Source of the DNA: Rhodospirillales bacterium
GTDB lineage: Bacteria > Pseudomonadota > Alphaproteobacteria > UBA828
DNA: 49,229 nucleotides
Reading direction: 5' to 3'
NCBI GenBank assembly: GCA_028818565.1
Contig: JAPPNV010000131.1
Span: 1-49,229 of the forward strand
Shown here: positions 1 through 49,229 of the stretch, in pieces
How positions within the stretch are numbered: position 1 is the first letter of the stretch
How the letters are laid out: each line of letters begins with the position of its first letter
Made by a program: the position numbers and the translations under genes
The notes under the pieces: model-generated
Told to the model about the DNA's origin: nothing
Databases searched by the model: none
The model's input: only the letters and a program-made list of their open reading frames with translations

Positions 1-125
1 TGTTGGACTTACACCAACTGCACTCGCACCAGTTAGCCTGGCGCACTCCGCACCGCGACCCGGCTGGAAGCCGCGTTCTGGCAGGCGGGCCTCGACGCGG
101 CCGGGGCCTGAAATATCCCGCGCGA

Positions 126-150
126 CCCGGACTATGGTCCGGTGCACAGC
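126..150. repeat. 25-nt conserved box, copy 1 (cccggacTatggtCcggtgcacagc)
   Basis: Matches 41328-41352 at 23 of 25 positions. It contains the near-palindrome GGACyATGGTsC and lies about 130 bp upstream of decamer array 1. Confidence 0.6.
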
Positions 151-280
151 ACTCGGCGCCTCTGCCAGGATTGCGCCATGACGTGCGACGGCGACTGGAA
201 CAGTGCCATTCTGATGAGTGCGCGCCCCGCGCTCGGGCTGCGGCCGCATGCAGTCTGCAACGCCGTGGTTTGCCTCTCGG

Positions 281-390
281 CATCCCACTTGTCCCGCTTA
301 ATCCCGCTCAATCCCACTTATCCCGCTCAATCCCACTGAATCCCACTTATCCCACTGAATCCCACCTAATCCCGGCGAATCCCGCTAACG
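281..390. repeat. Tandem degenerate 9-10 bp repeat array 1 (consensus about AATCCCRCTN), about 11 units
   Basis: TCCC cores start at 283, 292, 302, 312, 321, 331, 341, 350, 360, 370 and 380, so spacing is 9-10 bp. The array sits in the intergenic region upstream of mnmA and contains 3 GAATC (GANTC) sites. Confidence 0.85.
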
Positions 391-465
391 ATTGGGGCTT
401 CCCATCCCGCGCAGGTCGGGGGACGGGTGGTTGCGCCGCTCCCGCCGGCCCCTATAGTGCGCGCC

Positions 466-1647
466 ATGCCCGCAGAGACCCTCGATCTCGGCACCGCGAA
501 GCCGCGCCGCGAGACGCGCGTGGTCGTCGCCATGTCCGGCGGAGTCGATTCGTCCGTGACCGCAGCCTTGCTCGCGGAGGCGGGCTACGAGGTGGTCGGC
601 ATCACGCTCCAGCTCTATGCGGCGGGCGGGCCGCGGGCGCGCCCCGGCGCCTGCTGCGCCGGGGAGGACATCTACGACGCCCGCCGGGTCGCGGACCGGC
701 TCGGGATCCGCCACTACGTGCTCGACTACGAGGCGCGCTTCAAGGAGGCGGTGATCGACGATTTCGCCGACTCCTACCTGCGCGGCGAGACGCCGATCCC
801 CTGCGTGCGCTGCAACGAGCGGGTGAAGTTTCGCGACCTGCTGGCGCTCGCCCGCGACCTTGGGGCGGATGCCCTCGCCACCGGCCACTATGTGCGGCGC
901 GTGGCGGGGCCGGAGGGTCCCGAACTCCACCAGGCGGTCGATGGCGCCAGGGATCAGAGCTACTTCCTCTTCGCCACCACGCAGGAGCAGCTCGAGTTTC
1001 TGCGCTTTCCCCTCGGCGACATGCCGAAGGAGCGCGTGCGGGCACACGCGGAACGGCTCGGCCTCGCCGTCGCGGACAAGCCCGACAGCCAGGACATCTG
1101 CTTCGTGCCTTCCGGCCGCTATGCCGGCGTGATCGAGCGGCTCCGCCCCGGTGCCGCCGAGCCGGGCGACATCGTGGACCGGGAGGGCCGGGTGTTGGGC
1201 CGCCACGAGGGCATCATCCACTACACCGTGGGCCAGCGCCGCGGACTCGGCATCGCCGGGCCCGAGCCGCTCTACGTGCTCGCGGTCGATGCCGCGCGCC
1301 GCGAGGTTGTGGTCGGCCCGCAGGCAGCGCTGCTGCGGGACCGCGTGTTCACCGGCCCGCTCGCCTGGATCGGCGCCGATGCGCCCCGACCCGGCGAGGC
1401 GCGTACGGTGGTGGCACGGCTCCGCTCCAGCCATCCCGGTGCGCCGGCACGGCTGGTGGGGAAGGTCGACGGCACCGCCGAGGTCACGCTGGACGAGCCG
1501 GAGCCCGCGACAGCGCCGGGGCAGGCCTGCGTCCTCTATGACGGAGACCGCGTGCTCGGCGGCGGCTGGATCACCGGCACCGCGCGGAGCGCTGTGCCAG
1601 TAGGCCCCAACGACCACGCCGACCTGGCCGCGATGGCCGCCGCCTGA
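466..1647 (+). CDS. mnmA: tRNA-specific 2-thiouridylase MnmA
   Basis: There is a PP-loop SGGVDSS near the N-terminus, and the full-length translation looks like MnmA/TrmU ([30 protein letters not shown]). ATG 466 is preferred over the upstream GTG 427 of the tracked ORF. Confidence 0.9.
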
Positions 1648-1719
1648 CGCCGCGCTCGTGAGTCCCAACCACTCGGCTTTCGCTCTGCGCGCCCCGGCCT
1701 TCGCTCGCGGCGAGGCCCC

Positions 1720-2940
1720 GTGACCGGGCCCCGGCTGATTACCGAGAGCGCTCCGCTCGCGGCGCTCTGCGCGGCGTGGCAGGAGGCCGATTTCGTCACG
1801 GTCGATACCGAGTTCATGCGCGAGAGCACCTATCGCGCCAAGCTGTGCCTGCTGCAGATCGGACCGGCGGAGGGGGAGCCGGTCGCCGTCGATCCGCTCG
1901 CAAACGGGATCGATCTCGCGCCGCTTTACGATTTGCTGGTGCGCGCGCCGGTGCTCAAGGTCTTTCACGCGGCCAGGCAGGACGTCGAGGTGCTGCTGCC
2001 GCTCGCCGGCGGGGTGCCGCACCCGCTCTTCGACACCCAGATCGCCGCCATGGTCTGCGGCTTCGGCGATTCGGTCGGCTACGAGACGCTGGTCGCCAAG
2101 CTCGCGCGCGCGCGCATCGACAAGACCCAGCGCTTCACCGACTGGTCGCGGCGGCCACTGACGGAGCGCCAGTTGCGCTACGCCCTCTCCGACGTGAGCC
2201 ACCTGCGCGTGGTCTACCAGAAGCTCGCGGCGAAGCTGGAGCGCACCGGCCGGCGATCGTGGCTCGACGAGGAGCTGGCGATACTCACGAACCCCGCCAC
2301 CTACGAGTCGCCGCCCGAGGAGGCGTGGCGGCGGATCAAGGTGCGCGGCGGCGACCGGCGCTTTTTCGCGATTCTGCGCGAGCTTGCGGCCTGGCGCGAG
2401 ACCGAGGCCGACCGGCGCGACAAGCCCCGCCCATGGGTCATGCGCGACACGGCGTTGACCGAGATCGCGGCGCAGCGCCCGCGCACGGTGAAGGAGCTCG
2501 CCAAGCTGCGCTCGGTGAGTCAGCGTACCGCCGAGAGCGCCACGGGCGCGACGGTGCTGGCCGCAGTCGAGCGCGGCCTGGCGCTCCCCGACGAGGACTG
2601 TCCGAAGCCGCCGCCCCGGCCCGAAAAGCCCGCAGCGCCAGCGGCTTTGACCGATCTCCTCAAGGTGCTTCTCACCTTCAAGAGCGAGGAGACCGGTGTT
2701 GCCCGAAAGCTGATCGCCAGTGCCGACGACCTCGAGCGGATCGCGCGCGGCGAGACCAATGGCGTGCCGGCGTTGCAGGGCTGGCGGCGGTCGCTCTTCG
2801 GCGATGCCGCCCTCGATCTGGTGCACGGCCGGCTCGCGCTCGCCGTGGAGCACGGCGAACTCCGTTTGCTCGCGTGCGACGGAGGCGGCGAGCGCACGCA
2901 GGCGTCGGCTCAGCCGCTGGCAGCGGCCGAGCGGCGGTGA
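1720..2940 (+). CDS. rnd: Ribonuclease D
   Basis: DEDD-type 3'-5' exonuclease motifs are present (VTVDTEF, HAARQDVEVL, YALSDVSHL), followed by an HRDC-like region. The 406-aa length is typical. The start is GTG. Confidence 0.88.
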   Translation: MTGPRLITESAPLAALCAAWQEADFVTVDTEFMRESTYRAKLCLLQIGPAEGEPVAVDPLANGIDLAPLYDLLVRAPVLKVFHAARQDVEVLLPLAGGVPHPLFDTQIAAMVCGFGDSVGYETLVAKLARARIDKTQRFTDWSRRPLTERQLRYALSDVSHLRVVYQKLAAKLERTGRRSWLDEELAILTNPATYESPPEEAWRRIKVRGGDRRFFAILRELAAWRETEADRRDKPRPWVMRDTALTEIAAQRPRTVKELAKLRSVSQRTAESATGATVLAAVERGLALPDEDCPKPPPRPEKPAAPAALTDLLKVLLTFKSEETGVARKLIASADDLERIARGETNGVPALQGWRRSLFGDAALDLVHGRLALAVEHGELRLLACDGGGERTQASAQPLAAAERR

Positions 2941-3761
2941 GCGGGTCAGCCGCCTGGTTCGATCCGTCGCGGCTCAGCGCCGACGACCCGCGGCCCTTCT
3001 ACCGAATTGGACCGGTCGGCGCCTATCCGCACTTCGTCCTGGTCTGCGACCACGCGAGCAACGCTGTCCCGGCCCACATGGAGCGCCTCGGCCTCGACCA
3101 GGCCGAGCTCGACCGCCATATCGGCTGGGATATCGGCGCGGCGATGGTCACCAGATCGCTCAGCGCCCTGCTCGACGTGCCGGCCTATCTCTCCGGCTAT
3201 TCGCGCCTGGTGGTCGATTGCAACCGCCCGGTGGGGAGCCCCACGGCGATGCCCGCGGTGAGCGACGGCACGGTCGTGCCGGCCAACCAGTCGATTTCAC
3301 CCACAGAAGCGGCGGCTCGGACAGATGCGTTCTTCCGCCCCTACCACGACGCCATCGCCGCGTGCCTCGACCGGGTGACCGGGTTCGGCGCGGTGCCGAT
3401 CCTGGTCGCGGTCCACAGCTTCACGCCGGTCTTCGACGGCTTCGCCCGGCCCTGGGAGGTGGGGTTGCTCTATGAGCACGACGACCGGCTGGTGCAGCCG
3501 CTGCAGGAGGCGCTCGCCGCGCTCCGCCCAGGCCTCACCATCGGCGACAATGAGCCCTACGCCATCATAGGCCCGTCGGACTATTCGATTCCGGTGCATG
3601 GCCAGGGGCGCGGCCTGCCCCATATCGAGATCGAGCTGCGTCAGGACCTGATCGGCACGCAGGAGGGCGCCGAGGCCTGGGCCGAGACCCTCGCCGTTGC
3701 GTTCAAGCAGGTGCGGACGGCGTTGGCGCCGCTCGCAATCGAGAACCGGGTGCCTGGATGA
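2937..3761 (+). CDS. N-formylglutamate amidohydrolase (FGase) family protein
   Basis: This is the C-terminal 274 codons of the long frame 1776..3761. GTG 2937 overlaps the rnd stop (GTGA). Family-like motifs are FVLVCDHASN, SRLVVDCNR, VAVHSFTP and HIEIELRQDL. Confidence 0.72.
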   Translation: MSGSAAWFDPSRLSADDPRPFYRIGPVGAYPHFVLVCDHASNAVPAHMERLGLDQAELDRHIGWDIGAAMVTRSLSALLDVPAYLSGYSRLVVDCNRPVGSPTAMPAVSDGTVVPANQSISPTEAAARTDAFFRPYHDAIAACLDRVTGFGAVPILVAVHSFTPVFDGFARPWEVGLLYEHDDRLVQPLQEALAALRPGLTIGDNEPYAIIGPSDYSIPVHGQGRGLPHIEIELRQDLIGTQEGAEAWAETLAVAFKQVRTALAPLAIENRVPG

Positions 3762-3762
3762 T

Positions 3763-3791
3763 CCCTCCGCCCGCAGGGTGCGAGCGGAGGG
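3763..3791. terminator. Hairpin between convergent genes (candidate bidirectional terminator)
   Basis: CCCTCCGC (3763-3770) pairs with GCGGAGGG (3784-3791) around a 13-nt loop. The hairpin starts 2 nt after the FGase-family stop and ends 24 nt before the peroxiredoxin stop. Confidence 0.45.
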
Positions 3792-3814
3792 AGTGAAGGA
3801 TACGGAGCGTGCCG

Positions 3815-4474
3815 CTACTTGGGCTGCGGCACGATCCGGAGGTAGGGCTTCGGCGCCTTCCAGCCGTCGGGGTAGGTCTTCCTGGCCTCCTCGTCGGAGA
3901 CCGCCGGCACGATGATCACGTCCTCGCCCTGCTTCCAGTTCACCGGCGTCGCCACCTTGTGCTTGGCCGTGAGCTGGCAGGAATCCAGCACGCGCAGCAC
4001 CTCGTCGAAGTTGCGGCCGGTGCTCATCGGGTAGGTGAGGGAGAGCTTGATCTTCTTGTCCGGGCCGACGAGGAAAACGGTGCGGACGGTGAGGTTGTCC
4101 ACCGCCGTGCGCCCCTCCGAGGTCGTGCCGGCGCCCGCCGGCAGCATCTCGTAGAGGGTCGCGATCTTGAGCTCGGGGTCGCCGATCAGCGGGTAGTTCA
4201 CCGCGTGACCCTGCGTTTCCTGGATGTCCTTCGACCAGGCGTGGTGATCGCTCACGCCGTCCACGCTGAGGCCGAGGACCTTGCAGTTGCGCTTCTCGAA
4301 CTCCGACTTGAGCCCCGCCATGTAGCCGAGCTCGGTGGTGCAAACCGGCGTGAAGTCCTTGGGGTGGGAGAAAAGAATGGCCCAGCCATCGCCGATCCAG
4401 TCGTGAAAGTCGATCGAGCCCTGGGTGGTGTCCGCCGTGAAGTTGGGTGCTTCGTCGCCAATCCTCAGTGCCAT
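3815..4474 (-). CDS. 1-Cys (Prx6-type) peroxiredoxin
   Basis: The start MALRIGDEAPNF is preceded by an AGGAGG-like SD. The peroxidatic motif is FTPVCTTE. At 219 aa with a PYLRIV C-terminal region, it is typical of the Prx6 subfamily. Confidence 0.9.
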   Translation of the reverse strand: MALRIGDEAPNFTADTTQGSIDFHDWIGDGWAILFSHPKDFTPVCTTELGYMAGLKSEFEKRNCKVLGLSVDGVSDHHAWSKDIQETQGHAVNYPLIGDPELKIATLYEMLPAGAGTTSEGRTAVDNLTVRTVFLVGPDKKIKLSLTYPMSTGRNFDEVLRVLDSCQLTAKHKVATPVNWKQGEDVIIVPAVSDEEARKTYPDGWKAPKPYLRIVPQPK

Positions 4475-4606
4475 TGCCTGATGTCTCCTCCTGAGCGACC
4501 GCGCGCCGGCCGTTGCACGGGCTGCGGTCTTGTCAAACTGGGGTCGAGCGGCCCCACGCGCGCCGTGGCGGCCGCCGATAGACGACAATGTGGTAAGCGC
4601 GGCTCG

Positions 4607-4639
4607 CCGCGCAAGCGCCTTTTGCAGGCGCTTGCGCGG
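4607..4639 (-). terminator. 13-bp perfect stem hairpin downstream of the Prx5-type gene
   Basis: CCGCGCAAGCGCC (4607-4619), a 7-nt loop, then GGCGCTTGCGCGG (4627-4639). It lies 13 nt past the stop at 4652 on the minus strand. There is no clear U-tract. Confidence 0.5.
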
Positions 4640-4651
4640 GGGATAGCCGTA

Positions 4652-5137
4652 TCAGAGCTGCGAGAGCATGTGCTCCGCGCTGCTCACGTCCATTTCCGCC
4701 GGGTTCTCCTCGACGTTGAGGGCCGTGATCGTGCCGTCGTCGACGATCATGGAGAATCGGGTCGTCCGCTCGCCGAGCCCGAAGCCGGTGCCGTCGAGGG
4801 TCAGCCCCGTCGCCCGCGCGAACTCGCCGTTGCCGTCCGCCAGCATGTCGATGGTCCCGCCGGCGCCCGTGTCCTCGCCCCAGGCCTTCATCACGAACGC
4901 GTCGTTGACCGACACGCAGGCGATCTGGTCCACGCCCTTGGCCATGAGCGCATCGGCCTGGGCCAGGAAGCTCGGTACGTGCTTGGCCGAGCAGGTCGGC
5001 GTGTACGCACCGGGGACCGCGAAGAGCGCCGTCTTCTTGCCCCCGAAATAGTCGTCGCTGGATACGTCGCTGAGCCCGTCTGCAGTCAACATCTTGAAGT
5101 TGACCGACGGCACCTTCTCGCCCGCGCTAACTGCCAT
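4652..5137 (-). CDS. Prx5-subfamily peroxiredoxin
   Basis: The internal ATG at 5137 gives a 161-aa protein (MAVSAGEKVPSVNF). The motif PGAYTPTCS is typical of Prx5-type thiol peroxidases. Confidence 0.88.
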   Translation of the reverse strand: MAVSAGEKVPSVNFKMLTADGLSDVSSDDYFGGKKTALFAVPGAYTPTCSAKHVPSFLAQADALMAKGVDQIACVSVNDAFVMKAWGEDTGAGGTIDMLADGNGEFARATGLTLDGTGFGLGERTTRFSMIVDDGTITALNVEENPAEMDVSSAEHMLSQL

Positions 5138-5358
5138 TGTCTCCCTCTCCTCTGGCACGTTGGATCGCCGGGTCCTCCCCGGTTGGCGCGCACTATGCGA
5201 AGAGCGCCGCCTGAATGCAAACCCCGCCGGTGCCGGCAACGGCCATCGCGTCGGCCTGTTCCGCCCGCTCCGTTTTCCGCCGCGCGCGCCCGTGCTAGGG
5301 AATCCGGCGACAGCGCGTTGCGGCGCGACAGGGAGGGCCCAGTGCGGGCGCGGGTGCA

Positions 5359-7806
5359 ATGACCGAGGCGTTACCGACCCAGGCCCAGGTGGTGATCGTC
5401 GGCGGCGGCATCATCGGCTGCAGCATGGCCTACCACCTGACCAAGCTCGGCCTGCGCGATGTGGTCCTCCTGGAGCGGGGCCATCTCACCGGCGGCACCT
5501 CGTGGCACGCCGCAGGCCTGGTGAACCAGCTGCGCGCGACATCGACGCTGACCGAGCTCGCGCGCTACGCCGTCGGCCTCTACGAATCGCTGGAGGCCGA
5601 GACCGGCCAGGCGACCGGCTTCCGCCGCAAGGGCAGCCTCCCCATCGCCCGCACCGAGGAACGGCTCACCGAGATCAGGCGCACGGCCGCGCTCGGCGAC
5701 TGTTTCGGCGTCGAGGCCTACGAAGTTGGGCTGAACGAGGTGGCGGCGCTCTACCCGTTGATGGACGTCTCGCGGATCAAGGGCGCGATCTACATTCCGG
5801 GCGACGGCCAGACCAATCCCGTCGATACCGCGATGGCGCTCGCCAAGGGCGCGCGCGCCGGGGGCGCGCGCATCTTCGAGGAGACGGCCGTCACCGGCTT
5901 CGAGCGGAGGAACGGCGCGGTCTCCGGCGTCCGCACCGCGCAAGGCGCCATCGCCTGCGAGACCGTCGTCAACTGCGGCGGCGTCTGGGCGCGCGAGATC
6001 GGGCTGATGGCGGGCGTGAACGTGCCGCTCTACGCCGCCGAGCACATGTACGTGGTCACCGAGCCGATCGAGGGGCTCTCGCCCGATGCGCCGATCATCC
6101 GCGACACCGACGGCTACATCTACGTGAAGGAGGACGCCGGCCGTCTGCTCGTCGGCTCCTTCGAGCCGGTGGCCAAGCCGCTGCCGCTGGAGAAGCTGCC
6201 CGCCGGAGCCGAGTTCGTGGAGCTGCCGGAGGACTGGGACCACTTCGAGCTGCCGATGACCAACGCCATCGAGCTGCTGCCGGTGCTGGAGCGCGCGCCG
6301 ATCCGCCGCTTCATGAACGGGCCCGAGAGCTTCACGCCGGACAACAAGTTCGTGCTCGGCGAGGCGCCGGAGCTAGCGCGCTTCTTCGTGGCCGCCGGCT
6401 TCAACTCGCAGGGCATCCTCACCGCAGCCGGCGCCGGCAAGGTGATGTCGGAGTGGATCGTGGAGGGGCAGCCCACGGTGGACCTCGCGGAGCTCGACAT
6501 CTCCCGCTTCGCCCGCTTCCAGAACAACCGCCGCTATCTGGTCGACCGCACGAGGGAGAGCCTGGGCCTGCTGTTCCAGATGCATTGGCCCTACCGCCAG
6601 GTGGAGACCGCGCGTCCGGTGCGGCTCAGCCCGCTGCACGCCAGGCTTGCCGCCCACAACGCCTGCTTCGGCGAGGCGGCGGGGTGGGAGCGGGCCAACT
6701 GGTTTGCGCCCGACGGCGTGGAGCCGACCTACGAATACGCCTACGGCAAGCAGAACTGGTTCGTTCACGTGCGGGAGGAGCACCGCGCCGTGCGCCAGGC
6801 GGTCGGCATCCTCGACATGAGCTCGTTCGCGAAATACCTGGTGCAGGGGCCGGATGCCGAGCGCGAGCTGCAGCGCCTCTGCGCCAACGATGTCGCGGTG
6901 CCGGCGGGCAAGATCGTCTACACGCAGCTCCTCAACAAGCGGGGCGGGATCGAGGCGGACCTCACCGTGACCCGGCTCGACGACGACCGCTATCTGGTGG
7001 TGACTTCGGCGGCCTCCCAGACCCGCGACCGCACCTGGATCGAGCGGAACCTGAGCGACGGTGCCCGGGTCTACGTGACCGACGTGACCTCGGGCTCCGG
7101 CGTGCTTGCCGTGATGGGGCCCAACGCCAGGACGTTGCTCGGGCGGGTCAGCGATGCCGACCTCTCCAACGAGGCCTTCCGCTTCGGGACTTGCCGGGAG
7201 ATCGATATCGGCTATGCCGACGCGCGGGCCATGCGGGTCTCCTACGTGGGCGAGCTGGGCTGGGAGCTGCACATCGCGACCGAATACGTGGTGCCGATCT
7301 TCGACCGGCTGATGGAGGCGGGCGCGGACCTCGGTGTCGGGCTCTGCGGCATCCACGCGATGGATTCACTCAGGAGCGAGAAAGGCTACCGTCATTGGGG
7401 CCACGACATCACCCAGGCCGAGACCCCGCTGGAGGCGGGCCTCGGCTTCGCCGTCTCGTTCAAGAAGGACTCGGACTTCATCGGCCGCGCGGCGCTGGAG
7501 CGCCAGCGCGCCGACGGGCTCTCCGCGCGCCTCGTACACGTGATGCTCGACCGCGAAGAGCCCTTCATGTTCCACGACGAGACGATCTACCTGGACGACA
7601 GGGTCGCGGGCCGAATCACGTCGGCGGCTTATGGCTACAGTTTCGACCGGCCGGTCGGCATGGGCTACCTCCTGAGCGATAGCCCGCGCGGGTGGCAGGC
7701 GCTGGATGACGGCGCCTACGAGGTCGATATCGCCGGCGAGCGCGTGCCGGCGACGATGTCGCTCACGCCCTTCTACGATCCGGCGGGCGAGCGGTTGCGG
7801 GGCTAG
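5359..7806 (+). CDS. FAD-dependent oxidoreductase fused to a GcvT-type folate-binding domain (dimethylglycine/sarcosine dehydrogenase family)
   Basis: The N-terminus has the dinucleotide-binding motif VVIVGGGIIGCS and a DAO-like domain. The C-terminal half resembles aminomethyltransferase (GcvT). Length is 815 aa. Confidence 0.85.
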   Translation: MTEALPTQAQVVIVGGGIIGCSMAYHLTKLGLRDVVLLERGHLTGGTSWHAAGLVNQLRATSTLTELARYAVGLYESLEAETGQATGFRRKGSLPIARTEERLTEIRRTAALGDCFGVEAYEVGLNEVAALYPLMDVSRIKGAIYIPGDGQTNPVDTAMALAKGARAGGARIFEETAVTGFERRNGAVSGVRTAQGAIACETVVNCGGVWAREIGLMAGVNVPLYAAEHMYVVTEPIEGLSPDAPIIRDTDGYIYVKEDAGRLLVGSFEPVAKPLPLEKLPAGAEFVELPEDWDHFELPMTNAIELLPVLERAPIRRFMNGPESFTPDNKFVLGEAPELARFFVAAGFNSQGILTAAGAGKVMSEWIVEGQPTVDLAELDISRFARFQNNRRYLVDRTRESLGLLFQMHWPYRQVETARPVRLSPLHARLAAHNACFGEAAGWERANWFAPDGVEPTYEYAYGKQNWFVHVREEHRAVRQAVGILDMSSFAKYLVQGPDAERELQRLCANDVAVPAGKIVYTQLLNKRGGIEADLTVTRLDDDRYLVVTSAASQTRDRTWIERNLSDGARVYVTDVTSGSGVLAVMGPNARTLLGRVSDADLSNEAFRFGTCREIDIGYADARAMRVSYVGELGWELHIATEYVVPIFDRLMEAGADLGVGLCGIHAMDSLRSEKGYRHWGHDITQAETPLEAGLGFAVSFKKDSDFIGRAALERQRADGLSARLVHVMLDREEPFMFHDETIYLDDRVAGRITSAAYGYSFDRPVGMGYLLSDSPRGWQALDDGAYEVDIAGERVPATMSLTPFYDPAGERLRG

Positions 7807-7823
7807 AGGCAGCAGGGCACAGC

Positions 7824-9476
7824 ATGGTCGACTGGTACCCGAAGGAGCGGCTGGGCGACTTGCCGGCGGAGGCGGCCCGGTGCTGGGGCGCGCGCGAGGC
7901 GCTGGTCTGCGATGGCAGGCGCTGGACCTACCGTGAATACAGCCGGGAGGTGGACCGCGTCGCCAAGGGGTTGATGGCGCTCGGCGTGGAGAGCGGCGAG
8001 CATGTCGCGCTCTGGATGAACAACCGGCCGGAATGGCTCTTTCTCACCTTCGCCATCGCCAAGATCGGGGCCGTGCTGGTGCCGCTCAACACCCGCTATC
8101 GCACCGACGACGTCGCCTACACGGTGCGGCAATCCGACAGCGGAACCTGGATCAGCATCGACCGCTCCGGCCCGGTCGACTACGCGGCCATGCTGAGGGA
8201 TGTGCTGCCGGGGCTCGCGGGGCAGGACCCGCGCGCAGTGGCCATCGAGGGCTTCCCGCAACTCCGCCGCGTGGTCATTGTCGGCGAGAGCGACGTGCCC
8301 GGCACCCTGAGTTGGGAGGCGATGCTCGCGGGCGGCGCGGCGGTGAGCGATGCGGCACTCGCCGCCCGTGCGGAGGCGGTCGATCCCGACGAGCCGGTGA
8401 TGATCGGCTACACCTCCGGCACCACCGGGCACCCCAAGGGCGTGCTCCATACCCACCTGATGATCCGCAACATGCGCGAGCGCGCCAACCGCATCGGCCT
8501 CACCTTCGAGGACGTGATCATCAACCCGCTGCCGCTCTTCCACATGTACGGCTTCAGCGAGGCCGGGCTGATCGGCGTGATCGCGGGCTGCAAGCACGTG
8601 CTGCTGGACCGCTTCGACGCCGACGAGTGCATGCGGCTGGTCGAGGCCGAGGGCGGCACCATCACCCACGGCTTCGATACCCACTACAAGGAATATCTCG
8701 ACTCGCTCGAGCGGACCCCGCGGGACATCTCCAGCCTGCGCTTCGGCACCTTCCCCTCCGGCATGACCAGCTCGGCCCGCATCGCGCGGCGGGTGCAGGC
8801 CGAGATGGTGCCCACCTTCACCGGCTGGGGCATGACCGAGACCTTCACCTTCGCCACCATGTCGTTCGGCAACTCGACGCCGGAGCAGCGCTCGGACGCC
8901 TCGGGCTTCCCGGCGCCGGGATTCGAGATCAGGGTGGTGGATTCCGAGACCAGCCAGGAGGTCGCGGTCGGCGAGGAAGGCGAGCTGCTGATTCGCGGCT
9001 ACATGATCACCCAGGGCTACTACAGGAAGCCCGAGGAGACCGCCGAGGCCATCGACGGCGACGGCTGGCTCCACACCGGCGACACGGTGGTGCTCCGCGC
9101 CGACGGGCACATCCGCTTCGTCGGCCGCTACAAGGACCAGCTCCGAGTCGGCGGCGAGAACGTCTCGCCGGCGGAGGTCGAGGCCTTCCTCATGGCCCAC
9201 GAGGCGATCGATCAGGTGGCGGTGGTGGGCTATCCCGACGCGCGGCTCAATGAGGTTGCCGTGGCCTTCGTTGTCCCGGGGCCCGGCCTGACCGTCACCA
9301 GCGAGGAGATTGCCGCCTACTGCAAGGGCCGCATCGCGAGCTTCAAGAGCCCGCGTCACGTGCTGAGCGTGGATGCCTTCCCCATGACCGCGAGCGGCAA
9401 GGTGCAGAAGCACAAGCTCCGCAAGCTCGCGCTCGAAAGACTGGGGGACCCGACGGCTGATCAGGCCGCCGAATAG
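7824..9476 (+). CDS. AMP-dependent synthetase/ligase (acyl-CoA synthetase family)
   Basis: The AMP-binding signature YTSGTTGHPKGV is present, followed by GWGMTE, GWLHTGD and the C-terminal SGKVQK lysine motif. Confidence 0.88.
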   Translation: MVDWYPKERLGDLPAEAARCWGAREALVCDGRRWTYREYSREVDRVAKGLMALGVESGEHVALWMNNRPEWLFLTFAIAKIGAVLVPLNTRYRTDDVAYTVRQSDSGTWISIDRSGPVDYAAMLRDVLPGLAGQDPRAVAIEGFPQLRRVVIVGESDVPGTLSWEAMLAGGAAVSDAALAARAEAVDPDEPVMIGYTSGTTGHPKGVLHTHLMIRNMRERANRIGLTFEDVIINPLPLFHMYGFSEAGLIGVIAGCKHVLLDRFDADECMRLVEAEGGTITHGFDTHYKEYLDSLERTPRDISSLRFGTFPSGMTSSARIARRVQAEMVPTFTGWGMTETFTFATMSFGNSTPEQRSDASGFPAPGFEIRVVDSETSQEVAVGEEGELLIRGYMITQGYYRKPEETAEAIDGDGWLHTGDTVVLRADGHIRFVGRYKDQLRVGGENVSPAEVEAFLMAHEAIDQVAVVGYPDARLNEVAVAFVVPGPGLTVTSEEIAAYCKGRIASFKSPRHVLSVDAFPMTASGKVQKHKLRKLALERLGDPTADQAAE

Positions 9477-9494
9477 ACGCTGGCGACCGGGCGC

Positions 9495-12191
9495 TCACGC
9501 AGCCTTGGCGAGGCCCCGCAGCACGTAGTGCAGGATGCCGCCGTGGCGGTAGTAGTCGGCCTCGTCGGCGGTGTCGATCCGGCAGCGGAGCGGGACCTCC
9601 TGCACCGAGCCGTCGGCCCGGCGGATGCGGCAGGTCACGGTCATGCGGGGCGTGATGCCGCCGGCGATGCCTTCGAGGTCGATCCGCTCACTTCCGTCGA
9701 CTTCCAGGCTCTTCCGTGTTGCGCCCTCGGTGAACTCCAGCGGCAGCACGCCCATTCCCACCAGGTTGGAGCGGTGGATGCGCTCGAAGCTCTCGGCAAT
9801 CACCGCGCGTACGCCCAAAAGCCGCGTGCCCTTGGCCGCCCAGTCACGAGAGGAGCCAGTGCCGTATTCCTTGCCCGCGAACACGACGAGCGGCACGCCC
9901 TCGGCCTGGTACGCCATGGCTGCGTCGTAGACCGGCATCTCCGCTCCGTCCGGCATGTGGCGGGTGATGCCGCCCTCGGTGCCGGGCGCCAGCTCGTTGC
10001 GGATGCGGATGTTGGCGAAGGTGCCCCGCATCATCACGTCGTGGTTGCCGCGCCGCGCCCCGTAGGAGTTGAAGTCCCGGCGTGCGATCTGGCGCTCCAG
10101 CAGGTACGCCCCACCCGGAGTCTCGGCACCGATGGCGCCGGCGGGCGAGATGTGGTCGGTGGTGATGGTATCGCCGAGGAGGCACAGGATCCGCGCACCA
10201 ATGACGTCCTCCGGTGGTTGCGGCTCCGCCGCCATGCCCTGGAAATAGGGCGGATGCTGAACGTAAGTGCTGCCCGCGTCCCAGGCGTAAGTCTGCCCGG
10301 CGGGCGCCTCGATCGACCGCCAATCCTCGTCGCCGGTGAAGACATCGCCGTAGCGGCTGCGGAACATCTCGGGCGTGACCGCGCGCGCGATGGTGTCGCA
10401 CACCTCTGCCGCCGTCGGCCAGATATCGCGCAGGTAGATCAGCGCACCGTCATTACCCGTGCCCAGCGGATCCGTGCCGAGGTCGCGGGTCATGGAGCCC
10501 GCGATCGCGTAGGCCACGACCAGCGGCGGCGAGGCCAGGTAGTTTGCCTTCACGTGCGGGCTAATGCGCCCTTCGAAGTTGCGGTTGCCGGAGAGCACCG
10601 AGCAGACCACCAGGTCGCCGCTTTCGACTGCTTCGGCGATAGGCGGCGCGAGCGGACCCGAGTTGCCGATGCAGGTCGTACAGCCATAGCCCACGAGGTT
10701 GAACCCGAGGGCATCGAGATCATCCTGCAGCCCGGCGCTCGCGAGGTAATCCGAGACCACCTTGGAGCCCGGCGCGAGCGATGTCTTGACCCAGGGTTTG
10801 ACGCTAAGTCCGCGCGCGGCGGCGTTGCGGGCAAGCAGCCCGGCGCCCACCATCACGCTTGGGTTCGAGGTGTTGGTGCAGCTCGTGATGGCCGCGATCA
10901 CCACGTCGCCGTGGCGGAGCTGGTAGTCGGCGCCGGCGACCGGCACGCGCGCGTTTCCCGCTTCCTCCGAGACGCCGAAGGTCGCGCCCAGAGCGCTGGC
11001 GAACGTTGGCTTGGCATCGGAGAGCCGGATCTTGTCCTGCGGTCGCTTCGGGCCGGCGATGCTGGGTTCGACCTCGCCCAGATCGAGCTGCAGGCTATCG
11101 GTGAACACGGGATCGGGTGTGCCGGCCTCGCGCCACATGCCCTGCGCCCTGGCGTAGGCCTCGACCAGAGCGATACGTTCGGGTTCGCGGGCGCTCCCGT
11201 TGAGGTAGTTGATGGTTTCACGGTCGATGGGGAAGAACCCGCAGGTGGCTCCGTATTCCGGCGCCATGTTGGCGATGGTGGCGCGGTCCGCGAGTCCGAG
11301 GTCGTCGAGGCCGGGACCGTAGAACTCGACGAACTTCCCGACCACGCCGCGTTCGCGCAGCATCTGTGTCACGGTCAGCACCAGATCGGTCGCGGTCGCG
11401 CCTTCGTGCAGCCGGCCGGAGAGCTTGAAGCCGATGACGTCCGGCACCAGCATCGAGATCGGCTGGCCCAACATCGCCGCCTCCGCCTCGATGCCGCCGA
11501 CGCCCCAGCCGAGCACCGCGAGGCCGTTGACCATCGTCGTGTGGCTGTCGGTTCCCACCAGGGTATCGGGATAGGCGATGGCGGTGCCGTCCACGTCGAC
11601 GGTCCACACGACCTGAGCGAGATATTCCAGATTGACCTGGTGGCAGATGCCGGTGCCCGGCGGCACCACGCGGAAGTTCTCGAATGCCTGCTGACCCCAG
11701 CGAAGGAAGGCATAACGCTCGCCGTTGCGCGCCATCTCCAGCGCGACGTTCTGCCCGAATGCCTGGGTCGTGCCGAAATGGTCGACCATCACCGAGTGGT
11801 CGATGACGAGATCGACCGGCGTGAGCGGATTGATGCGGCCGGCGTCGCCGCCGAGAGCGGTCATGGCGGCGCGCATCGCGGCGAGGTCCACCACCGCCGG
11901 CACGCCCGTAAAATCCTGCATCAGCACTCGGGCCGGGCGATAGGCGATTTCGCCCGCGCCGCGCCCCTGATCCAGCCAGCTTGCGACCGCGTGGATGTCG
12001 TCGACGCTGACGCTGCGGCCATCCTCGAAGCGGAGCAGGTTCTCCAACAAGACCTTCAGGGAGAAGGGCAGGCGGGCGATGTCCCCGAGGCCCGCCTCGG
12101 CTGCCGCCGGCAGGCTGAAATAGTCGTACGAGCGCCCGCCGACGCTGAGCGTGCGGCGGGTTCGCAAGGTGTCCTGTCCCAAGGCGATCAA
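9495..12191 (-). CDS. acnA: Aconitate hydratase A
   Basis: The full-length translation is aconitase-like ([34 protein letters not shown]). TTG 12191 with GAGGGGG 7 nt upstream gives 898 aa. The tracked ORF extends to ATG 12287, which remains an alternative start. Confidence 0.92.
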
Positions 12192-12404
12192 CGCGCTACC
12201 CCCTCTTGCAATCCGGTGCCTGGAATCATCGCGCGGCAGTGCATGCGGCTTCTTGCCGCTGGCGCGTGCCGCCGATAGGCTTGGCATTCCCCTGAACTTC
12301 TAGGCTCGACCGGAGAGGGGTGCAAGATTCCCGGCCCGGCTAGCCCGCATACCTCACCAGAGTCACGCACTGCGCCGCGCGCCGCCCTTTTCGAGGCGCA
12401 CGAC

Positions 12405-13055
12405 GTGGCCTGCATCCGCGGCGAGCGCCCGGTCTTCTCCGGGGTCTCGTTCAGCCTCGAGCCCGGTGGCGCGCTGACGCTCGTAGGACCCAACGGCTCT
12501 GGCAAGTCGAGCCTGCTCCGTATCCTAGCCGTCCTGCTGAAGCCAGCCGGCGGCACGCTGACCTGGGAGGGCGCGCCGGTCGACCAGGACTGGACCGCCC
12601 ATCGCCAGCGGCTCCACTACGTCGGCCACCTTGATGCGGTAAAACCCACGCTCACCGCGACGGAAAACTTGCGCGACTGGGCGCGGTTCAGGGGTGCGGC
12701 TCGGGCTGCGCCCGGTGCCCTCGAAGCGCTCGGAATCGAAGAGCTGGCCGACGTGCCGGGGCGCTTCCTCTCAGCGGGGCAGCGAAGGCGGCTCGCTCTC
12801 GCGCGCCTGTTGGCGGCGCCTGCGCCACTCTGGCTCCTCGACGAGCCGACGGTGACTCTCGACGCCGACGCATCGGCCCGCGTCACGGCCATGATCGCCG
12901 CGCACCGGACGGATGGAGGCATTGCCATCGTGGCGACGCACGGGGAGATCGCCCTCGACGGTGCCGGTCGCCTCGAACTCGGAGAACATGCGGTCTCCGC
13001 TGACATGTTGATGACCGAAGCTGACGGAGAGTCGGAGGAGGAGGAGCAGTGGTAG
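12405..13055 (+). CDS. ccmA: Heme exporter ATP-binding protein CcmA
   Basis: It has Walker A GPNGSGKSS, the ABC signature LSAGQRRR and Walker B LWLLDEP, and is followed directly by ccmB and ccmC. The start is uncertain (see findings). Confidence 0.85.
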   Translation: MACIRGERPVFSGVSFSLEPGGALTLVGPNGSGKSSLLRILAVLLKPAGGTLTWEGAPVDQDWTAHRQRLHYVGHLDAVKPTLTATENLRDWARFRGAARAAPGALEALGIEELADVPGRFLSAGQRRRLALARLLAAPAPLWLLDEPTVTLDADASARVTAMIAAHRTDGGIAIVATHGEIALDGAGRLELGEHAVSADMLMTEADGESEEEEQW

Positions 13056-13717
13056 GCGTCTTCCTCCGCCTCGTCGGTCGCGAGCTCACTCTCGCGGTGC
13101 GGGGCGGCATCGGCACCTTGATGGCGGTGGTCTTCTTCGTCATTGCTGTAACGCTCTTTCCGCTCGGCGTCGGGCCGGAGCTCGGCCTGCTCAGCCGCAT
13201 CGCGCCCGGCGCCGTCTGGGTCGCGGCGCTGCTCGCCGCCCTCCTGTCCCTGGATCGCCTCTTCGTCGCCGACCACGAGGACGGAAGCCTCGAGCAGTTG
13301 ATGCTCGGCGTGCTGCCCATTGAGTTCGTCGTGCTGGCCAAGGCCGTGGCGCACTGGCTCACCACCGGCCTCCCGCTGGCCGCCGCCGCGCCGGTGCTCG
13401 CGCTCCTCTTGAACATGAGCGTGGACGGGCTGGTCATCCTGATCGTCTCGCTCTTGCTGGGCACGCCGATCCTCAGCCTGATCGGCGCGGTGGGGGCGGC
13501 GCTCACCGTGGGGCTGCGCCGCGGCGGCGCGCTCATCGCGCTTCTGGTCTTGCCGCTCTATGTTCCCGTTCTCATATTCGGCGTGGGCGCGGTGGAAGGC
13601 GCCGTGCTCGACGTCGGCGTGCATGCGAACCTGTCGATTCTGGCAGGCGGGCTCGTGGGCGCACTGGTTCTAGGGCCGCTGGCGGCGGCAGCGGCGCTGC
13701 GCATGACGGTCGAATAG
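13049..13717 (+). CDS. ccmB: Heme exporter permease CcmB
   Basis: This is a polytopic membrane protein of 222 aa, typical for CcmB. The start overlaps the ccmA stop by 7 nt. It sits between ccmA and ccmC. Confidence 0.85.
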   Translation: MVGVFLRLVGRELTLAVRGGIGTLMAVVFFVIAVTLFPLGVGPELGLLSRIAPGAVWVAALLAALLSLDRLFVADHEDGSLEQLMLGVLPIEFVVLAKAVAHWLTTGLPLAAAAPVLALLLNMSVDGLVILIVSLLLGTPILSLIGAVGAALTVGLRRGGALIALLVLPLYVPVLIFGVGAVEGAVLDVGVHANLSILAGGLVGALVLGPLAAAAALRMTVE

Positions 13718-13740
13718 GTCGGGGTAGGTCGAGGCCAGGC

Positions 13741-14514
13741 ATGGCGACACGGGCGACAGGCGCGACGAGGCGAGGGAGAACCAGATGGGCGAGCATCCAC
13801 TTCTTCGCCAACCCGGCGCGCTTCCTGCGCGTGGCGCGCGCAGTCTATCCCTGGGCGGCAGGCTCGACTGCCGCGCTGATCGTGGCTGGCCTGGTGCTCG
13901 GTCTCTACGTGGCGCCGCCGGACTATCAGCAGGGCGACGCCTACCGCATCATCTTCGTCCACGTGCCAGCGGCGTGGATGTCGCTCTTCATCTACGTCGT
14001 GATCGCGCTTTGCAGCGCGGCCAGCCTGGTCTGGCGCCATCCGCTTGCGGACTTGGTGGCGAAGTCGAGCGCGCCGGTCGGCGCGGCCTTCACCTTCATC
14101 ACGCTGCTGAGCGGGTCGCTCTGGGGGCAGCCGATGTGGGGCACCTGGTGGGTGTGGGACGCGCGCCTCACCTCGATGCTGATCCTGTTCTTCCTCTATC
14201 TCGGCTACATCGCGCTGCACGCCGCCTTCGACGATCCGGCCAAGGGCGCCCGCGTCGCCGCGATCCTGGCGCTGGTGGGCGTGGTCAACGTGCCCATCGT
14301 CAAGTTCTCGGTCGACTGGTGGAACACGCTGCACCAGCCCGCGACGATCTCCAAGATCGACGCGCCGTCCATCGACAGCTCCATGGTGGCCCCGCTCCTG
14401 CTCATGGCGGCGGGCTTCATGGCTTACTATGTGACGGTGCTGATCCCGCGGGTGCGTGCCCAGATTGCGAGCAGGCGTATTCGGAACCTGCGGATGGCCC
14501 AGGTCTCTCGATAG
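13741..14514 (+). CDS. ccmC: Heme exporter protein CcmC
   Basis: It carries a CcmC-type Trp-rich motif (WGQPMWGTWWVWDARL) and flanking His residues, in a polytopic membrane protein of 257 aa. Confidence 0.88.
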   Translation: MATRATGATRRGRTRWASIHFFANPARFLRVARAVYPWAAGSTAALIVAGLVLGLYVAPPDYQQGDAYRIIFVHVPAAWMSLFIYVVIALCSAASLVWRHPLADLVAKSSAPVGAAFTFITLLSGSLWGQPMWGTWWVWDARLTSMLILFFLYLGYIALHAAFDDPAKGARVAAILALVGVVNVPIVKFSVDWWNTLHQPATISKIDAPSIDSSMVAPLLLMAAGFMAYYVTVLIPRVRAQIASRRIRNLRMAQVSR

Positions 14515-14547
14515 GGCCGCGAAAACTCGGGTGAGGAGAGTGTCGCG

Positions 14548-15504
14548 CTAGCTTTCGGCGACGGCGCCCAACTCCAGGTACTTCTCCCGCCGCTGACTGC
14601 GCAGGGCCGCGCCGTCGAGGCCGCGCAGGTCGGCGAACGCCTCCTCCAGCGCCGAACCGGCCCGATCGATCGTGCTAGCCGCATCCCGGTGGGCGCCGCC
14701 CACCGGCTCCGGCACGATGCCGTCGATCACGCTGAGCGCGTGCAGGTCCTCCGCCGTCAGGCGCAACGCTTCCGCGGCCGTCTCCGCAAGGGCCGCGTCG
14801 CGCCACAGGATCGACGCACAGCCTTCGGGCGAGATCACCGAATAAATCGCGTGCTCCATCATCAACACGCGGTTGGCGACGCCGAGCGCAATCGCGCCGC
14901 CGGAGCCGCCTTCGCCGATGATCAGCGCAACCACGGGGACCCTGACATCGAGACAGGCCTCGATGCAGCGGGCGATGGCCTCGGCTTGCCCGCGTTCCTC
15001 AGCTCCGATCCCGGGATAGGCGCCCGGCGTGTCGATCAGCGTCAGCACGGGCACCTGAATGCGCTCCGCCAGCCGCAGCAGGCGCGACGCCTTGCGGTAG
15101 CCTTCCGGATTGGCCATGCCGAAGTTGTGGGCGACCCGGCCCTCGGTATCGGCCCCCTTCTCCTGGCCGATGACCATGGTGGTATGGCCCTGGAAGCGTC
15201 CCAACCCGCCGATCACCGCCCGATCCTCGCCGAAGGCGCGATCGCCGGCGAGCGGCAGGAAGTCCGTGATGAGGCGCGCGATGTAATCGGAGCAGTGGGG
15301 CCTGAGCTGATGGCGGGCGACCTGCGTCTTCTGCCACGGGGTGAGGCGACTGTAGGTCTGCCTGAGCAGGCGGTCGACCTTGCCCTCGAGGCGCGAAACC
15401 TCGTCGAGCATGTTGACGCCGCTGTCGTCGCTGAGGTGGCGAAGCTCCTGGAGCTTGCCTTCGATCTCCGCGATCGGCTTTTCGAAGTCGAGATAACTAT
15501 TCAT
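14548..15504 (-). CDS. accA: Acetyl-CoA carboxylase carboxyltransferase alpha subunit
   Basis: The N-terminus [21 protein letters not shown] is the classical AccA start. The remaining sequence is consistent with AccA along its full length. ATG 15504 is preferred over GTG 15516. Confidence 0.9.
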
Positions 15505-15697
15505 CGACTCGCCCACTAACCCGCTTCATGTATAGCACGAGGCGGCGTTTCGACAATCGGAACCTCGGATTACCCGCGCCTGTCTCTCGTCTCGTCGGTC
15601 GCTCTTGGCAGCCGGCCACTGCTGCTGGCGGCATATGGGGTGCGCGCGGGCGACATGCAACCCGGCCCCCGCAGAGTGTGCCAGCGCGTCCGTTGCC

Positions 15698-16984
15698 TCA
15701 GGCGTCGTGGCCCCTGGCAGCGCGGGAGCGCGGGATCACGCGGAGGCGGGTGATCTGATTGCGCCTGCGGGCGCGGATCTCGAACCTGAAGCCATAGAGG
15801 GAGAAGGACTCGCCGATCTCGGGAATCTCCTGCGCTTCGTTCAGCACGAGGCCCGCGATGGTTGCGGCTTCTTCGTCGGGAAGATCCCAGTCGTAACGCC
15901 GATTAAGGTCGCGGATCGCAACAGTTCCCGGGATCAGGAACGAGCCGTCGTCGCTCTCCACCACCTCGCTGAGCGCGACGTCGTGCTCGTCGACTATCTC
16001 GCCCACGATCTCCTCGATGATGTCCTCCAGGGTCACGAGACCCATCAGCGAGCCGTATTCGTCGACGATCAGCGCGAAGTGAGCCCGACGCTCGCGGAAC
16101 GAGTGGAGTTGCTCGTCGAGCGGCGTGGTTTCGGGCACGAACCAGGGCTCGGTCACGATCGACATGACGTCGAGCCGGTCGAGGTCGGCGAGGTTCGCGT
16201 GCATCGCCCGCAGCAAGTCCTTGGCATGCAGGACGCCCACGATGTTGTCCGGCTCGCCCTTCCAGACCGGCAGGCGCGTGTGGGGGCTGCGGACGACCTG
16301 GTTGAGGATGTCGGCGGGCGCCGCGTCGGCGTCGATCATCTCCATGGTCTTGCGGTGAGTCATGACCGCGCCGACTTCGATCTCCTCTAGGTCGAGGATA
16401 CTGCGGAGCATGTCGCGCTCATGCTTGACCATGGCGCCTTCCTGCGCCTGCAGGGTGATGGTGCCGCGAAGCTCCTCCTCGGCGGCGCTCGCTGTCCTCG
16501 GTCCCTGAGAGGCCCCGGCCGCGCTAAGCGTCACCGAGACGACCAGCCTCACCGCGCCGACGATGGGGGAAAGCAGCCACACGATGGGGCGCAACACCGG
16601 CGCCACCCTGAGCGCGACTCGGTCGGCATCGCGGATCGCGTACGTCTTCGGCAGTACTTCGGCGAAGACCAGAATGACCAGAGTCATGCCGATCGTCGCA
16701 TAGGCCACGCCGGCATCGCCGACGACCGAAATCAGAACGCTGGTGGCCAGTGCGGAGGCGAGGATATTGACGGCGTTGTTGCCGAGCAGAATCGCGCCGA
16801 TCAGTCGTTCTCGATCGCCGGTGAGTCGCTCGACCGCGCGCGCGCGCCTGTCGCCGGCGCCTGCCAGATGGTGCATGCGCGGGCGGGAAGCCGCGGTGAG
16901 TGCGGTTTCGGAGCCTGAGAAGAAGCCCGATAGCGCGATCAGCAGGCCGATCGCGCCGATGGTGATGGCAGTCTCGGTCGTCAT
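15698..16984 (-). CDS. HlyC/CorC (CNNM) family transporter (DUF21, CBS pair, CorC_HlyC domain)
   Basis: The N-terminal membrane domain has the FFSGSETAL motif. Tandem CBS-like segments and a C-terminal transporter-associated domain follow. Length is 428 aa. Confidence 0.8.
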   Translation of the reverse strand: MTTETAITIGAIGLLIALSGFFSGSETALTAASRPRMHHLAGAGDRRARAVERLTGDRERLIGAILLGNNAVNILASALATSVLISVVGDAGVAYATIGMTLVILVFAEVLPKTYAIRDADRVALRVAPVLRPIVWLLSPIVGAVRLVVSVTLSAAGASQGPRTASAAEEELRGTITLQAQEGAMVKHERDMLRSILDLEEIEVGAVMTHRKTMEMIDADAAPADILNQVVRSPHTRLPVWKGEPDNIVGVLHAKDLLRAMHANLADLDRLDVMSIVTEPWFVPETTPLDEQLHSFRERRAHFALIVDEYGSLMGLVTLEDIIEEIVGEIVDEHDVALSEVVESDDGSFLIPGTVAIRDLNRRYDWDLPDEEAATIAGLVLNEAQEIPEIGESFSLYGFRFEIRARRRNQITRLRVIPRSRAARGHDA

Positions 16985-17036
16985 GGGTGTTTCGTTTAGG
17001 ATTGTGGAGGGATGTAATTCGGACGCGCAGTGGACT

Positions 17037-18182
17037 TCATTCGCCGAAGGCTTGGTCGAGCAGGGCGGCGAGCGTTTCCGGGGGCACGTCCCGGCTGAGG
17101 AAGGCGTGCCCGATGCCGCGCGTCAGGACGAACGTCATCCGTCCGTCCTGCACCTTCTTGTCATGCTTCATTCGCTCGATCAGTGCGGATGACTTCCACC
17201 GAATCGCGGGGAGGGCGTCTGCCTCGCCGGGCAGCCCGACCGCGCGGAAATGGGCCGCGACCCGCGCGGCATCGTCCTCGCCGCACAGGCCGAGGGCTGC
17301 GGAGAGCCGGTGCGCGAGCACCATGCCATAGGCCACCGCTTCGCCGTGCAAGAGCGATCCGTCGTAGCCGGCCTCCGCCTCCAGGGCATGAGCGAAGGTG
17401 TGTCCCAGGTTGAGCAGGGCCCGGCTGCCGCTCTCGCGCTCGTCGGCGGCAACGATGCGCGCCTTGGCCCGGCACGAATGGGCCACGGCAGTTCGCAGCA
17501 CGTCCTGATCGCCATCAAGGAGCGCCGCGCCGTTTCGCTCGAGCCAGACGAAGAAATCGGGGTCGTCGATGAGGCCGTACTTCACGACCTCGGCATAGCC
17601 TGCCCTGCGCTCGCGCAGCGGCAGCGTGGCCAGTGTCGCCACGTCGGCGAGCACCAGGCGCGGCTGGTAAAACGTCCCGATCAGGTTCTTGCCGTGGCTG
17701 CTGTTCACGCCGGTCTTGCCGCCGACGCCGCTGTCCACCTGGGCAAGAAGCGTTGTCGGTATCTGAACGAAGGGGACGCCACGCAGCAGAATGCTCGCGG
17801 CGAAGCCGGTGAGGTCGCCCACGACTCCGCCGCCGAGCGCCACTATCGTGGTCGACCGCTCAATTCCGCGGCCCAGGACGTCCTCCAGCATGCCTCCGAG
17901 CGTCGCCAGGTCCTTGCTGCGTTCTCCCGACTCGACGATCAGGTGGGAGGTCGCGAAGCCTGCTTCCCGCAAGGCGTCGAGTGTCGTGTCGAGATAAAGC
18001 CCGGCGACGGCCCGGTCGGTGACCACAACCGCCGAGCGGCCTGCCAGGAGCGGCGTCATGAGCCGCCCCGCCTCGCTGACGAGGCCGGCACCCACCACGA
18101 CGTCGTAGCTGCGCGGTCCCAGTTCGACGCGCACCGTCTCCCGGTCCTGGTCGGGTCGTGGGTCGGGGTCCGCCGTGCTCAC
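17037..18182 (-). CDS. aroB: 3-dehydroquinate synthase
   Basis: The translation is AroB-like (GGGVVGDLTGFAA, LNLGHTFAHALE, LLHGEAVAYGM). GTG 18182 lies 4 nt after the aroK stop and gives 381 aa. The tracked ORF extends further upstream, inside aroK. Confidence 0.88.
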   Translation of the reverse strand: MSTADPDPRPDQDRETVRVELGPRSYDVVVGAGLVSEAGRLMTPLLAGRSAVVVTDRAVAGLYLDTTLDALREAGFATSHLIVESGERSKDLATLGGMLEDVLGRGIERSTTIVALGGGVVGDLTGFAASILLRGVPFVQIPTTLLAQVDSGVGGKTGVNSSHGKNLIGTFYQPRLVLADVATLATLPLRERRAGYAEVVKYGLIDDPDFFVWLERNGAALLDGDQDVLRTAVAHSCRAKARIVAADERESGSRALLNLGHTFAHALEAEAGYDGSLLHGEAVAYGMVLAHRLSAALGLCGEDDAARVAAHFRAVGLPGEADALPAIRWKSSALIERMKHDKKVQDGRMTFVLTRGIGHAFLSRDVPPETLAALLDQAFGE

Positions 18183-18186
18183 CGGG

Positions 18187-18780
18187 TCAGGCCTCGATGC
18201 TCGCCGATGACGGATCGGGACCCGGTTCTCGCCGCTGCGCCTCGACATGCGCGCCGAGCGCGCCAAGCACCGCCTCCACCGTCTGTTCGTGTGGCCCGTC
18301 CCCGCTTTCCACGACAACGTCGGCCTCGGCGTAGATTGGGTGACGCTCGTTCATAAGCCGCTGCAAAATTTCGCGCGGGTCGCCGCCGGCGAGCAGCGGG
18401 CGGTTGTTGCGCCGCGAGACGCGGGTGACAAGCAAGTCGAGGTCGGCGCGCAGCCACACCGATATGCCGCACCCCCGAATTGCCGAGCGTGTCTCGGGGT
18501 CCATGAACGCTCCGCCGCCCGTCGCCAGAACGTGTGGCGGGCGGGTCAGCAGCCGGGCGATGACCCGCCGCTCGCCGTCGCGGAATGCCGCTTCGCCGTG
18601 TATCTCGAAAATGTCCGAGATCGAGCATCCCGCGGCGCGTTCGATCTCCTCGTCCGCGTCGACGAACGGAACACCGAGTCGGCCGGCGAGTCGGCGGCCG
18701 ATCGCGCTCTTGCCTGCACCCATCAGGCCCACGAGGACGACCGAGCAGTCTATCCGTGGGCACCCGAATTCTGCCGTCAT
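18187..18780 (-). CDS. aroK: Shikimate kinase
   Basis: It has the P-loop LVGLMGAGKSAIGR and the motifs FVDADEEIE and LATGGGAF. The internal ATG 18780 gives 197 aa. Confidence 0.88.
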   Translation of the reverse strand: MTAEFGCPRIDCSVVLVGLMGAGKSAIGRRLAGRLGVPFVDADEEIERAAGCSISDIFEIHGEAAFRDGERRVIARLLTRPPHVLATGGGAFMDPETRSAIRGCGISVWLRADLDLLVTRVSRRNNRPLLAGGDPREILQRLMNERHPIYAEADVVVESGDGPHEQTVEAVLGALGAHVEAQRREPGPDPSSASIEA

Positions 18781-18947
18781 TGGCTCAGCGGCACACTCCG
18801 CCCCGCCCGTCCGCGGGTCGTTGAAGCGCCGCGCCCGCGCCGATAGACTGCCACACCATCGCCATAATCCGATTCTAACACACAAGCGTCGAATGCCTCG
18901 CGGCTGTTTCAGCGTCGACGCGTGTTCAGGAGTGAAGGCACGTCCCG

Positions 18948-19076
18948 TTGAAAATCCTCGTCATCATCCTCTTGCTCATCATCGGCGGCGGAATCGGATT
19001 TCTTTTGACCTGGGACATCCCCCCGCCGCCCGGTCCGGTCGAAAAGGTGCTGTCCAATGATCGCTTCGAGAAGTGA
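18948..19076 (+). CDS. Small (42 aa) single-TM membrane protein, TTG start, not in the ORF track
   Basis: My own translation is MKILVIILLLIIGGGIGFLLTWDIPPPPGPVEKVLSNDRFEK. Third-position GC is high. An AGGAG lies upstream. The stop TGA overlaps GTG 19073 of the next ORF (GTGA). Confidence 0.5.
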   Translation: MKILVIILLLIIGGGIGFLLTWDIPPPPGPVEKVLSNDRFEK

Positions 19077-20980
19077 GAGCGCCTGCGGGTGATCGAATGT
19101 CTCGACTGCCCATTTGCCGTTCGCTGGTTGGCCGAAAGCCATGGTCCGCGCTTGTCGGCGCAATCCTTCCGGCCGTTCTGCTGCTGATTGCGTCCGCAGG
19201 CGAAAGCATCGCTCAGAAGGACGACGAGCCGTTGCGGCTGATCCCGCAGCAGCAGGGCGAGGAGGGCGACGATAGCGGTTCGGAGCCGGGCGAGAGCGAA
19301 GGAGAGGCCCCGAACATCGATTCGATCGTAGGCGCGGAGAGCAACGACGCGACTGACCCGGCCGCTCCTGCTTCGGCCGACAATGGTATCCAGGTCGGCG
19401 CGCTCGAGGCCATCGATCCGGACGCGGCCGGGGTGTCTCTGCCGGGTATTGAACCATTTCCAGGCGATCTCTGGTCGGGATCGCGTCGCTCCAGGGTCGA
19501 AGCCCTGGTGCCGCGCCTGCCCGTCGCGGCACCGTCCCTTGCCATGCGGCGGCTCGCGTTGGGGTTGCTCACCTCGCCGGCGCAACCGCCTGCGGGAGCG
19601 GGCGAAGCTGGTGCGCTTGCCCTCGCGCGGGCCGAGCGCCTGGTGGCCATGGGTGCGCGCGATGCTGCTCTCGCGCTGCTGGAGAGCGCGGGGCCCGAGG
19701 GCGGCCAGAGCCTCACCGCCCGGATCGAGAACGACCGTCTTCTCGCCGCGTTCGACCTTGACGCCGCTTGCGCGCAAATTCTCGGCAAGGCAGGGCGGGC
19801 CGACGACGGCTATTGGCGCCGCGTGCGCATCCTCTGTCAGGCGCACGCAGGCTTGATCGAGGCCGCGACGCTCGGCCTTGAGCTGCTGCTGGAAACGGAT
19901 ACCGCGCCTGACCAGGTGTTCGACGACGCGATCTATGCCATGGCAGGGTTGGCGGAGCCGGTGGTGGATCCGCTCGCCGATCCGACTCCCCTGCGAGTCG
20001 CCGCCTGGCGGCTTGCGCAATTCCCGATCCCGGTGGAAGCGGTGACGAGGGCAGCGCCCGATGTGCTGCCGGCGATCGTCGTCGCGCCGGAATCGCTGCC
20101 GGGGACACGGCTGCTGGCGGCGGAGCGCGCGGGGGCGAGCGGCGCGCTTCCCATCGAGGCCCTTCGCGATATCTATCGAGCCATGTCGTTCTCGTCGGAG
20201 GAGCGCGCCGACGCCCTGGCGCAGGTCGAATCGCTGGAACCGCCGCTCGGCCGCGCCTTGATGCTCCAGGCGATCGAGGCGGAGACGGCGCCTGCGCTCA
20301 GGGCAGAGCTGCTGGCGGAGGCGCTCTTTCTTGCCGAGACTCAAGGGGCTCACGGGACTGCGGCGCGAGCGTTCGCGCATCTGGTGGGCACGGTACCGCC
20401 CGCGCCCGCGCACGTCTGGTTCAGCGCGGCGGCCGGGCGAGCCCTCATCGCCGCCGGCGAGTTCGATGCGGCCGCACGCTGGTACGCACTGGCGATGGAC
20501 CATGCATCGCGAAACCCTGAAGCGATGCGCGCCTCATTGCGACTCTGGCCGTTGATGCTTCTGAGCGGCGATGACGACCATCTGACGACGGCCAAGTTCG
20601 ACGCGTGGCTTGCGCTGCGGGCCGACGAGAGCGGGCGGACCGTCGCGGTCGCGCGGGCGAACTGGCTGGCAATTCTGGTCGATGCGCTCGGCGGCCGCGT
20701 AGACCCGCAGGTCTGGGATCGCCTGTTGCTCGACGAACAGCCCGTGGCAGCGCGGGCGCGGGCGCCGGCGCTGGCGCTGACGAACGGCCTCTCGAAGGCG
20801 GCCGAGGATGGGCAGCTCGGCGAAACGGTCTTGCTGGCGCTGCTCCTGCTCGGCGACGCTGGCCCCGCCGCTGCCGGCATCGCGACCGTTGGGCCCGTGG
20901 TCTCCAACCTCGTTTCTGCTGACCAGCAGGAAGAGGCGCGGGCGATCGCCCTCGAGGCGGCGCTGGCGGCGGGGCTTTGA
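19073..20980 (+). CDS. Secreted, Ala/Leu-rich all-helical protein of unknown function
   Basis: It has a signal-peptide-like N-terminus (ALVGAILPAVLLLIASAGESIAQ), an acidic low-complexity stretch, and then about 500 aa of helical-repeat-like sequence. The start is either GTG 19073, coupled to the small ORF, or ATG 19097. Confidence 0.7.
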   Translation: MRAPAGDRMSRLPICRSLVGRKPWSALVGAILPAVLLLIASAGESIAQKDDEPLRLIPQQQGEEGDDSGSEPGESEGEAPNIDSIVGAESNDATDPAAPASADNGIQVGALEAIDPDAAGVSLPGIEPFPGDLWSGSRRSRVEALVPRLPVAAPSLAMRRLALGLLTSPAQPPAGAGEAGALALARAERLVAMGARDAALALLESAGPEGGQSLTARIENDRLLAAFDLDAACAQILGKAGRADDGYWRRVRILCQAHAGLIEAATLGLELLLETDTAPDQVFDDAIYAMAGLAEPVVDPLADPTPLRVAAWRLAQFPIPVEAVTRAAPDVLPAIVVAPESLPGTRLLAAERAGASGALPIEALRDIYRAMSFSSEERADALAQVESLEPPLGRALMLQAIEAETAPALRAELLAEALFLAETQGAHGTAARAFAHLVGTVPPAPAHVWFSAAAGRALIAAGEFDAAARWYALAMDHASRNPEAMRASLRLWPLMLLSGDDDHLTTAKFDAWLALRADESGRTVAVARANWLAILVDALGGRVDPQVWDRLLLDEQPVAARARAPALALTNGLSKAAEDGQLGETVLLALLLLGDAGPAAAGIATVGPVVSNLVSADQQEEARAIALEAALAAGL

Positions 20981-21975
20981 CACGGCGAGGGCGGCCCCCG
21001 GCGGCCAGGGCAGCGCTCCGTGAGGGCGACGCGGCCGCCATCGAGGCGTTTCTCGAAATGGCTGCGGCAGAGCGCGGGCTCGCCGCCAACTCGATCGACG
21101 CCTACCGGCGCGACCTCGCTTGCTTTGCCGCCTATCTCGCACCCTCCCATGTGCACTTGGCCGAGGCCGAGACTGACTCGATCCGGGGGTTTGTGGCGGA
21201 ACAGAGCCGCTCCGGCGTTGCGGCGCGCACTGCGTCACGCCGGCTCTCATGCCTGCGCCAATTCTACCGGTTCCTGCTCACCGACGGTCGGCGTGAGGAC
21301 GATCCGACCGCACCTGTGGACTCGCCCGCACTCCCCCGCACGCTCCCCGGCGTACTCAGCGAGGATGAGGTCGACAAACTGCTGGCGGCGGCGTGGCCTG
21401 AGGGCGATGCGGTGAAGACTTCGCCGAGGCGCGAGGCCGACGGGCTTCGCCTGCGGGCCATGATCGAGCTGCTTTACGGCAGCGGCCTGCGCGTCTCGGA
21501 GCTGGTGTCGCTGCCGCTCCACGCGGTCTTTGCCGAGACACGGAGCTTGCTGGTGCGCGGCAAGGGCGACAAGGAACGCCTGGTTCCGCTCGGGGCGCCG
21601 GCCCGCCGTGCGCTGGACGCCTATCTTGCGGTGCGCGATCGCCACGCGGCTGACGGGGCGCCGTCCCGCTGGCTGTTCCCCTCGCGCAGCGCGAGCGGCC
21701 ATCTGACACGGCATCGCCTTGCGCAGATGCTCAAGGCGGTGGCGCAGGCGGCGGGGATCGAGCCGAGCCGGGTCTCGCCGCATGCGCTCCGTCACGCCTT
21801 CGCGAGCCATCTGCTCGCCCACGGGGCGGACCTGAGGGCGGTGCAGAAAATGCTCGGCCACGCCGACATCGCGACAACCGAAATTTATACTCATGTCCTC
21901 GACGAGAGGCTCAAGCGGCTGGTCGAGGCCGGGCATCCTCTGGCCGCCGCGGGCCGCGCGCGCTCCGGCGGCTAA
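20977..21975 (+). CDS. xerD: Site-specific tyrosine recombinase XerD
   Basis: The N-terminal SAM-like domain (IEAFLEMAAAERGLAANSIDAYRRDL) and the catalytic R..HxxR..Y region (HALRHAFASHLL, GHADIATTEIYTHV) are present. The TTG start overlaps the stop of the upstream gene. Confidence 0.88.
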   Translation: MTRRGRPPAARAALREGDAAAIEAFLEMAAAERGLAANSIDAYRRDLACFAAYLAPSHVHLAEAETDSIRGFVAEQSRSGVAARTASRRLSCLRQFYRFLLTDGRREDDPTAPVDSPALPRTLPGVLSEDEVDKLLAAAWPEGDAVKTSPRREADGLRLRAMIELLYGSGLRVSELVSLPLHAVFAETRSLLVRGKGDKERLVPLGAPARRALDAYLAVRDRHAADGAPSRWLFPSRSASGHLTRHRLAQMLKAVAQAAGIEPSRVSPHALRHAFASHLLAHGADLRAVQKMLGHADIATTEIYTHVLDERLKRLVEAGHPLAAAGRARSGG

Positions 21976-22160
21976 AGACATGCTTGAGCGGGCATATTGC
22001 GGCCCTGTGACAAGGCCGCCGGTTGTCGGCCTGCGGCGCGCTGTACTAATGTGCCCAACCGCCGCGGGCCATGCGACCGTCGCAGGGGAAGAGCCATCCG
22101 GATGGGCCTGCGTGCGATCATGGAGCACAGACGCGGCGTTCCGAGGATGACGCACAGCCG

Positions 22161-23318
22161 ATGAGCGGACAGCGGCCATTCCTGATTCGCATGAGCCTCT
22201 TCCTGGCCCTCGTGGTCGGGGTGGTGGTCGTGCTGAGCGACACCCTGGGCGACGCGTTCTTCGCCAATTCGATCCTGAACGGCGTCATCCTGGGCGCGCT
22301 CGTCATCGGCATCGTCTACAATTTCCGCCAGGTCCTGCTGTTGAAGCCGGATACGGCCTGGCTCGCGGCGGTGAAGAGCGACGACGTGCCGGGCGCGGCA
22401 CCGCCGGCGGCGGCGCGCAAGCCACGCCTGCTGGCGCCGCTGGCGACGATGCTGGCGGACCGGCGCGGCCGCATGACGCTCTCCGCCGTATCGCTCCGCA
22501 GCCTGCTCGACGGCATCGGCTCGCGGCTCGACGAATCGCGCGATCTGTCGCGCTACATGATCGGCCTGCTGATCTTCCTGGGTCTGCTGGGCACGTTCTG
22601 GGGGCTGCTCCAGACCGTGACCTCGGTCGGCGGCGTGATCGGCGACCTTTCGGTCGCCAACCAGGACATGATCGGCGTCTTCGACGACCTCAAGGGCGGC
22701 CTCGAAGCCCCGCTCGAAGGGATGGGGACGGCCTTCAGCTCCTCGCTCTTCGGTCTCGCGGGCTCGCTCGTCCTCGGCTTTCTCGACCTGCAGGCGAACC
22801 AGGCGCGGAACCGCTTCTACAACGAGCTGGAAGACTGGCTCTCCTCCTACACCCGGCTCACCGGCGGCACGCTGGGCGTGGAGGGCGACCAGTCGGTTCC
22901 GGCCTACGTCAGCGCGCTCCTGGAGAAGACCGCCGATAGCCTGGAGGAGCTGCAGCGCACGCTCGCCCGCGGCGAAGAGCAGCGCGCAACCTCCTCGGCA
23001 AACCTGCTGTCGCTGACCGAGCGCTTGGCCACGCTCACCGACCACATGCGCTCCGAGCAGGATCTCATGGTCAAGCTGGTGGAGAATCAGCTGGAGATGC
23101 GGCCGGTGCTGGAGCGCCTCGCGGCGGGCGCCACCCGGCAGGGCGGCCTCGACGAGCCCAGCCGCGCGCATCTGCGCAACCTCGACGTCTATCTCCAGCG
23201 GCTCCTGGAGGAGATGGTCTCCGGCCGCGAGCAGTCGGTCTCCGAGCTCCGCAGCGAGATCAAGCTCCTCGCACGGACCATAGCGGCGGTCGCCGAGAAC
23301 GATCGGCGCCAAAGCTGA
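22161..23318 (+). CDS. MotA/TolQ/ExbB-family proton-channel protein with a roughly 170-aa helical C-terminal tail
   Basis: It has four hydrophobic segments and family signature regions (LLIFLGLLGTFWGLL, GMGTAFSSSLFGLAGSLVLGFL). The C-terminus is rich in E, L, R and Q with a heptad-like pattern. ATG 22161 is chosen, immediately before the first TM. Confidence 0.8.
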   Translation: MSGQRPFLIRMSLFLALVVGVVVVLSDTLGDAFFANSILNGVILGALVIGIVYNFRQVLLLKPDTAWLAAVKSDDVPGAAPPAAARKPRLLAPLATMLADRRGRMTLSAVSLRSLLDGIGSRLDESRDLSRYMIGLLIFLGLLGTFWGLLQTVTSVGGVIGDLSVANQDMIGVFDDLKGGLEAPLEGMGTAFSSSLFGLAGSLVLGFLDLQANQARNRFYNELEDWLSSYTRLTGGTLGVEGDQSVPAYVSALLEKTADSLEELQRTLARGEEQRATSSANLLSLTERLATLTDHMRSEQDLMVKLVENQLEMRPVLERLAAGATRQGGLDEPSRAHLRNLDVYLQRLLEEMVSGREQSVSELRSEIKLLARTIAAVAENDRRQS

Positions 23319-23336
23319 TCGCGGGAGGCCCGCCCG

Positions 23337-24767
23337 GTGTTTGCCGCATCCCGCCTGAAACGAAGGGGCTCTAGCGCCGACTACTGGCCGGGCTTCGTCG
23401 ACCTGATGTCGACGCTGCTCCTGGTCATGATCTTCCTGCTCGTCGTCTACATGCTGGCGCAGTACTTCCTGCAGCGGTCTCTGTCCGAGGAGACCGAGGC
23501 GAAGGACGACCTCAACGCCCAGCTCGAAAGCCAGGAGAAGGCACTCGCCGACGAGAAGCAGGCCAGTGCGGCGCTCAGTCTCAACATCGCCCAGCTCGCG
23601 GACCAGCTGCAGAGCTCGCTCTCGGTCCGGGACCAGCTCATCGCCGAGCTTTCGATGGTGACTGGCGAACGCGACACGCTCCAGCTGCGCCTCAGGGAGA
23701 TGACGGGGGAGGGGCAGACCGCGCTCGCCGAAGCAGCGCAGGCCGCCATCCGGGCCGACGCCGGCGAGGACAGGATCAAGGTCCTGCTCTCCGACGTCGA
23801 GCGCCTGCGCCGCGACATCGACGCGCTGAACGCGGTGCGCCGGGATCTCGAGTCCAAGGTCGGGATAATGGCCGCAGCGCTGATCGAGAGCCGGGGCGAG
23901 CTCGGCGAGAGCGAAGAGGAGACCGCAGCCGTGCGGGCCGACCTCTCGGCGTTGCGCGACACATCGGCGGAGCTCGAAACGCGCCTCTCCGACGAGCAGG
24001 AGCGTACCGTGCTCGCCCAGCGCACGCTGGAAGAGCGGGAAATCCGCCTCGCCGAGGTGCAGGCCCTCCATCTTGCCGCCCAGTCCTCGTACGACAGCAG
24101 CCAGGCGGCGCTGGACGAGAACCGCCAGCTCAGCGCACGCCAGCGCGACCAGATCGCCGTGCTCAACCAGCAGATCGACGCGCTCAGGGCGCAGCTCGGG
24201 CGCGTCGAGGAAGCCCTGCAGATCTCGGAGCGCGAGAGCGAGGAGCAGGACGTCACCATCGCCAACCTGGGCCAGCGCCTCAACATGGCGCTCGCCGCCA
24301 AGGTGGAAGAGCTCGCCGCCTACCGCTCCGAGTTCTTCGGCCGGCTGCGGGAGGTGCTGAGCGACCGGCGCGACTTCACCATCATCGGCGACCGCTTCGT
24401 CTTCCAGTCCGAGGTCCTGTTCGCCCCCGCCTCCGACGAGCTGGGGCCGGAAGGTCACGACAAGTTGGCGAAGTTTACGCAGGTCCTCAAGGAGGTGATG
24501 GCTCAGATTCCGTCTGAGCTGCCCTGGATCCTGCAGGTCGACGGCCACACCGACAGCCGGCCGATACAGACGGCCCGCTTCCCGTCCAACTGGGAGCTCT
24601 CGGCGGCGCGCGCGATTTCGGTGGTGAACTTCCTCGTCGCCCTCGGCATTCCGCCCGAGCACCTGAGCGCCGCCGGCTACGGCGAGTTTCAGCCCCTCGA
24701 TGCGCGCGAGGACGAAATCGCCTATCGTCGCAACCGCCGCATCGAGCTGAAGCTGACCCAGCGTTAA
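23337..24767 (+). CDS. MotB/OmpA-family protein: N-terminal TM with conserved Asp, about 300-aa coiled coil, C-terminal OmpA_C-like peptidoglycan-binding domain
   Basis: YWPGFVDLMSTLLLVMIFLL resembles the MotB/ExbD/TolR plug and TM region. A long E/L/A/Q/R-rich region follows. The C-terminus has DGHTDSRPI, NWELSAARAISV, GYGEFQP and NRRIELKL. The SD GGGAGG lies 9 nt before GTG 23337. Confidence 0.82.
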   Translation: MFAASRLKRRGSSADYWPGFVDLMSTLLLVMIFLLVVYMLAQYFLQRSLSEETEAKDDLNAQLESQEKALADEKQASAALSLNIAQLADQLQSSLSVRDQLIAELSMVTGERDTLQLRLREMTGEGQTALAEAAQAAIRADAGEDRIKVLLSDVERLRRDIDALNAVRRDLESKVGIMAAALIESRGELGESEEETAAVRADLSALRDTSAELETRLSDEQERTVLAQRTLEEREIRLAEVQALHLAAQSSYDSSQAALDENRQLSARQRDQIAVLNQQIDALRAQLGRVEEALQISERESEEQDVTIANLGQRLNMALAAKVEELAAYRSEFFGRLREVLSDRRDFTIIGDRFVFQSEVLFAPASDELGPEGHDKLAKFTQVLKEVMAQIPSELPWILQVDGHTDSRPIQTARFPSNWELSAARAISVVNFLVALGIPPEHLSAAGYGEFQPLDAREDEIAYRRNRRIELKLTQR

Positions 24768-24901
24768 TTTTCTCGCTCACGGCAGCTCGAACGACGCCCA
24801 CCTCCCCCTGTCCCCCTCCCGACTTGTGCATTTCCCTCAGGCGCCGGGCGCTCGCTCCGCTCGCTTGGCTTCGCGCTGCGCGCGCGGCGCAGTCGCGCCG
24901 T

Positions 24902-24918
24902 CCGGGCCTTCGGCCCGG
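24902..24918. terminator. GC hairpin between convergent operons (candidate bidirectional terminator)
   Basis: CCGGGCC, loop TTC, GGCCCGG, followed by CCTTACTATTGTCTT. It lies between the MotB-like stop (24767) and the NDT-like stop (24961). Confidence 0.5.
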
Positions 24919-24960
24919 CCTTACTATTGTCTTACATCGCGCTGGTTGCCGGTCGGATGT

Positions 24961-25440
24961 TCAGGCCGGCTGGGCATCCCTCAGCCAGCGCGCGAGCGCT
25001 TTGTCGGGATCGGCGATCTCATCCACCGAGCCGTACCAGTAATCCTCCCAACCGGCCTCCGGCAGGCCGGTGAAGACCATCAGGTTGAGCGGATAGGCCT
25101 CGCTGTCGGTGCAGCGGCGGAAGTCGTCGCGGAACAGAAACACCGCCTTCTCCCAGGCGATCGCCATGCCGAGCTCCACCATCACGCCTTCGTCCGGCGG
25201 GCAGCCGTTGACCACGGCGAAGATGCCGTCGGCATCGCGCACGTCGCGCAGGTCCGCCTGGCCGATCCGGTAGGCCCAGCCGGCGGTGGCCTTGTCGACC
25301 TGGTTGTTGCGGGCGAAGGGCTCCCACACCTCGGCGCCGAGCGCCTCCAGCGCCGCGACCAGCGCCTGGAGCGGCCCGTCCTTCTGCTGGGCGGAGAAGC
25401 CGTAAGGGTTCGCCAGATAGAGCGTCTTGGCCGCAGGCAT
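24961..25440 (-). CDS. Nucleoside 2-deoxyribosyltransferase-family protein
   Basis: Features typical of the NDT/Rcl/MilB fold are the N-terminal LYLANPYGF, DADGIFAVVNG...DEGVMVELGMA (candidate catalytic Glu) and WEKAVFLF. Length is 159 aa, with a good SD. Confidence 0.7.
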   Translation of the reverse strand: MPAAKTLYLANPYGFSAQQKDGPLQALVAALEALGAEVWEPFARNNQVDKATAGWAYRIGQADLRDVRDADGIFAVVNGCPPDEGVMVELGMAIAWEKAVFLFRDDFRRCTDSEAYPLNLMVFTGLPEAGWEDYWYGSVDEIADPDKALARWLRDAQPA

Positions 25441-25473
25441 GGCGCGCGCTCCCCTCTCGCCTCCCCCGTACCG

Positions 25474-26142
25474 CTACGCCGCCGCGCGGTAGCGCGCGAT
25501 GGCGGCTTCGAGGCCCGAGCGCGGGCTGGTCAGGAGCGGCACCTGGATGTCGGCGCAGCGGTCGAGTGCCGGAGTCATGGAAGCCTGGGCGAGCACGATG
25601 GCGTCGGCCGATGCCGCGGCCTCGCGCAGGCCATCGGCGATGATGCGCTCGTGGCCCTCCGCATCGCCCGCCACGAGACGGGCCCGGGCCTCCGCGAGGA
25701 CGACGGAGTCGATCTCGACCTCCTTGCCGGCGCGGCGCGCGGCGTCGGCGACCAGATCGGCGGTGGGCCCGATGGTGGTGGCGAGCGTCGCGGCGACCGT
25801 GATGCGCCGGCCGGCCGTCACCGCCGCTTCGGCCATCGGCCGGTCGACCCGGAGGATCGGCACGTCCGCTTGTGCCGCCGCGTCGTCGGCGCCGGGGCCG
25901 ACGGTGGAGCAGGTGCAGAGCACGAGCGCGGCGCCCTCCGTCGCCTCCAGCAGCGCCCTGCAGGTGCGCGCCCTGATCTCGTCGGTCAGTCCGCCCTCGT
26001 CGATCGCGTCCGTCAGCAGCGCTGCCTGAACCACGTGGCGCACCGGAACCTCGGGATCGATCTCGGCGCGCAGCTCGTCGAACAGGTCAATGAGCCCTGC
26101 CACCGTGTGAACCATGACCAACTCGCCGCTTCCGCCGCCCAT
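25474..26142 (-). CDS. Asp/Glu/hydantoin racemase superfamily protein
   Basis: It has a two-lobe pattern with the Cys-containing motif LVLCTCSTVG and a second motif IVLAQASMT. AAGGAG lies 6 nt upstream of ATG 26142. Confidence 0.65.
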   Translation of the reverse strand: MGGGSGELVMVHTVAGLIDLFDELRAEIDPEVPVRHVVQAALLTDAIDEGGLTDEIRARTCRALLEATEGAALVLCTCSTVGPGADDAAAQADVPILRVDRPMAEAAVTAGRRITVAATLATTIGPTADLVADAARRAGKEVEIDSVVLAEARARLVAGDAEGHERIIADGLREAAASADAIVLAQASMTPALDRCADIQVPLLTSPRSGLEAAIARYRAAA

Positions 26143-26213
26143 CGCCCGCTCCTTCGTGACCGTGCGCCGTCCCTATCAGATGACGGGAATTCGCGAAAGC
26201 GGCCCCGCTCCGC

Positions 26214-27014
26214 TCAAGCCCGCCAGACGACCGGGTACTGTGGATCGCTGCTGTAGGGTTCGCCGTCGCGGAGCGCGGTTGGATACTTGGGGAACTCGGC
26301 GGGCGGGTCGCGCAGGATGAAGCGTATGTCGTCGCCGAACCAGCGGTGGGTCAAGGTGCGGCGGCGGGTGTCTTGCGTAGGGTTGTTGCGGCCCTGGTGC
26401 ACGATCAGCCCCTGGAAGAAGATGCAATCCCCGGGCTCCAGCTCCCACGAAATGATGTCGTAGTCCTCGCGCGTGGCCTCGATGTCGGGACAGCGCTCGA
26501 AACCCGCGCCGGTATGGCGGCTGCCGTCCAGCATGCTGTCGAAGGGCGCAAACCAGCGCCCCCAGCGGTGGGAACCGCGCACGAACTCCAGAGTCGTCTC
26601 CGGCGTGATCGGATCGAGCGGGATCCAGTTGGAGCAGAACTGCTCGCCGTCCACCGCCATGTAGGGCTGGTCCTGGTGCCACTGGGTGAGGCCTTCGGTG
26701 CCGGGCTCTTTCACGAACACCTGGTCGTAGAAGAACGTGATAGCGGAGGCGCCCGAGAGCACGCCGGCGATTTCGGCGCATGGCCCTTCCAAAGCGAACG
26801 CCTTCATCTGCGGCACACGACGCCAGAGGTCGAAATCGTTGAAGAAGAGGCCGGGGTCGGATTTCTCAGTGTAGATTTCGACGTAGGGGCCGGGTTCCGC
26901 CATGTCGGCGGCCACGCCTTCGCGCAGGCGCTCGATCCAGTCCTGGTCGATCACGCCGCGCAGGCACACCACCCCGTCGGTGCGATAGGCGTCGATATCG
27001 GCTTGCGTCGGCAT
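26214..27014 (-). CDS. Phytanoyl-CoA dioxygenase (PhyH) family Fe(II)/2-oxoglutarate oxygenase
   Basis: The start MPTQADIDAYRTDGVVCLRGV is PhyH-like. A WHQDQPY (HxD) motif and a later His (IVHQGRNN) are present. GGAGGA lies 9 nt upstream of ATG 27014. Confidence 0.75.
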   Translation of the reverse strand: MPTQADIDAYRTDGVVCLRGVIDQDWIERLREGVAADMAEPGPYVEIYTEKSDPGLFFNDFDLWRRVPQMKAFALEGPCAEIAGVLSGASAITFFYDQVFVKEPGTEGLTQWHQDQPYMAVDGEQFCSNWIPLDPITPETTLEFVRGSHRWGRWFAPFDSMLDGSRHTGAGFERCPDIEATREDYDIISWELEPGDCIFFQGLIVHQGRNNPTQDTRRRTLTHRWFGDDIRFILRDPPAEFPKYPTALRDGEPYSSDPQYPVVWRA

Positions 27015-27198
27015 CGTGGCGCATCCTCCATCGCCTCGGCCGAGTGTACCGCGGCGGGCGCAGCGCGGGCCATTCCTCGTGTCCCTCGTCTTTCGACCCG
27101 ACTTGAATTGCGGGGCGCCGGTGCGCACCTATGGCGGCAACTTGGTGGGTCGATTCGCGGTCACGCTTGAGAATGGCCGCCGTCAGAGGAGACACAGT

Positions 27199-27831
27199 GT
27201 GAACGGCAACAAGTTGGGGAAACGTCTTCCGCTATCGCGACGCGGGCTCGTTCGGGCGGGTCTCGCCGGAGCCGCAATGCTTGCGGTTGGGGCGATCGTC
27301 GCCGCCTGCCAGCCGCCGTCGAGCTATGAGAGCGAGCCCCTCTCCTTCGCAGCACTGCCGCCGCTGGTGTTCGACCTGGGCGGGATCGAGGTCGTCGAGC
27401 GCGGGTCCACGCCGCACCCCTCCGACGTCGACCACCTCATCGCGACTCCACCGGCCGTCGCCGCGAGGATTTGGGCGGAGGACCGGCTGCGCGCGAGCGG
27501 GCATTCCGGCCTGCTGCGGGTGACGATCGAGGAAGCCAGCGCCAGGATCACGCCGCTCGCGACCAATGAGAACCTCGAGGGCGTGTTCACGGAAGAGCAG
27601 GCCGAGCGGATCGACCTGCGGCTGCGCGTCACCATCGACGCAATCGACGAAAGCGGCCAAGTCAACGGCAGCGCCACGGCGGATGCCCGACGCTCCCGCA
27701 CGCTGCTGGAAGGCATCACGCTCGCTGAGCGTGAGCGGCTCTACGACGAGGTCGTCGCGGCCCTGCTCCACGACTACAACGCCAGCCAGGAGAAGGCGAT
27801 CCGGCAGTATCTCCGGCTCTACTTGCGCTGA
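27199..27831 (+). CDS. Lipoprotein of unknown function
   Basis: GTG 27199 has AGGAG 8 nt upstream. The signal peptide ends in the lipobox VAAC (AIVAACQ). The mature part is about 175 aa with no motif I recognise. Confidence 0.6.
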   Translation: MNGNKLGKRLPLSRRGLVRAGLAGAAMLAVGAIVAACQPPSSYESEPLSFAALPPLVFDLGGIEVVERGSTPHPSDVDHLIATPPAVAARIWAEDRLRASGHSGLLRVTIEEASARITPLATNENLEGVFTEEQAERIDLRLRVTIDAIDESGQVNGSATADARRSRTLLEGITLAERERLYDEVVAALLHDYNASQEKAIRQYLRLYLR

Positions 27832-27864
27832 GGGTCGGACTGGGGCGGCGCTGGCCGCCCTCCC

Positions 27865-28905
27865 CTACCCACCAACCACCGCCTCGAGCGCCTCGCCTGC
27901 CGTATCGACCGCCGCTGCATCCACATCGAGATGCGTGACCGCGCGCAAGCGGTGGCGGCCCATGGCGCCGATCAGCACGCCCTTGGCACGTAGTGCGTCC
28001 GACAGATCGGACGCGCTCAGCCCCGTCTCGGCACAATCGAAGAAGACCAGATTGCTGTCGACCCGCAGCTGGTCGAGGGTGAGCTTCGGCAGCGCGCGCA
28101 CCTTGTCGGCGAGGCTGCGGGCGTTGGCGTGATCCTCGGCGAGGCGCGCGACATGGTGGTCGAGCGCATGAAGACCGGCGGCGGCAAGGATGCCGGACTG
28201 GCGCATGGAGCCGCCGAGGCGCTGCTTCCACTGCCACGCGGCCTCGATGAATTCGGCGGAGCCGGCGAGCACGGCGCCGACCGGGCAGCCGAGCCCCTTG
28301 CTGAAGTCCACCCACACGGAATCGAAGGGAGCGGCGTAGCGGGCGGCGTCCACGCCCGACTCGACGACCGCGTTGAGAAGCCGCGCGCCGTCCATGTGCA
28401 GTAGCAGCCCGTGCGCCTTGGCCGTCTCGCCCACCGCCTCGATGGTCTCCAGCGGCCAGATCGTGCCGCCGCCCTGATTCGAGGTTTGCTCGACCACGGC
28501 GAGGCGCGAGCGCGGCGCATAGCGGCTCACGGCGCGGACCGCATCGGCAAGCTGCTCCGGCGAATAGACGCCGGCCTCGCCGTCGAGGGGGCGCACCATG
28601 GCGCCCGCGAGCGCCGCCGGGCCGCCGCCTTCCGACGTGATGATGTGCGCCGTGCGGTCGCAGATCACCTCCTCGCCGGGGCGGCAGTGCACCAGCAGCG
28701 CAATCTCGTTGCACATGCTGCCGGACGGGAGGAAGACCCCCGCCTCCTTGCCCAGCATTGCAGCCACGCGCGCCTGGAGCGCGTTGACGGTGGGGTCCTC
28801 GCCGCGCTGCTCGTCGCCGACCTCGGCCTCGGCCATCGCCTGGCGCATGGCCGCCGTCGGCCGCGTGACCGTGTCGCTCCTGAGATCGACGTGATTGCCC
28901 GACAT
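27865..28905 (-). CDS. Low-specificity threonine aldolase family (PLP-dependent)
   Basis: The N-terminus [11 protein letters not shown]...[12 protein letters not shown] is diagnostic of the Beta_elim_lyase/LtaE family. FSKGLG provides the PLP lysine. ATG 28905 has GGGGAGGG upstream. Confidence 0.82.
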
Positions 28906-28997
28906 GCCACCCTCCCCTTCTTCGGCGTCCGCAGCCTTTGGCACTTGGCGCCTGCGGTCATAAGCTTGGGGTATCGCACAAAGGGGAGAGGACTGAA

Positions 28998-29573
28998 ATG
29001 ACCGCCGTCGATCCGAACAAGGTGCACTTCACAGGGGAGAACTCCTTCCTGCGGCTCAAGGCCGATCCTGACGGAGAGGAGACCACCGTCTGCGCGCACT
29101 GGCGCACCCTGATCTCGCCGGCGGGCCCCGGCACCTGCCTCTTCCTTCGCTCCGACGCGACCGGAGGCGAGGTCAAGCTCTATGCCGACAACATCGGAAT
29201 GGCGCGGTGGCTCCAGGGTGAGCTGGAGTCGATCCTGAACCCGCCCTTCGCCGATACGAACATGCCGATCGCGGAAGCCGCCTTCTCGCGCGATGGCGCC
29301 TTCCTCTCCACCTATCGCGAAATCGTCGATTCGGCCGACGGCTGGATCGAGATGAGCTGGTCGGACATGGGCGAGCCCTTCATGCTGAAGCTCCCGCCCG
29401 ACAATCCCGATACCGGGCCGTGGGCGGTCTACAGCTGTCTCACGCCGTGCCGGACTGCAACGCTCGATGTCGCGGGAAGCCGCGCGGAGGGTGCGCCTTA
29501 CGAGAACACCCTCGGCGGGCATCCGGCCACATCCTGTTGTCTCGCCTGGTCCGAGACCTGGCTGCGTAGCTGA
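28998..29573 (+). CDS. Hypothetical protein (191 aa)
   Basis: The SD GGGGAGAGGA precedes ATG 28998. Codon usage looks coding. No motifs recognised. The MFS gene starts 4 nt downstream. Confidence 0.55.
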
Positions 29574-29576
29574 GGG

Positions 29577-30869
29577 TTGCCCCCTCCCGCTGACGACGCG
29601 GCGGAACCGCCTGCAGCCGCGTCGTCGGCCGCAGCGCCGGCCGTGCGGCCCCACGAGCATGGCTATCGCTGGGCCATGCTGGGCGGGGTGTGGCTGATCT
29701 ATTTCGGCTTCGGTCTGCTGTCCCTGGCGATGGCGCCGCTGGTCGACCCCATCAGCCGCGATCTCGGCCTCAGCTACACCACCATGGGCGCCATCCTGGG
29801 CGCCTGGCCGCTCGTCTACATCGTGGCCGCCGCGCCCTGCGGGGCATTCGTCGATCGTGTGGGGCTCAAGTGGTCGTTGTTCCTGGCCGTCCTCATCATC
29901 ACCGCATCGGGCGGACTGCGTGTCGTCGCCGTCGACGCCGTCTCGATGTTCGTGGCGGTCGGGCTGTTCGGAATCGGCGGGCCGCTGGTCTCGATCGGCG
30001 CACCCAAGGCGATCGCACAATGGTTCGAAGGCGCGGAGCGCGGCTTCGCCATGGGCGTCTACATCACGGGCCCCTTCCTTGGGCACATACTCGCGCTGGT
30101 GCTGACCAACAGCGTCATGATGCCGCTCCTCGACGGGAACTGGCGTCACGTCCTGCTGATCTATTCCGGCTTTATCCTCGCGTGCGGCATTGTCTGGTTC
30201 CTGCTCGGGAGCCACCCGATCAACCGCGTGGTCGAGCGTGCCGGGCTCCGCCGTGAGACCGTCGCGGGCCAGATGGCCGTCTTCGGCGCGCTGCTACGCC
30301 TGCCGAGCATTCAGGTCATCCTGGCGATGAGCATCGGCGCCTTCTTCCTTCATCACGCGCTCGCCAACTGGCTGCCGGAGATGCTGCGCACCGGCGGCAT
30401 GGCGCCCGACGAGGCAGGAATCTGGTCGGCCCTGCCGACGGCCGTCGGGATCGTCGGCGCGCTGATGATCCCCAGGCTCGCGACGCCGACCAGGCGCTTC
30501 GCGATCCTGTTCGCACTCGCGCTTTGCACCGGCGCGGGTGCGCTGCTGCTGCTGGCCACAGGCGTGCCGGCACTGGTGGTGGCGATGGTGCTGCAGGGCA
30601 TCGGCCGCGGCTCGCTGATCGCGGTCCTGATCCTGGTCCTGATGGAGACGCGCGGCGTCGATCCTCGCAACACCGGGGCGGCGGTGGGACTATTCTTCTC
30701 GGCTGCGGAGATCGGCGGCGTGCTGGGGCCGCTCGTGATTGGCGCGATGTCGGACCTGACCGGCGGGTTCGACGCGGGCCTATGGCTCCTCGGCGCCGTA
30801 AGCCTCGCTCTCGTCGGGCTGCTCTACCTCCACCGGGGAATCGAGCGACGCGACATCGCCGCCGCTTAG
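29577..30869 (+). CDS. MFS transporter
   Basis: It has about 12 hydrophobic segments and an MFS loop 2-3 motif (GAFVDRVGLK). The start is ambiguous: TTG 29577, GTG 29643 or ATG 29676. Confidence 0.8.
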   Translation: MPPPADDAAEPPAAASSAAAPAVRPHEHGYRWAMLGGVWLIYFGFGLLSLAMAPLVDPISRDLGLSYTTMGAILGAWPLVYIVAAAPCGAFVDRVGLKWSLFLAVLIITASGGLRVVAVDAVSMFVAVGLFGIGGPLVSIGAPKAIAQWFEGAERGFAMGVYITGPFLGHILALVLTNSVMMPLLDGNWRHVLLIYSGFILACGIVWFLLGSHPINRVVERAGLRRETVAGQMAVFGALLRLPSIQVILAMSIGAFFLHHALANWLPEMLRTGGMAPDEAGIWSALPTAVGIVGALMIPRLATPTRRFAILFALALCTGAGALLLLATGVPALVVAMVLQGIGRGSLIAVLILVLMETRGVDPRNTGAAVGLFFSAAEIGGVLGPLVIGAMSDLTGGFDAGLWLLGAVSLALVGLLYLHRGIERRDIAAA

Positions 30870-30898
30870 AGCGTTCCCGTCGTACACGGAAACGCTCT
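30868..30898 (+). terminator. Hairpin overlapping the MFS stop codon
   Basis: AGAGCGTTCCCGT, loop CGTAC, ACGGAAACGCTCT gives 13 bp with one mismatch. There is no U-tract. Confidence 0.35.
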
Positions 30899-31042
30899 CG
30901 CCACTATCGCTCACGGCAGCCGGCCGTCCTTCGATTTCGCGCGCCTACCGGCGCGGCCGGCCGGCGCCTGCGCGCCGCATCAGCGGCGGGCCGCGGTCGC
31001 GGCCTGTCGCGAGTCCGTCTAAGACGTCCTCGCTCCAACCAC

Positions 31043-32356
31043 TCACTCCGCTGCGGCCGCTACCCGGCGCGCTGCCCCGCGCCTGGGCTGGGGCGGCTTG
31101 CGGTACGCGCCATCCTTCATGACCATGAGGATGTTGTTCTTGTCCTGGAACAGCGTGAGGTCCGCCAGCGGATCGCCGTCGATCATGATGAGATCGGCGA
31201 GGTAGCCTTCCTTGACCTCCCCCATCTCGGGAATGCCGCTGCCCTGCGCGTCGGCGAAGGCGTAGAGCTCGCCGCCCAGCTTGGTGGCGGCGTGCAGCAC
31301 CTCGGCCGGGGTGAATTCGAAGTAGTTCACGAAGTGCTCGAAGTCCCGCGTGTCCGTTCCGTGTGGCACCCAGGCAAATGCATAGTCGCCGAAGGGCAGC
31401 ACGCGGACTCCGCGGGCGTGCAGCTTCTTGACGGTCTCGCTGACAATGGCGAGCTCGTGGTGGTGCCGGAGCGCGATCTCGCTCTCCGGCGGCATGCCGA
31501 ATTCCGCGGACTCGTAGGCGGTGTTGTGGGTGATGCCGATCGCCGGCACGACGAAGACCTCGTCCTTGGCCTCGACCAGCATGTCGACAGTCTCGTCGTC
31601 GGCATAGGTCGCGTGGTGGATGATGTTGACGCCGTACTTCAGGCAGAGCCTGACCGATTCCGCAGTGCGCGCGTGGGCGCAGACGCGCCGGTTGCGCTGC
31701 TTGGCGACCTGGCAGACCGCCGCCACCTCCTCTTCCGTCATGACGGTCGTATCGCCCCTGCCGTAGGGGTAAACGAACTCGTCGCTCGAAGGCATGATCT
31801 TGAGGATGTCGACGCCCTCGCGGCAGAGCATCCGTGCGGTCTGGCGGAACTGCTCCTCCCCGTCGCAGATGATCGAGAATGCGCCGTGGTACATGTGGAG
31901 CTGGCGCGCGTCGCCCAGGCCGCCGGTGACCGTCAGCTCCGGCGAGGCTGCAAGGACGCGGGGCCCCTCCATCCTGCCCGCGTTGATCTCGTTGCGGATC
32001 ACGACGTCCATACGGGTCTTGCCCGTCGCGGCGCAGACCAGAGCCGTGAAGCCGTGGTCGTAGAGGATCTGGGCATGGCGCATCGTGATGAGCGTGTTCT
32101 CCTCGGGCGGCGTGTCGCCGAGGGAGTAGAGGCTCGTCCCCTCCTCCGAGTAGCCGATGTGGGAGTGACCGTTGATGAGGCCCGGCATGAGCGTCGCGCC
32201 GCCGCCGTCCACCACCTCCGCGCCGTTCCGCTCGATGCGCTTCTTGCCCTTGACCACCGTCTTGATGCGGTTGCCCTGGACAAGAACCTCGCCCCGATAC
32301 GACTTCTTGCCGGAGCCGTCGAATATCGAGATGTTGGTGAATAGCGTCTGCGTCAT
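31043..32356 (-). CDS. Metal-dependent amidohydrolase family protein
   Basis: It has the N-terminal beta-sandwich and the HxH metal motif (PGLINGHSHIG), with later His and Asp ligands. Length is 437 aa. The SD AAGGGGGG precedes the start. Confidence 0.8.
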   Translation of the reverse strand: MTQTLFTNISIFDGSGKKSYRGEVLVQGNRIKTVVKGKKRIERNGAEVVDGGGATLMPGLINGHSHIGYSEEGTSLYSLGDTPPEENTLITMRHAQILYDHGFTALVCAATGKTRMDVVIRNEINAGRMEGPRVLAASPELTVTGGLGDARQLHMYHGAFSIICDGEEQFRQTARMLCREGVDILKIMPSSDEFVYPYGRGDTTVMTEEEVAAVCQVAKQRNRRVCAHARTAESVRLCLKYGVNIIHHATYADDETVDMLVEAKDEVFVVPAIGITHNTAYESAEFGMPPESEIALRHHHELAIVSETVKKLHARGVRVLPFGDYAFAWVPHGTDTRDFEHFVNYFEFTPAEVLHAATKLGGELYAFADAQGSGIPEMGEVKEGYLADLIMIDGDPLADLTLFQDKNNILMVMKDGAYRKPPQPRRGAARRVAAAAE

Positions 32357-32582
32357 GGTCGCCCCCCTTGCCCGCTCGACTGTCGGCGAAGGAAGCGCAC
32401 CCGGCTCGTCTTGTTATTGTTTGCGCCGGCGCTCCGTCGCGCCCGCATCGCCGCTCGTACGACGAACGCGAGCCTGCACCTGCCAGCCGATCCGACCGAG
32501 GTCCAATCGATGCACCCCGGTTGCTGTACTCAGTGTAGCCCTATGCCAAGGCTGCAACAATCGAAAGCCCGGCCGCGCCTTC

Positions 32583-33224
32583 TCAGGCCGGTGGGAGCAC
32601 GAAATCGAAGCGCCCGCGCCAGCCGTCGCCCGCGCGATCCAGGTGCATGACGAGGTCGTCCCGAAAAATCCGGTCGCCGGCGTTCGCCTCCTGCAGGTCC
32701 GGAAAGTAGACCTGGGTGGTGAGGACAGGGGTCGCTTCGCCTTGCGCCTTCACGTGAATGTGGGGTGTGCGGCCGGAATATCGCACGGGCCGGATGGTCT
32801 CGAACCGGAACGCGCCGGCGGCATCGGTGAACTGATGCCCGCGATAGCGGAAGCCCCGGTTGTCGTAGTGGCCGCGCTCGTCGCAATGCCAGATGTCGAT
32901 CACGGCACCGGCGAGCGGCCGGCAATCGTGCGCGAGCACCAGCCCTTCGAAGGCGAGCGGCTCTCCCCGCGTGTCCGGCTCGCGCAGGGTGTCCCGCTGC
33001 GGCGTCAGCGGCGTGTAGAACGGCCCGGCCGTCGAGCTGCGCGTGCCGTGGGTGCATTCTGGCGGGGCCGCAAGTCCAATGCCGCGATCGGCAGCCGGCC
33101 CCGAGGCCTCGTAACCCAAGAGAGTCGAGCCGGCGCGGGCGTGTAACGGTGCCGCAGCCGCACCTGCGGCGATGGAAGCGAGTCCCGCCACGGCCAGCCG
33201 GCGAGTCACGGTGCGCGCAGTCAT
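32583..33224 (-). CDS. Intradiol ring-cleavage dioxygenase-fold protein with a Tat-like signal
   Basis: The internal ATG 33224 gives 213 aa. The N-terminus TRRLAVAGLASIAAGAAAAPLHARA looks like a twin-arginine signal. The core has a GPFY motif, IDIWHCD, and GRTPHIHVKA (the intradiol dioxygenase His motif). Confidence 0.72.
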   Translation of the reverse strand: MTARTVTRRLAVAGLASIAAGAAAAPLHARAGSTLLGYEASGPAADRGIGLAAPPECTHGTRSSTAGPFYTPLTPQRDTLREPDTRGEPLAFEGLVLAHDCRPLAGAVIDIWHCDERGHYDNRGFRYRGHQFTDAAGAFRFETIRPVRYSGRTPHIHVKAQGEATPVLTTQVYFPDLQEANAGDRIFRDDLVMHLDRAGDGWRGRFDFVLPPA

Positions 33225-33320
33225 CGATTCAGGGTAGCCTGTCTGGGCCTCGGGTCGAACCGAAATCGCCCTTGGCACAAGCCCGGGGCCGATCCCGCCA
33301 GCGCAGCATAGGAGCGCGCC

Positions 33321-34322
33321 ATGCTTCCGAGAGTCGCGATTTTCGCCATGGGCGGCACCATCGCCATGGCCGGGCGCGGTGAGCGCGGCGTCACACCTTC
33401 GCTGGGTGCGGACGCACTGGTGGAGGCGGTGCCGCAGCTTGCCGAGGTCGCGTCCATCGAGGCGGAGACCTTCCGCCTGCTGCCGAGCCCGGAAGTCACG
33501 ATCCCCGATCTGTTCGCGTTGGCCGACGCCATCGAGCAAGCCGTGGCCGATGGCGCCGACGGCGTGGTGGTCACCCACGGCACCGACACGATGGAGGAGT
33601 CGGCCTTCCTGCTCGACCGCATCCTCGATCTTGACGCCCCGGTGGTGCTGACCGGCGCGATGCGCAACCCGACCCTCGCCGGGCCGGACGGGCCGGCGAA
33701 CCTGCTGAACGGCGTGCGCCTCGCCGTGCACGAGCCGGCGCGCGGCCTCGGCGTCATGGTGGTCATGAACGACGAGATCCACGCCGCGCGCTATGTACGG
33801 AAGACGGTCACTTCCAACCCAGCCGCCTTTCGCTCGGCGCCGGCAGGGCCGCTCGGCTGGTTCGCGGAAGGCGCGGTGCGACTTGCCGGCCGACCCGGAC
33901 CCCGCCGCGCGATCGCGGTGGCGCGCGACGCCGAGGTCGCGCCGGTCGCCTTGCTCACGGTGACGCTCGGCGACGATGGCCGACTGATCGAGCGCGCGCT
34001 GGACGCGGGCTATCAAGGGATCGTGATGGAGTGCACCGGCGGAGGCCACGCTGCGGCGTGGGTCGCCGACAAGCTCGCAGACGCGGCCCAGCGCGTGCCA
34101 GTGGTCATGGCATCGCGCACGGGGGCGGGCGAGATGCTGCGCCAGACCTACGACTTCAAGGGCTCGGAGATCGACTTGCTCGCGCGCGGCATGATCAACG
34201 CGGGCTGGCTCGACGGGCTCAAGGCCCGCCTGTTGCTCACGCTACTGTTGATGGCGGGTGGCGACGACGCGGCGATCCGCGAAGAGTTCAGCGCCTGGCT
34301 CGACCCTGACCCGGCGCACTAA
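33321..34322 (+). CDS. L-asparaginase family protein
   Basis: The N-terminus IFAMGGTIAM carries the catalytic Thr motif, and a second motif VVTHGTDTMEESA follows. AGGAG lies upstream of the ATG. Confidence 0.85.
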   Translation: MLPRVAIFAMGGTIAMAGRGERGVTPSLGADALVEAVPQLAEVASIEAETFRLLPSPEVTIPDLFALADAIEQAVADGADGVVVTHGTDTMEESAFLLDRILDLDAPVVLTGAMRNPTLAGPDGPANLLNGVRLAVHEPARGLGVMVVMNDEIHAARYVRKTVTSNPAAFRSAPAGPLGWFAEGAVRLAGRPGPRRAIAVARDAEVAPVALLTVTLGDDGRLIERALDAGYQGIVMECTGGGHAAAWVADKLADAAQRVPVVMASRTGAGEMLRQTYDFKGSEIDLLARGMINAGWLDGLKARLLLTLLLMAGGDDAAIREEFSAWLDPDPAH

Positions 34323-34331
34323 TCTGGTTGC

Positions 34332-35744
34332 TTAGAACTTCTTCCACCAGGGGGTGCGGCCGCCGAGGCCCACCATGTCGACGCCGGTCATGAGCGAGAC
34401 GTCGTAAGTCAGCGCGCGGAGATCGTTGGGGTCGAGGTCGCTCACCCGGTTCTTGCCGCAGGCGCGGGCGAAGAGCTGGATCTCCATGGTGAGCGCGTTG
34501 AGGTAGTTGGTCACGCTGTCGGCGGCCTCGTCCACGTCGAGGCGTTCCATCAGTTTCGGCAGCTGGGTGGTGATGCCGACCGGACAGAGGCCCGTGTGAC
34601 AGTGCTGGCACTCGTAGGGCGAGGTGCCGAGCCGGGCGTAGTCCTCCAGATAGATCGGCTTGTGGCAGCCCATGGCGATGATCGGCGCGGTGCCGAGATA
34701 GACCACGTCGGCGCCAAGCGCGATGCACTTCGCCGCATCCGCCCCGTTGCGGATGCCGCCGCCGACGATGATCTTCATCGTGTCCTTCTTGCCCATGTCG
34801 GCGAGCGCTTCCGAGGCTTCGGCGATGGCGGCGACGGTGGGAATCCCGGCGTGGTCGAGCTGGATCGTGGGCGAGGCCGCGGTGCCGCCCTCCATGCCGT
34901 CGAAGACGATGGCATCGACACCCGCTTTCGCCGCAATGCGGACGTCATTGCCGATCCTGGCGGCGCCCACCTTGATCGAGATGGGCACCTTGTATTCGGT
35001 GACCTCGCGGATCTCCTCGAGCTTCATGTAGAGATCGTCGGCCCCCATCCAATCGGGATGGCGGCAGGGGCTACGTTGATCCACGCCCTCGGGCAGGTCG
35101 CGCATCTCCGCCACCTCGTCCGACATCTTGAGGCCCAGCAGCACGCCGCCGGTGCCGGGCTTCGCGCCCTGACCGGCGCCGATCTCGATCATGTCGGCCT
35201 TCTTGAGGTCGTAGGGGTTCATGCCGTAGCGGCTCGGCAGGTACTGCATCACCAGCTTGTCGGAGTAGCGGCGCTCCTCATGGTGCATGCCGCCCTCGCC
35301 GGTGCAGGTGGAGATGCCGCAGCGGCTCGCCGCCATGCCGAGCGCGCGCTTGGCATGAACCGAGAGCGCGCCGAAGCTCATGCCCGCGATCATGATCGGA
35401 CGCTCCAGAACGAGCGGGTTCTCGCAGTTGCCCTCGCCGATCACCACCTGCGTGTCGCACTTCTCCCGGTAGCCCTCGAGCGGCATGCGCGAGAGACCGG
35501 CCGGCACGAACACGAGATCGTCGAAAGAGGGCAGGCCGCGCCGCTTGGTCGCCTGCCCCCTGATCTGGTATCGGCCGAGGGCGGCCTTCTCCTGAATCTC
35601 CTCGATCACCTCTGGCGGCCAGACTCCGCTGAAGCTGTCGGGCCGCGGATAGGCGCCGTTGGGCGCCGGTGCCGCGTCTTCCAGAACCTCGACAGAGGAA
35701 TCGCCCGCATGGGCCGGAGGCGGTGTGCTCGGGGTCTCGCTCAT
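34332..35744 (-). CDS. FMN-binding glutamate-synthase-family subunit (GltB central domain, GlxD/MgsC-like)
   Basis: Motifs are MSFGALS, GEGG, QGAKPGTGG, GMEGGTAASP and a C-terminal Cys cluster. ATG 35744 overlaps the upstream stop (ATGA). Confidence 0.85.
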   Translation of the reverse strand: MSETPSTPPPAHAGDSSVEVLEDAAPAPNGAYPRPDSFSGVWPPEVIEEIQEKAALGRYQIRGQATKRRGLPSFDDLVFVPAGLSRMPLEGYREKCDTQVVIGEGNCENPLVLERPIMIAGMSFGALSVHAKRALGMAASRCGISTCTGEGGMHHEERRYSDKLVMQYLPSRYGMNPYDLKKADMIEIGAGQGAKPGTGGVLLGLKMSDEVAEMRDLPEGVDQRSPCRHPDWMGADDLYMKLEEIREVTEYKVPISIKVGAARIGNDVRIAAKAGVDAIVFDGMEGGTAASPTIQLDHAGIPTVAAIAEASEALADMGKKDTMKIIVGGGIRNGADAAKCIALGADVVYLGTAPIIAMGCHKPIYLEDYARLGTSPYECQHCHTGLCPVGITTQLPKLMERLDVDEAADSVTNYLNALTMEIQLFARACGKNRVSDLDPNDLRALTYDVSLMTGVDMVGLGGRTPWWKKF

Positions 35745-36445
35745 AGCACGTCCTTCCACGCCGCGAAGTCATGCTTGTTGAAGTGCCACAGTTTGCGGTC
35801 CGACTGCAGCTTGCGGAACTTCGCGGGCGCCTTGATCTCGAAGCGGTCGAGCAGTGCGGCCACCTCGTCGAGCTCGCCGTTCTCTGCGTCGACCTCTTCG
35901 AGCCCGGAGCCCAGCTCCTTCGCCTGGCCTCCGAGGAAGATCACGCCCTGATACATGGAATCGCCGAGGCCGGTATCGGCGTCGCCGCAAACGATCATGC
36001 GGCCGTTCTGCATCATGAAGCCCGACATGTAGCCGGTGTTGCCGCCGACGATGAGCTCGCCCTTCTTCAGGATCATGCCGGAGCGCGGCCCCGCATCGCC
36101 GCACACGACGACACGCCCGCCGCGGATCGACGGCGCCGCCGAGGTGGCAGCATTGCCGTGCACGACCACTTCGCCGCTCATCAGGTTGTCGGCGACGCCC
36201 CAGCCGCAGGTGCCATGAACTTCCGCCGTGATCCCGTCGCAGAGTCCGGCGGTGAAGGAGCCGACATGGCCGCGATAGACGACGTGGATGGGCTTGAGCA
36301 CCGAGACGCCGAGGTTGTGCCGCGCCTGCGGGTTCAGCAACTCGACCTCGGGCACGCCGTCGTCTGCCGCGCGGCGAATCTCTTCGTTGATCGCGCGCGT
36401 CGCCCGGCCGGCGCAGTCGATGGTCAGTGGAGCGGAATTCGCCAC
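35741..36445 (-). CDS. GXGXG-motif subunit (GltB C-terminal domain, GlxC/MgsB-like)
   Basis: It has the repeated beta-helix pattern (VVVHGNA, VVVCGDAG, LIVGGNTG, MIVCGDA). GTG 36445 overlaps the end of the amidotransferase gene by 22 nt. Confidence 0.82.
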   Translation of the reverse strand: MANSAPLTIDCAGRATRAINEEIRRAADDGVPEVELLNPQARHNLGVSVLKPIHVVYRGHVGSFTAGLCDGITAEVHGTCGWGVADNLMSGEVVVHGNAATSAAPSIRGGRVVVCGDAGPRSGMILKKGELIVGGNTGYMSGFMMQNGRMIVCGDADTGLGDSMYQGVIFLGGQAKELGSGLEEVDAENGELDEVAALLDRFEIKAPAKFRKLQSDRKLWHFNKHDFAAWKDVL

Positions 36446-37329
36446 GTCACCACCTCGCCAGCCCCGGGCTCCCAGACCTCGATATCCTCATCGATGCCGT
36501 CGCGCAGCGCCCAGCAATCGGACGAGACCGCCACCAGCCGGTCGGTCTCGCCCACTACCAGCGGCTTGGCCGCGTAAGGGTCCTTGACCACGCCCACCTC
36601 ATCCGCGGTGACGGCGATATAGGTGAAGCAGCCGTCGAGGATCGACACCGAGCGCTCCAGCGCCTCGTGGAAGCTCGCGCCCTTCCCCATCTCGTCCACC
36701 AGCCCCACGGCGATCACCTCGGAATCGTTGCCGGTGGCGAAGGTGTAGCCCGCGCGCTCGTAGTGGTAGCGCAGGTGGTGGAAGTTGGTGATGTGGCCGT
36801 TGTGCATGATGACCAGGTCGCGGTGCAGCCTGGCGGAGAGCGGCTGCCCGTGGGTGAAGTCGATGACGCTCTCCGTGGCGAAGCGCGTGAGCCCCATCGC
36901 GAGCGGCCCGTCGTAATCGGTGATGGCGAAGCGCTCCTCGAGAGTGTCCACGCCCCCCAGGTGCTTCACCACCTCGAGCTGGCCGCCGATGCTGGCAACG
37001 CTGTAGCCGGGCCCCAGCGCGTCGACCGCATCGACGAGCGCCGCATCGTCGCCGTCGTAACGGAGGGTGGTGCGGATGAAGCCTTCGCCGTCGGTGGCGC
37101 GTTCCACCCGGCCGAGCTCGTCCAGCAGCCCCAGCACGCGGCCGCCGCCGCCGGGCTCCTCGCAATTAATGCCGACGTAGAGGCGATCATCGCTCGCCGG
37201 CTGGACCAGAGCGACGCCGGTCGAATCCGGCCCGCGCCTGAAGATGCCGTCCAGCACGCGATAGGCGATCTCGCCGGTCCGGCGATGATGCTCCGTGGTC
37301 TTGAAGAAGACGCCGCCGAGGCCGCACAT
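36424..37329 (-). CDS. Class II (Ntn) glutamine amidotransferase subunit (GlxB/MgsA-like)
   Basis: The N-terminus is MCGLGG, with the nucleophilic Cys right after Met. RGPDSTG and MHNGHITN motifs are present. Length is 301 aa. Confidence 0.82.
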   Translation of the reverse strand: MCGLGGVFFKTTEHHRRTGEIAYRVLDGIFRRGPDSTGVALVQPASDDRLYVGINCEEPGGGGRVLGLLDELGRVERATDGEGFIRTTLRYDGDDAALVDAVDALGPGYSVASIGGQLEVVKHLGGVDTLEERFAITDYDGPLAMGLTRFATESVIDFTHGQPLSARLHRDLVIMHNGHITNFHHLRYHYERAGYTFATGNDSEVIAVGLVDEMGKGASFHEALERSVSILDGCFTYIAVTADEVGVVKDPYAAKPLVVGETDRLVAVSSDCWALRDGIDEDIEVWEPGAGEVVTWRIPLH

Positions 37330-37353
37330 GAGCTCCGCTCCCCTGCGGCGCCG

Positions 37354-37833
37354 TCAGCCGGCCGCCGGCAGCAGCTTGACCTTCCTGTCGAGGTGCGACC
37401 AGGGGATCATCGCGTCGATCCAGGCGTTGACGCGGTCGAACGCCACCATCGCCGCCTCGCAGACCTGCACCACCTCGCCATGGTTCCTGGCGCCGCCCGC
37501 CTCGAAATAGGCGGCGAGCTCGCGCACGAGCTTGACCGTGTTGGTGAGCTTCCACTTGGCGAGCCGGCCGGCATGGCGGTTGAGCAGCGCCGCCGCCATC
37601 TGGTTCAGCGCCGGCGCCGGCAGGGCCTTGTCGAGCGCGAGCTGGCGGACGACCTGGATGTTCTCGCCCATCCAGAAGGTGTTGAAGTTGGCGTAGAGCA
37701 CGGGCGGCATGTTGCCCATCGGTGGCAGACTGTGCGCGCGGAGCCGGGTGATGTCGCCGGGCTCGGAATTCCAGTTGCGTCGGCCGAAGCGCTCCAGCCG
37801 GTCGATGATCGCGGACGTCTCGGTTGCGGCCAT
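37354..37833 (-). CDS. Hypothetical helical protein (159 aa)
   Basis: Codon bias looks coding. The start lies 5 nt after the stop of the upstream small ORF, and the gene ends 24 nt before the amidotransferase start. No motif recognised. Confidence 0.6.
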   Translation of the reverse strand: MAATETSAIIDRLERFGRRNWNSEPGDITRLRAHSLPPMGNMPPVLYANFNTFWMGENIQVVRQLALDKALPAPALNQMAAALLNRHAGRLAKWKLTNTVKLVRELAAYFEAGGARNHGEVVQVCEAAMVAFDRVNAWIDAMIPWSHLDRKVKLLPAAG

Positions 37834-37837
37834 GTCC

Positions 37838-38230
37838 CTACTCTCCCTCGACGAGTTCGAGCCGGACCGGCAGCGGCCCCTTGGCGAGAATCTTCCTGCC
37901 CGCAGGCTTCAGATGCTCCAACCCGTCCACGATCTTCGCGAACACGCTGACCTTCCCGAACGGCTTGGTATCGCCGTAGAAGATGCAGGCGGTCTGGCGC
38001 CCCGGATAAAAGCCGATGTCGCCGGGCTTGACGTTGAGAATCTCGTTCTCCGAGTTGCAGTAGAACGGGAGCATCACGATCAGCTCCTCGCCCGCGAACT
38101 TGGCGTGCACCGAGAAGCTCTCGCAGGGCAAGCTTTCGGTGAACGCCTTGACGACGTTGGGCGCCTTGCGCCCCAGCAACTCGGCAACGACCGTGCGGCC
38201 GTCGATGGTCATCGCGAAACGTTCCGCCAT
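37838..38230 (-). CDS. Cyclophilin-like-fold small protein (DUF3830 / Cyclophil_like-type pattern)
   Basis: The 130-aa protein follows the pattern I associate with this family: 'I.IDGRTVVAEL...AP..V.AF...LP', then 'PGDIGFYPGRQTACIFYGDT' and 'VFAKIV.GLE'. This assignment is from memory only. Confidence 0.55.
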   Translation of the reverse strand: MAERFAMTIDGRTVVAELLGRKAPNVVKAFTESLPCESFSVHAKFAGEELIVMLPFYCNSENEILNVKPGDIGFYPGRQTACIFYGDTKPFGKVSVFAKIVDGLEHLKPAGRKILAKGPLPVRLELVEGE

Positions 38231-38436
38231 GATGTCCCCTCGCCTTTGCGCGGCGTTGCCCGCGCCCTCTGCCGCCCTTTAGCTGCGGCCGCTCCGCCGC
38301 CGTGCGGTTCTTGGGCCGCAGTCGATATCATGGCCCGCCCGGCCGGGCAATCGCACCAGACGCAGAGGAGATTCGCTTTGCGCGCATGGCGGCTTTGGCG
38401 TTCAATCGGCCGCCACCATGGAGAGGGGAGATTCGG

Positions 38437-39834
38437 ATGTCTGATCTGCACGAGCTGATGCTGACCGAGGTCGCGGCGAAGATTCAGTCGCGGGAGGTGT
38501 CCGCCGCCGAGGTTACGGCCCACACGCTCGCGCGGATCGAGCGGCTGGACGGCACACTCCGGAGCTACGCCACCGTGATGGCCGATGTCGCGACCGAACA
38601 GGCGGCGCAGGCGGACGCGGAGATCGCGGGCGGCACGGTGAGAGGCCCGCTGCACGGCATCCCCTTCGGCCTCAAGGACCTCTGCCTGACCAGGGACGCC
38701 CCCACCCATGTCGGCTCGGTCGCGCTCCGCGACTGGAGCCCAGGCGTCGACGGCACCGTGACCGCGCGGCTCAGGGAGGCCGGTACGGTCTTCGCCGGCA
38801 AGCTGCAGATGACCGAGGGCGCCTATGCAGTGCACCACCCCTCGATCACGCCGCCGGTCAACCCGTGGCACCCCGACTACTGGACCGGCGTCTCGTCGAG
38901 CGGGTCGGGCGTCGGCACGGCGGCGCGGCTTTGCTATGGCTCGCTGGGAACGGATACCGGCGGCTCGATCCGCTTCCCTTCGCAAGCCTGCGGCGTGACC
39001 GGCCTCAAGCCCGGCCGGGGCCTGGTCAGCCGGGCGGGCGCCTTCGCGCTCTCAGAGACTCTCGACCATATCGGTCCGATGGCGCGCTCTGCCGCAGACT
39101 GCGCCGCCATCCTCGGCGTCATCGCGGGCTACGATCCCGACGATCCGACCACTGTCAATGCACCGGTGCCGGACTACCTCGGCACCATCGACGCCGGCAT
39201 CGAGGGCATGCGCATCGGCCTCGACGAAGCCTATTGCTCGGAAGACGTGGACCCGCGCGTGACCGCCATGGTGATGCACGCGGCCGACGTGCTGCGCGGG
39301 CGGGGCGCCGACATCAAGCCGATCGCCTTCCCCGACGCCACAGTGGTGGTCGATCGCTGGATCGACTTCTGCGGCGCCGACACGGCCATCGCGCACGAGC
39401 CCTACTTCGCCGAGCGCAAGGCGGATTACGGGCCGGTGCTGTCGAGCCTGATCGAAGTGGGGCTGGCGCTCAGCGGTGTCGACCACGCCCGCATCGTGAT
39501 CGAGCGGGACAAGTTCGCCGGCGCGCTCGACGCGGTCTTCGCCGATGTCGATGCGATCCTCATCCCCTCGCAGCCCTATCCCACGCCCACAAACGCCTTC
39601 ATGGACACCCTGGGCGCCGAGGAAGGCTCGGTGGAGCGCCTGATCTCCTTCACCGCCCCTCACGACATGGCGGGAACGCCTGCCGTCTGCCTGCCCGGCG
39701 GCTTCGACGAGGACAGCCTGCCCCTAGGCTTCCAGATCGTGGGCCCGAAGCGCAGCGAGGAGCGGCTGCTGCAGGCGGGGCACGCCTACCAGCAGGACAC
39801 CGACTGGCACAGCCGCACGCCGCCTGCGGCCTGA
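38437..39834 (+). CDS. Amidase-signature (AS) family amidase 1
   Basis: It has GPLHGIPFGLKD, the Gly/Ser-rich signature GSLGTDTGGSIRFPS and a catalytic Ser-cisSer-Lys pattern. GAGAGGGGAG precedes ATG 38437. Confidence 0.85.
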   Translation: MSDLHELMLTEVAAKIQSREVSAAEVTAHTLARIERLDGTLRSYATVMADVATEQAAQADAEIAGGTVRGPLHGIPFGLKDLCLTRDAPTHVGSVALRDWSPGVDGTVTARLREAGTVFAGKLQMTEGAYAVHHPSITPPVNPWHPDYWTGVSSSGSGVGTAARLCYGSLGTDTGGSIRFPSQACGVTGLKPGRGLVSRAGAFALSETLDHIGPMARSAADCAAILGVIAGYDPDDPTTVNAPVPDYLGTIDAGIEGMRIGLDEAYCSEDVDPRVTAMVMHAADVLRGRGADIKPIAFPDATVVVDRWIDFCGADTAIAHEPYFAERKADYGPVLSSLIEVGLALSGVDHARIVIERDKFAGALDAVFADVDAILIPSQPYPTPTNAFMDTLGAEEGSVERLISFTAPHDMAGTPAVCLPGGFDEDSLPLGFQIVGPKRSEERLLQAGHAYQQDTDWHSRTPPAA

Positions 39835-39847
39835 GGGGGACCACGGC

Positions 39848-41302
39848 ATGGCAGCGAACGGCGGTCTCTGTCGCCTGACCGCAACCGAGGTCGTCGATCT
39901 GCTCCGCCGGCGAGAGGTCTCGCCGCTGGAGCTTGTGGAGGCGAGCGCCGAGCGGATCGCGGCGACGGACGGCCACCTCAACGCGGTTCCGACGCTCTGT
40001 ATCGAACGCGCACGCGCCCATGCGGAGCGGATCATGGCGGAGGACCCCAAGGCCGAGCGCCCGCGCGGCTGGCTCGGCGGCGTGCCGATCGCGGTCAAGG
40101 ACCTGGTGGAGGTCGAAGGCGTACGCACCACCTGGGGCTCGCCGATCTACGCCGACCATGTTCCGCCGCGCTCGGACATCGTGGTGGAGACGCTAGAGGC
40201 GCGCGGCGCCATCGTCATCGGCAAGTCCAACACGCCCGAGTTCGGTGCCGGCGCCAACACCTTCAACGAGGTATTCGGCAAGACCCGCAACCCGTGGAAC
40301 ACCGACAAGACCTGCGGCGGCTCCTCCGGCGGCTCGTCCACGGCGCTCGCCACCGGCCAGGTCTGGCTCGCGACGGGTTCGGACCTGGGGGGAAGCCTGC
40401 GGATACCCGCGAGCTTCTGCAGCGTCTTCGGCTTCCGCCCGAGCCCCGGCCGCGTTGCCCATGGGCCCAAGCACCTCCCCTTCGAGGGGTTGATGGTGGA
40501 CGGCCCCATGGCGCGCAACGCACGGGACTGCGCGCTCATGCTCGATGCCATGAGCGGCGCTCACCCGGAAGACCCGCTCTCCATCGAAGCGCCTGCGGAG
40601 AGTTTTTCCGAAGCGCTGACGACGCTGCCGCCGCCTAGCCGGATCGCCTACAGCCCGGACCTTGGCCTGTTGCCAGTGGACAGCCAGGTCGCCGCCGTCT
40701 GCGCGCGCGCCGTAGAGACGCTTGCCGGCGCCGGTATGGGGATCGCCAAGGCGTGCCCCGACCTCTCCGGCGCCCTCGACGTGTTCCAGGTGCTGCGCGC
40801 AGCGCTCTTCGCTGCCGACAAGGGTGAGATGCTGGAGACCCACCGCGACGCGCTCAAGCCCGAAATCATCTGGAACATCGAGAAGGGGCTTGCGCTCGAC
40901 GCCGACAAGATCGCGCGGGCCGAGCGCGCGCGCGGCGTGATTTACCAGCGCTGCGTGCGCTTCTTCACCCGCCACGACGTGCTGGTCTGCCCCTGCGTGA
41001 TCGTGCCACCCTTCGACGTGGACACACGCTGGGTCGACGAGATCGAGGGCCACCACTTCGACAACTACGTTGACTGGCTGGGCCTCACCTTCGTGCTGAC
41101 GCTGACCGCGTGTCCGTCAGCCTCGGTGCCGGTGGGCTTCACCGAGGCGGGGCTGCCGGTGGGCCTGCAAATCCTCGGGCCGCCGCGCGGCGAGGCGGCG
41201 GTGCTGCGGGCGGCGGCGGCGATCGAGGAGGCAATTTCCCTCGCGGCCGTCACACCCATCGACCCGCGCGGCGCGGACGGCAACGCACTTCCCCTCGCCT
41301 GA
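39848..41302 (+). CDS. Amidase-signature (AS) family amidase 2
   Basis: It has GVPIAVKDL and GGSSGGSSTALATGQVWLATGSDLGGSLRIPAS. It starts 13 nt after amidase 1. Confidence 0.85.
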   Translation: MAANGGLCRLTATEVVDLLRRREVSPLELVEASAERIAATDGHLNAVPTLCIERARAHAERIMAEDPKAERPRGWLGGVPIAVKDLVEVEGVRTTWGSPIYADHVPPRSDIVVETLEARGAIVIGKSNTPEFGAGANTFNEVFGKTRNPWNTDKTCGGSSGGSSTALATGQVWLATGSDLGGSLRIPASFCSVFGFRPSPGRVAHGPKHLPFEGLMVDGPMARNARDCALMLDAMSGAHPEDPLSIEAPAESFSEALTTLPPPSRIAYSPDLGLLPVDSQVAAVCARAVETLAGAGMGIAKACPDLSGALDVFQVLRAALFAADKGEMLETHRDALKPEIIWNIEKGLALDADKIARAERARGVIYQRCVRFFTRHDVLVCPCVIVPPFDVDTRWVDEIEGHHFDNYVDWLGLTFVLTLTACPSASVPVGFTEAGLPVGLQILGPPRGEAAVLRAAAAIEEAISLAAVTPIDPRGADGNALPLA

Positions 41303-41327
41303 GCAGGCGTCTCGCATAAAGGTAGAG

Positions 41328-41352
41328 CCCCGGACCATGGTGCGGTGCACAG
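41328..41352. repeat. 25-nt conserved box, copy 2 (cccggacCatggtGcggtgcacagc)
   Basis: It matches 126-150 at 23 of 25 positions and lies about 365 bp upstream of decamer array 2. Confidence 0.6.
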
Positions 41353-41380
41353 CGCGGGGCAGGCGCGCCACTATCGCGGC

Positions 41381-41821
41381 ATGGAGAAACGCAGCACAAA
41401 CTGCGCGGGCCGGGACGCCGGTGCCGCCGACGACCCTTTCGCCGCGCGAATTCGCGGCCTGATCGACCTGCAGCGCGAGATCGACGCCCGCACGGCGGAT
41501 CGGACGCGCGAATGCGGACCCGGCACCGAGGGATGCTTCGCGCGCCGCACCATCGAGATCCTGCGGACGCTGATCCTGCGCAAGATCGCCGAACTCTCCG
41601 AGAGCGAGGAGCCGGTGTCGGCGGACGGCGTTTCCCGCCTTGCGCTCGCGCTCTCGCGCGTCGAACGCGCCGACAGAACTCGCATCGCGCGCGAGCAGGC
41701 GGCGGGCGCGAGCGACATCCCACCTGTCCCACTCAATCCCGCTGAATCCCACTTGTCCCACTCAATCCCACTTATCCCACTTAATCCCGTTTATCCCGCC
41801 GAATCCCCCGAATCCCACTGA
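41381..41821 (+). CDS. Hypothetical protein whose 3' end runs into decamer array 2
   Basis: The first 105 codons or so have strong third-position GC bias and a plausible charged helical sequence (DPFAARIRGLIDLQREIDART...RRTIEILRTLILRKIAELSESEE). The last 35 codons or so are simply the repeat array read in frame. Confidence 0.4.
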   Translation: MEKRSTNCAGRDAGAADDPFAARIRGLIDLQREIDARTADRTRECGPGTEGCFARRTIEILRTLILRKIAELSESEEPVSADGVSRLALALSRVERADRTRIAREQAAGASDIPPVPLNPAESHLSHSIPLIPLNPVYPAESPESH

Positions 41822-41900
41822 ATCCCAATTGATCTCGCAGAATCCCACTTGATCTCGCTGAATCCCACCCAATCCCGCCGAATCCCACTTTCGTCCCGCG
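41716..41900. repeat. Tandem degenerate 9-10 bp repeat array 2 (consensus about GAATCCCRCTN), about 19 units
   Basis: T(C/T)CC cores run from 41718 to 41894 at 9-11 bp spacing, and two units are the GATCTCGC variant. Seven GAATC sites occur at 41744, 41801, 41810, 41820, 41840, 41860 and 41880. Confidence 0.88.
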
Positions 41901-41957
41901 TGCCGCACGCCTCGTCGGAGTTGCCGCGGCGGCCGTGACCCCGGGCAAACTTGCGCG

Positions 41958-43250
<1,293 letters not shown>

Positions 43251-43253
43251 CGG

Positions 43254-44420
43254 CTAGTCCTCTCCTGCGAGAGCCCGGGCGGCGCCGCCCTGCCATACGT
43301 GGCTGCAGCCGAGCCGCGTGGCCTCGGCCGCGGGGTCGCTCCCTGGCGCGAGGCCCGCGATGGTGACCCAGCCCACGTCGCGGAGCCCGGCGCCGTCCGC
43401 GCGCGGCGTGCCGTGCGGCAGGTAGACCCGGCGCGTCGGCGCAGGCGCGGGCGCGGCCCGGAGCACCGTATCGATGTAGATCGTGCAGCCGGCGGCCTCC
43501 TCCCCCTGCACATCGGCCTCACCCACCGAATAGCGGCCGCCGCGGCCGAGCTCGGTGCGCACGCCGCCCGCGAACAGGCTGAAGCTCGTGCCGGTGTGGT
43601 ACTCGAAGCCGCGCCACTCGACGGGATCGATGGTGAGCGCGAGCTCGGGCGCCGCCTCGCCCAGCAGCGTCGCGACCTCCAGCAGCTGGGCCAGCGCCGC
43701 GGCCGCTGCGCCGGGCAGCACGAGCCGCGCCAGCGCGTCGAGCGCGGTCTCGGCCGCGCCCGTGGCCCGCATCAGGGGCGCCAGCAGTTCGGCCACGGCA
43801 CTGTCGGCGTCTTGGACCGCAGTTGCGTCCTTGCGGTCGAGTGCATCGCGGAGCACGGCGGACTCGTGAGCATCGAGCCCCGCCTCGGAAAGCAGCGACG
43901 CCACCAGGGTCGGCGCGTTGAGATCGACGGAGAGGCCGCCTTCGAGCCCGAGCCCGTGGAGCGCGTCGGCGGCCAGCAGGATGACCTCGGCGTCGCAGGC
44001 GGCGCCGCCGCCGATACCGATGAGCTCGAAGCCGACCTGGCGGAACTGGCGTTCGGGGCGCAGCTCGCTGCCGCGCACGCGGAGGATCTCGCCGGCATAG
44101 CTCAGGCGCAGCGGACGGGGACTACGCGAGAGCCGCGAGGCCGCGATGCGCGCGATCTGCGGCGTGAGATCGCTGCGCACGGCCATCATGCGGTGCGAGG
44201 CCGGGTCCATCAGGCGGAAGGTCTGGTCGGCGAGCCCGGCGCCGGCGCCGCTCAACATGCTCTCCTCGAACTCGACGAGCGGCGGCTTGACCCGCTCGTA
44301 GCCCTGCGCCGCGAAGCGCGCGAGCAGCGCTTCGGCGAGCGCGGCTTCGGCGCCCGCCTCGGGCGGCAGCAGGTCGCGCAGACCGGTCGGCAGCAGGGCC
44401 GGTGTCCTGGCTTCCGTCAT
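43254..44420 (-). CDS. hisZ: ATP phosphoribosyltransferase regulatory subunit HisZ
   Basis: This is a HisRS-like paralogue (LPTGLRDLLPPEA, RLMDP...MAVRSDLTPQIARI) of 388 aa that lacks an anticodon-binding domain. Confidence 0.82.
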   Translation of the reverse strand: MTEARTPALLPTGLRDLLPPEAGAEAALAEALLARFAAQGYERVKPPLVEFEESMLSGAGAGLADQTFRLMDPASHRMMAVRSDLTPQIARIAASRLSRSPRPLRLSYAGEILRVRGSELRPERQFRQVGFELIGIGGGAACDAEVILLAADALHGLGLEGGLSVDLNAPTLVASLLSEAGLDAHESAVLRDALDRKDATAVQDADSAVAELLAPLMRATGAAETALDALARLVLPGAAAAALAQLLEVATLLGEAAPELALTIDPVEWRGFEYHTGTSFSLFAGGVRTELGRGGRYSVGEADVQGEEAAGCTIYIDTVLRAAPAPAPTRRVYLPHGTPRADGAGLRDVGWVTIAGLAPGSDPAAEATRLGCSHVWQGGAARALAGED

Positions 44421-44543
44421 GGCGGTGACACTCTACAGCGCTGGCGCGAGCGCCGAAACGGCCGCGGCCAGAGCGACAGCGGAAACGATCGGGACGACCG
44501 CTTGACCCCCCGGCGGCGCCTCCCTATCGTTCGGCGCCGCGGC

Positions 44544-44619
44544 GCGCCCGTAGCTCAGGTGGTAGAGCATCTGACTTTTAATCAGAGGGTCCCTGGTTCG
44601 AGTCCAGGCGGGCGTACCA
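44544..44619 (+). tRNA. tRNA-Lys (anticodon UUU)
   Basis: I folded the cloverleaf by hand. The acceptor stem is GCGCCCG/CGGGCGT, the D arm GCTC...GAGC, the anticodon stem TCTGA/TCAGA with loop CTTTTAA, and the T arm CCTGG-TTCGAGT-CCAGG. CCA is encoded. Confidence 0.93.
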
Positions 44620-45250
44620 ATCAGTTCAACGCGTTAGCGGAATATCGGACTGGCCGTGATGCGGTTGTGTCAGTACCGCGTCAGTATTTTGCCCCGAATC
44701 AGCACCACTCGTGTCGGGAGCAAAAGCCGTCGTTGCTCAAGTGACCAAGCGGTGATGACCGGCGCCGGCGTTTGACCCCATGGCATCCGACGATCGGCAC
44801 ATTTCCACGCCGATCGGCGTCCAATCGGCGCTCTGGACAGCCTATTGATCCGATGAGGCAAGCGTAGTTGCCGCAATCGGACCGTCCGCATGAACGCTCG
44901 CAATCCGGGCCTCGCTCGACAACAAGAAATCCATGTCGGGAACGAGTGAGAGACTCAGGGCTGCGGCCGAGGCCTACTTCGACGAGCTACGGAGGGTACG
45001 GGCGTCGGGCGGGGCCGCCAGCGGCGCAGTAGCAGCGCATAAGGCATCCCTCAACTGAGGGACGCCAAGCGGGCAGACATTTCCTACATTAGACCTACCG
45101 CAACCAGAGGAGGACCGGCGCAGCATCGGCACAGTATCGGAGCCGTCTCCATCACACGAACATCCGACGGAACTCGCCGGCACGCTTGGCATCCGAGCAG
45201 GCCGGTGAAGGTCTGCACGAATTTGCAACGTCGATGAAGTGCGATCGCCA

Positions 45251-46402
45251 ATGAGCCAACAGGACGAATTCGAGCGCATCGTGGGGCTGCTCAACGAGGC
45301 CATGCTTGACGACGCTCGCTGGCTGGAAGCCTCCGCGCTCATCGACGAAGCCCTCGGTTCGAAGGGCAATCACCTGGTGTTCAGCAACCAGTCGTGGAAC
45401 GAGGACATCGATGTCTTCTTCGTGAGGTTTTGCTACCGCGGGGAACACCATACGGCGTTGGAGCGCGAGTACTTCCAAACCTATTACCCGGTCGACGATC
45501 ATCTCCCGGGCCTGAGACGACTCCCGGACGGCGAGATCGCTCACGTCCGAGACACGTTTGTCGAACAAGATCTCGCGAATTCGGTGATGTACAACGAAGC
45601 GATGCCGCGCTTCGGGTTTCAGAACGGCCTGAACGTGCGCATGGATGGACCGTTCCAGTCGCGCATCATCTTCGGGATCGCAGATCCCATCGGGGCGAGT
45701 GACTGGTCTTCGGGGCAGCTTGACTTGGTCAAGAGGCTTCTGCCTCACATTCGACAGTTCGTGCGAATGCGTCTCGCGCTGATCGAATCTGGGGGCCTTG
45801 GGACGACACTCAGTCAAATTCTAGAAAATGCCGGTACCGGGGTGATCCAACTCGACCGGCGCGGACGGATAGTGGCGGCGAACGACAGCGCGAGGGCGCT
45901 GCTTCGCGATAGCGACGGGTTGTCCAATCGCGACGGTGCGCTGCGCGCTGCAACGCCGGAGGACAACGACACGCTTCAGAAATTGCTGGCCCAGGCGTTG
46001 CCGCGCTTTGGCGAACAGGGCGCGAGCGGTTCGATGATGGTGAGGCGGCCGTCCCTGCTGCCGAGGTTGATATTGCACGTGAAGCCGGTGGCGAACCGGG
46101 AGGTGGACTATCGGTCCCAGCACCTGGGGGCGCTCGTGCTGATTGTCGACCCGGTTGAGCGGGTGAGGATCGACCCGGGGCTCGTGGCAGCGGCACTCGG
46201 TCTGACGCCCACGGAGACCGAGATTGCGGTGCTGCTCGCCGAAGGCCGGACCGCCCCTGAGATCGCGGAGGCGACGGGTCGCGGCTACAGCACCGTGCGC
46301 ACGCACCTGAAGCATATCTACCTCAAGCTCGGAGTCTCGCGGCAGTTTGAAGTGGCGCAGCTTGTGCTTGCGCTGTCGAACCTGCCGGTGTCCCGGGACT
46401 AG
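45251..46402 (+). CDS. LuxR-family transcriptional regulator (C-terminal HTH, N-terminal uncharacterised sensor-like domain)
   Basis: The C-terminus LTPTETEIAVLLAEGRTAPEIAEATGRGYSTVRTHLKHIYLKLGV is a GerE/LuxR-type HTH. Length is 383 aa from ATG 45251. Confidence 0.8.
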   Translation: MSQQDEFERIVGLLNEAMLDDARWLEASALIDEALGSKGNHLVFSNQSWNEDIDVFFVRFCYRGEHHTALEREYFQTYYPVDDHLPGLRRLPDGEIAHVRDTFVEQDLANSVMYNEAMPRFGFQNGLNVRMDGPFQSRIIFGIADPIGASDWSSGQLDLVKRLLPHIRQFVRMRLALIESGGLGTTLSQILENAGTGVIQLDRRGRIVAANDSARALLRDSDGLSNRDGALRAATPEDNDTLQKLLAQALPRFGEQGASGSMMVRRPSLLPRLILHVKPVANREVDYRSQHLGALVLIVDPVERVRIDPGLVAAALGLTPTETEIAVLLAEGRTAPEIAEATGRGYSTVRTHLKHIYLKLGVSRQFEVAQLVLALSNLPVSRD

Positions 46403-46572
46403 GGGAGTCAGCGCCGGCGCGTTGCGCTACCGAACGCGTGGCATACGGGCAAGGGGGCGGTCGAGCCGTTCTCGGACACAGCCGGGGGCCTGTCCGAGAC
46501 TAATTTTGGCGTTGTCCCCCAGTTGGGGGACGGCAGCAGAGCTGGAACGCCATAACGTAGCTCATTCGTCAG

Positions 46573-46606
46573 CAACGGCGCCATGCACGTGGGCATGGCG
46601 CCGTTG
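46573..46606. repeat. 14-bp perfect inverted repeat (hairpin or operator candidate)
   Basis: CAACGGCGCCATGC, loop ACGTGG, GCATGGCGCCGTTG. It lies within the 417-bp luxR-SBP intergenic region. Confidence 0.6.
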
Positions 46607-46819
46607 TCGCGTGGGCTTCAAGCGCAGCGAACAGGCGCGAAGGGCGTCGGCCACAACGCGACGTGCGACGCCACCGCACGAAGGTTGAGGACCTTCGCAG
46701 CAAACGTCAGGGAACGCTGGCGGTGCCTTGGAGACCGTCGCCAAGTCCAGGCCCGCGGCTGGTCAAGCTCTGCAGGCTGGAGACGGCCAGCCACAAACAA
46801 GGGGACAGGGAAGCAAACC

Positions 46820-47728
46820 ATGACTCAGGAACTCAGGCACCGCTTTCGGCACCGAAACGTCGCCGCAATCGTAGCGGCAGCAGCCTTGTCAATCGTGCTA
46901 GCCGGATCGCCCACTCTCGCCGGCGTTCTCGATCGTATCGCAGAGGACGGCTTCATGCGGGCTGGCACCAGGGCGAGCGCGGCCCCCTTCGCTCAGAAGA
47001 CCGCGACAGGAGAGTTCGTCGGATTCTCCGTCGACCTTCTCGGAGAGTTCCGCGCGGCCGTCGAGCGTTCACTGGGCCGCGCGGTCACGCTCGAGCTGTA
47101 CGAGGTCACGCCGACCGACAGGCTGCAGCGTGTCGCAGCGGGTGAGCTCGACATCGTGTGCGGCATCACGACGCCGACGTGGGACCGGGAAGAGCTTGTG
47201 GACTTCTCGCTGCCCTTCTTTCGCGACGGCACCCGCGTCATGGTCTATCGCCAGCGCGCAGATCGAGGTATCGATTTCGGCCAGTTCGAAGTCGGGGTTG
47301 TCGAGGGCACCACGACCGTAGGCATCGTCGAAGCGAACCTGCCCACGGCCCAAATGCGCGTCTACCCCAACATGGGCTCGGCCATGCAGGGTCTGGAGGC
47401 GGGCGAGGTGGACGGCGTCTCCAACGTTGGCGTCGTTCTGCTCGGACTAGCGGCGAGCGCCGAACCCAGACGCAGCGTCGTGCTCGTTCCGAGGACGCGG
47501 CCGTTGGCAACGGAAACTCTGGCCTGCGTGCTGCCGCAAGACGACAGCCCGTGGCGGGACCTCGTCAATCGCACGCTGGTCGACATGCTGCACGTGCACG
47601 AGAACAACTTCGAGAGCCGTTACGAGGAGATCTACGACCGATGGTTTGGTCGTAACGGGACGCTTTACTACCCACTAGACCAGAGCACGCGCGATTATCT
47701 GAGCAATCTCTCGATCTGGATGCCCTGA
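46820..47728 (+). CDS. Periplasmic solute-binding protein, family 3 (amino-acid-type SBP)
   Basis: It has a signal peptide (AAIVAAAALSIVLAGSPTLAG) and an SBP_bac_3-like pattern (GFSVDL, ELDIVCGITTPT, FSLPFF). No permease or ATPase gene is adjacent. Confidence 0.75.
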   Translation: MTQELRHRFRHRNVAAIVAAAALSIVLAGSPTLAGVLDRIAEDGFMRAGTRASAAPFAQKTATGEFVGFSVDLLGEFRAAVERSLGRAVTLELYEVTPTDRLQRVAAGELDIVCGITTPTWDREELVDFSLPFFRDGTRVMVYRQRADRGIDFGQFEVGVVEGTTTVGIVEANLPTAQMRVYPNMGSAMQGLEAGEVDGVSNVGVVLLGLAASAEPRRSVVLVPRTRPLATETLACVLPQDDSPWRDLVNRTLVDMLHVHENNFESRYEEIYDRWFGRNGTLYYPLDQSTRDYLSNLSIWMP

Positions 47729-47917
47729 ACACTGGTCGACAGCCTCCCAGGGCATACCCCGTGACCGTCTCCAGGCGTCTCATCATCGCCGAGGAGACGG
47801 TCGCGGCAGGCCAATGGATGGATCAATGAGTGCGACAACGCTTGGACGACGCGATCCATTTCATTTGACGTCGGTCCGGGGCCGTCGCCGCCATCAGCTC
47901 CCTAACTGGACAGTGCC

Positions 47918-48574
47918 ATGCTGACATTCGTCGAAGAGACCTGTCTCCTGCTGCTGGATGAGAAGAGCGGCGAGTTCCTTCCCATCCACCCCAACATCCT
48001 GGAATACGCCCTGGTCGGTGCCGTGCTGGTGGATCTGGCTTTCTCTTATCGGATCGACACCGATCCGAAGGCATTGATCGTCATGGACCGTACGCCGACC
48101 GGCCAGCCCATGCTCGACCATGTCCTGGCCAGGATTGGCGAAACCACGGAATCCACCGACGCCGCCACGTGGGTCAAGATATTGGCCAGAGATGAGGCAG
48201 CGGTTCTTCAGAAGCAAGCACTGGACCGCCTCGCGGAGCGCGGCATTCTGAAGCGGCAAGAAAAGAAATCTCTCCTGGGCTTCCGCAGCAGTCGCTACTT
48301 GACGGTCGACGGCGAGGCGGCGCGCGAAGTCAAGGATCGCATAAGGGTTCTCATCCTATCAGACGAGATTCCCGATCCTCGGGATGTCGCGCTGCTCTCG
48401 CTGGTAGATGCCTGCAACATTCTTACCGACATCTTCCCCGGCGGTGAGCTCAAGAACGCCGGCACGCGCATCAAGCAACTCCGCAACATGGATCTACTCG
48501 GCCGCGACGTAGTCGGCGCCGTTGCGGAGATCGAGCGCGTGATCGTCGCGGCGCGTGCACACGGCGCCTACTGA
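47918..48574 (+). CDS. GPP34 / GOLPH3-family protein
   Basis: The translation follows the pattern I associate with GPP34: an N-terminal LLLLDEKSG...L.YALVGAVLVDL, then ...LA.RGIL.. and ...D..LL.L......L.. Length is 218 aa. This assignment is from memory only. Confidence 0.6.
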   Translation: MLTFVEETCLLLLDEKSGEFLPIHPNILEYALVGAVLVDLAFSYRIDTDPKALIVMDRTPTGQPMLDHVLARIGETTESTDAATWVKILARDEAAVLQKQALDRLAERGILKRQEKKSLLGFRSSRYLTVDGEAAREVKDRIRVLILSDEIPDPRDVALLSLVDACNILTDIFPGGELKNAGTRIKQLRNMDLLGRDVVGAVAEIERVIVAARAHGAY

Positions 48575-48701
48575 AGGTTGGGTAATCGAACAGAACTGCG
48601 GCATGAGAATCGCTCCACGGGCGCCCATCCGAGGCACGTGCGGCGCGTCGTACCGTGGATTCTTCGACGCAAGTCACGAATAGCCAAGAACGAGTTGAGA
48701 A

Positions 48702-49229
48702 ATGACTCAAGAGCAAGACGTTGAAGCACAAGTGCCAGGTTCGATTTCCTACAAGATTCTCGTCGTGGACGATGAACCTGACTTGGAGCGCCTCGTCCTG
48801 CAGCAGATGCGCCGGGAGATTCGTCGCCGAGAGTATGAGTTCGTCTTTGCTCACAATGGCGTCGAGGCTCTTGAACGGCTCAGCCAGGATCCGGGCATCG
48901 ATTTGGTGGTCTCGGACATCAACATGCCCAAGATGGACGGTCTTGCGCTCCTTGAAAAGATTCCGGACGTCAATGCGGACGTGCGTTCCGTGATCGTGTC
49001 AGCTTACGGCGACATGAAGAACATTCGCACTGCGATGAACCGGGGTGCTTTCGATTTCGTGACCAAACCCATCGACTTCGGAGATTTTCGGGTCACAATC
49101 GAACGGACATTGCGCAACCTGATTGCGTGGAGAGAAGCGACGGAATCGCGGGAAAGGCTTCTGGCAATACAGAGCGAACTCGATGTCGCCAGCAAAATGC
49201 AACAGTCGATCCTTCCCACCGTTTTTCCC
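48702..49229 (+). CDS. Response regulator (REC) fused to the start of a PP2C/SpoIIE-type phosphatase domain; 3' end outside the window
   Basis: This is my own translation of a frame absent from the ORF track. It has ILVVDDEPD, VVSDINMPKMDG (phospho-Asp), VSAYGD and FVTKPIDF, then a linker ending in ELDVASKMQQSILP, which is typical of the entry into RsbU/SpoIIE phosphatase domains. An in-frame TAG lies 21 nt upstream of ATG 48702. Confidence 0.75.
   Translation, partial: MTQEQDVEAQVPGSISYKILVVDDEPDLERLVLQQMRREIRRREYEFVFAHNGVEALERLSQDPGIDLVVSDINMPKMDGLALLEKIPDVNADVRSVIVSAYGDMKNIRTAMNRGAFDFVTKPIDFGDFRVTIERTLRNLIAWREATESRERLLAIQSELDVASKMQQSILPTVFP

What the first reader, a model, noticed from the sequence alone, without database searches (positions are those of the whole stretch)
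22161..24767. Orphan stator-like MotA/ExbB plus MotB/OmpA pair with long coiled coils on both subunits
Two same-strand genes are separated by 18 nt, with GGGAGG lying 9 nt before the second start. Gene 1 has four TM segments and the MotA/TolQ/ExbB signature region, then about 170 aa of heptad-like E/L/R/Q-rich tail. Gene 2 opens like MotB/ExbD/TolR, with a single TM carrying the conserved Asp in FVDLMSTLL. It ends in a canonical OmpA_C-like peptidoglycan-binding domain and has about 300 aa of predicted coiled coil in between. Nowhere in the 49 kb are there flagellar, TonB, Tol-Pal, gliding or Zorya accessory genes. A fully extended 300-residue helix at about 0.15 nm per residue would be longer than a typical periplasm. 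The linker must therefore fold back or do something other than span to the cell wall. The architecture says ion-driven 5:2-type motor unit, but the output it drives is not evident, so this is my best candidate for an uncharacterised system here.
Basis: partly seen in the sequence, partly recalled or inferred. Interest (0 to 1): 0.72.

Follow-up and report, generated by a model that had tools for sequence, protein, structure and literature searches.

The report
Conserved alphaproteobacterial ZorAB-like motor pair
These two genes encode a widespread but mechanistically unstudied alphaproteobacterial membrane complex that looks like an ion-driven rotary motor anchored to the cell wall; databases usually mislabel it as a flagellar stator, and its nearest sequence relatives are the motors of the Zorya anti-phage system.

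Summary
Gene A (22161-23318, 385 aa) and gene B (23337-24767, 476 aa) are real, co-oriented and 18 nt apart. A has a MotA/ExbB/TolQ-type channel core and a 138-170 aa helical cytoplasmic tail. B has one TM helix with an invariant Asp, about 295 aa of coiled coil and an intact MotB-type peptidoglycan-binding domain.

The pair is not unique. It belongs to a large, vertically inherited alphaproteobacterial family. All 80 related genome loci keep A followed by B, usually in an efp / inositol-monophosphatase / A / B synteny shared with Sinorhizobium meliloti.

B is NCBIfam PRK09039. A is closest in sequence to ZorA, not to flagellar MotA. No flagellar, Ton, Tol, gliding or Zorya accessory gene is linked.

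The 'motA/motB' genes studied in flagellum-less Komagataeibacter hansenii belong to this family. They affect cell length, spreading and cellulose texture there, and disruption mutants were obtained.

A new finding is that the periplasmic coiled coil of B varies from about 140 to 500 residues. It changes in whole heptads and keeps one unbroken register.

Best reading: a wall-anchored, ion-driven 5:2 motor with a housekeeping envelope role and an unknown output. I rate it a new variant of a known kind, of moderately high interest.

The parts
22161..23318 (+). Gene A: 385-aa MotA/ExbB/TolQ/ZorA-type channel subunit with a cytoplasmic helical tail
   Evidence: ORF and GC3 0.89. More than 8000 homologues. 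PADLOC ZorA1 E 1.1e-13. AF2 pLDDT 86.6. Foldseek hits TolQ, ExbB and ZorA.
22179..22334 (+). A residues 7-58: N-terminal TM1-TM2 hairpin
   Evidence: Hydropathy peaks at 7-25 and 34-60; the short acidic loop between them has no Lys or Arg. AF2 helices 5-24, 26-35 and 37-59.
22551..22793 (+). A residues 131-211: channel core, comprising TM3 (FLGLLGTFWGL), an acidic periplasmic loop and TM4 (GMGTAFSSSLFGLAGS)
   Evidence: This is the most conserved part of A (mean 0.77 and 0.83 for TM3 and TM4). Invariant L140, G141, G144, T145, G148, L149, F192, G198, L199. It aligns to ZorA of 8vvn_C.
22899..23312 (+). A residues 247-384: cytoplasmic tail, two long helices (247-326 and 332-384) behind a flexible linker (231-246)
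   Evidence: AF2. Heptad periodicity reached by 0 of 2000 shuffles. Homologues carry 2-5 tandem copies of the tail module.
23247..23294 (+). A residues 363-378: conserved tail-tip motif LRSEIKLLARTIAAVA
   Evidence: More conserved (0.59) than the rest of the tail (0.34-0.45). Retained at the C-terminus of the long tail variants P0122, P0162 and P0228, more loosely in P0178, and in the low-GC member of L083 (EIRLLTKTI).
23323..23328 (+). GGGAGG ribosome-binding site for B, 8 nt before the GTG start
   Evidence: Read directly from the sequence.
23337..24767 (+). Gene B: 476-aa MotB/ZorB-like subunit, NCBIfam PRK09039 'peptidoglycan-binding protein'
   Evidence: NF006543 scores 412.6 bits against a cut-off of 305. 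PADLOC ZorB3 E 3.4e-31. More than 8000 homologues.
23385..23474 (+). B residues 17-46: WPGFVD motif and the single TM helix; Asp22 is at 23400-23402
   Evidence: The Asp is present in all 81 full-length homologues. The N-terminus carries 4 Lys/Arg. This region matches ZorB of 8vvn_B.
23475..24359 (+). B residues 47-341: periplasmic coiled coil in one continuous heptad register
   Evidence: AF2 helices 18-187 and 195-341. Periodicity reached by 0 of 2000 shuffles, with constant phase up to about residue 300. Family lengths are quantised in heptads, and phase is constant over 143-499 residues in eight of nine homologues.
23889..23924 (+). B residues 185-196: low-confidence break in the AF2 model and the hot spot for length variation
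   Evidence: pLDDT below 50. Most of the length difference among homologues maps to the central region around this break, as tandem heptad modules. Heptad phase is unchanged across it.
24375..24767 (+). B residues 347-476: OmpA/MotB-type peptidoglycan-binding domain
   Evidence: Pfam OmpA E 2.9e-15. Best fold matches are the MotS, MotB and PomB periplasmic domains. D406, N418 and R425 are invariant.

Best explanation
A and B form an inner-membrane complex of the MotAB/ExbBD/TolQR/ZorAB superfamily, most likely A5B2.

Proposed mechanism: protons (or another ion) pass the invariant Asp22 on the B helix and the conserved Thr/Ser-rich TM3 and TM4 of A. This flow makes the A ring turn around the B dimer. 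B is fixed to peptidoglycan by its MotB-type domain, which sits at the end of a long parallel coiled coil. The moving output is then the cytoplasmic face of A: five helical tails that end in a conserved tip motif and probably engage a partner encoded elsewhere.

The system is a vertically inherited housekeeping component of the alphaproteobacterial envelope. It is neither a flagellar stator nor a defence island. Its cellular role probably concerns envelope or cell-length organisation.

Shown here: domain architecture, motif conservation, family membership, synteny, heptad-quantised rod length, and family identity with the Komagataeibacter genes.

Inferred, not shown: 5:2 stoichiometry, ion flow, rotation, which part moves, and the cellular process served.
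For: Channel core:
- Invariant LGxxGTxxGL and F192/G198/L199 in 80 diverse homologues.
- 56 of 80 homologues hit Pfam MotA_ExbB and 80 of 80 hit PADLOC ZorA1.
- The AF2 model (pLDDT 86.6) matches TolQ, ExbB and ZorA chains, mostly with probability 0.9-1.0.

B subunit:
- The Asp is kept in all 81 full-length homologues.
- The peptidoglycan-contact residues are invariant.
- The fold matches the MotS, MotB and PomB periplasmic domains.

Operon:
- 18-nt gap with an RBS.
- A is followed by B in 80 of 80 genome loci.

Housekeeping nature:
- efp / inositol monophosphatase / (OmpA-like) / A / B / MsbA-related ABC synteny is shared by Rhodospirillales, Acetobacteraceae and S. meliloti.
- There are thousands of homologues.

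Not flagellar:
- The K. hansenii genes belong to this family by primer-derived termini, and that organism has no flagella.

Phenotypes:
- Overexpression gives longer cells, threefold more spreading and looser cellulose. Disruption mutants were obtained and give denser cellulose.

Tail tip:
- The tip is conserved while tail length varies by tandem modules.
Against: - No stoichiometry, ion-flux or rotation evidence exists for any member.
- Pfam MotA_ExbB is below its cut-off for this A (14.4 bits against 22.9).
- The A tail hangs on a 16-residue low-confidence linker, which would make a poor rigid shaft.
- A coiled coil of 21-75 nm is a torsionally soft anchor and far exceeds the distance from inner membrane to wall. 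How it could hold B static is unclear.
- Two low-GC distant members keep efp-suhB-A but have no B next to A within the contig.
- The Komagataeibacter phenotypes come largely from overexpression. Fluorescence from a GFP fused to the periplasmic C-terminus of B is unexpected for a Sec-exported GFP (my own knowledge). The reported polar foci may therefore be aggregates.
Confidence: 0.55

Rival explanations
1. It is a passive inner-membrane-to-wall tether or periplasmic ruler. The complex has lost motor activity, and the long coiled coil of B simply staples or spaces the inner membrane relative to peptidoglycan. It might also build a periplasmic scaffold.
For: - The rod is unbroken and heptad-quantised, with lineage-specific length of 143-499 residues.
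- The wall-binding residues are intact.
- Disruption mutants of K. hansenii were obtained and change surface and cellulose texture.
Against: - The Asp in B and the channel residues in A are invariant or near-invariant across the family. A passive tether would not need that conservation.
- A conserved cytoplasmic tail tip suggests an output.
- Rod lengths of 21-75 nm do not fit one periplasmic spacing.
Confidence: 0.15
2. It is a Tol/Ton-like energiser. The A ring powers conformational work in B itself, which combines a TolR-like helix, a TolA-like long helical domain and a Pal-like wall-binding domain. This would remodel or reposition wall or outer-membrane contacts, possibly together with the OmpA-like protein encoded upstream in many relatives.
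For: - The top fold matches of A include TolQ and ExbB.
- 45-47 of 80 loci carry a secreted Pro/Ala-rich OmpA-like protein directly upstream of A.
- The cell-length phenotype on overexpression resembles the tolQ/tolR overexpression phenotype discussed in PMC6570709.
Against: - The periplasmic domain of B is MotB-type, not the TolR/ExbD fold.
- There is no TolA or TonB-like gene in the locus.
- The upstream OmpA-like gene is absent from this window, from Acetobacteraceae and from S. meliloti.
- NCBIfam TolQ and ExbB models do not hit A.
Confidence: 0.15
3. It is a minimal Zorya-type anti-phage sensor. The pair would detect envelope perturbation by phage and signal through the A tail to effectors encoded elsewhere.
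For: - ZorA and ZorB are the nearest sequence relatives: PADLOC 80 of 80 homologues, NCBIfam ZorA_2 and ZorA_4 as the only named motor hits, and PDB sequence hits to ZorA and ZorB of 8vvn.
- It shares with Zorya the combination of a tail on A and a wall-binding B.
Against: - Scores are far below the NCBIfam ZorA cut-offs (17 bits against 100-500).
- No ZorC, D, E, F or G gene is present. Every Pfam hit among the neighbouring genes is housekeeping or metabolic. The neighbours themselves were not scanned against PADLOC.
- The pair holds a conserved chromosomal position across orders, whereas defence systems are sporadic and island-borne (my own knowledge).
- The tail is 138-170 aa, against roughly 450-500 aa in ZorA (8vvn_C is 696 aa).
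- ZorB, as solved in 8vvn_B, is 282 aa and has no room for a 295-aa coiled coil.
Confidence: 0.12
4. It is a genuine flagellar stator, as many database records name it ('flagellar motor protein MotA', 'chemotaxis protein MotB').
For: - Source names.
- The wall-binding domain of B is closest to MotS, MotB and PomB.
- Soft-agar spreading changes in K. hansenii.
Against: - Flagellar MotA appears only at rank 43 of the fold search, with probability 0.75.
- No NCBIfam MotA or PomA model hits A.
- No flagellar gene is in the window or in the conserved synteny.
- The family is kept in a genus without flagella.
- Neither a 295-aa coiled coil in B nor a tail on A is a feature of known stators.
Confidence: 0.03

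Closest known systems
Zorya ZorA/ZorB core (type I ZorAB, PDB 8vvn and 8qyd)
   Same: ZorAB is the nearest relative by sequence for both subunits. The shared TM motifs are GTFxGL and AFxxSxxGxAxS. All 80 A homologues hit the PADLOC ZorA1 model. The N-terminal region of B, including the TM helix, matches ZorB. The architecture is also shared: the A subunit has a C-terminal cytoplasmic helical tail, and the B subunit has a TM Asp and a wall-binding domain.
   Different: - The tail is three to four times shorter and sits behind a flexible linker.
- B carries a 140-500 residue periplasmic coiled coil that ZorB lacks.
- No effector genes are present.
- The pair has a vertically inherited core-genome position rather than a defence-island one.
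- Scores are far below the NCBIfam ZorA cut-offs.
Flagellar stators MotAB, PomAB and MotPS
   Same: Both are two adjacent genes. A has four TM segments. B has a single TM helix with Asp and a MotB-type OmpA-like domain, which gives the best fold matches.
   Different: - A lacks a detectable flagellar torque-generating cytoplasmic domain.
- There is no flagellar gene linkage.
- The family is present in non-flagellated Komagataeibacter.
- Both subunits carry long coiled coils.
TolQR-TolA-Pal and ExbBD-TonB
   Same: The fold of the A core resembles TolQ and ExbB (probability 0.9-1.0, TM-score about 0.5 normalised by target length). These systems are also PMF-driven envelope machines of housekeeping character.
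   Different: - B has a MotB-type wall-binding domain instead of the TolR/ExbD fold.
- No TolA or TonB partner is present.
- A has an extra N-terminal TM segment and a C-terminal tail.
Komagataeibacter hansenii 'motA/motB' (Jacek et al. 2018-2019; PMC6570709, PMC6315621)
   Same: They belong to the same family. The primer-derived MotA N-terminus (V-T-R-P-T-T-Y) and MotB C-terminus (E-F-R-L-T-D-R-stop) equal those of the Acetobacteraceae A and B homologues in my loci. The genes are adjacent and the organism has no flagella.
   Different: The proteins are shorter (348 and 321 aa). They were interpreted as motility genes. No structural, ion-flux or partner analysis was done, and the ZorAB relationship and coiled-coil features were not noted.

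Membership tests
NCBIfam PRK09039 (NF006543) peptidoglycan-binding protein | Whole-protein HMM score above the curated cut-off | tested here: met
   B scores 412.6 bits against a cut-off of 305. The S. meliloti orthologue scores 692 bits on NF006544.
MotA/ExbB/TolQ superfamily (Pfam PF01618) | HMM score above the gathering threshold | tested here: inconclusive
   This A scores 14.4 bits against a cut-off of 22.9. However, 56 of 80 family members match at E<0.01 (best 1.1e-8), and the fold matches TolQ, ExbB and ZorA.
5:2 ion-driven motors (general) | Conserved acidic residue in the single TM helix of the B subunit | tested here: met
   Asp of WPGFVD is present in all 81 full-length B homologues.
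5:2 ion-driven motors (general) | A5B2 stoichiometry and ion-dependent rotation | not testable with these tools
   No multimer prediction or experiment was available. Only monomer AF2 models were made.
Flagellar stator MotAB/PomAB | MotA-type cytoplasmic torque-generating domain and sequence membership | tested here: not met
   No NCBIfam MotA or PomA model hit at E<=1. Flagellar MotA is only rank 43 in Foldseek, with probability 0.75.
Flagellar stator MotAB/PomAB | Association with flagellar genes or flagellated organisms | tested here: not met
   No flagellar genes in the 49 kb window or in the conserved synteny. The family is present in non-flagellated K. hansenii.
Flagellar stator MotAB/PomAB | B subunit with a MotB-type OmpA-like wall-binding domain | tested here: met
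   Pfam OmpA E 2.9e-15. Top fold hits are MotS, MotB and PomB.
Zorya (ZorAB plus effectors) | ZorA and ZorB sequence similarity | tested here: inconclusive
   PADLOC ZorA1 E 1.1e-13 and ZorB3 E 3.4e-31, with 80 of 80 members hitting ZorA1. NCBIfam ZorA_2 and ZorA_4 score only 17 bits against cut-offs of 100-500.
Zorya (ZorAB plus effectors) | Adjacent effector genes (ZorC/D, ZorE or ZorF/G) | tested here: not met
   Neighbours are xerD, a nucleoside 2-deoxyribosyltransferase, a racemase and PhyH in the window. In relatives they are efp, inositol monophosphatase and an MsbA-related ABC exporter. This assignment rests on Pfam and NCBIfam hits; the neighbours were not scanned against PADLOC.
Zorya (ZorAB plus effectors) | Very long ZorA tail (several hundred residues) and a compact ZorB | tested here: not met
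   The tail is 138-170 aa, against 696-aa ZorA in 8vvn_C. B has a 295-aa coiled coil, against 282-aa ZorB in 8vvn_B.
TolQR / ExbBD | TolR/ExbD-type periplasmic domain and an adjacent TolA or TonB partner | tested here: not met
   The periplasmic domain of B is OmpA/MotB-type. No TolA or TonB gene is in the window or in the conserved synteny. No NCBIfam TolQ or ExbB hit for A.

The most novel reading that the evidence does not exclude
This would be a previously unrecognised, vertically inherited rotary motor of Alphaproteobacteria and the housekeeping sister (or source) lineage of the Zorya ZorAB motor. It would drive a cellular process not yet assigned to any 5:2 motor, such as envelope, cell-length or pole organisation. 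The output would be a cytoplasmic tail with a conserved tip, and the anchor a periplasmic coiled-coil rod whose length evolves in whole heptads from about 21 to 75 nm.
Probability: 0.35. Interest if true: 0.8.

Novelty: new variant of a known kind. Interest (0 to 1): 0.62.

Why it matters
Ion-driven 5:2 motors are known to power flagella, gliding, Ton and Tol transport and Zorya defence. Each new output has been a notable discovery.

This family is present across Rhodospirillales, Acetobacteraceae and Rhizobiaceae, in thousands of genomes, yet it has no assigned mechanism. It is routinely annotated as a flagellar stator, which misleads motility inference in non-flagellated bacteria.

Its specific similarity to ZorAB offers a testable route to the evolutionary origin of the Zorya motor. 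It also offers a genetically tractable housekeeping model, in Sinorhizobium or Komagataeibacter, for how a tailed MotA-like ring transmits a signal or force into the cytoplasm.

The heptad-quantised rod, up to 500 residues long and without a stutter, is an unusual structural feature for a periplasmic protein. It raises a concrete physical question about how torque or tension is handled in the periplasm.

Tried and rejected
- **Hairpin model for the B linker.** AF2 breaks the helix at 185-196, and most length variation maps to the central region around it. However, Gly/Pro positions show no conserved mid-point hinge, and some homologues have about 250 residues without Gly or Pro. Heptad phase is also continuous across the break and through linkers of 143-499 residues in eight of nine homologues; L042 shifts by about 60 degrees midway. 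I therefore favour a continuous rod. The fold-back option is not excluded.
- **Apparent A-B fusion proteins (L050, P0212).** These are frameshifts inside the tail-tip motif, not real fusions.
- **Literature.** Searches for ZorAB-like, Zorya-like, orphan or non-flagellar MotAB, PRK09039, and 'ExbB proton channel' with alphaproteobacterial model organisms found no mechanistic study. The Rgs/Tol-Pal paper in S. meliloti does not mention MotA, MotB or OmpA proteins. The mBio 2025 MotAB phylogeny excludes ZorAB and does not describe this family. The Bartonella and blue-light hits were irrelevant.
- **Exact-sequence look-up of A** found no record.
- **Phmmer of A alone against the PDB** gave only coiled-coil noise. 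The family profile was needed to reach ZorA.
- **The upstream OmpA-like third gene** seen in relatives is not in the window.
- **Promoter and terminator scans** gave nothing above chance, apart from a GC-rich hairpin 135 nt after B.


Full report
**1. What is in the sequence**

Two ORFs with strongly coding-type composition (GC3 0.89 and 0.90) lie on the + strand.
- Gene A runs 22161-23318 and encodes 385 aa.
- Gene B runs 23337-24767, starts with GTG and encodes 476 aa.

An in-frame ATG at 22071 would extend A by 30 residues. Homologues begin at the 22161 Met and cover the query from residue 1, so I keep that start. The genes are 18 nt apart. GGGAGG lies 8 nt before the GTG of B.

The rest of the window encodes housekeeping and metabolic functions: mnmA, RNase D, peroxiredoxins, aconitase, ccmB, accA, a CNNM transporter, aroB, xerD, amidases, purA, hisS and others. 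No flagellar, Ton, Tol, gliding or Zorya-accessory gene is present.

**2. Anatomy of A**

- *TM segments.* Hydropathy gives TM segments at 7-25, 34-60 and 132-150. The fourth (about 187-211) is Gly/Ser/Ala-rich and is assigned from homology and the AF2 helix 170-230.
- *Topology.* Charge distribution fits an N-in, C-in topology. The loop 57-130 has 11 Lys/Arg, and the two short loops are acidic.
- *Conserved residues.* In an alignment of 80 diverse homologues (33-60% identical), L140, G141, G144, T145, G148, L149, F192, G198 and L199 are invariant. TM3 and TM4 are the most conserved parts.
- *Structure.* The AF2 model is confident (pLDDT 86.6). After TM4 come a low-confidence 16-residue linker and two long helices, 247-326 and 332-384.
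- *Tail.* The tail has significant heptad periodicity. Its tip, LRSEIKLLARTIAAVA, is clearly more conserved than the rest of the tail.
- *Tail variants.* Longer family members (574-614 aa) carry two to five tandem copies of the tail module '..GGLDE..R.HLRNLD..L.RL.EE..'. P0122, P0162 and P0228 still end with the same tip motif, and P0178 keeps it more loosely.

**3. Anatomy of B**

- *N-terminus and TM helix.* A basic N-terminus is followed by WPGFVD and one TM helix. The Asp is present in all 81 full-length homologues examined.
- *Structure.* AF2 gives helices 18-187 and 195-341, then an alpha/beta domain at 347-475.
- *Wall-binding domain.* It scores as Pfam OmpA (E 2.9e-15). Its best fold matches are the periplasmic domains of MotS, MotB and PomB. 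Its peptidoglycan-contact residues (D406, N418, R425) are invariant.

**4. The periplasmic rod of B**

- *Length range.* The distance from WPGFVD to the C-terminus ranges from 319 to 678 residues among homologues.
- *Heptad quantisation.* 17 of 31 distinct lengths fall in one residue class modulo 7 (binomial P about 1e-6 after correcting for seven classes). Among close homologues, 11 of 13 do so.
- *Where the variation lies.* Most of it is central and consists of tandem heptad modules.
- *Register.* The 3.5-residue hydrophobic signal keeps one phase from the membrane to about residue 300 in the window protein, including across the AF2 break. It also keeps one phase through linkers of 143-499 residues in eight of nine homologues. 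Total power grows with length from about 3 to 8, against 0.2 for shuffles. In L042 the phase shifts by about 60 degrees midway.
- *Physical consequence.* At 0.15 nm per residue this corresponds to roughly 21-75 nm, well beyond any distance from inner membrane to wall. A search for a conserved Gly/Pro hinge was negative. I therefore favour a continuous, probably parallel dimeric rod that must tilt or lie along the envelope. A fold-back is not excluded.

**5. Family and relatives**

- *B.* It is a member of NCBIfam PRK09039, 'peptidoglycan-binding protein' (412.6 bits against a cut-off of 305).
- *A, curated models.* A has no curated family. It is below the Pfam MotA_ExbB cut-off. The only named motor models it touches in NCBIfam are ZorA_4 and ZorA_2, at E about 0.002 and far below their cut-offs.
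- *A, PADLOC.* A hits ZorA1 at E 1.1e-13 and B hits ZorB3 at E 3.4e-31. All 80 family members hit ZorA1, and 56 of 80 hit Pfam MotA_ExbB.
- *PDB sequences.* A family profile finds only one motor protein, ZorA of the Shewanella type I ZorAB complex (8vvn_C). The shared motifs are GTFxGL and AFxxSxxGxAxS. The TM region of B matches ZorB (8vvn_B).
- *Fold.* The A core matches TolQ, ExbB and ZorA about equally. Flagellar MotA ranks only 43rd.

**6. Distribution and context**

- *Size of the family.* More than 8000 homologues of each protein were found, which is the cap of the search. 2909 cluster representatives at 50% identity match A.
- *Adjacency.* In 80 genome loci A is always followed by B. 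These come from Rhodospirillales, Acetobacteraceae, Magnetospirillum, Caenispirillum, Inquilinus, Telmatospirillum and others.
- *Common synteny.* Outside the window's own clade the usual context is thiE / efp / inositol monophosphatase / (OmpA-like) / A / B / convergent MsbA-related ABC exporter.
- *S. meliloti.* Its chromosome has thiE / Sel1 / inositol monophosphatase / A (368 aa) / B (342 aa) / ABC / rpmE. The position is therefore conserved across orders, which is the pattern of a vertically inherited core gene pair.
- *The window's clade.* Here the pair sits behind xerD. The window itself has also lost the downstream ABC gene.
- *Exceptions.* Two distant low-GC members keep efp-suhB-A but have no B next to A within the contig.

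**7. Experimental knowledge**

The only functional work I found concerns 'motA' and 'motB' of Komagataeibacter hansenii, a genus without flagella.

The published primers give the MotA N-terminus V-T-R-P-T-T-Y and the MotB C-terminus E-F-R-L-T-D-R-stop. These are identical to the termini of the Acetobacteraceae A and B homologues in my loci (MTRPTTY... and ...NRRIEFRLTDR). Those genes therefore belong to this family.

- Overexpression lengthened cells, tripled colony spreading on soft agar and loosened the cellulose network.
- GFP fusions formed polar foci.
- Disruption mutants were obtained and made denser cellulose.

The authors read the genes as motility genes. Caveat from my own knowledge: GFP exported to the periplasm through Sec normally does not fluoresce. 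The polar MotB-GFP signal may therefore be aggregate.

**8. Interpretation**

The invariant Asp, the conserved channel helices and the intact wall-binding domain argue for an active ion-driven complex of the 5:2 class, fixed to peptidoglycan. Its output would be on the cytoplasmic side, through the tails of A and their conserved tip. That is the ZorAB logic. It is neither the flagellar logic nor the Ton/Tol logic.

The conserved chromosomal position, the absence of effectors and the huge phyletic spread argue for a housekeeping role rather than defence.

What the motor drives is unknown. How a long, torsionally soft rod can serve as a stator anchor is also unexplained. The rival readings are a passive tether, a Tol-like energiser possibly working with the upstream OmpA-like protein, a Zorya-like sensor and a flagellar stator. 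They are weighed in the rival explanations.

**9. Verdict**

The main amendment is that this is a large, catalogued but mechanistically uncharacterised family, ZorAB-like in sequence, with limited genetics in Komagataeibacter.

I rate it a new variant of a known kind, with interest about 0.6.

Noticed in passing
window 44544-49229: tRNA-Lys(ttt) lies at 44544-44619. It is followed by a stretch of lower G+C (0.61-0.64 against about 0.69) that encodes a LuxR-type regulator, a family-3 solute-binding protein and a GPP34-family protein. This may be an island inserted at the tRNA.
   Followed up: partly
window 24961-27128 (minus strand), compared with L001-L013: In the closest relatives (92-98% identical A) B is followed by a convergent MsbA-related ABC exporter (TIGR02204). 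The window instead carries a nucleoside 2-deoxyribosyltransferase, an Asp/Glu racemase and a PhyH dioxygenase. This looks like a local gene replacement right after B.
   Followed up: partly
window 19073-20980 (+): A 635-aa Ala-rich protein has an N-terminal hydrophobic segment and no Pfam or NCBIfam hit. It lies between aroB and xerD and is conserved in 15 related loci.
   Followed up: no
L019:8823-9971, L014 and about 45 other loci, directly upstream of A: Many relatives carry an extra gene of about 370 aa. It has a signal peptide with a lipobox-like LAGC, a long Pro/Ala-rich region and an OmpA-like C-terminus. It is absent from the window, from Acetobacteraceae and from S. meliloti, and could be a lineage-specific third component.
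   Followed up: partly
P0122, P0162, P0178, P0228 (A homologues of 574-614 aa): The cytoplasmic tail of A expands by tandem duplication of a module of about 55 residues ('GGLDE..R.HLRNLD..L.RL.EE'). The C-terminal tip motif is kept in three of the four variants and more loosely in P0178. This mirrors the modular length variation of the B rod.
   Followed up: partly
L050:9971-12151 and P0212: Apparent single-ORF A-B fusions are frameshifts inside the tail-tip motif. They are probably assembly errors in metagenome bins rather than real fusions.
   Followed up: yes
L082 (39% G+C) and L083 (47.5% G+C): Distant low-GC members keep efp / inositol monophosphatase / A with all A motifs. No B-like gene follows within the contig; the neighbours are EamA, pyruvate kinase and unrelated proteins. 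B may be unlinked or lost in these lineages.
   Followed up: partly
L081:5340-6485 (S. meliloti, two genes upstream of A): A Sel1-repeat protein sits next to the pair in S. meliloti. The polar-growth factor RgsF of Krol et al. 2020 is described as TPR plus six Sel1 repeats. Whether they are the same gene was not checked.
   Followed up: no
CP090106.1 in the plasmid collection: The 3.72-Mb record titled 'S. meliloti strain Ak57 plasmid pSymB' carries chromosomal housekeeping genes (purE, rpmE, thiE and a type B L36 gene). It looks like a mislabelled main chromosome.
   Followed up: no

Follow-up and report, generated by a model that had tools for sequence, protein, structure and literature searches.

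The operon at positions 34332 to 38230 joins a three-subunit, glutamate-synthase-like (GOGAT-like) flavoenzyme of the GlxBCD/MgsABC type to two small proteins that are the split halves of the fold of cucumopine synthase, McbB and KslB. It lies on the minus strand of a 49,229-nucleotide contig of a Rhodospirillales bacterium; this whole stretch was analysed and is referred to as the window. Our tentatively favoured reading is that the encoded flavoenzyme is an undescribed and distinct relative of the N-methylglutamate (NMG) synthase type, accompanied by a protein pair that rebuilds the McbB/KslB/cucumopine-synthase fold and handles a 2-oxoglutarate-amine iminium, in an NMG-like nitrogen-scavenging or catabolic route. 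Its substrate would be some amine or amide, not methylamine.

A conserved five-gene operon

The operon and its flanking genes are as follows.

37838..38230, minus strand: barrel gene, 130 aa; Pfam DUF3830, Cyclophil_like and Cyclophil_like2
37354..37833, minus strand: helical-bundle gene, 159 aa; assigned from AF2 model, Foldseek and family profile
36424..37329, minus strand: amidotransferase-like gene; Pfam GATase_6/7, class II (Ntn, Cys after Met1), GlxB/MgsA type
35741..36445, minus strand: GXGXG gene; PF01493, GlxC/MgsB type
34332..35744, minus strand: FMN-subunit gene; PF01645 Glu_synthase (E 1.6e-97), FMN-binding glutamate-synthase family, GlxD/MgsC type
38231..38301: intergenic spacer from which operon and amidase pair diverge; presumed control region
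38302-39834 and 39848-41302, plus strand: two amidase-signature-family genes, PF01425, divergent from the operon
33321..34322, plus strand: asparaginase/glutaminase-family gene, PF00710 and PF17763, convergent with the operon end
31043..32356, minus strand: Amidohydrolase_1 gene, PF01979

The tight coupling of five minus-strand genes reported in the preliminary description was reproduced in every coordinate and junction: a 4-nt gap between the barrel and helical genes, a 24-nt gap between the helical and GATase genes and a 22-nt GATase/GXGXG overlap follow from the coordinates, and the ATGA overlap of the GXGXG and FMN genes (35744-35741) was seen directly in the sequence. The FMN subunit likely starts at the ATG at 35744, the longest open reading frame beginning with a GTG at 35759. 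Third-position GC of the five open reading frames is 0.88-0.94, typical of real genes here (window GC 69%). A Shine-Dalgarno sequence (GAGGGGA) precedes the first ATG of the operon, and no sigma-70-like site was found in the intergenic region 38231-38301. Since the identical five genes recur in identical order in four other, independently found genomes and in dozens of loci in other phyla, the arrangement is not due to chance.

The two small proteins are split halves of a Pictet-Spenglerase fold

The barrel protein scored 49.6, 44.4 and 27.9 bits against DUF3830, Cyclophil_like and Cyclophil_like2, for which the gathering cut-offs are 26, 27 and 22.7. Foldseek matched its AF2 model (pLDDT 87) to TM1367 (E 3e-9), to the KslB barrel (TMq 0.84-0.88, rmsd 2.0-2.5 A) and to McbB (TMq 0.84). 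The helical protein reached no Pfam family even at E 10, including PF18631; the top Foldseek matches of its model (pLDDT 89) were KslB and McbB only. VIA-align placed this model on McbB residues 156-311 with Z 17.1 and on KslB residues 2-149 with Z 15.5-16, the next unrelated bundle scoring Z 11.4. By sequence, a broad profile of the helical family matched McbB (E 3.9e-15) and KslB (E 6e-11), and a narrow profile alone reached neither. Relatives fused into a single chain of 285-320 aa are collinear with McbB and align to it end to end (E 4.8e-17). Because both halves match by fold, the helical domain matches by profile and the fused relatives are collinear, we conclude that the two small proteins are a cyclophilin-like barrel and a Cucumopine_C-like helical bundle, encoded separately. 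The tentative suggestion that cucumopine synthase combines these two domains, present here in split form, thus holds. Rearrangement of this fold has precedent, since the domain order is swapped between McbB and KslB (PMC12012969).

The likeness does not support the activity of an opine synthase, also put forward at the outset. In low-identity sequence alignments, one with KslB and one with McbB through the fused relatives, the catalytic glutamate (McbB E97, KslB E274) stands opposite an invariant proline, Pro90, in a G-D-T-K-P-F-G loop, and the pair is therefore probably not a canonical Pictet-Spenglerase. KslB joins L-Trp to 2-oxoglutarate by way of an iminium that Arg256 and Lys264 hold in place (PMC12012969). 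These two carboxylate binders align with Gly73 and Thr80 of the barrel, again at low sequence identity, and an invariant Arg78 lies two residues before the Lys264-aligned position on the same strand. The putative pocket of the barrel holds the conserved residues H42, K44, E49, E61-N62-E63, D71 and R78-Q79-T80.

The flavoenzyme trio and its ligase partner form separate subfamilies

The last three genes had been assigned to the GlxBCD/MgsABC type. Their domains and the MCGLGG start of the GATase-like subunit uphold this assignment, but they fall outside the classical NMG-synthase copies. In a sample of 401 alphaproteobacterial genomes, exactly five reached at least 75% identity to the window's FMN subunit, the same five that encode the helical protein; 81 others had a match, at 58% identity or less. 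With this gap in identity, the subunit is no ortholog of the classical GlxD/MgsC proteins encoded beside glnT/gmaS. Besides the pair-linked FMN copy, four relatives have a separate classical copy at 52-53% identity, and the window's components resemble the pair-linked ones of other phyla more than they do the classical ones of Alphaproteobacteria. The genome has only three GXGXG matches, the window's subunit included. Judged by sequence relationships, the trio is a distinct subfamily of the GlxBCD/MgsABC type and not an ordinary NMG system.

A gene for a gamma-glutamyl-amide-synthetase-like ligase, related to glutamine synthetase (GS-like), directly follows or neighbours the system in most other lineages and is part of the conserved system. 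In the tree, all pair-linked GS genes fall into a single clade (SH-aLRT 100), and classical glnT, to which the GS of the system is 31% identical, groups outside it. Neither a GS-like gene nor sarcosine-oxidase-type genes occur in the annotated part of the window. The absence of gamma-glutamylmethylamide synthetase noted at the outset thus holds there, but an ortholog of the pair-linked GS, inside the pair-linked clade, is present on another contig (C212). The four-subunit N-methylglutamate dehydrogenase is likewise missing from the window, which gave no SoxD match; elsewhere in the genome, contig C183 carries a soxBDAG-type cluster and C418 a further SoxD match. A GlnT/GmaS-like GS that groups with Paracoccus glnT is carried by contig C162. 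Candidates for gmaS and mgdABCD, whose presence elsewhere, together with induction of the locus by methylamine, had been named as the mark of an ordinary NMG pathway, do exist in this genome (92% complete), but the C162 GS and the Sox-type clusters are unlinked to each other or to any trio, and the trio belongs to a distinct subfamily.

The pair is linked to nitrogen genes across phyla

In every assessable locus (78 of 78), the barrel gene and the helical gene are found together; these loci come without exception from metagenome-assembled genomes and belong to Alphaproteobacteria, Actinomycetota, Chloroflexota, Firmicutes and Acidobacteriota. Of the 55 loci flanked on both sides by 6 kb or more, 45 have the GATase-GXGXG-FMN trio no further than 10 kb from the pair; the survey thus confirms that the two small genes are conserved and co-occur with GlxBCD-like genes. 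GS-like genes are near the pair in 28 of these long-flank loci and in 41 of all 80. Five firmicute loci have the pair without the trio, beside hydantoinase/oxoprolinase or amidohydrolase genes, which indicates a role that does not depend strictly on the GOGAT-like enzyme and that may involve amides or lactams.

In other phyla, the neighbours of the pair include DAO-type oxidoreductases (best NCBIfam matches N-methyltryptophan, glycine and sarcosine oxidases), SbnB-like OCD-family dehydrogenases, aldehyde dehydrogenases, PucR and GntR regulators, ABC transporters and bacterial microcompartment (BMC) shell proteins; in the BMC loci the pair sits between shell genes. These contexts look catabolic rather than biosynthetic. 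We considered whether the pair simply replaces the missing N-methylglutamate dehydrogenase and rejected this, because the pair is retained where a DAO-type oxidase is also present.

The hydrolase genes around the operon are more local. Amidases adjoin the pair in 15 of the 20 loci of the window's clade, and in six actinobacterial loci and one firmicute locus a member of the same amidase cluster is found no more than 10 kb away; the operon-amidase linkage is specific to the window's clade. The two amidase genes (38302-41302) reached no NCBIfam model. Within this clade the asparaginase/glutaminase gene is kept downstream in most loci and the Amidohydrolase_1 gene is recurrent. The window flanks also hold an MFS transporter gene.

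A proposed route and its alternatives

In the route we favour, the GS-like ligase would gamma-glutamylate the amine; in the window's clade, where the ligase is unlinked, the adjoining amidases may instead free the amine from an amide. The Ntn-amidotransferase subunit would release the amine at the enzyme, and the FMN subunit would interconvert glutamate or 2-oxoglutarate with an N-substituted 2-iminoglutarate. The barrel and bundle together would bind the 2-oxoglutarate-amine iminium and form, tautomerise or hydrolyse it, without ring closure. In other phyla, the released aldehyde would be processed downstream by N-alkyl-amino-acid oxidases and dehydrogenases and by aldehyde dehydrogenases, in some cases with a microcompartment. 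Linkage of the pair to its own GOGAT-like and GS-like subfamilies over at least five phyla points to an undescribed pathway for amine or amide nitrogen, seen so far only in uncultured bacteria. As a speculative extension, the pair, lacking the glutamate, could be a new iminium-handling subunit of a GOGAT-like flavoenzyme that acts with a dedicated gamma-glutamyl ligase in a widespread, uncultured-only pathway from amine or amide through N-substituted 2-iminoglutarate to glutamate and aldehyde, and in Actinomycetota the signature enzyme of an uncharacterised BMC; in this full form we consider the idea possible but doubtful.

An unlikely alternative to this route is that the pair acts not on an iminium but on an N-substituted 5-oxoproline or another cyclic amide, the locus serving to release amide or lactam nitrogen. 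Cyclophilin-like domains occur in the 5-oxoprolinase subunits PxpB and PxpC. The two amidases, asparaginase and amidohydrolase around the operon are consistent with such a role, as are the hydantoinase/oxoprolinase A and B or amidohydrolase genes directly beside the pair in firmicute loci and the ring-opening amidohydrolase, formamidase and amidase genes found with stand-alone DUF3830 homologs on plasmids. These hydrolase neighbours are lineage-specific, however, whereas linkage to GS-like and GOGAT-like genes extends across phyla, and the nearest structural relatives of known function carry out iminium chemistry.

It is similarly improbable that the pair is non-catalytic, a scaffold, chaperone or specificity/targeting subunit of the GOGAT-like complex that in Actinomycetota would serve microcompartment encapsulation. 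Loss of the catalytic glutamate, translational coupling with a fixed, stoichiometry-like gene organisation and the position between shell genes would fit this, and some relatives of the helical domain (P0073, P0077, P0078) carry an N-terminal fusion of another kind, not a cyclophilin-like one. Yet barrel sequences from different phyla share about 60% identity and many invariant polar residues, which is unusual for a mere adaptor, and in Firmicutes the pair occurs with neither trio nor shells.

Still harder to sustain is a biosynthetic role, in which the pair would be a true Pictet-Spenglerase or opine synthase that condenses an aromatic amino acid or amine with 2-oxoglutarate, which the GOGAT-like enzyme would provide or handle, to yield a cucumopine- or beta-carboline-like metabolite. 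Fold and homology agree with this, and 2-oxoglutarate is a substrate of both KslB and cucumopine synthase (PMC12012969), but the catalytic glutamate faces proline in both independent alignments, the surrounding genes encode hydrolases, transporters, regulators of catabolic type, aldehyde dehydrogenases and BMC shells, and no tailoring or export genes were seen among the annotated neighbours. Finally, an ordinary methylamine NMG pathway, with the trio as MgsABC, the small proteins as dispensable accessories and GmaS and the dehydrogenase elsewhere in a fragmented genome, would account for the mgsABC-like domains and gene order and for the C162, C183 and C418 genes, but is very unlikely given the separate FMN subfamily beside classical copies in four relatives, the divergent clade of the travelling GS, the lack of linkage among those genes and the invariable presence of the pair, even in phyla with BMC-shell and aldehyde-dehydrogenase contexts.

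Comparison with known systems

The classical GlxBCD/MgsABC systems that include GlnT/GmaS, such as the one at the Paracoccus yeei plasmid locus NZ_CP020441.2, also have three separate subunits in the order seen in the window. The Paracoccus order GATase-GXGXG-FMN-glnT matches the barrel-helical-GATase-GXGXG-FMN-GS order of the window's relatives except that it has no pair. Identity between the window and classical copies is 52-58% for the FMN subunit, 35% for GXGXG and 32% for GATase. The window-type system always comes with the split pair, and no linked N-methylglutamate dehydrogenase was found with it.

The nearest sequence relatives of the barrel are cyclophilin-like proteins of the DUF3830/TM1367 type (PDB 3KOP, 1ZX8, 2NNZ; profile E 1e-9 to 4e-11), which share the region of its GD-x-x-Y-[YW]-P motif. 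They are stand-alone, uncharacterised proteins and lack the helical partner that the window's barrel has.

The two-domain fold of the pair is that of the bacterial Pictet-Spenglerases McbB (PDB 3X27), KslB (PDB 9NS6, 9NST, 9K0A) and the cucumopine/mikimopine synthases, and its barrel-then-bundle order is that of McbB. Those enzymes carry both domains in one chain and are homodimers with the active site at the interface, whereas the window divides the domains between two open reading frames. They come from alkaloid or T-DNA contexts, in contrast to the catabolic-looking operons with GOGAT-like and GS-like genes in which the pair is found. The 2-oxoglutarate used by KslB and cucumopine synthase belongs to the substrate class of the GOGAT-like enzyme next to the pair, and the intermediate that they make is of the same kind as the iminium proposed here.

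The operon in the window

The five minus-strand ORFs of the preliminary description were all found, and their third-position GC content (0.88-0.94) is in line with that of real genes in a window of 69% GC.

Genes of the operon, in order of transcription

37838..38230, minus strand: 130-aa cyclophilin-like barrel protein (Pfam DUF3830, Cyclophil_like and Cyclophil_like2)
37354..37833, minus strand: 159-aa helical protein (no match in Pfam or NCBIfam, even at E 10)
36424..37329, minus strand: amidotransferase (GATase) subunit with the N-terminus MCGLGG (Pfam GATase_6/7)
35741..36445, minus strand: GXGXG subunit (Pfam GXGXG)
34332..35744, minus strand: FMN subunit (Pfam Glu_synthase)

The junctions are likewise as first described: a 4-nt gap, a 24-nt gap and a 22-nt overlap follow from the coordinates, and the ATGA overlap at 35744-35741 was read directly in the sequence, as was a GAGGGGA ribosome-binding site ahead of the first gene. 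A scan for promoters and terminators returned nothing informative. The flanks hold two amidases (divergent), an asparaginase (convergent), an amidohydrolase and an MFS transporter.

Fold and homology of the two small proteins

The tentative suggestion in the preliminary description that a cyclophilin-like domain followed by a helical bundle is the architecture of cucumopine synthase proved sound, with both small proteins matching McbB and KslB, bacterial Pictet-Spenglerases that share a helical-bundle and beta-barrel architecture in which the domain order is swapped between the two (PMC12012969). McbB is deposited under the name "cucumopine synthase". For the AF2 model of the 159-aa protein (pLDDT 89), the top of the Foldseek PDB list consists of KslB and McbB only. 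VIA-align superposes this model on McbB residues 156-311 with a Z of 17.1 (rmsd 2.9 A, 150 residues aligned) and on KslB residues 2-149 with a Z of 15.5-16, against 11.4 for the best unrelated helical bundle. The AF2 model of the 130-aa protein (pLDDT 87) matches structures of TM1367 and DUF3830 proteins (E 3e-9 to 1e-7) as well as the barrel of KslB (TMq 0.84-0.88, rmsd 2.0-2.5 A) and McbB (TMq 0.84).

A profile search of 1.84 billion representatives gave 123 relatives of the 159-aa protein, 55 of which were used to build a broader, second-iteration profile that matches McbB (E 3.9e-15) and KslB (E 6e-11) across the entire helical domain. The narrow family profile (A1) did not reach McbB or KslB among PDB sequences, giving only chance matches to hemolysin E, so the sequence link of the helical protein to McbB and KslB is a second-iteration result, which the fold match supports independently. 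The ESM Atlas held no usable match for the 159-aa protein.

The representative search also gave relatives of 285-323 aa with DUF3830/cyclophilin-like N-terminal halves, one of them (P0130) with a sub-threshold match to Pfam Cucumopine_C. The profile built from the fused proteins aligns with McbB in one continuous stretch spanning both domains (E 4.8e-17), and the pair is a single ORF in five of the loci surveyed below (three from Dehalococcoidia, one from Ktedonobacteraceae and one from Vicinamibacterales). Judged from this collinearity and the single-ORF loci, the window pair is a genuine split form with its domains in McbB order. In three other helical-domain relatives (P0073, P0077 and P0078), the barrel is replaced by an unrelated N-terminal region of ~130 aa that begins with an amphipathic helix; this form may be a microcompartment-targeting variant.

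Catalytic residues

KslB condenses L-Trp with 2-oxoglutarate; it requires Glu274 (Glu97 in McbB), and the 2-oxoglutarate carboxylates are gripped by Arg256 and Lys264 (PMC12012969). Our HMMER alignment of the barrel protein with KslB, whose numbering agrees with that study, is of low identity and places the KslB substrate-binding strand H221-A-V223-V224-S225-G-E opposite H42-A-K-F-A-G47-E48, Arg256 opposite Gly73, Lys264 opposite Thr80 and Glu274 opposite Pro90. An independent low-identity alignment of the fused relatives with McbB pairs the McbB glutamate (chain position 118, within K-Y-G-P-L-T-E) with this same proline, which lies in an F-Y-G-x-x-x-P-F-G loop. Because both alignments set Pro90, invariant in 20 sequences from several phyla, against the glutamate, the known general base appears not to be conserved in the barrel family. 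Further invariant polar residues of the barrel are K44, E49, E61-N62-E63, D71 and R78-Q79-T80, and several Arg, His and Lys residues are invariant in the helical bundle.

Co-occurrence and gene order across genomes

The helical protein occurs in five of 401 sampled alphaproteobacterial genomes, and the five operon genes are syntenic in all four carriers other than the window genome. We also scanned one genome for each of 185,579 species with a barrel profile, which gave 93 relatives, and examined the best 80 of these 93 loci. All 80 come from MAGs, of Alphaproteobacteria, Actinomycetota (Gaiellales, Thermoleophilia), Chloroflexota (Ktedonobacteraceae, Dehalococcoidia), Firmicutes and Acidobacteriota; no cultured isolate with the pair was found among these best 80 loci of the species-level collection or among 72,556 plasmids. 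One plasmid (Skermanella rosea, NZ_CP086113.1:54706-69113) has a stand-alone DUF3830 homolog (32% identity) without the helical partner, lying after genes for an amidohydrolase, a ring-opening amidohydrolase and an acetamidase/formamidase and before an amidase gene, a context that suggests a link of the barrel family to cyclic-amide catabolism.

The helical gene is adjacent or fused to the barrel gene in 78 of the 80 loci, and the other two end at a contig edge just past the barrel gene. The proposed association of the small ORFs with GlxBCD-like genes is borne out by the 55 loci whose flanks reach 6 kb or more on each side: 45 of them contain the GATase-GXGXG-FMN trio. GS-like genes were seen in 28 of these 55 loci, and in 41 when all 80 are counted. 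Gene order is barrel-helical-GATase-GXGXG-FMN-GS in other Alphaproteobacteria; GATase-GXGXG-FMN, other genes, then barrel-helical-GS in Actinomycetota and Ktedonobacteraceae; and GS, trio, then the fused gene in Dehalococcoidia.

A distinct subfamily of GOGAT-like and GS-like enzymes

Among the 401 genomes, the FMN subunit finds matches of 75-100% identity in the five carriers of the helical gene and of at most 58% in the other 81 matching genomes; four of the five carriers have a separate classical FMN copy (52-53% identity). In the classical N-methylglutamate (NMG) type system of a Paracoccus yeei plasmid, the order is GATase-GXGXG-FMN-glnT and the pair is absent. The reference for the trio subunits was the window proteins; for GS it was a pair-linked copy from another alphaproteobacterium.

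Identity of components from pair-linked loci of other phyla and from the classical Paracoccus system

FMN subunit: pair-linked 57-64% (one firmicute locus 44%); Paracoccus 54%
GXGXG subunit: pair-linked 39-52%; Paracoccus 35%
GATase subunit: pair-linked 33-40%; Paracoccus 32%
GS: pair-linked mostly 48-57%; Paracoccus 31%

By these identities, the pair-linked components of other phyla resemble those of alphaproteobacterial pair-linked loci more than the classical Paracoccus copy does. A quick maximum-likelihood tree (IQ-TREE) unites all 35 pair-linked GS genes in a single clade (SH-aLRT 100). The alphaproteobacterial part of this clade includes a GS gene on another contig of the window genome (C212), which shares 71.5% identity with a linked GS; Paracoccus glnT falls with another paralog, that on contig C162. 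The C212 gene is preceded, on its own strand, by a 2OG-Fe(II) oxygenase gene. The preliminary description had gmaS missing: none is linked to the operon, but given the placement of the C212 gene, the apparent gap is in fact a relocated, non-GmaS partner ligase. The window genome (4.1 Mb) has eleven glutamine-synthetase-family matches, and its complement of gamma-glutamyl-ligase paralogs is thereby unusually large.

The GlnT-like GS on C162 and the Sox cluster on contig C183 were rejected as partners of the trio, as neither adjoins one; the Sox-type clusters of the genome lack linkage to any trio or GS. A second GXGXG locus was rejected as a real NMG pathway, being a different GOGAT-like set:

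C332:15002-21739 (locus coordinates L015:11003-17740): class II GATase, fused GXGXG-FMN protein (652 aa), GltD-like protein (839 aa) and LarA-like lactate-racemase-family protein

The GltD-like protein has Fer4_20 and Pyr_redox_2 domains and a weak C-terminal Glu_synthase-like part. Copies of this type, ~42-45% identical to the window FMN subunit, recur in many Alphaproteobacteria.

Neighbouring genes

We clustered all ORFs of the 80 loci and annotated the recurrent clusters. BMC-H shell proteins are encoded in 22 loci (20 actinobacterial) and EutN-type vertex proteins in 16. In L101:7554-11693 and L077:3375-8983 the split pair is enclosed by BMC-H and BMC-P shell genes with aldehyde dehydrogenases adjacent, and in L077 also a PduS-like protein; this context was seen in Thermoleophilia/Gaiellales and a Desulfovirgula MAG, and extends to 20 further actinobacterial loci. 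The shell-associated loci apparently represent an uncharacterised microcompartment type. Aldehyde dehydrogenases occur in ~20 loci and DAO-family flavoenzymes in 19, the latter with best NCBIfam matches to N-methyltryptophan, glycine and sarcosine oxidases. In 11 loci the trio is immediately preceded by OCD/mu-crystallin-family genes, best matching SbnB, which oxidises an N-substituted glutamate to 2-oxoglutarate and an amine. Other recurrent neighbours are ABC transporters and regulators of the PucR/GAF and GntR/FCD types.

In three loci of Oscillospiraceae and Clostridia MAGs (L070, L075 and L076), the pair directly follows hydantoinase/oxoprolinase A and B genes (for example, L076:6253-10860), with an Opp-type ABC transporter nearby and no GOGAT-like or GS-like genes within 10 kb of the pair. 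The amidase pair and asparaginase are specific to the clade of the window (15 of 20 loci); six actinobacterial loci and one firmicute locus also have an amidase from that cluster at a distance of up to 10 kb.

Interpretation and significance

Several components point to a catabolic or nitrogen-scavenging setting with chemistry on N-substituted glutamate or a 2-oxoglutarate-amine iminium. They are an NMG-synthase-like flavoenzyme, gamma-glutamyl-ligase-like, sarcosine-oxidase-like and SbnB-like enzymes, and the pair itself, whose fold has characterised members that bind such an iminium. Release of an aldehyde is suggested by the aldehyde dehydrogenases and microcompartment shells in the neighbourhood. 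On these grounds our preferred reading is an NMG-like pathway whose amine or amide is not methylamine, the kind of substrate and the direction of reaction both being inferred. The split pair, if it is catalytic at all, would form, tautomerise or hydrolyse the iminium but leave the ring unclosed, and this would account for the absence of the glutamate.

The pair may instead act in an amide or lactam role, for which its firmicute contexts and the amide hydrolases near the operon speak. A true Pictet-Spengler biosynthetic role and an ordinary methylamine role are the least supported readings.

Full-text literature searches (DUF3830, Cucumopine_C, glxBCD/mgsABC, and microcompartment with GS/GOGAT) returned no description of the gene association, and the main text of a microcompartment catalogue (PMC8217296) does not mention these genes. 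New here are the phylum-spanning link of the pair to its own GOGAT-like and GS-like subfamily, the apparent loss of the catalytic glutamate and the fused forms. If the NMG-like, non-methylamine pathway is real, it would be an organic-nitrogen pathway restricted to uncultured Alphaproteobacteria, Thermoleophilia/Gaiellales, Ktedonobacteria and Dehalococcoidia, and in the pair there would be a specific candidate for the central enzyme of an actinobacterial microcompartment that is so far uncharacterised. In metagenomes, "glutamate synthase family" genes of the GlxBCD type are routinely taken as methylamine markers, and at least one subfamily would have to be read differently. The fold of McbB, KslB and cucumopine synthase, of which only a few alkaloid and opine synthases are known so far, would acquire a far larger branch in primary metabolism, built from two subunits and without the known catalytic residue.
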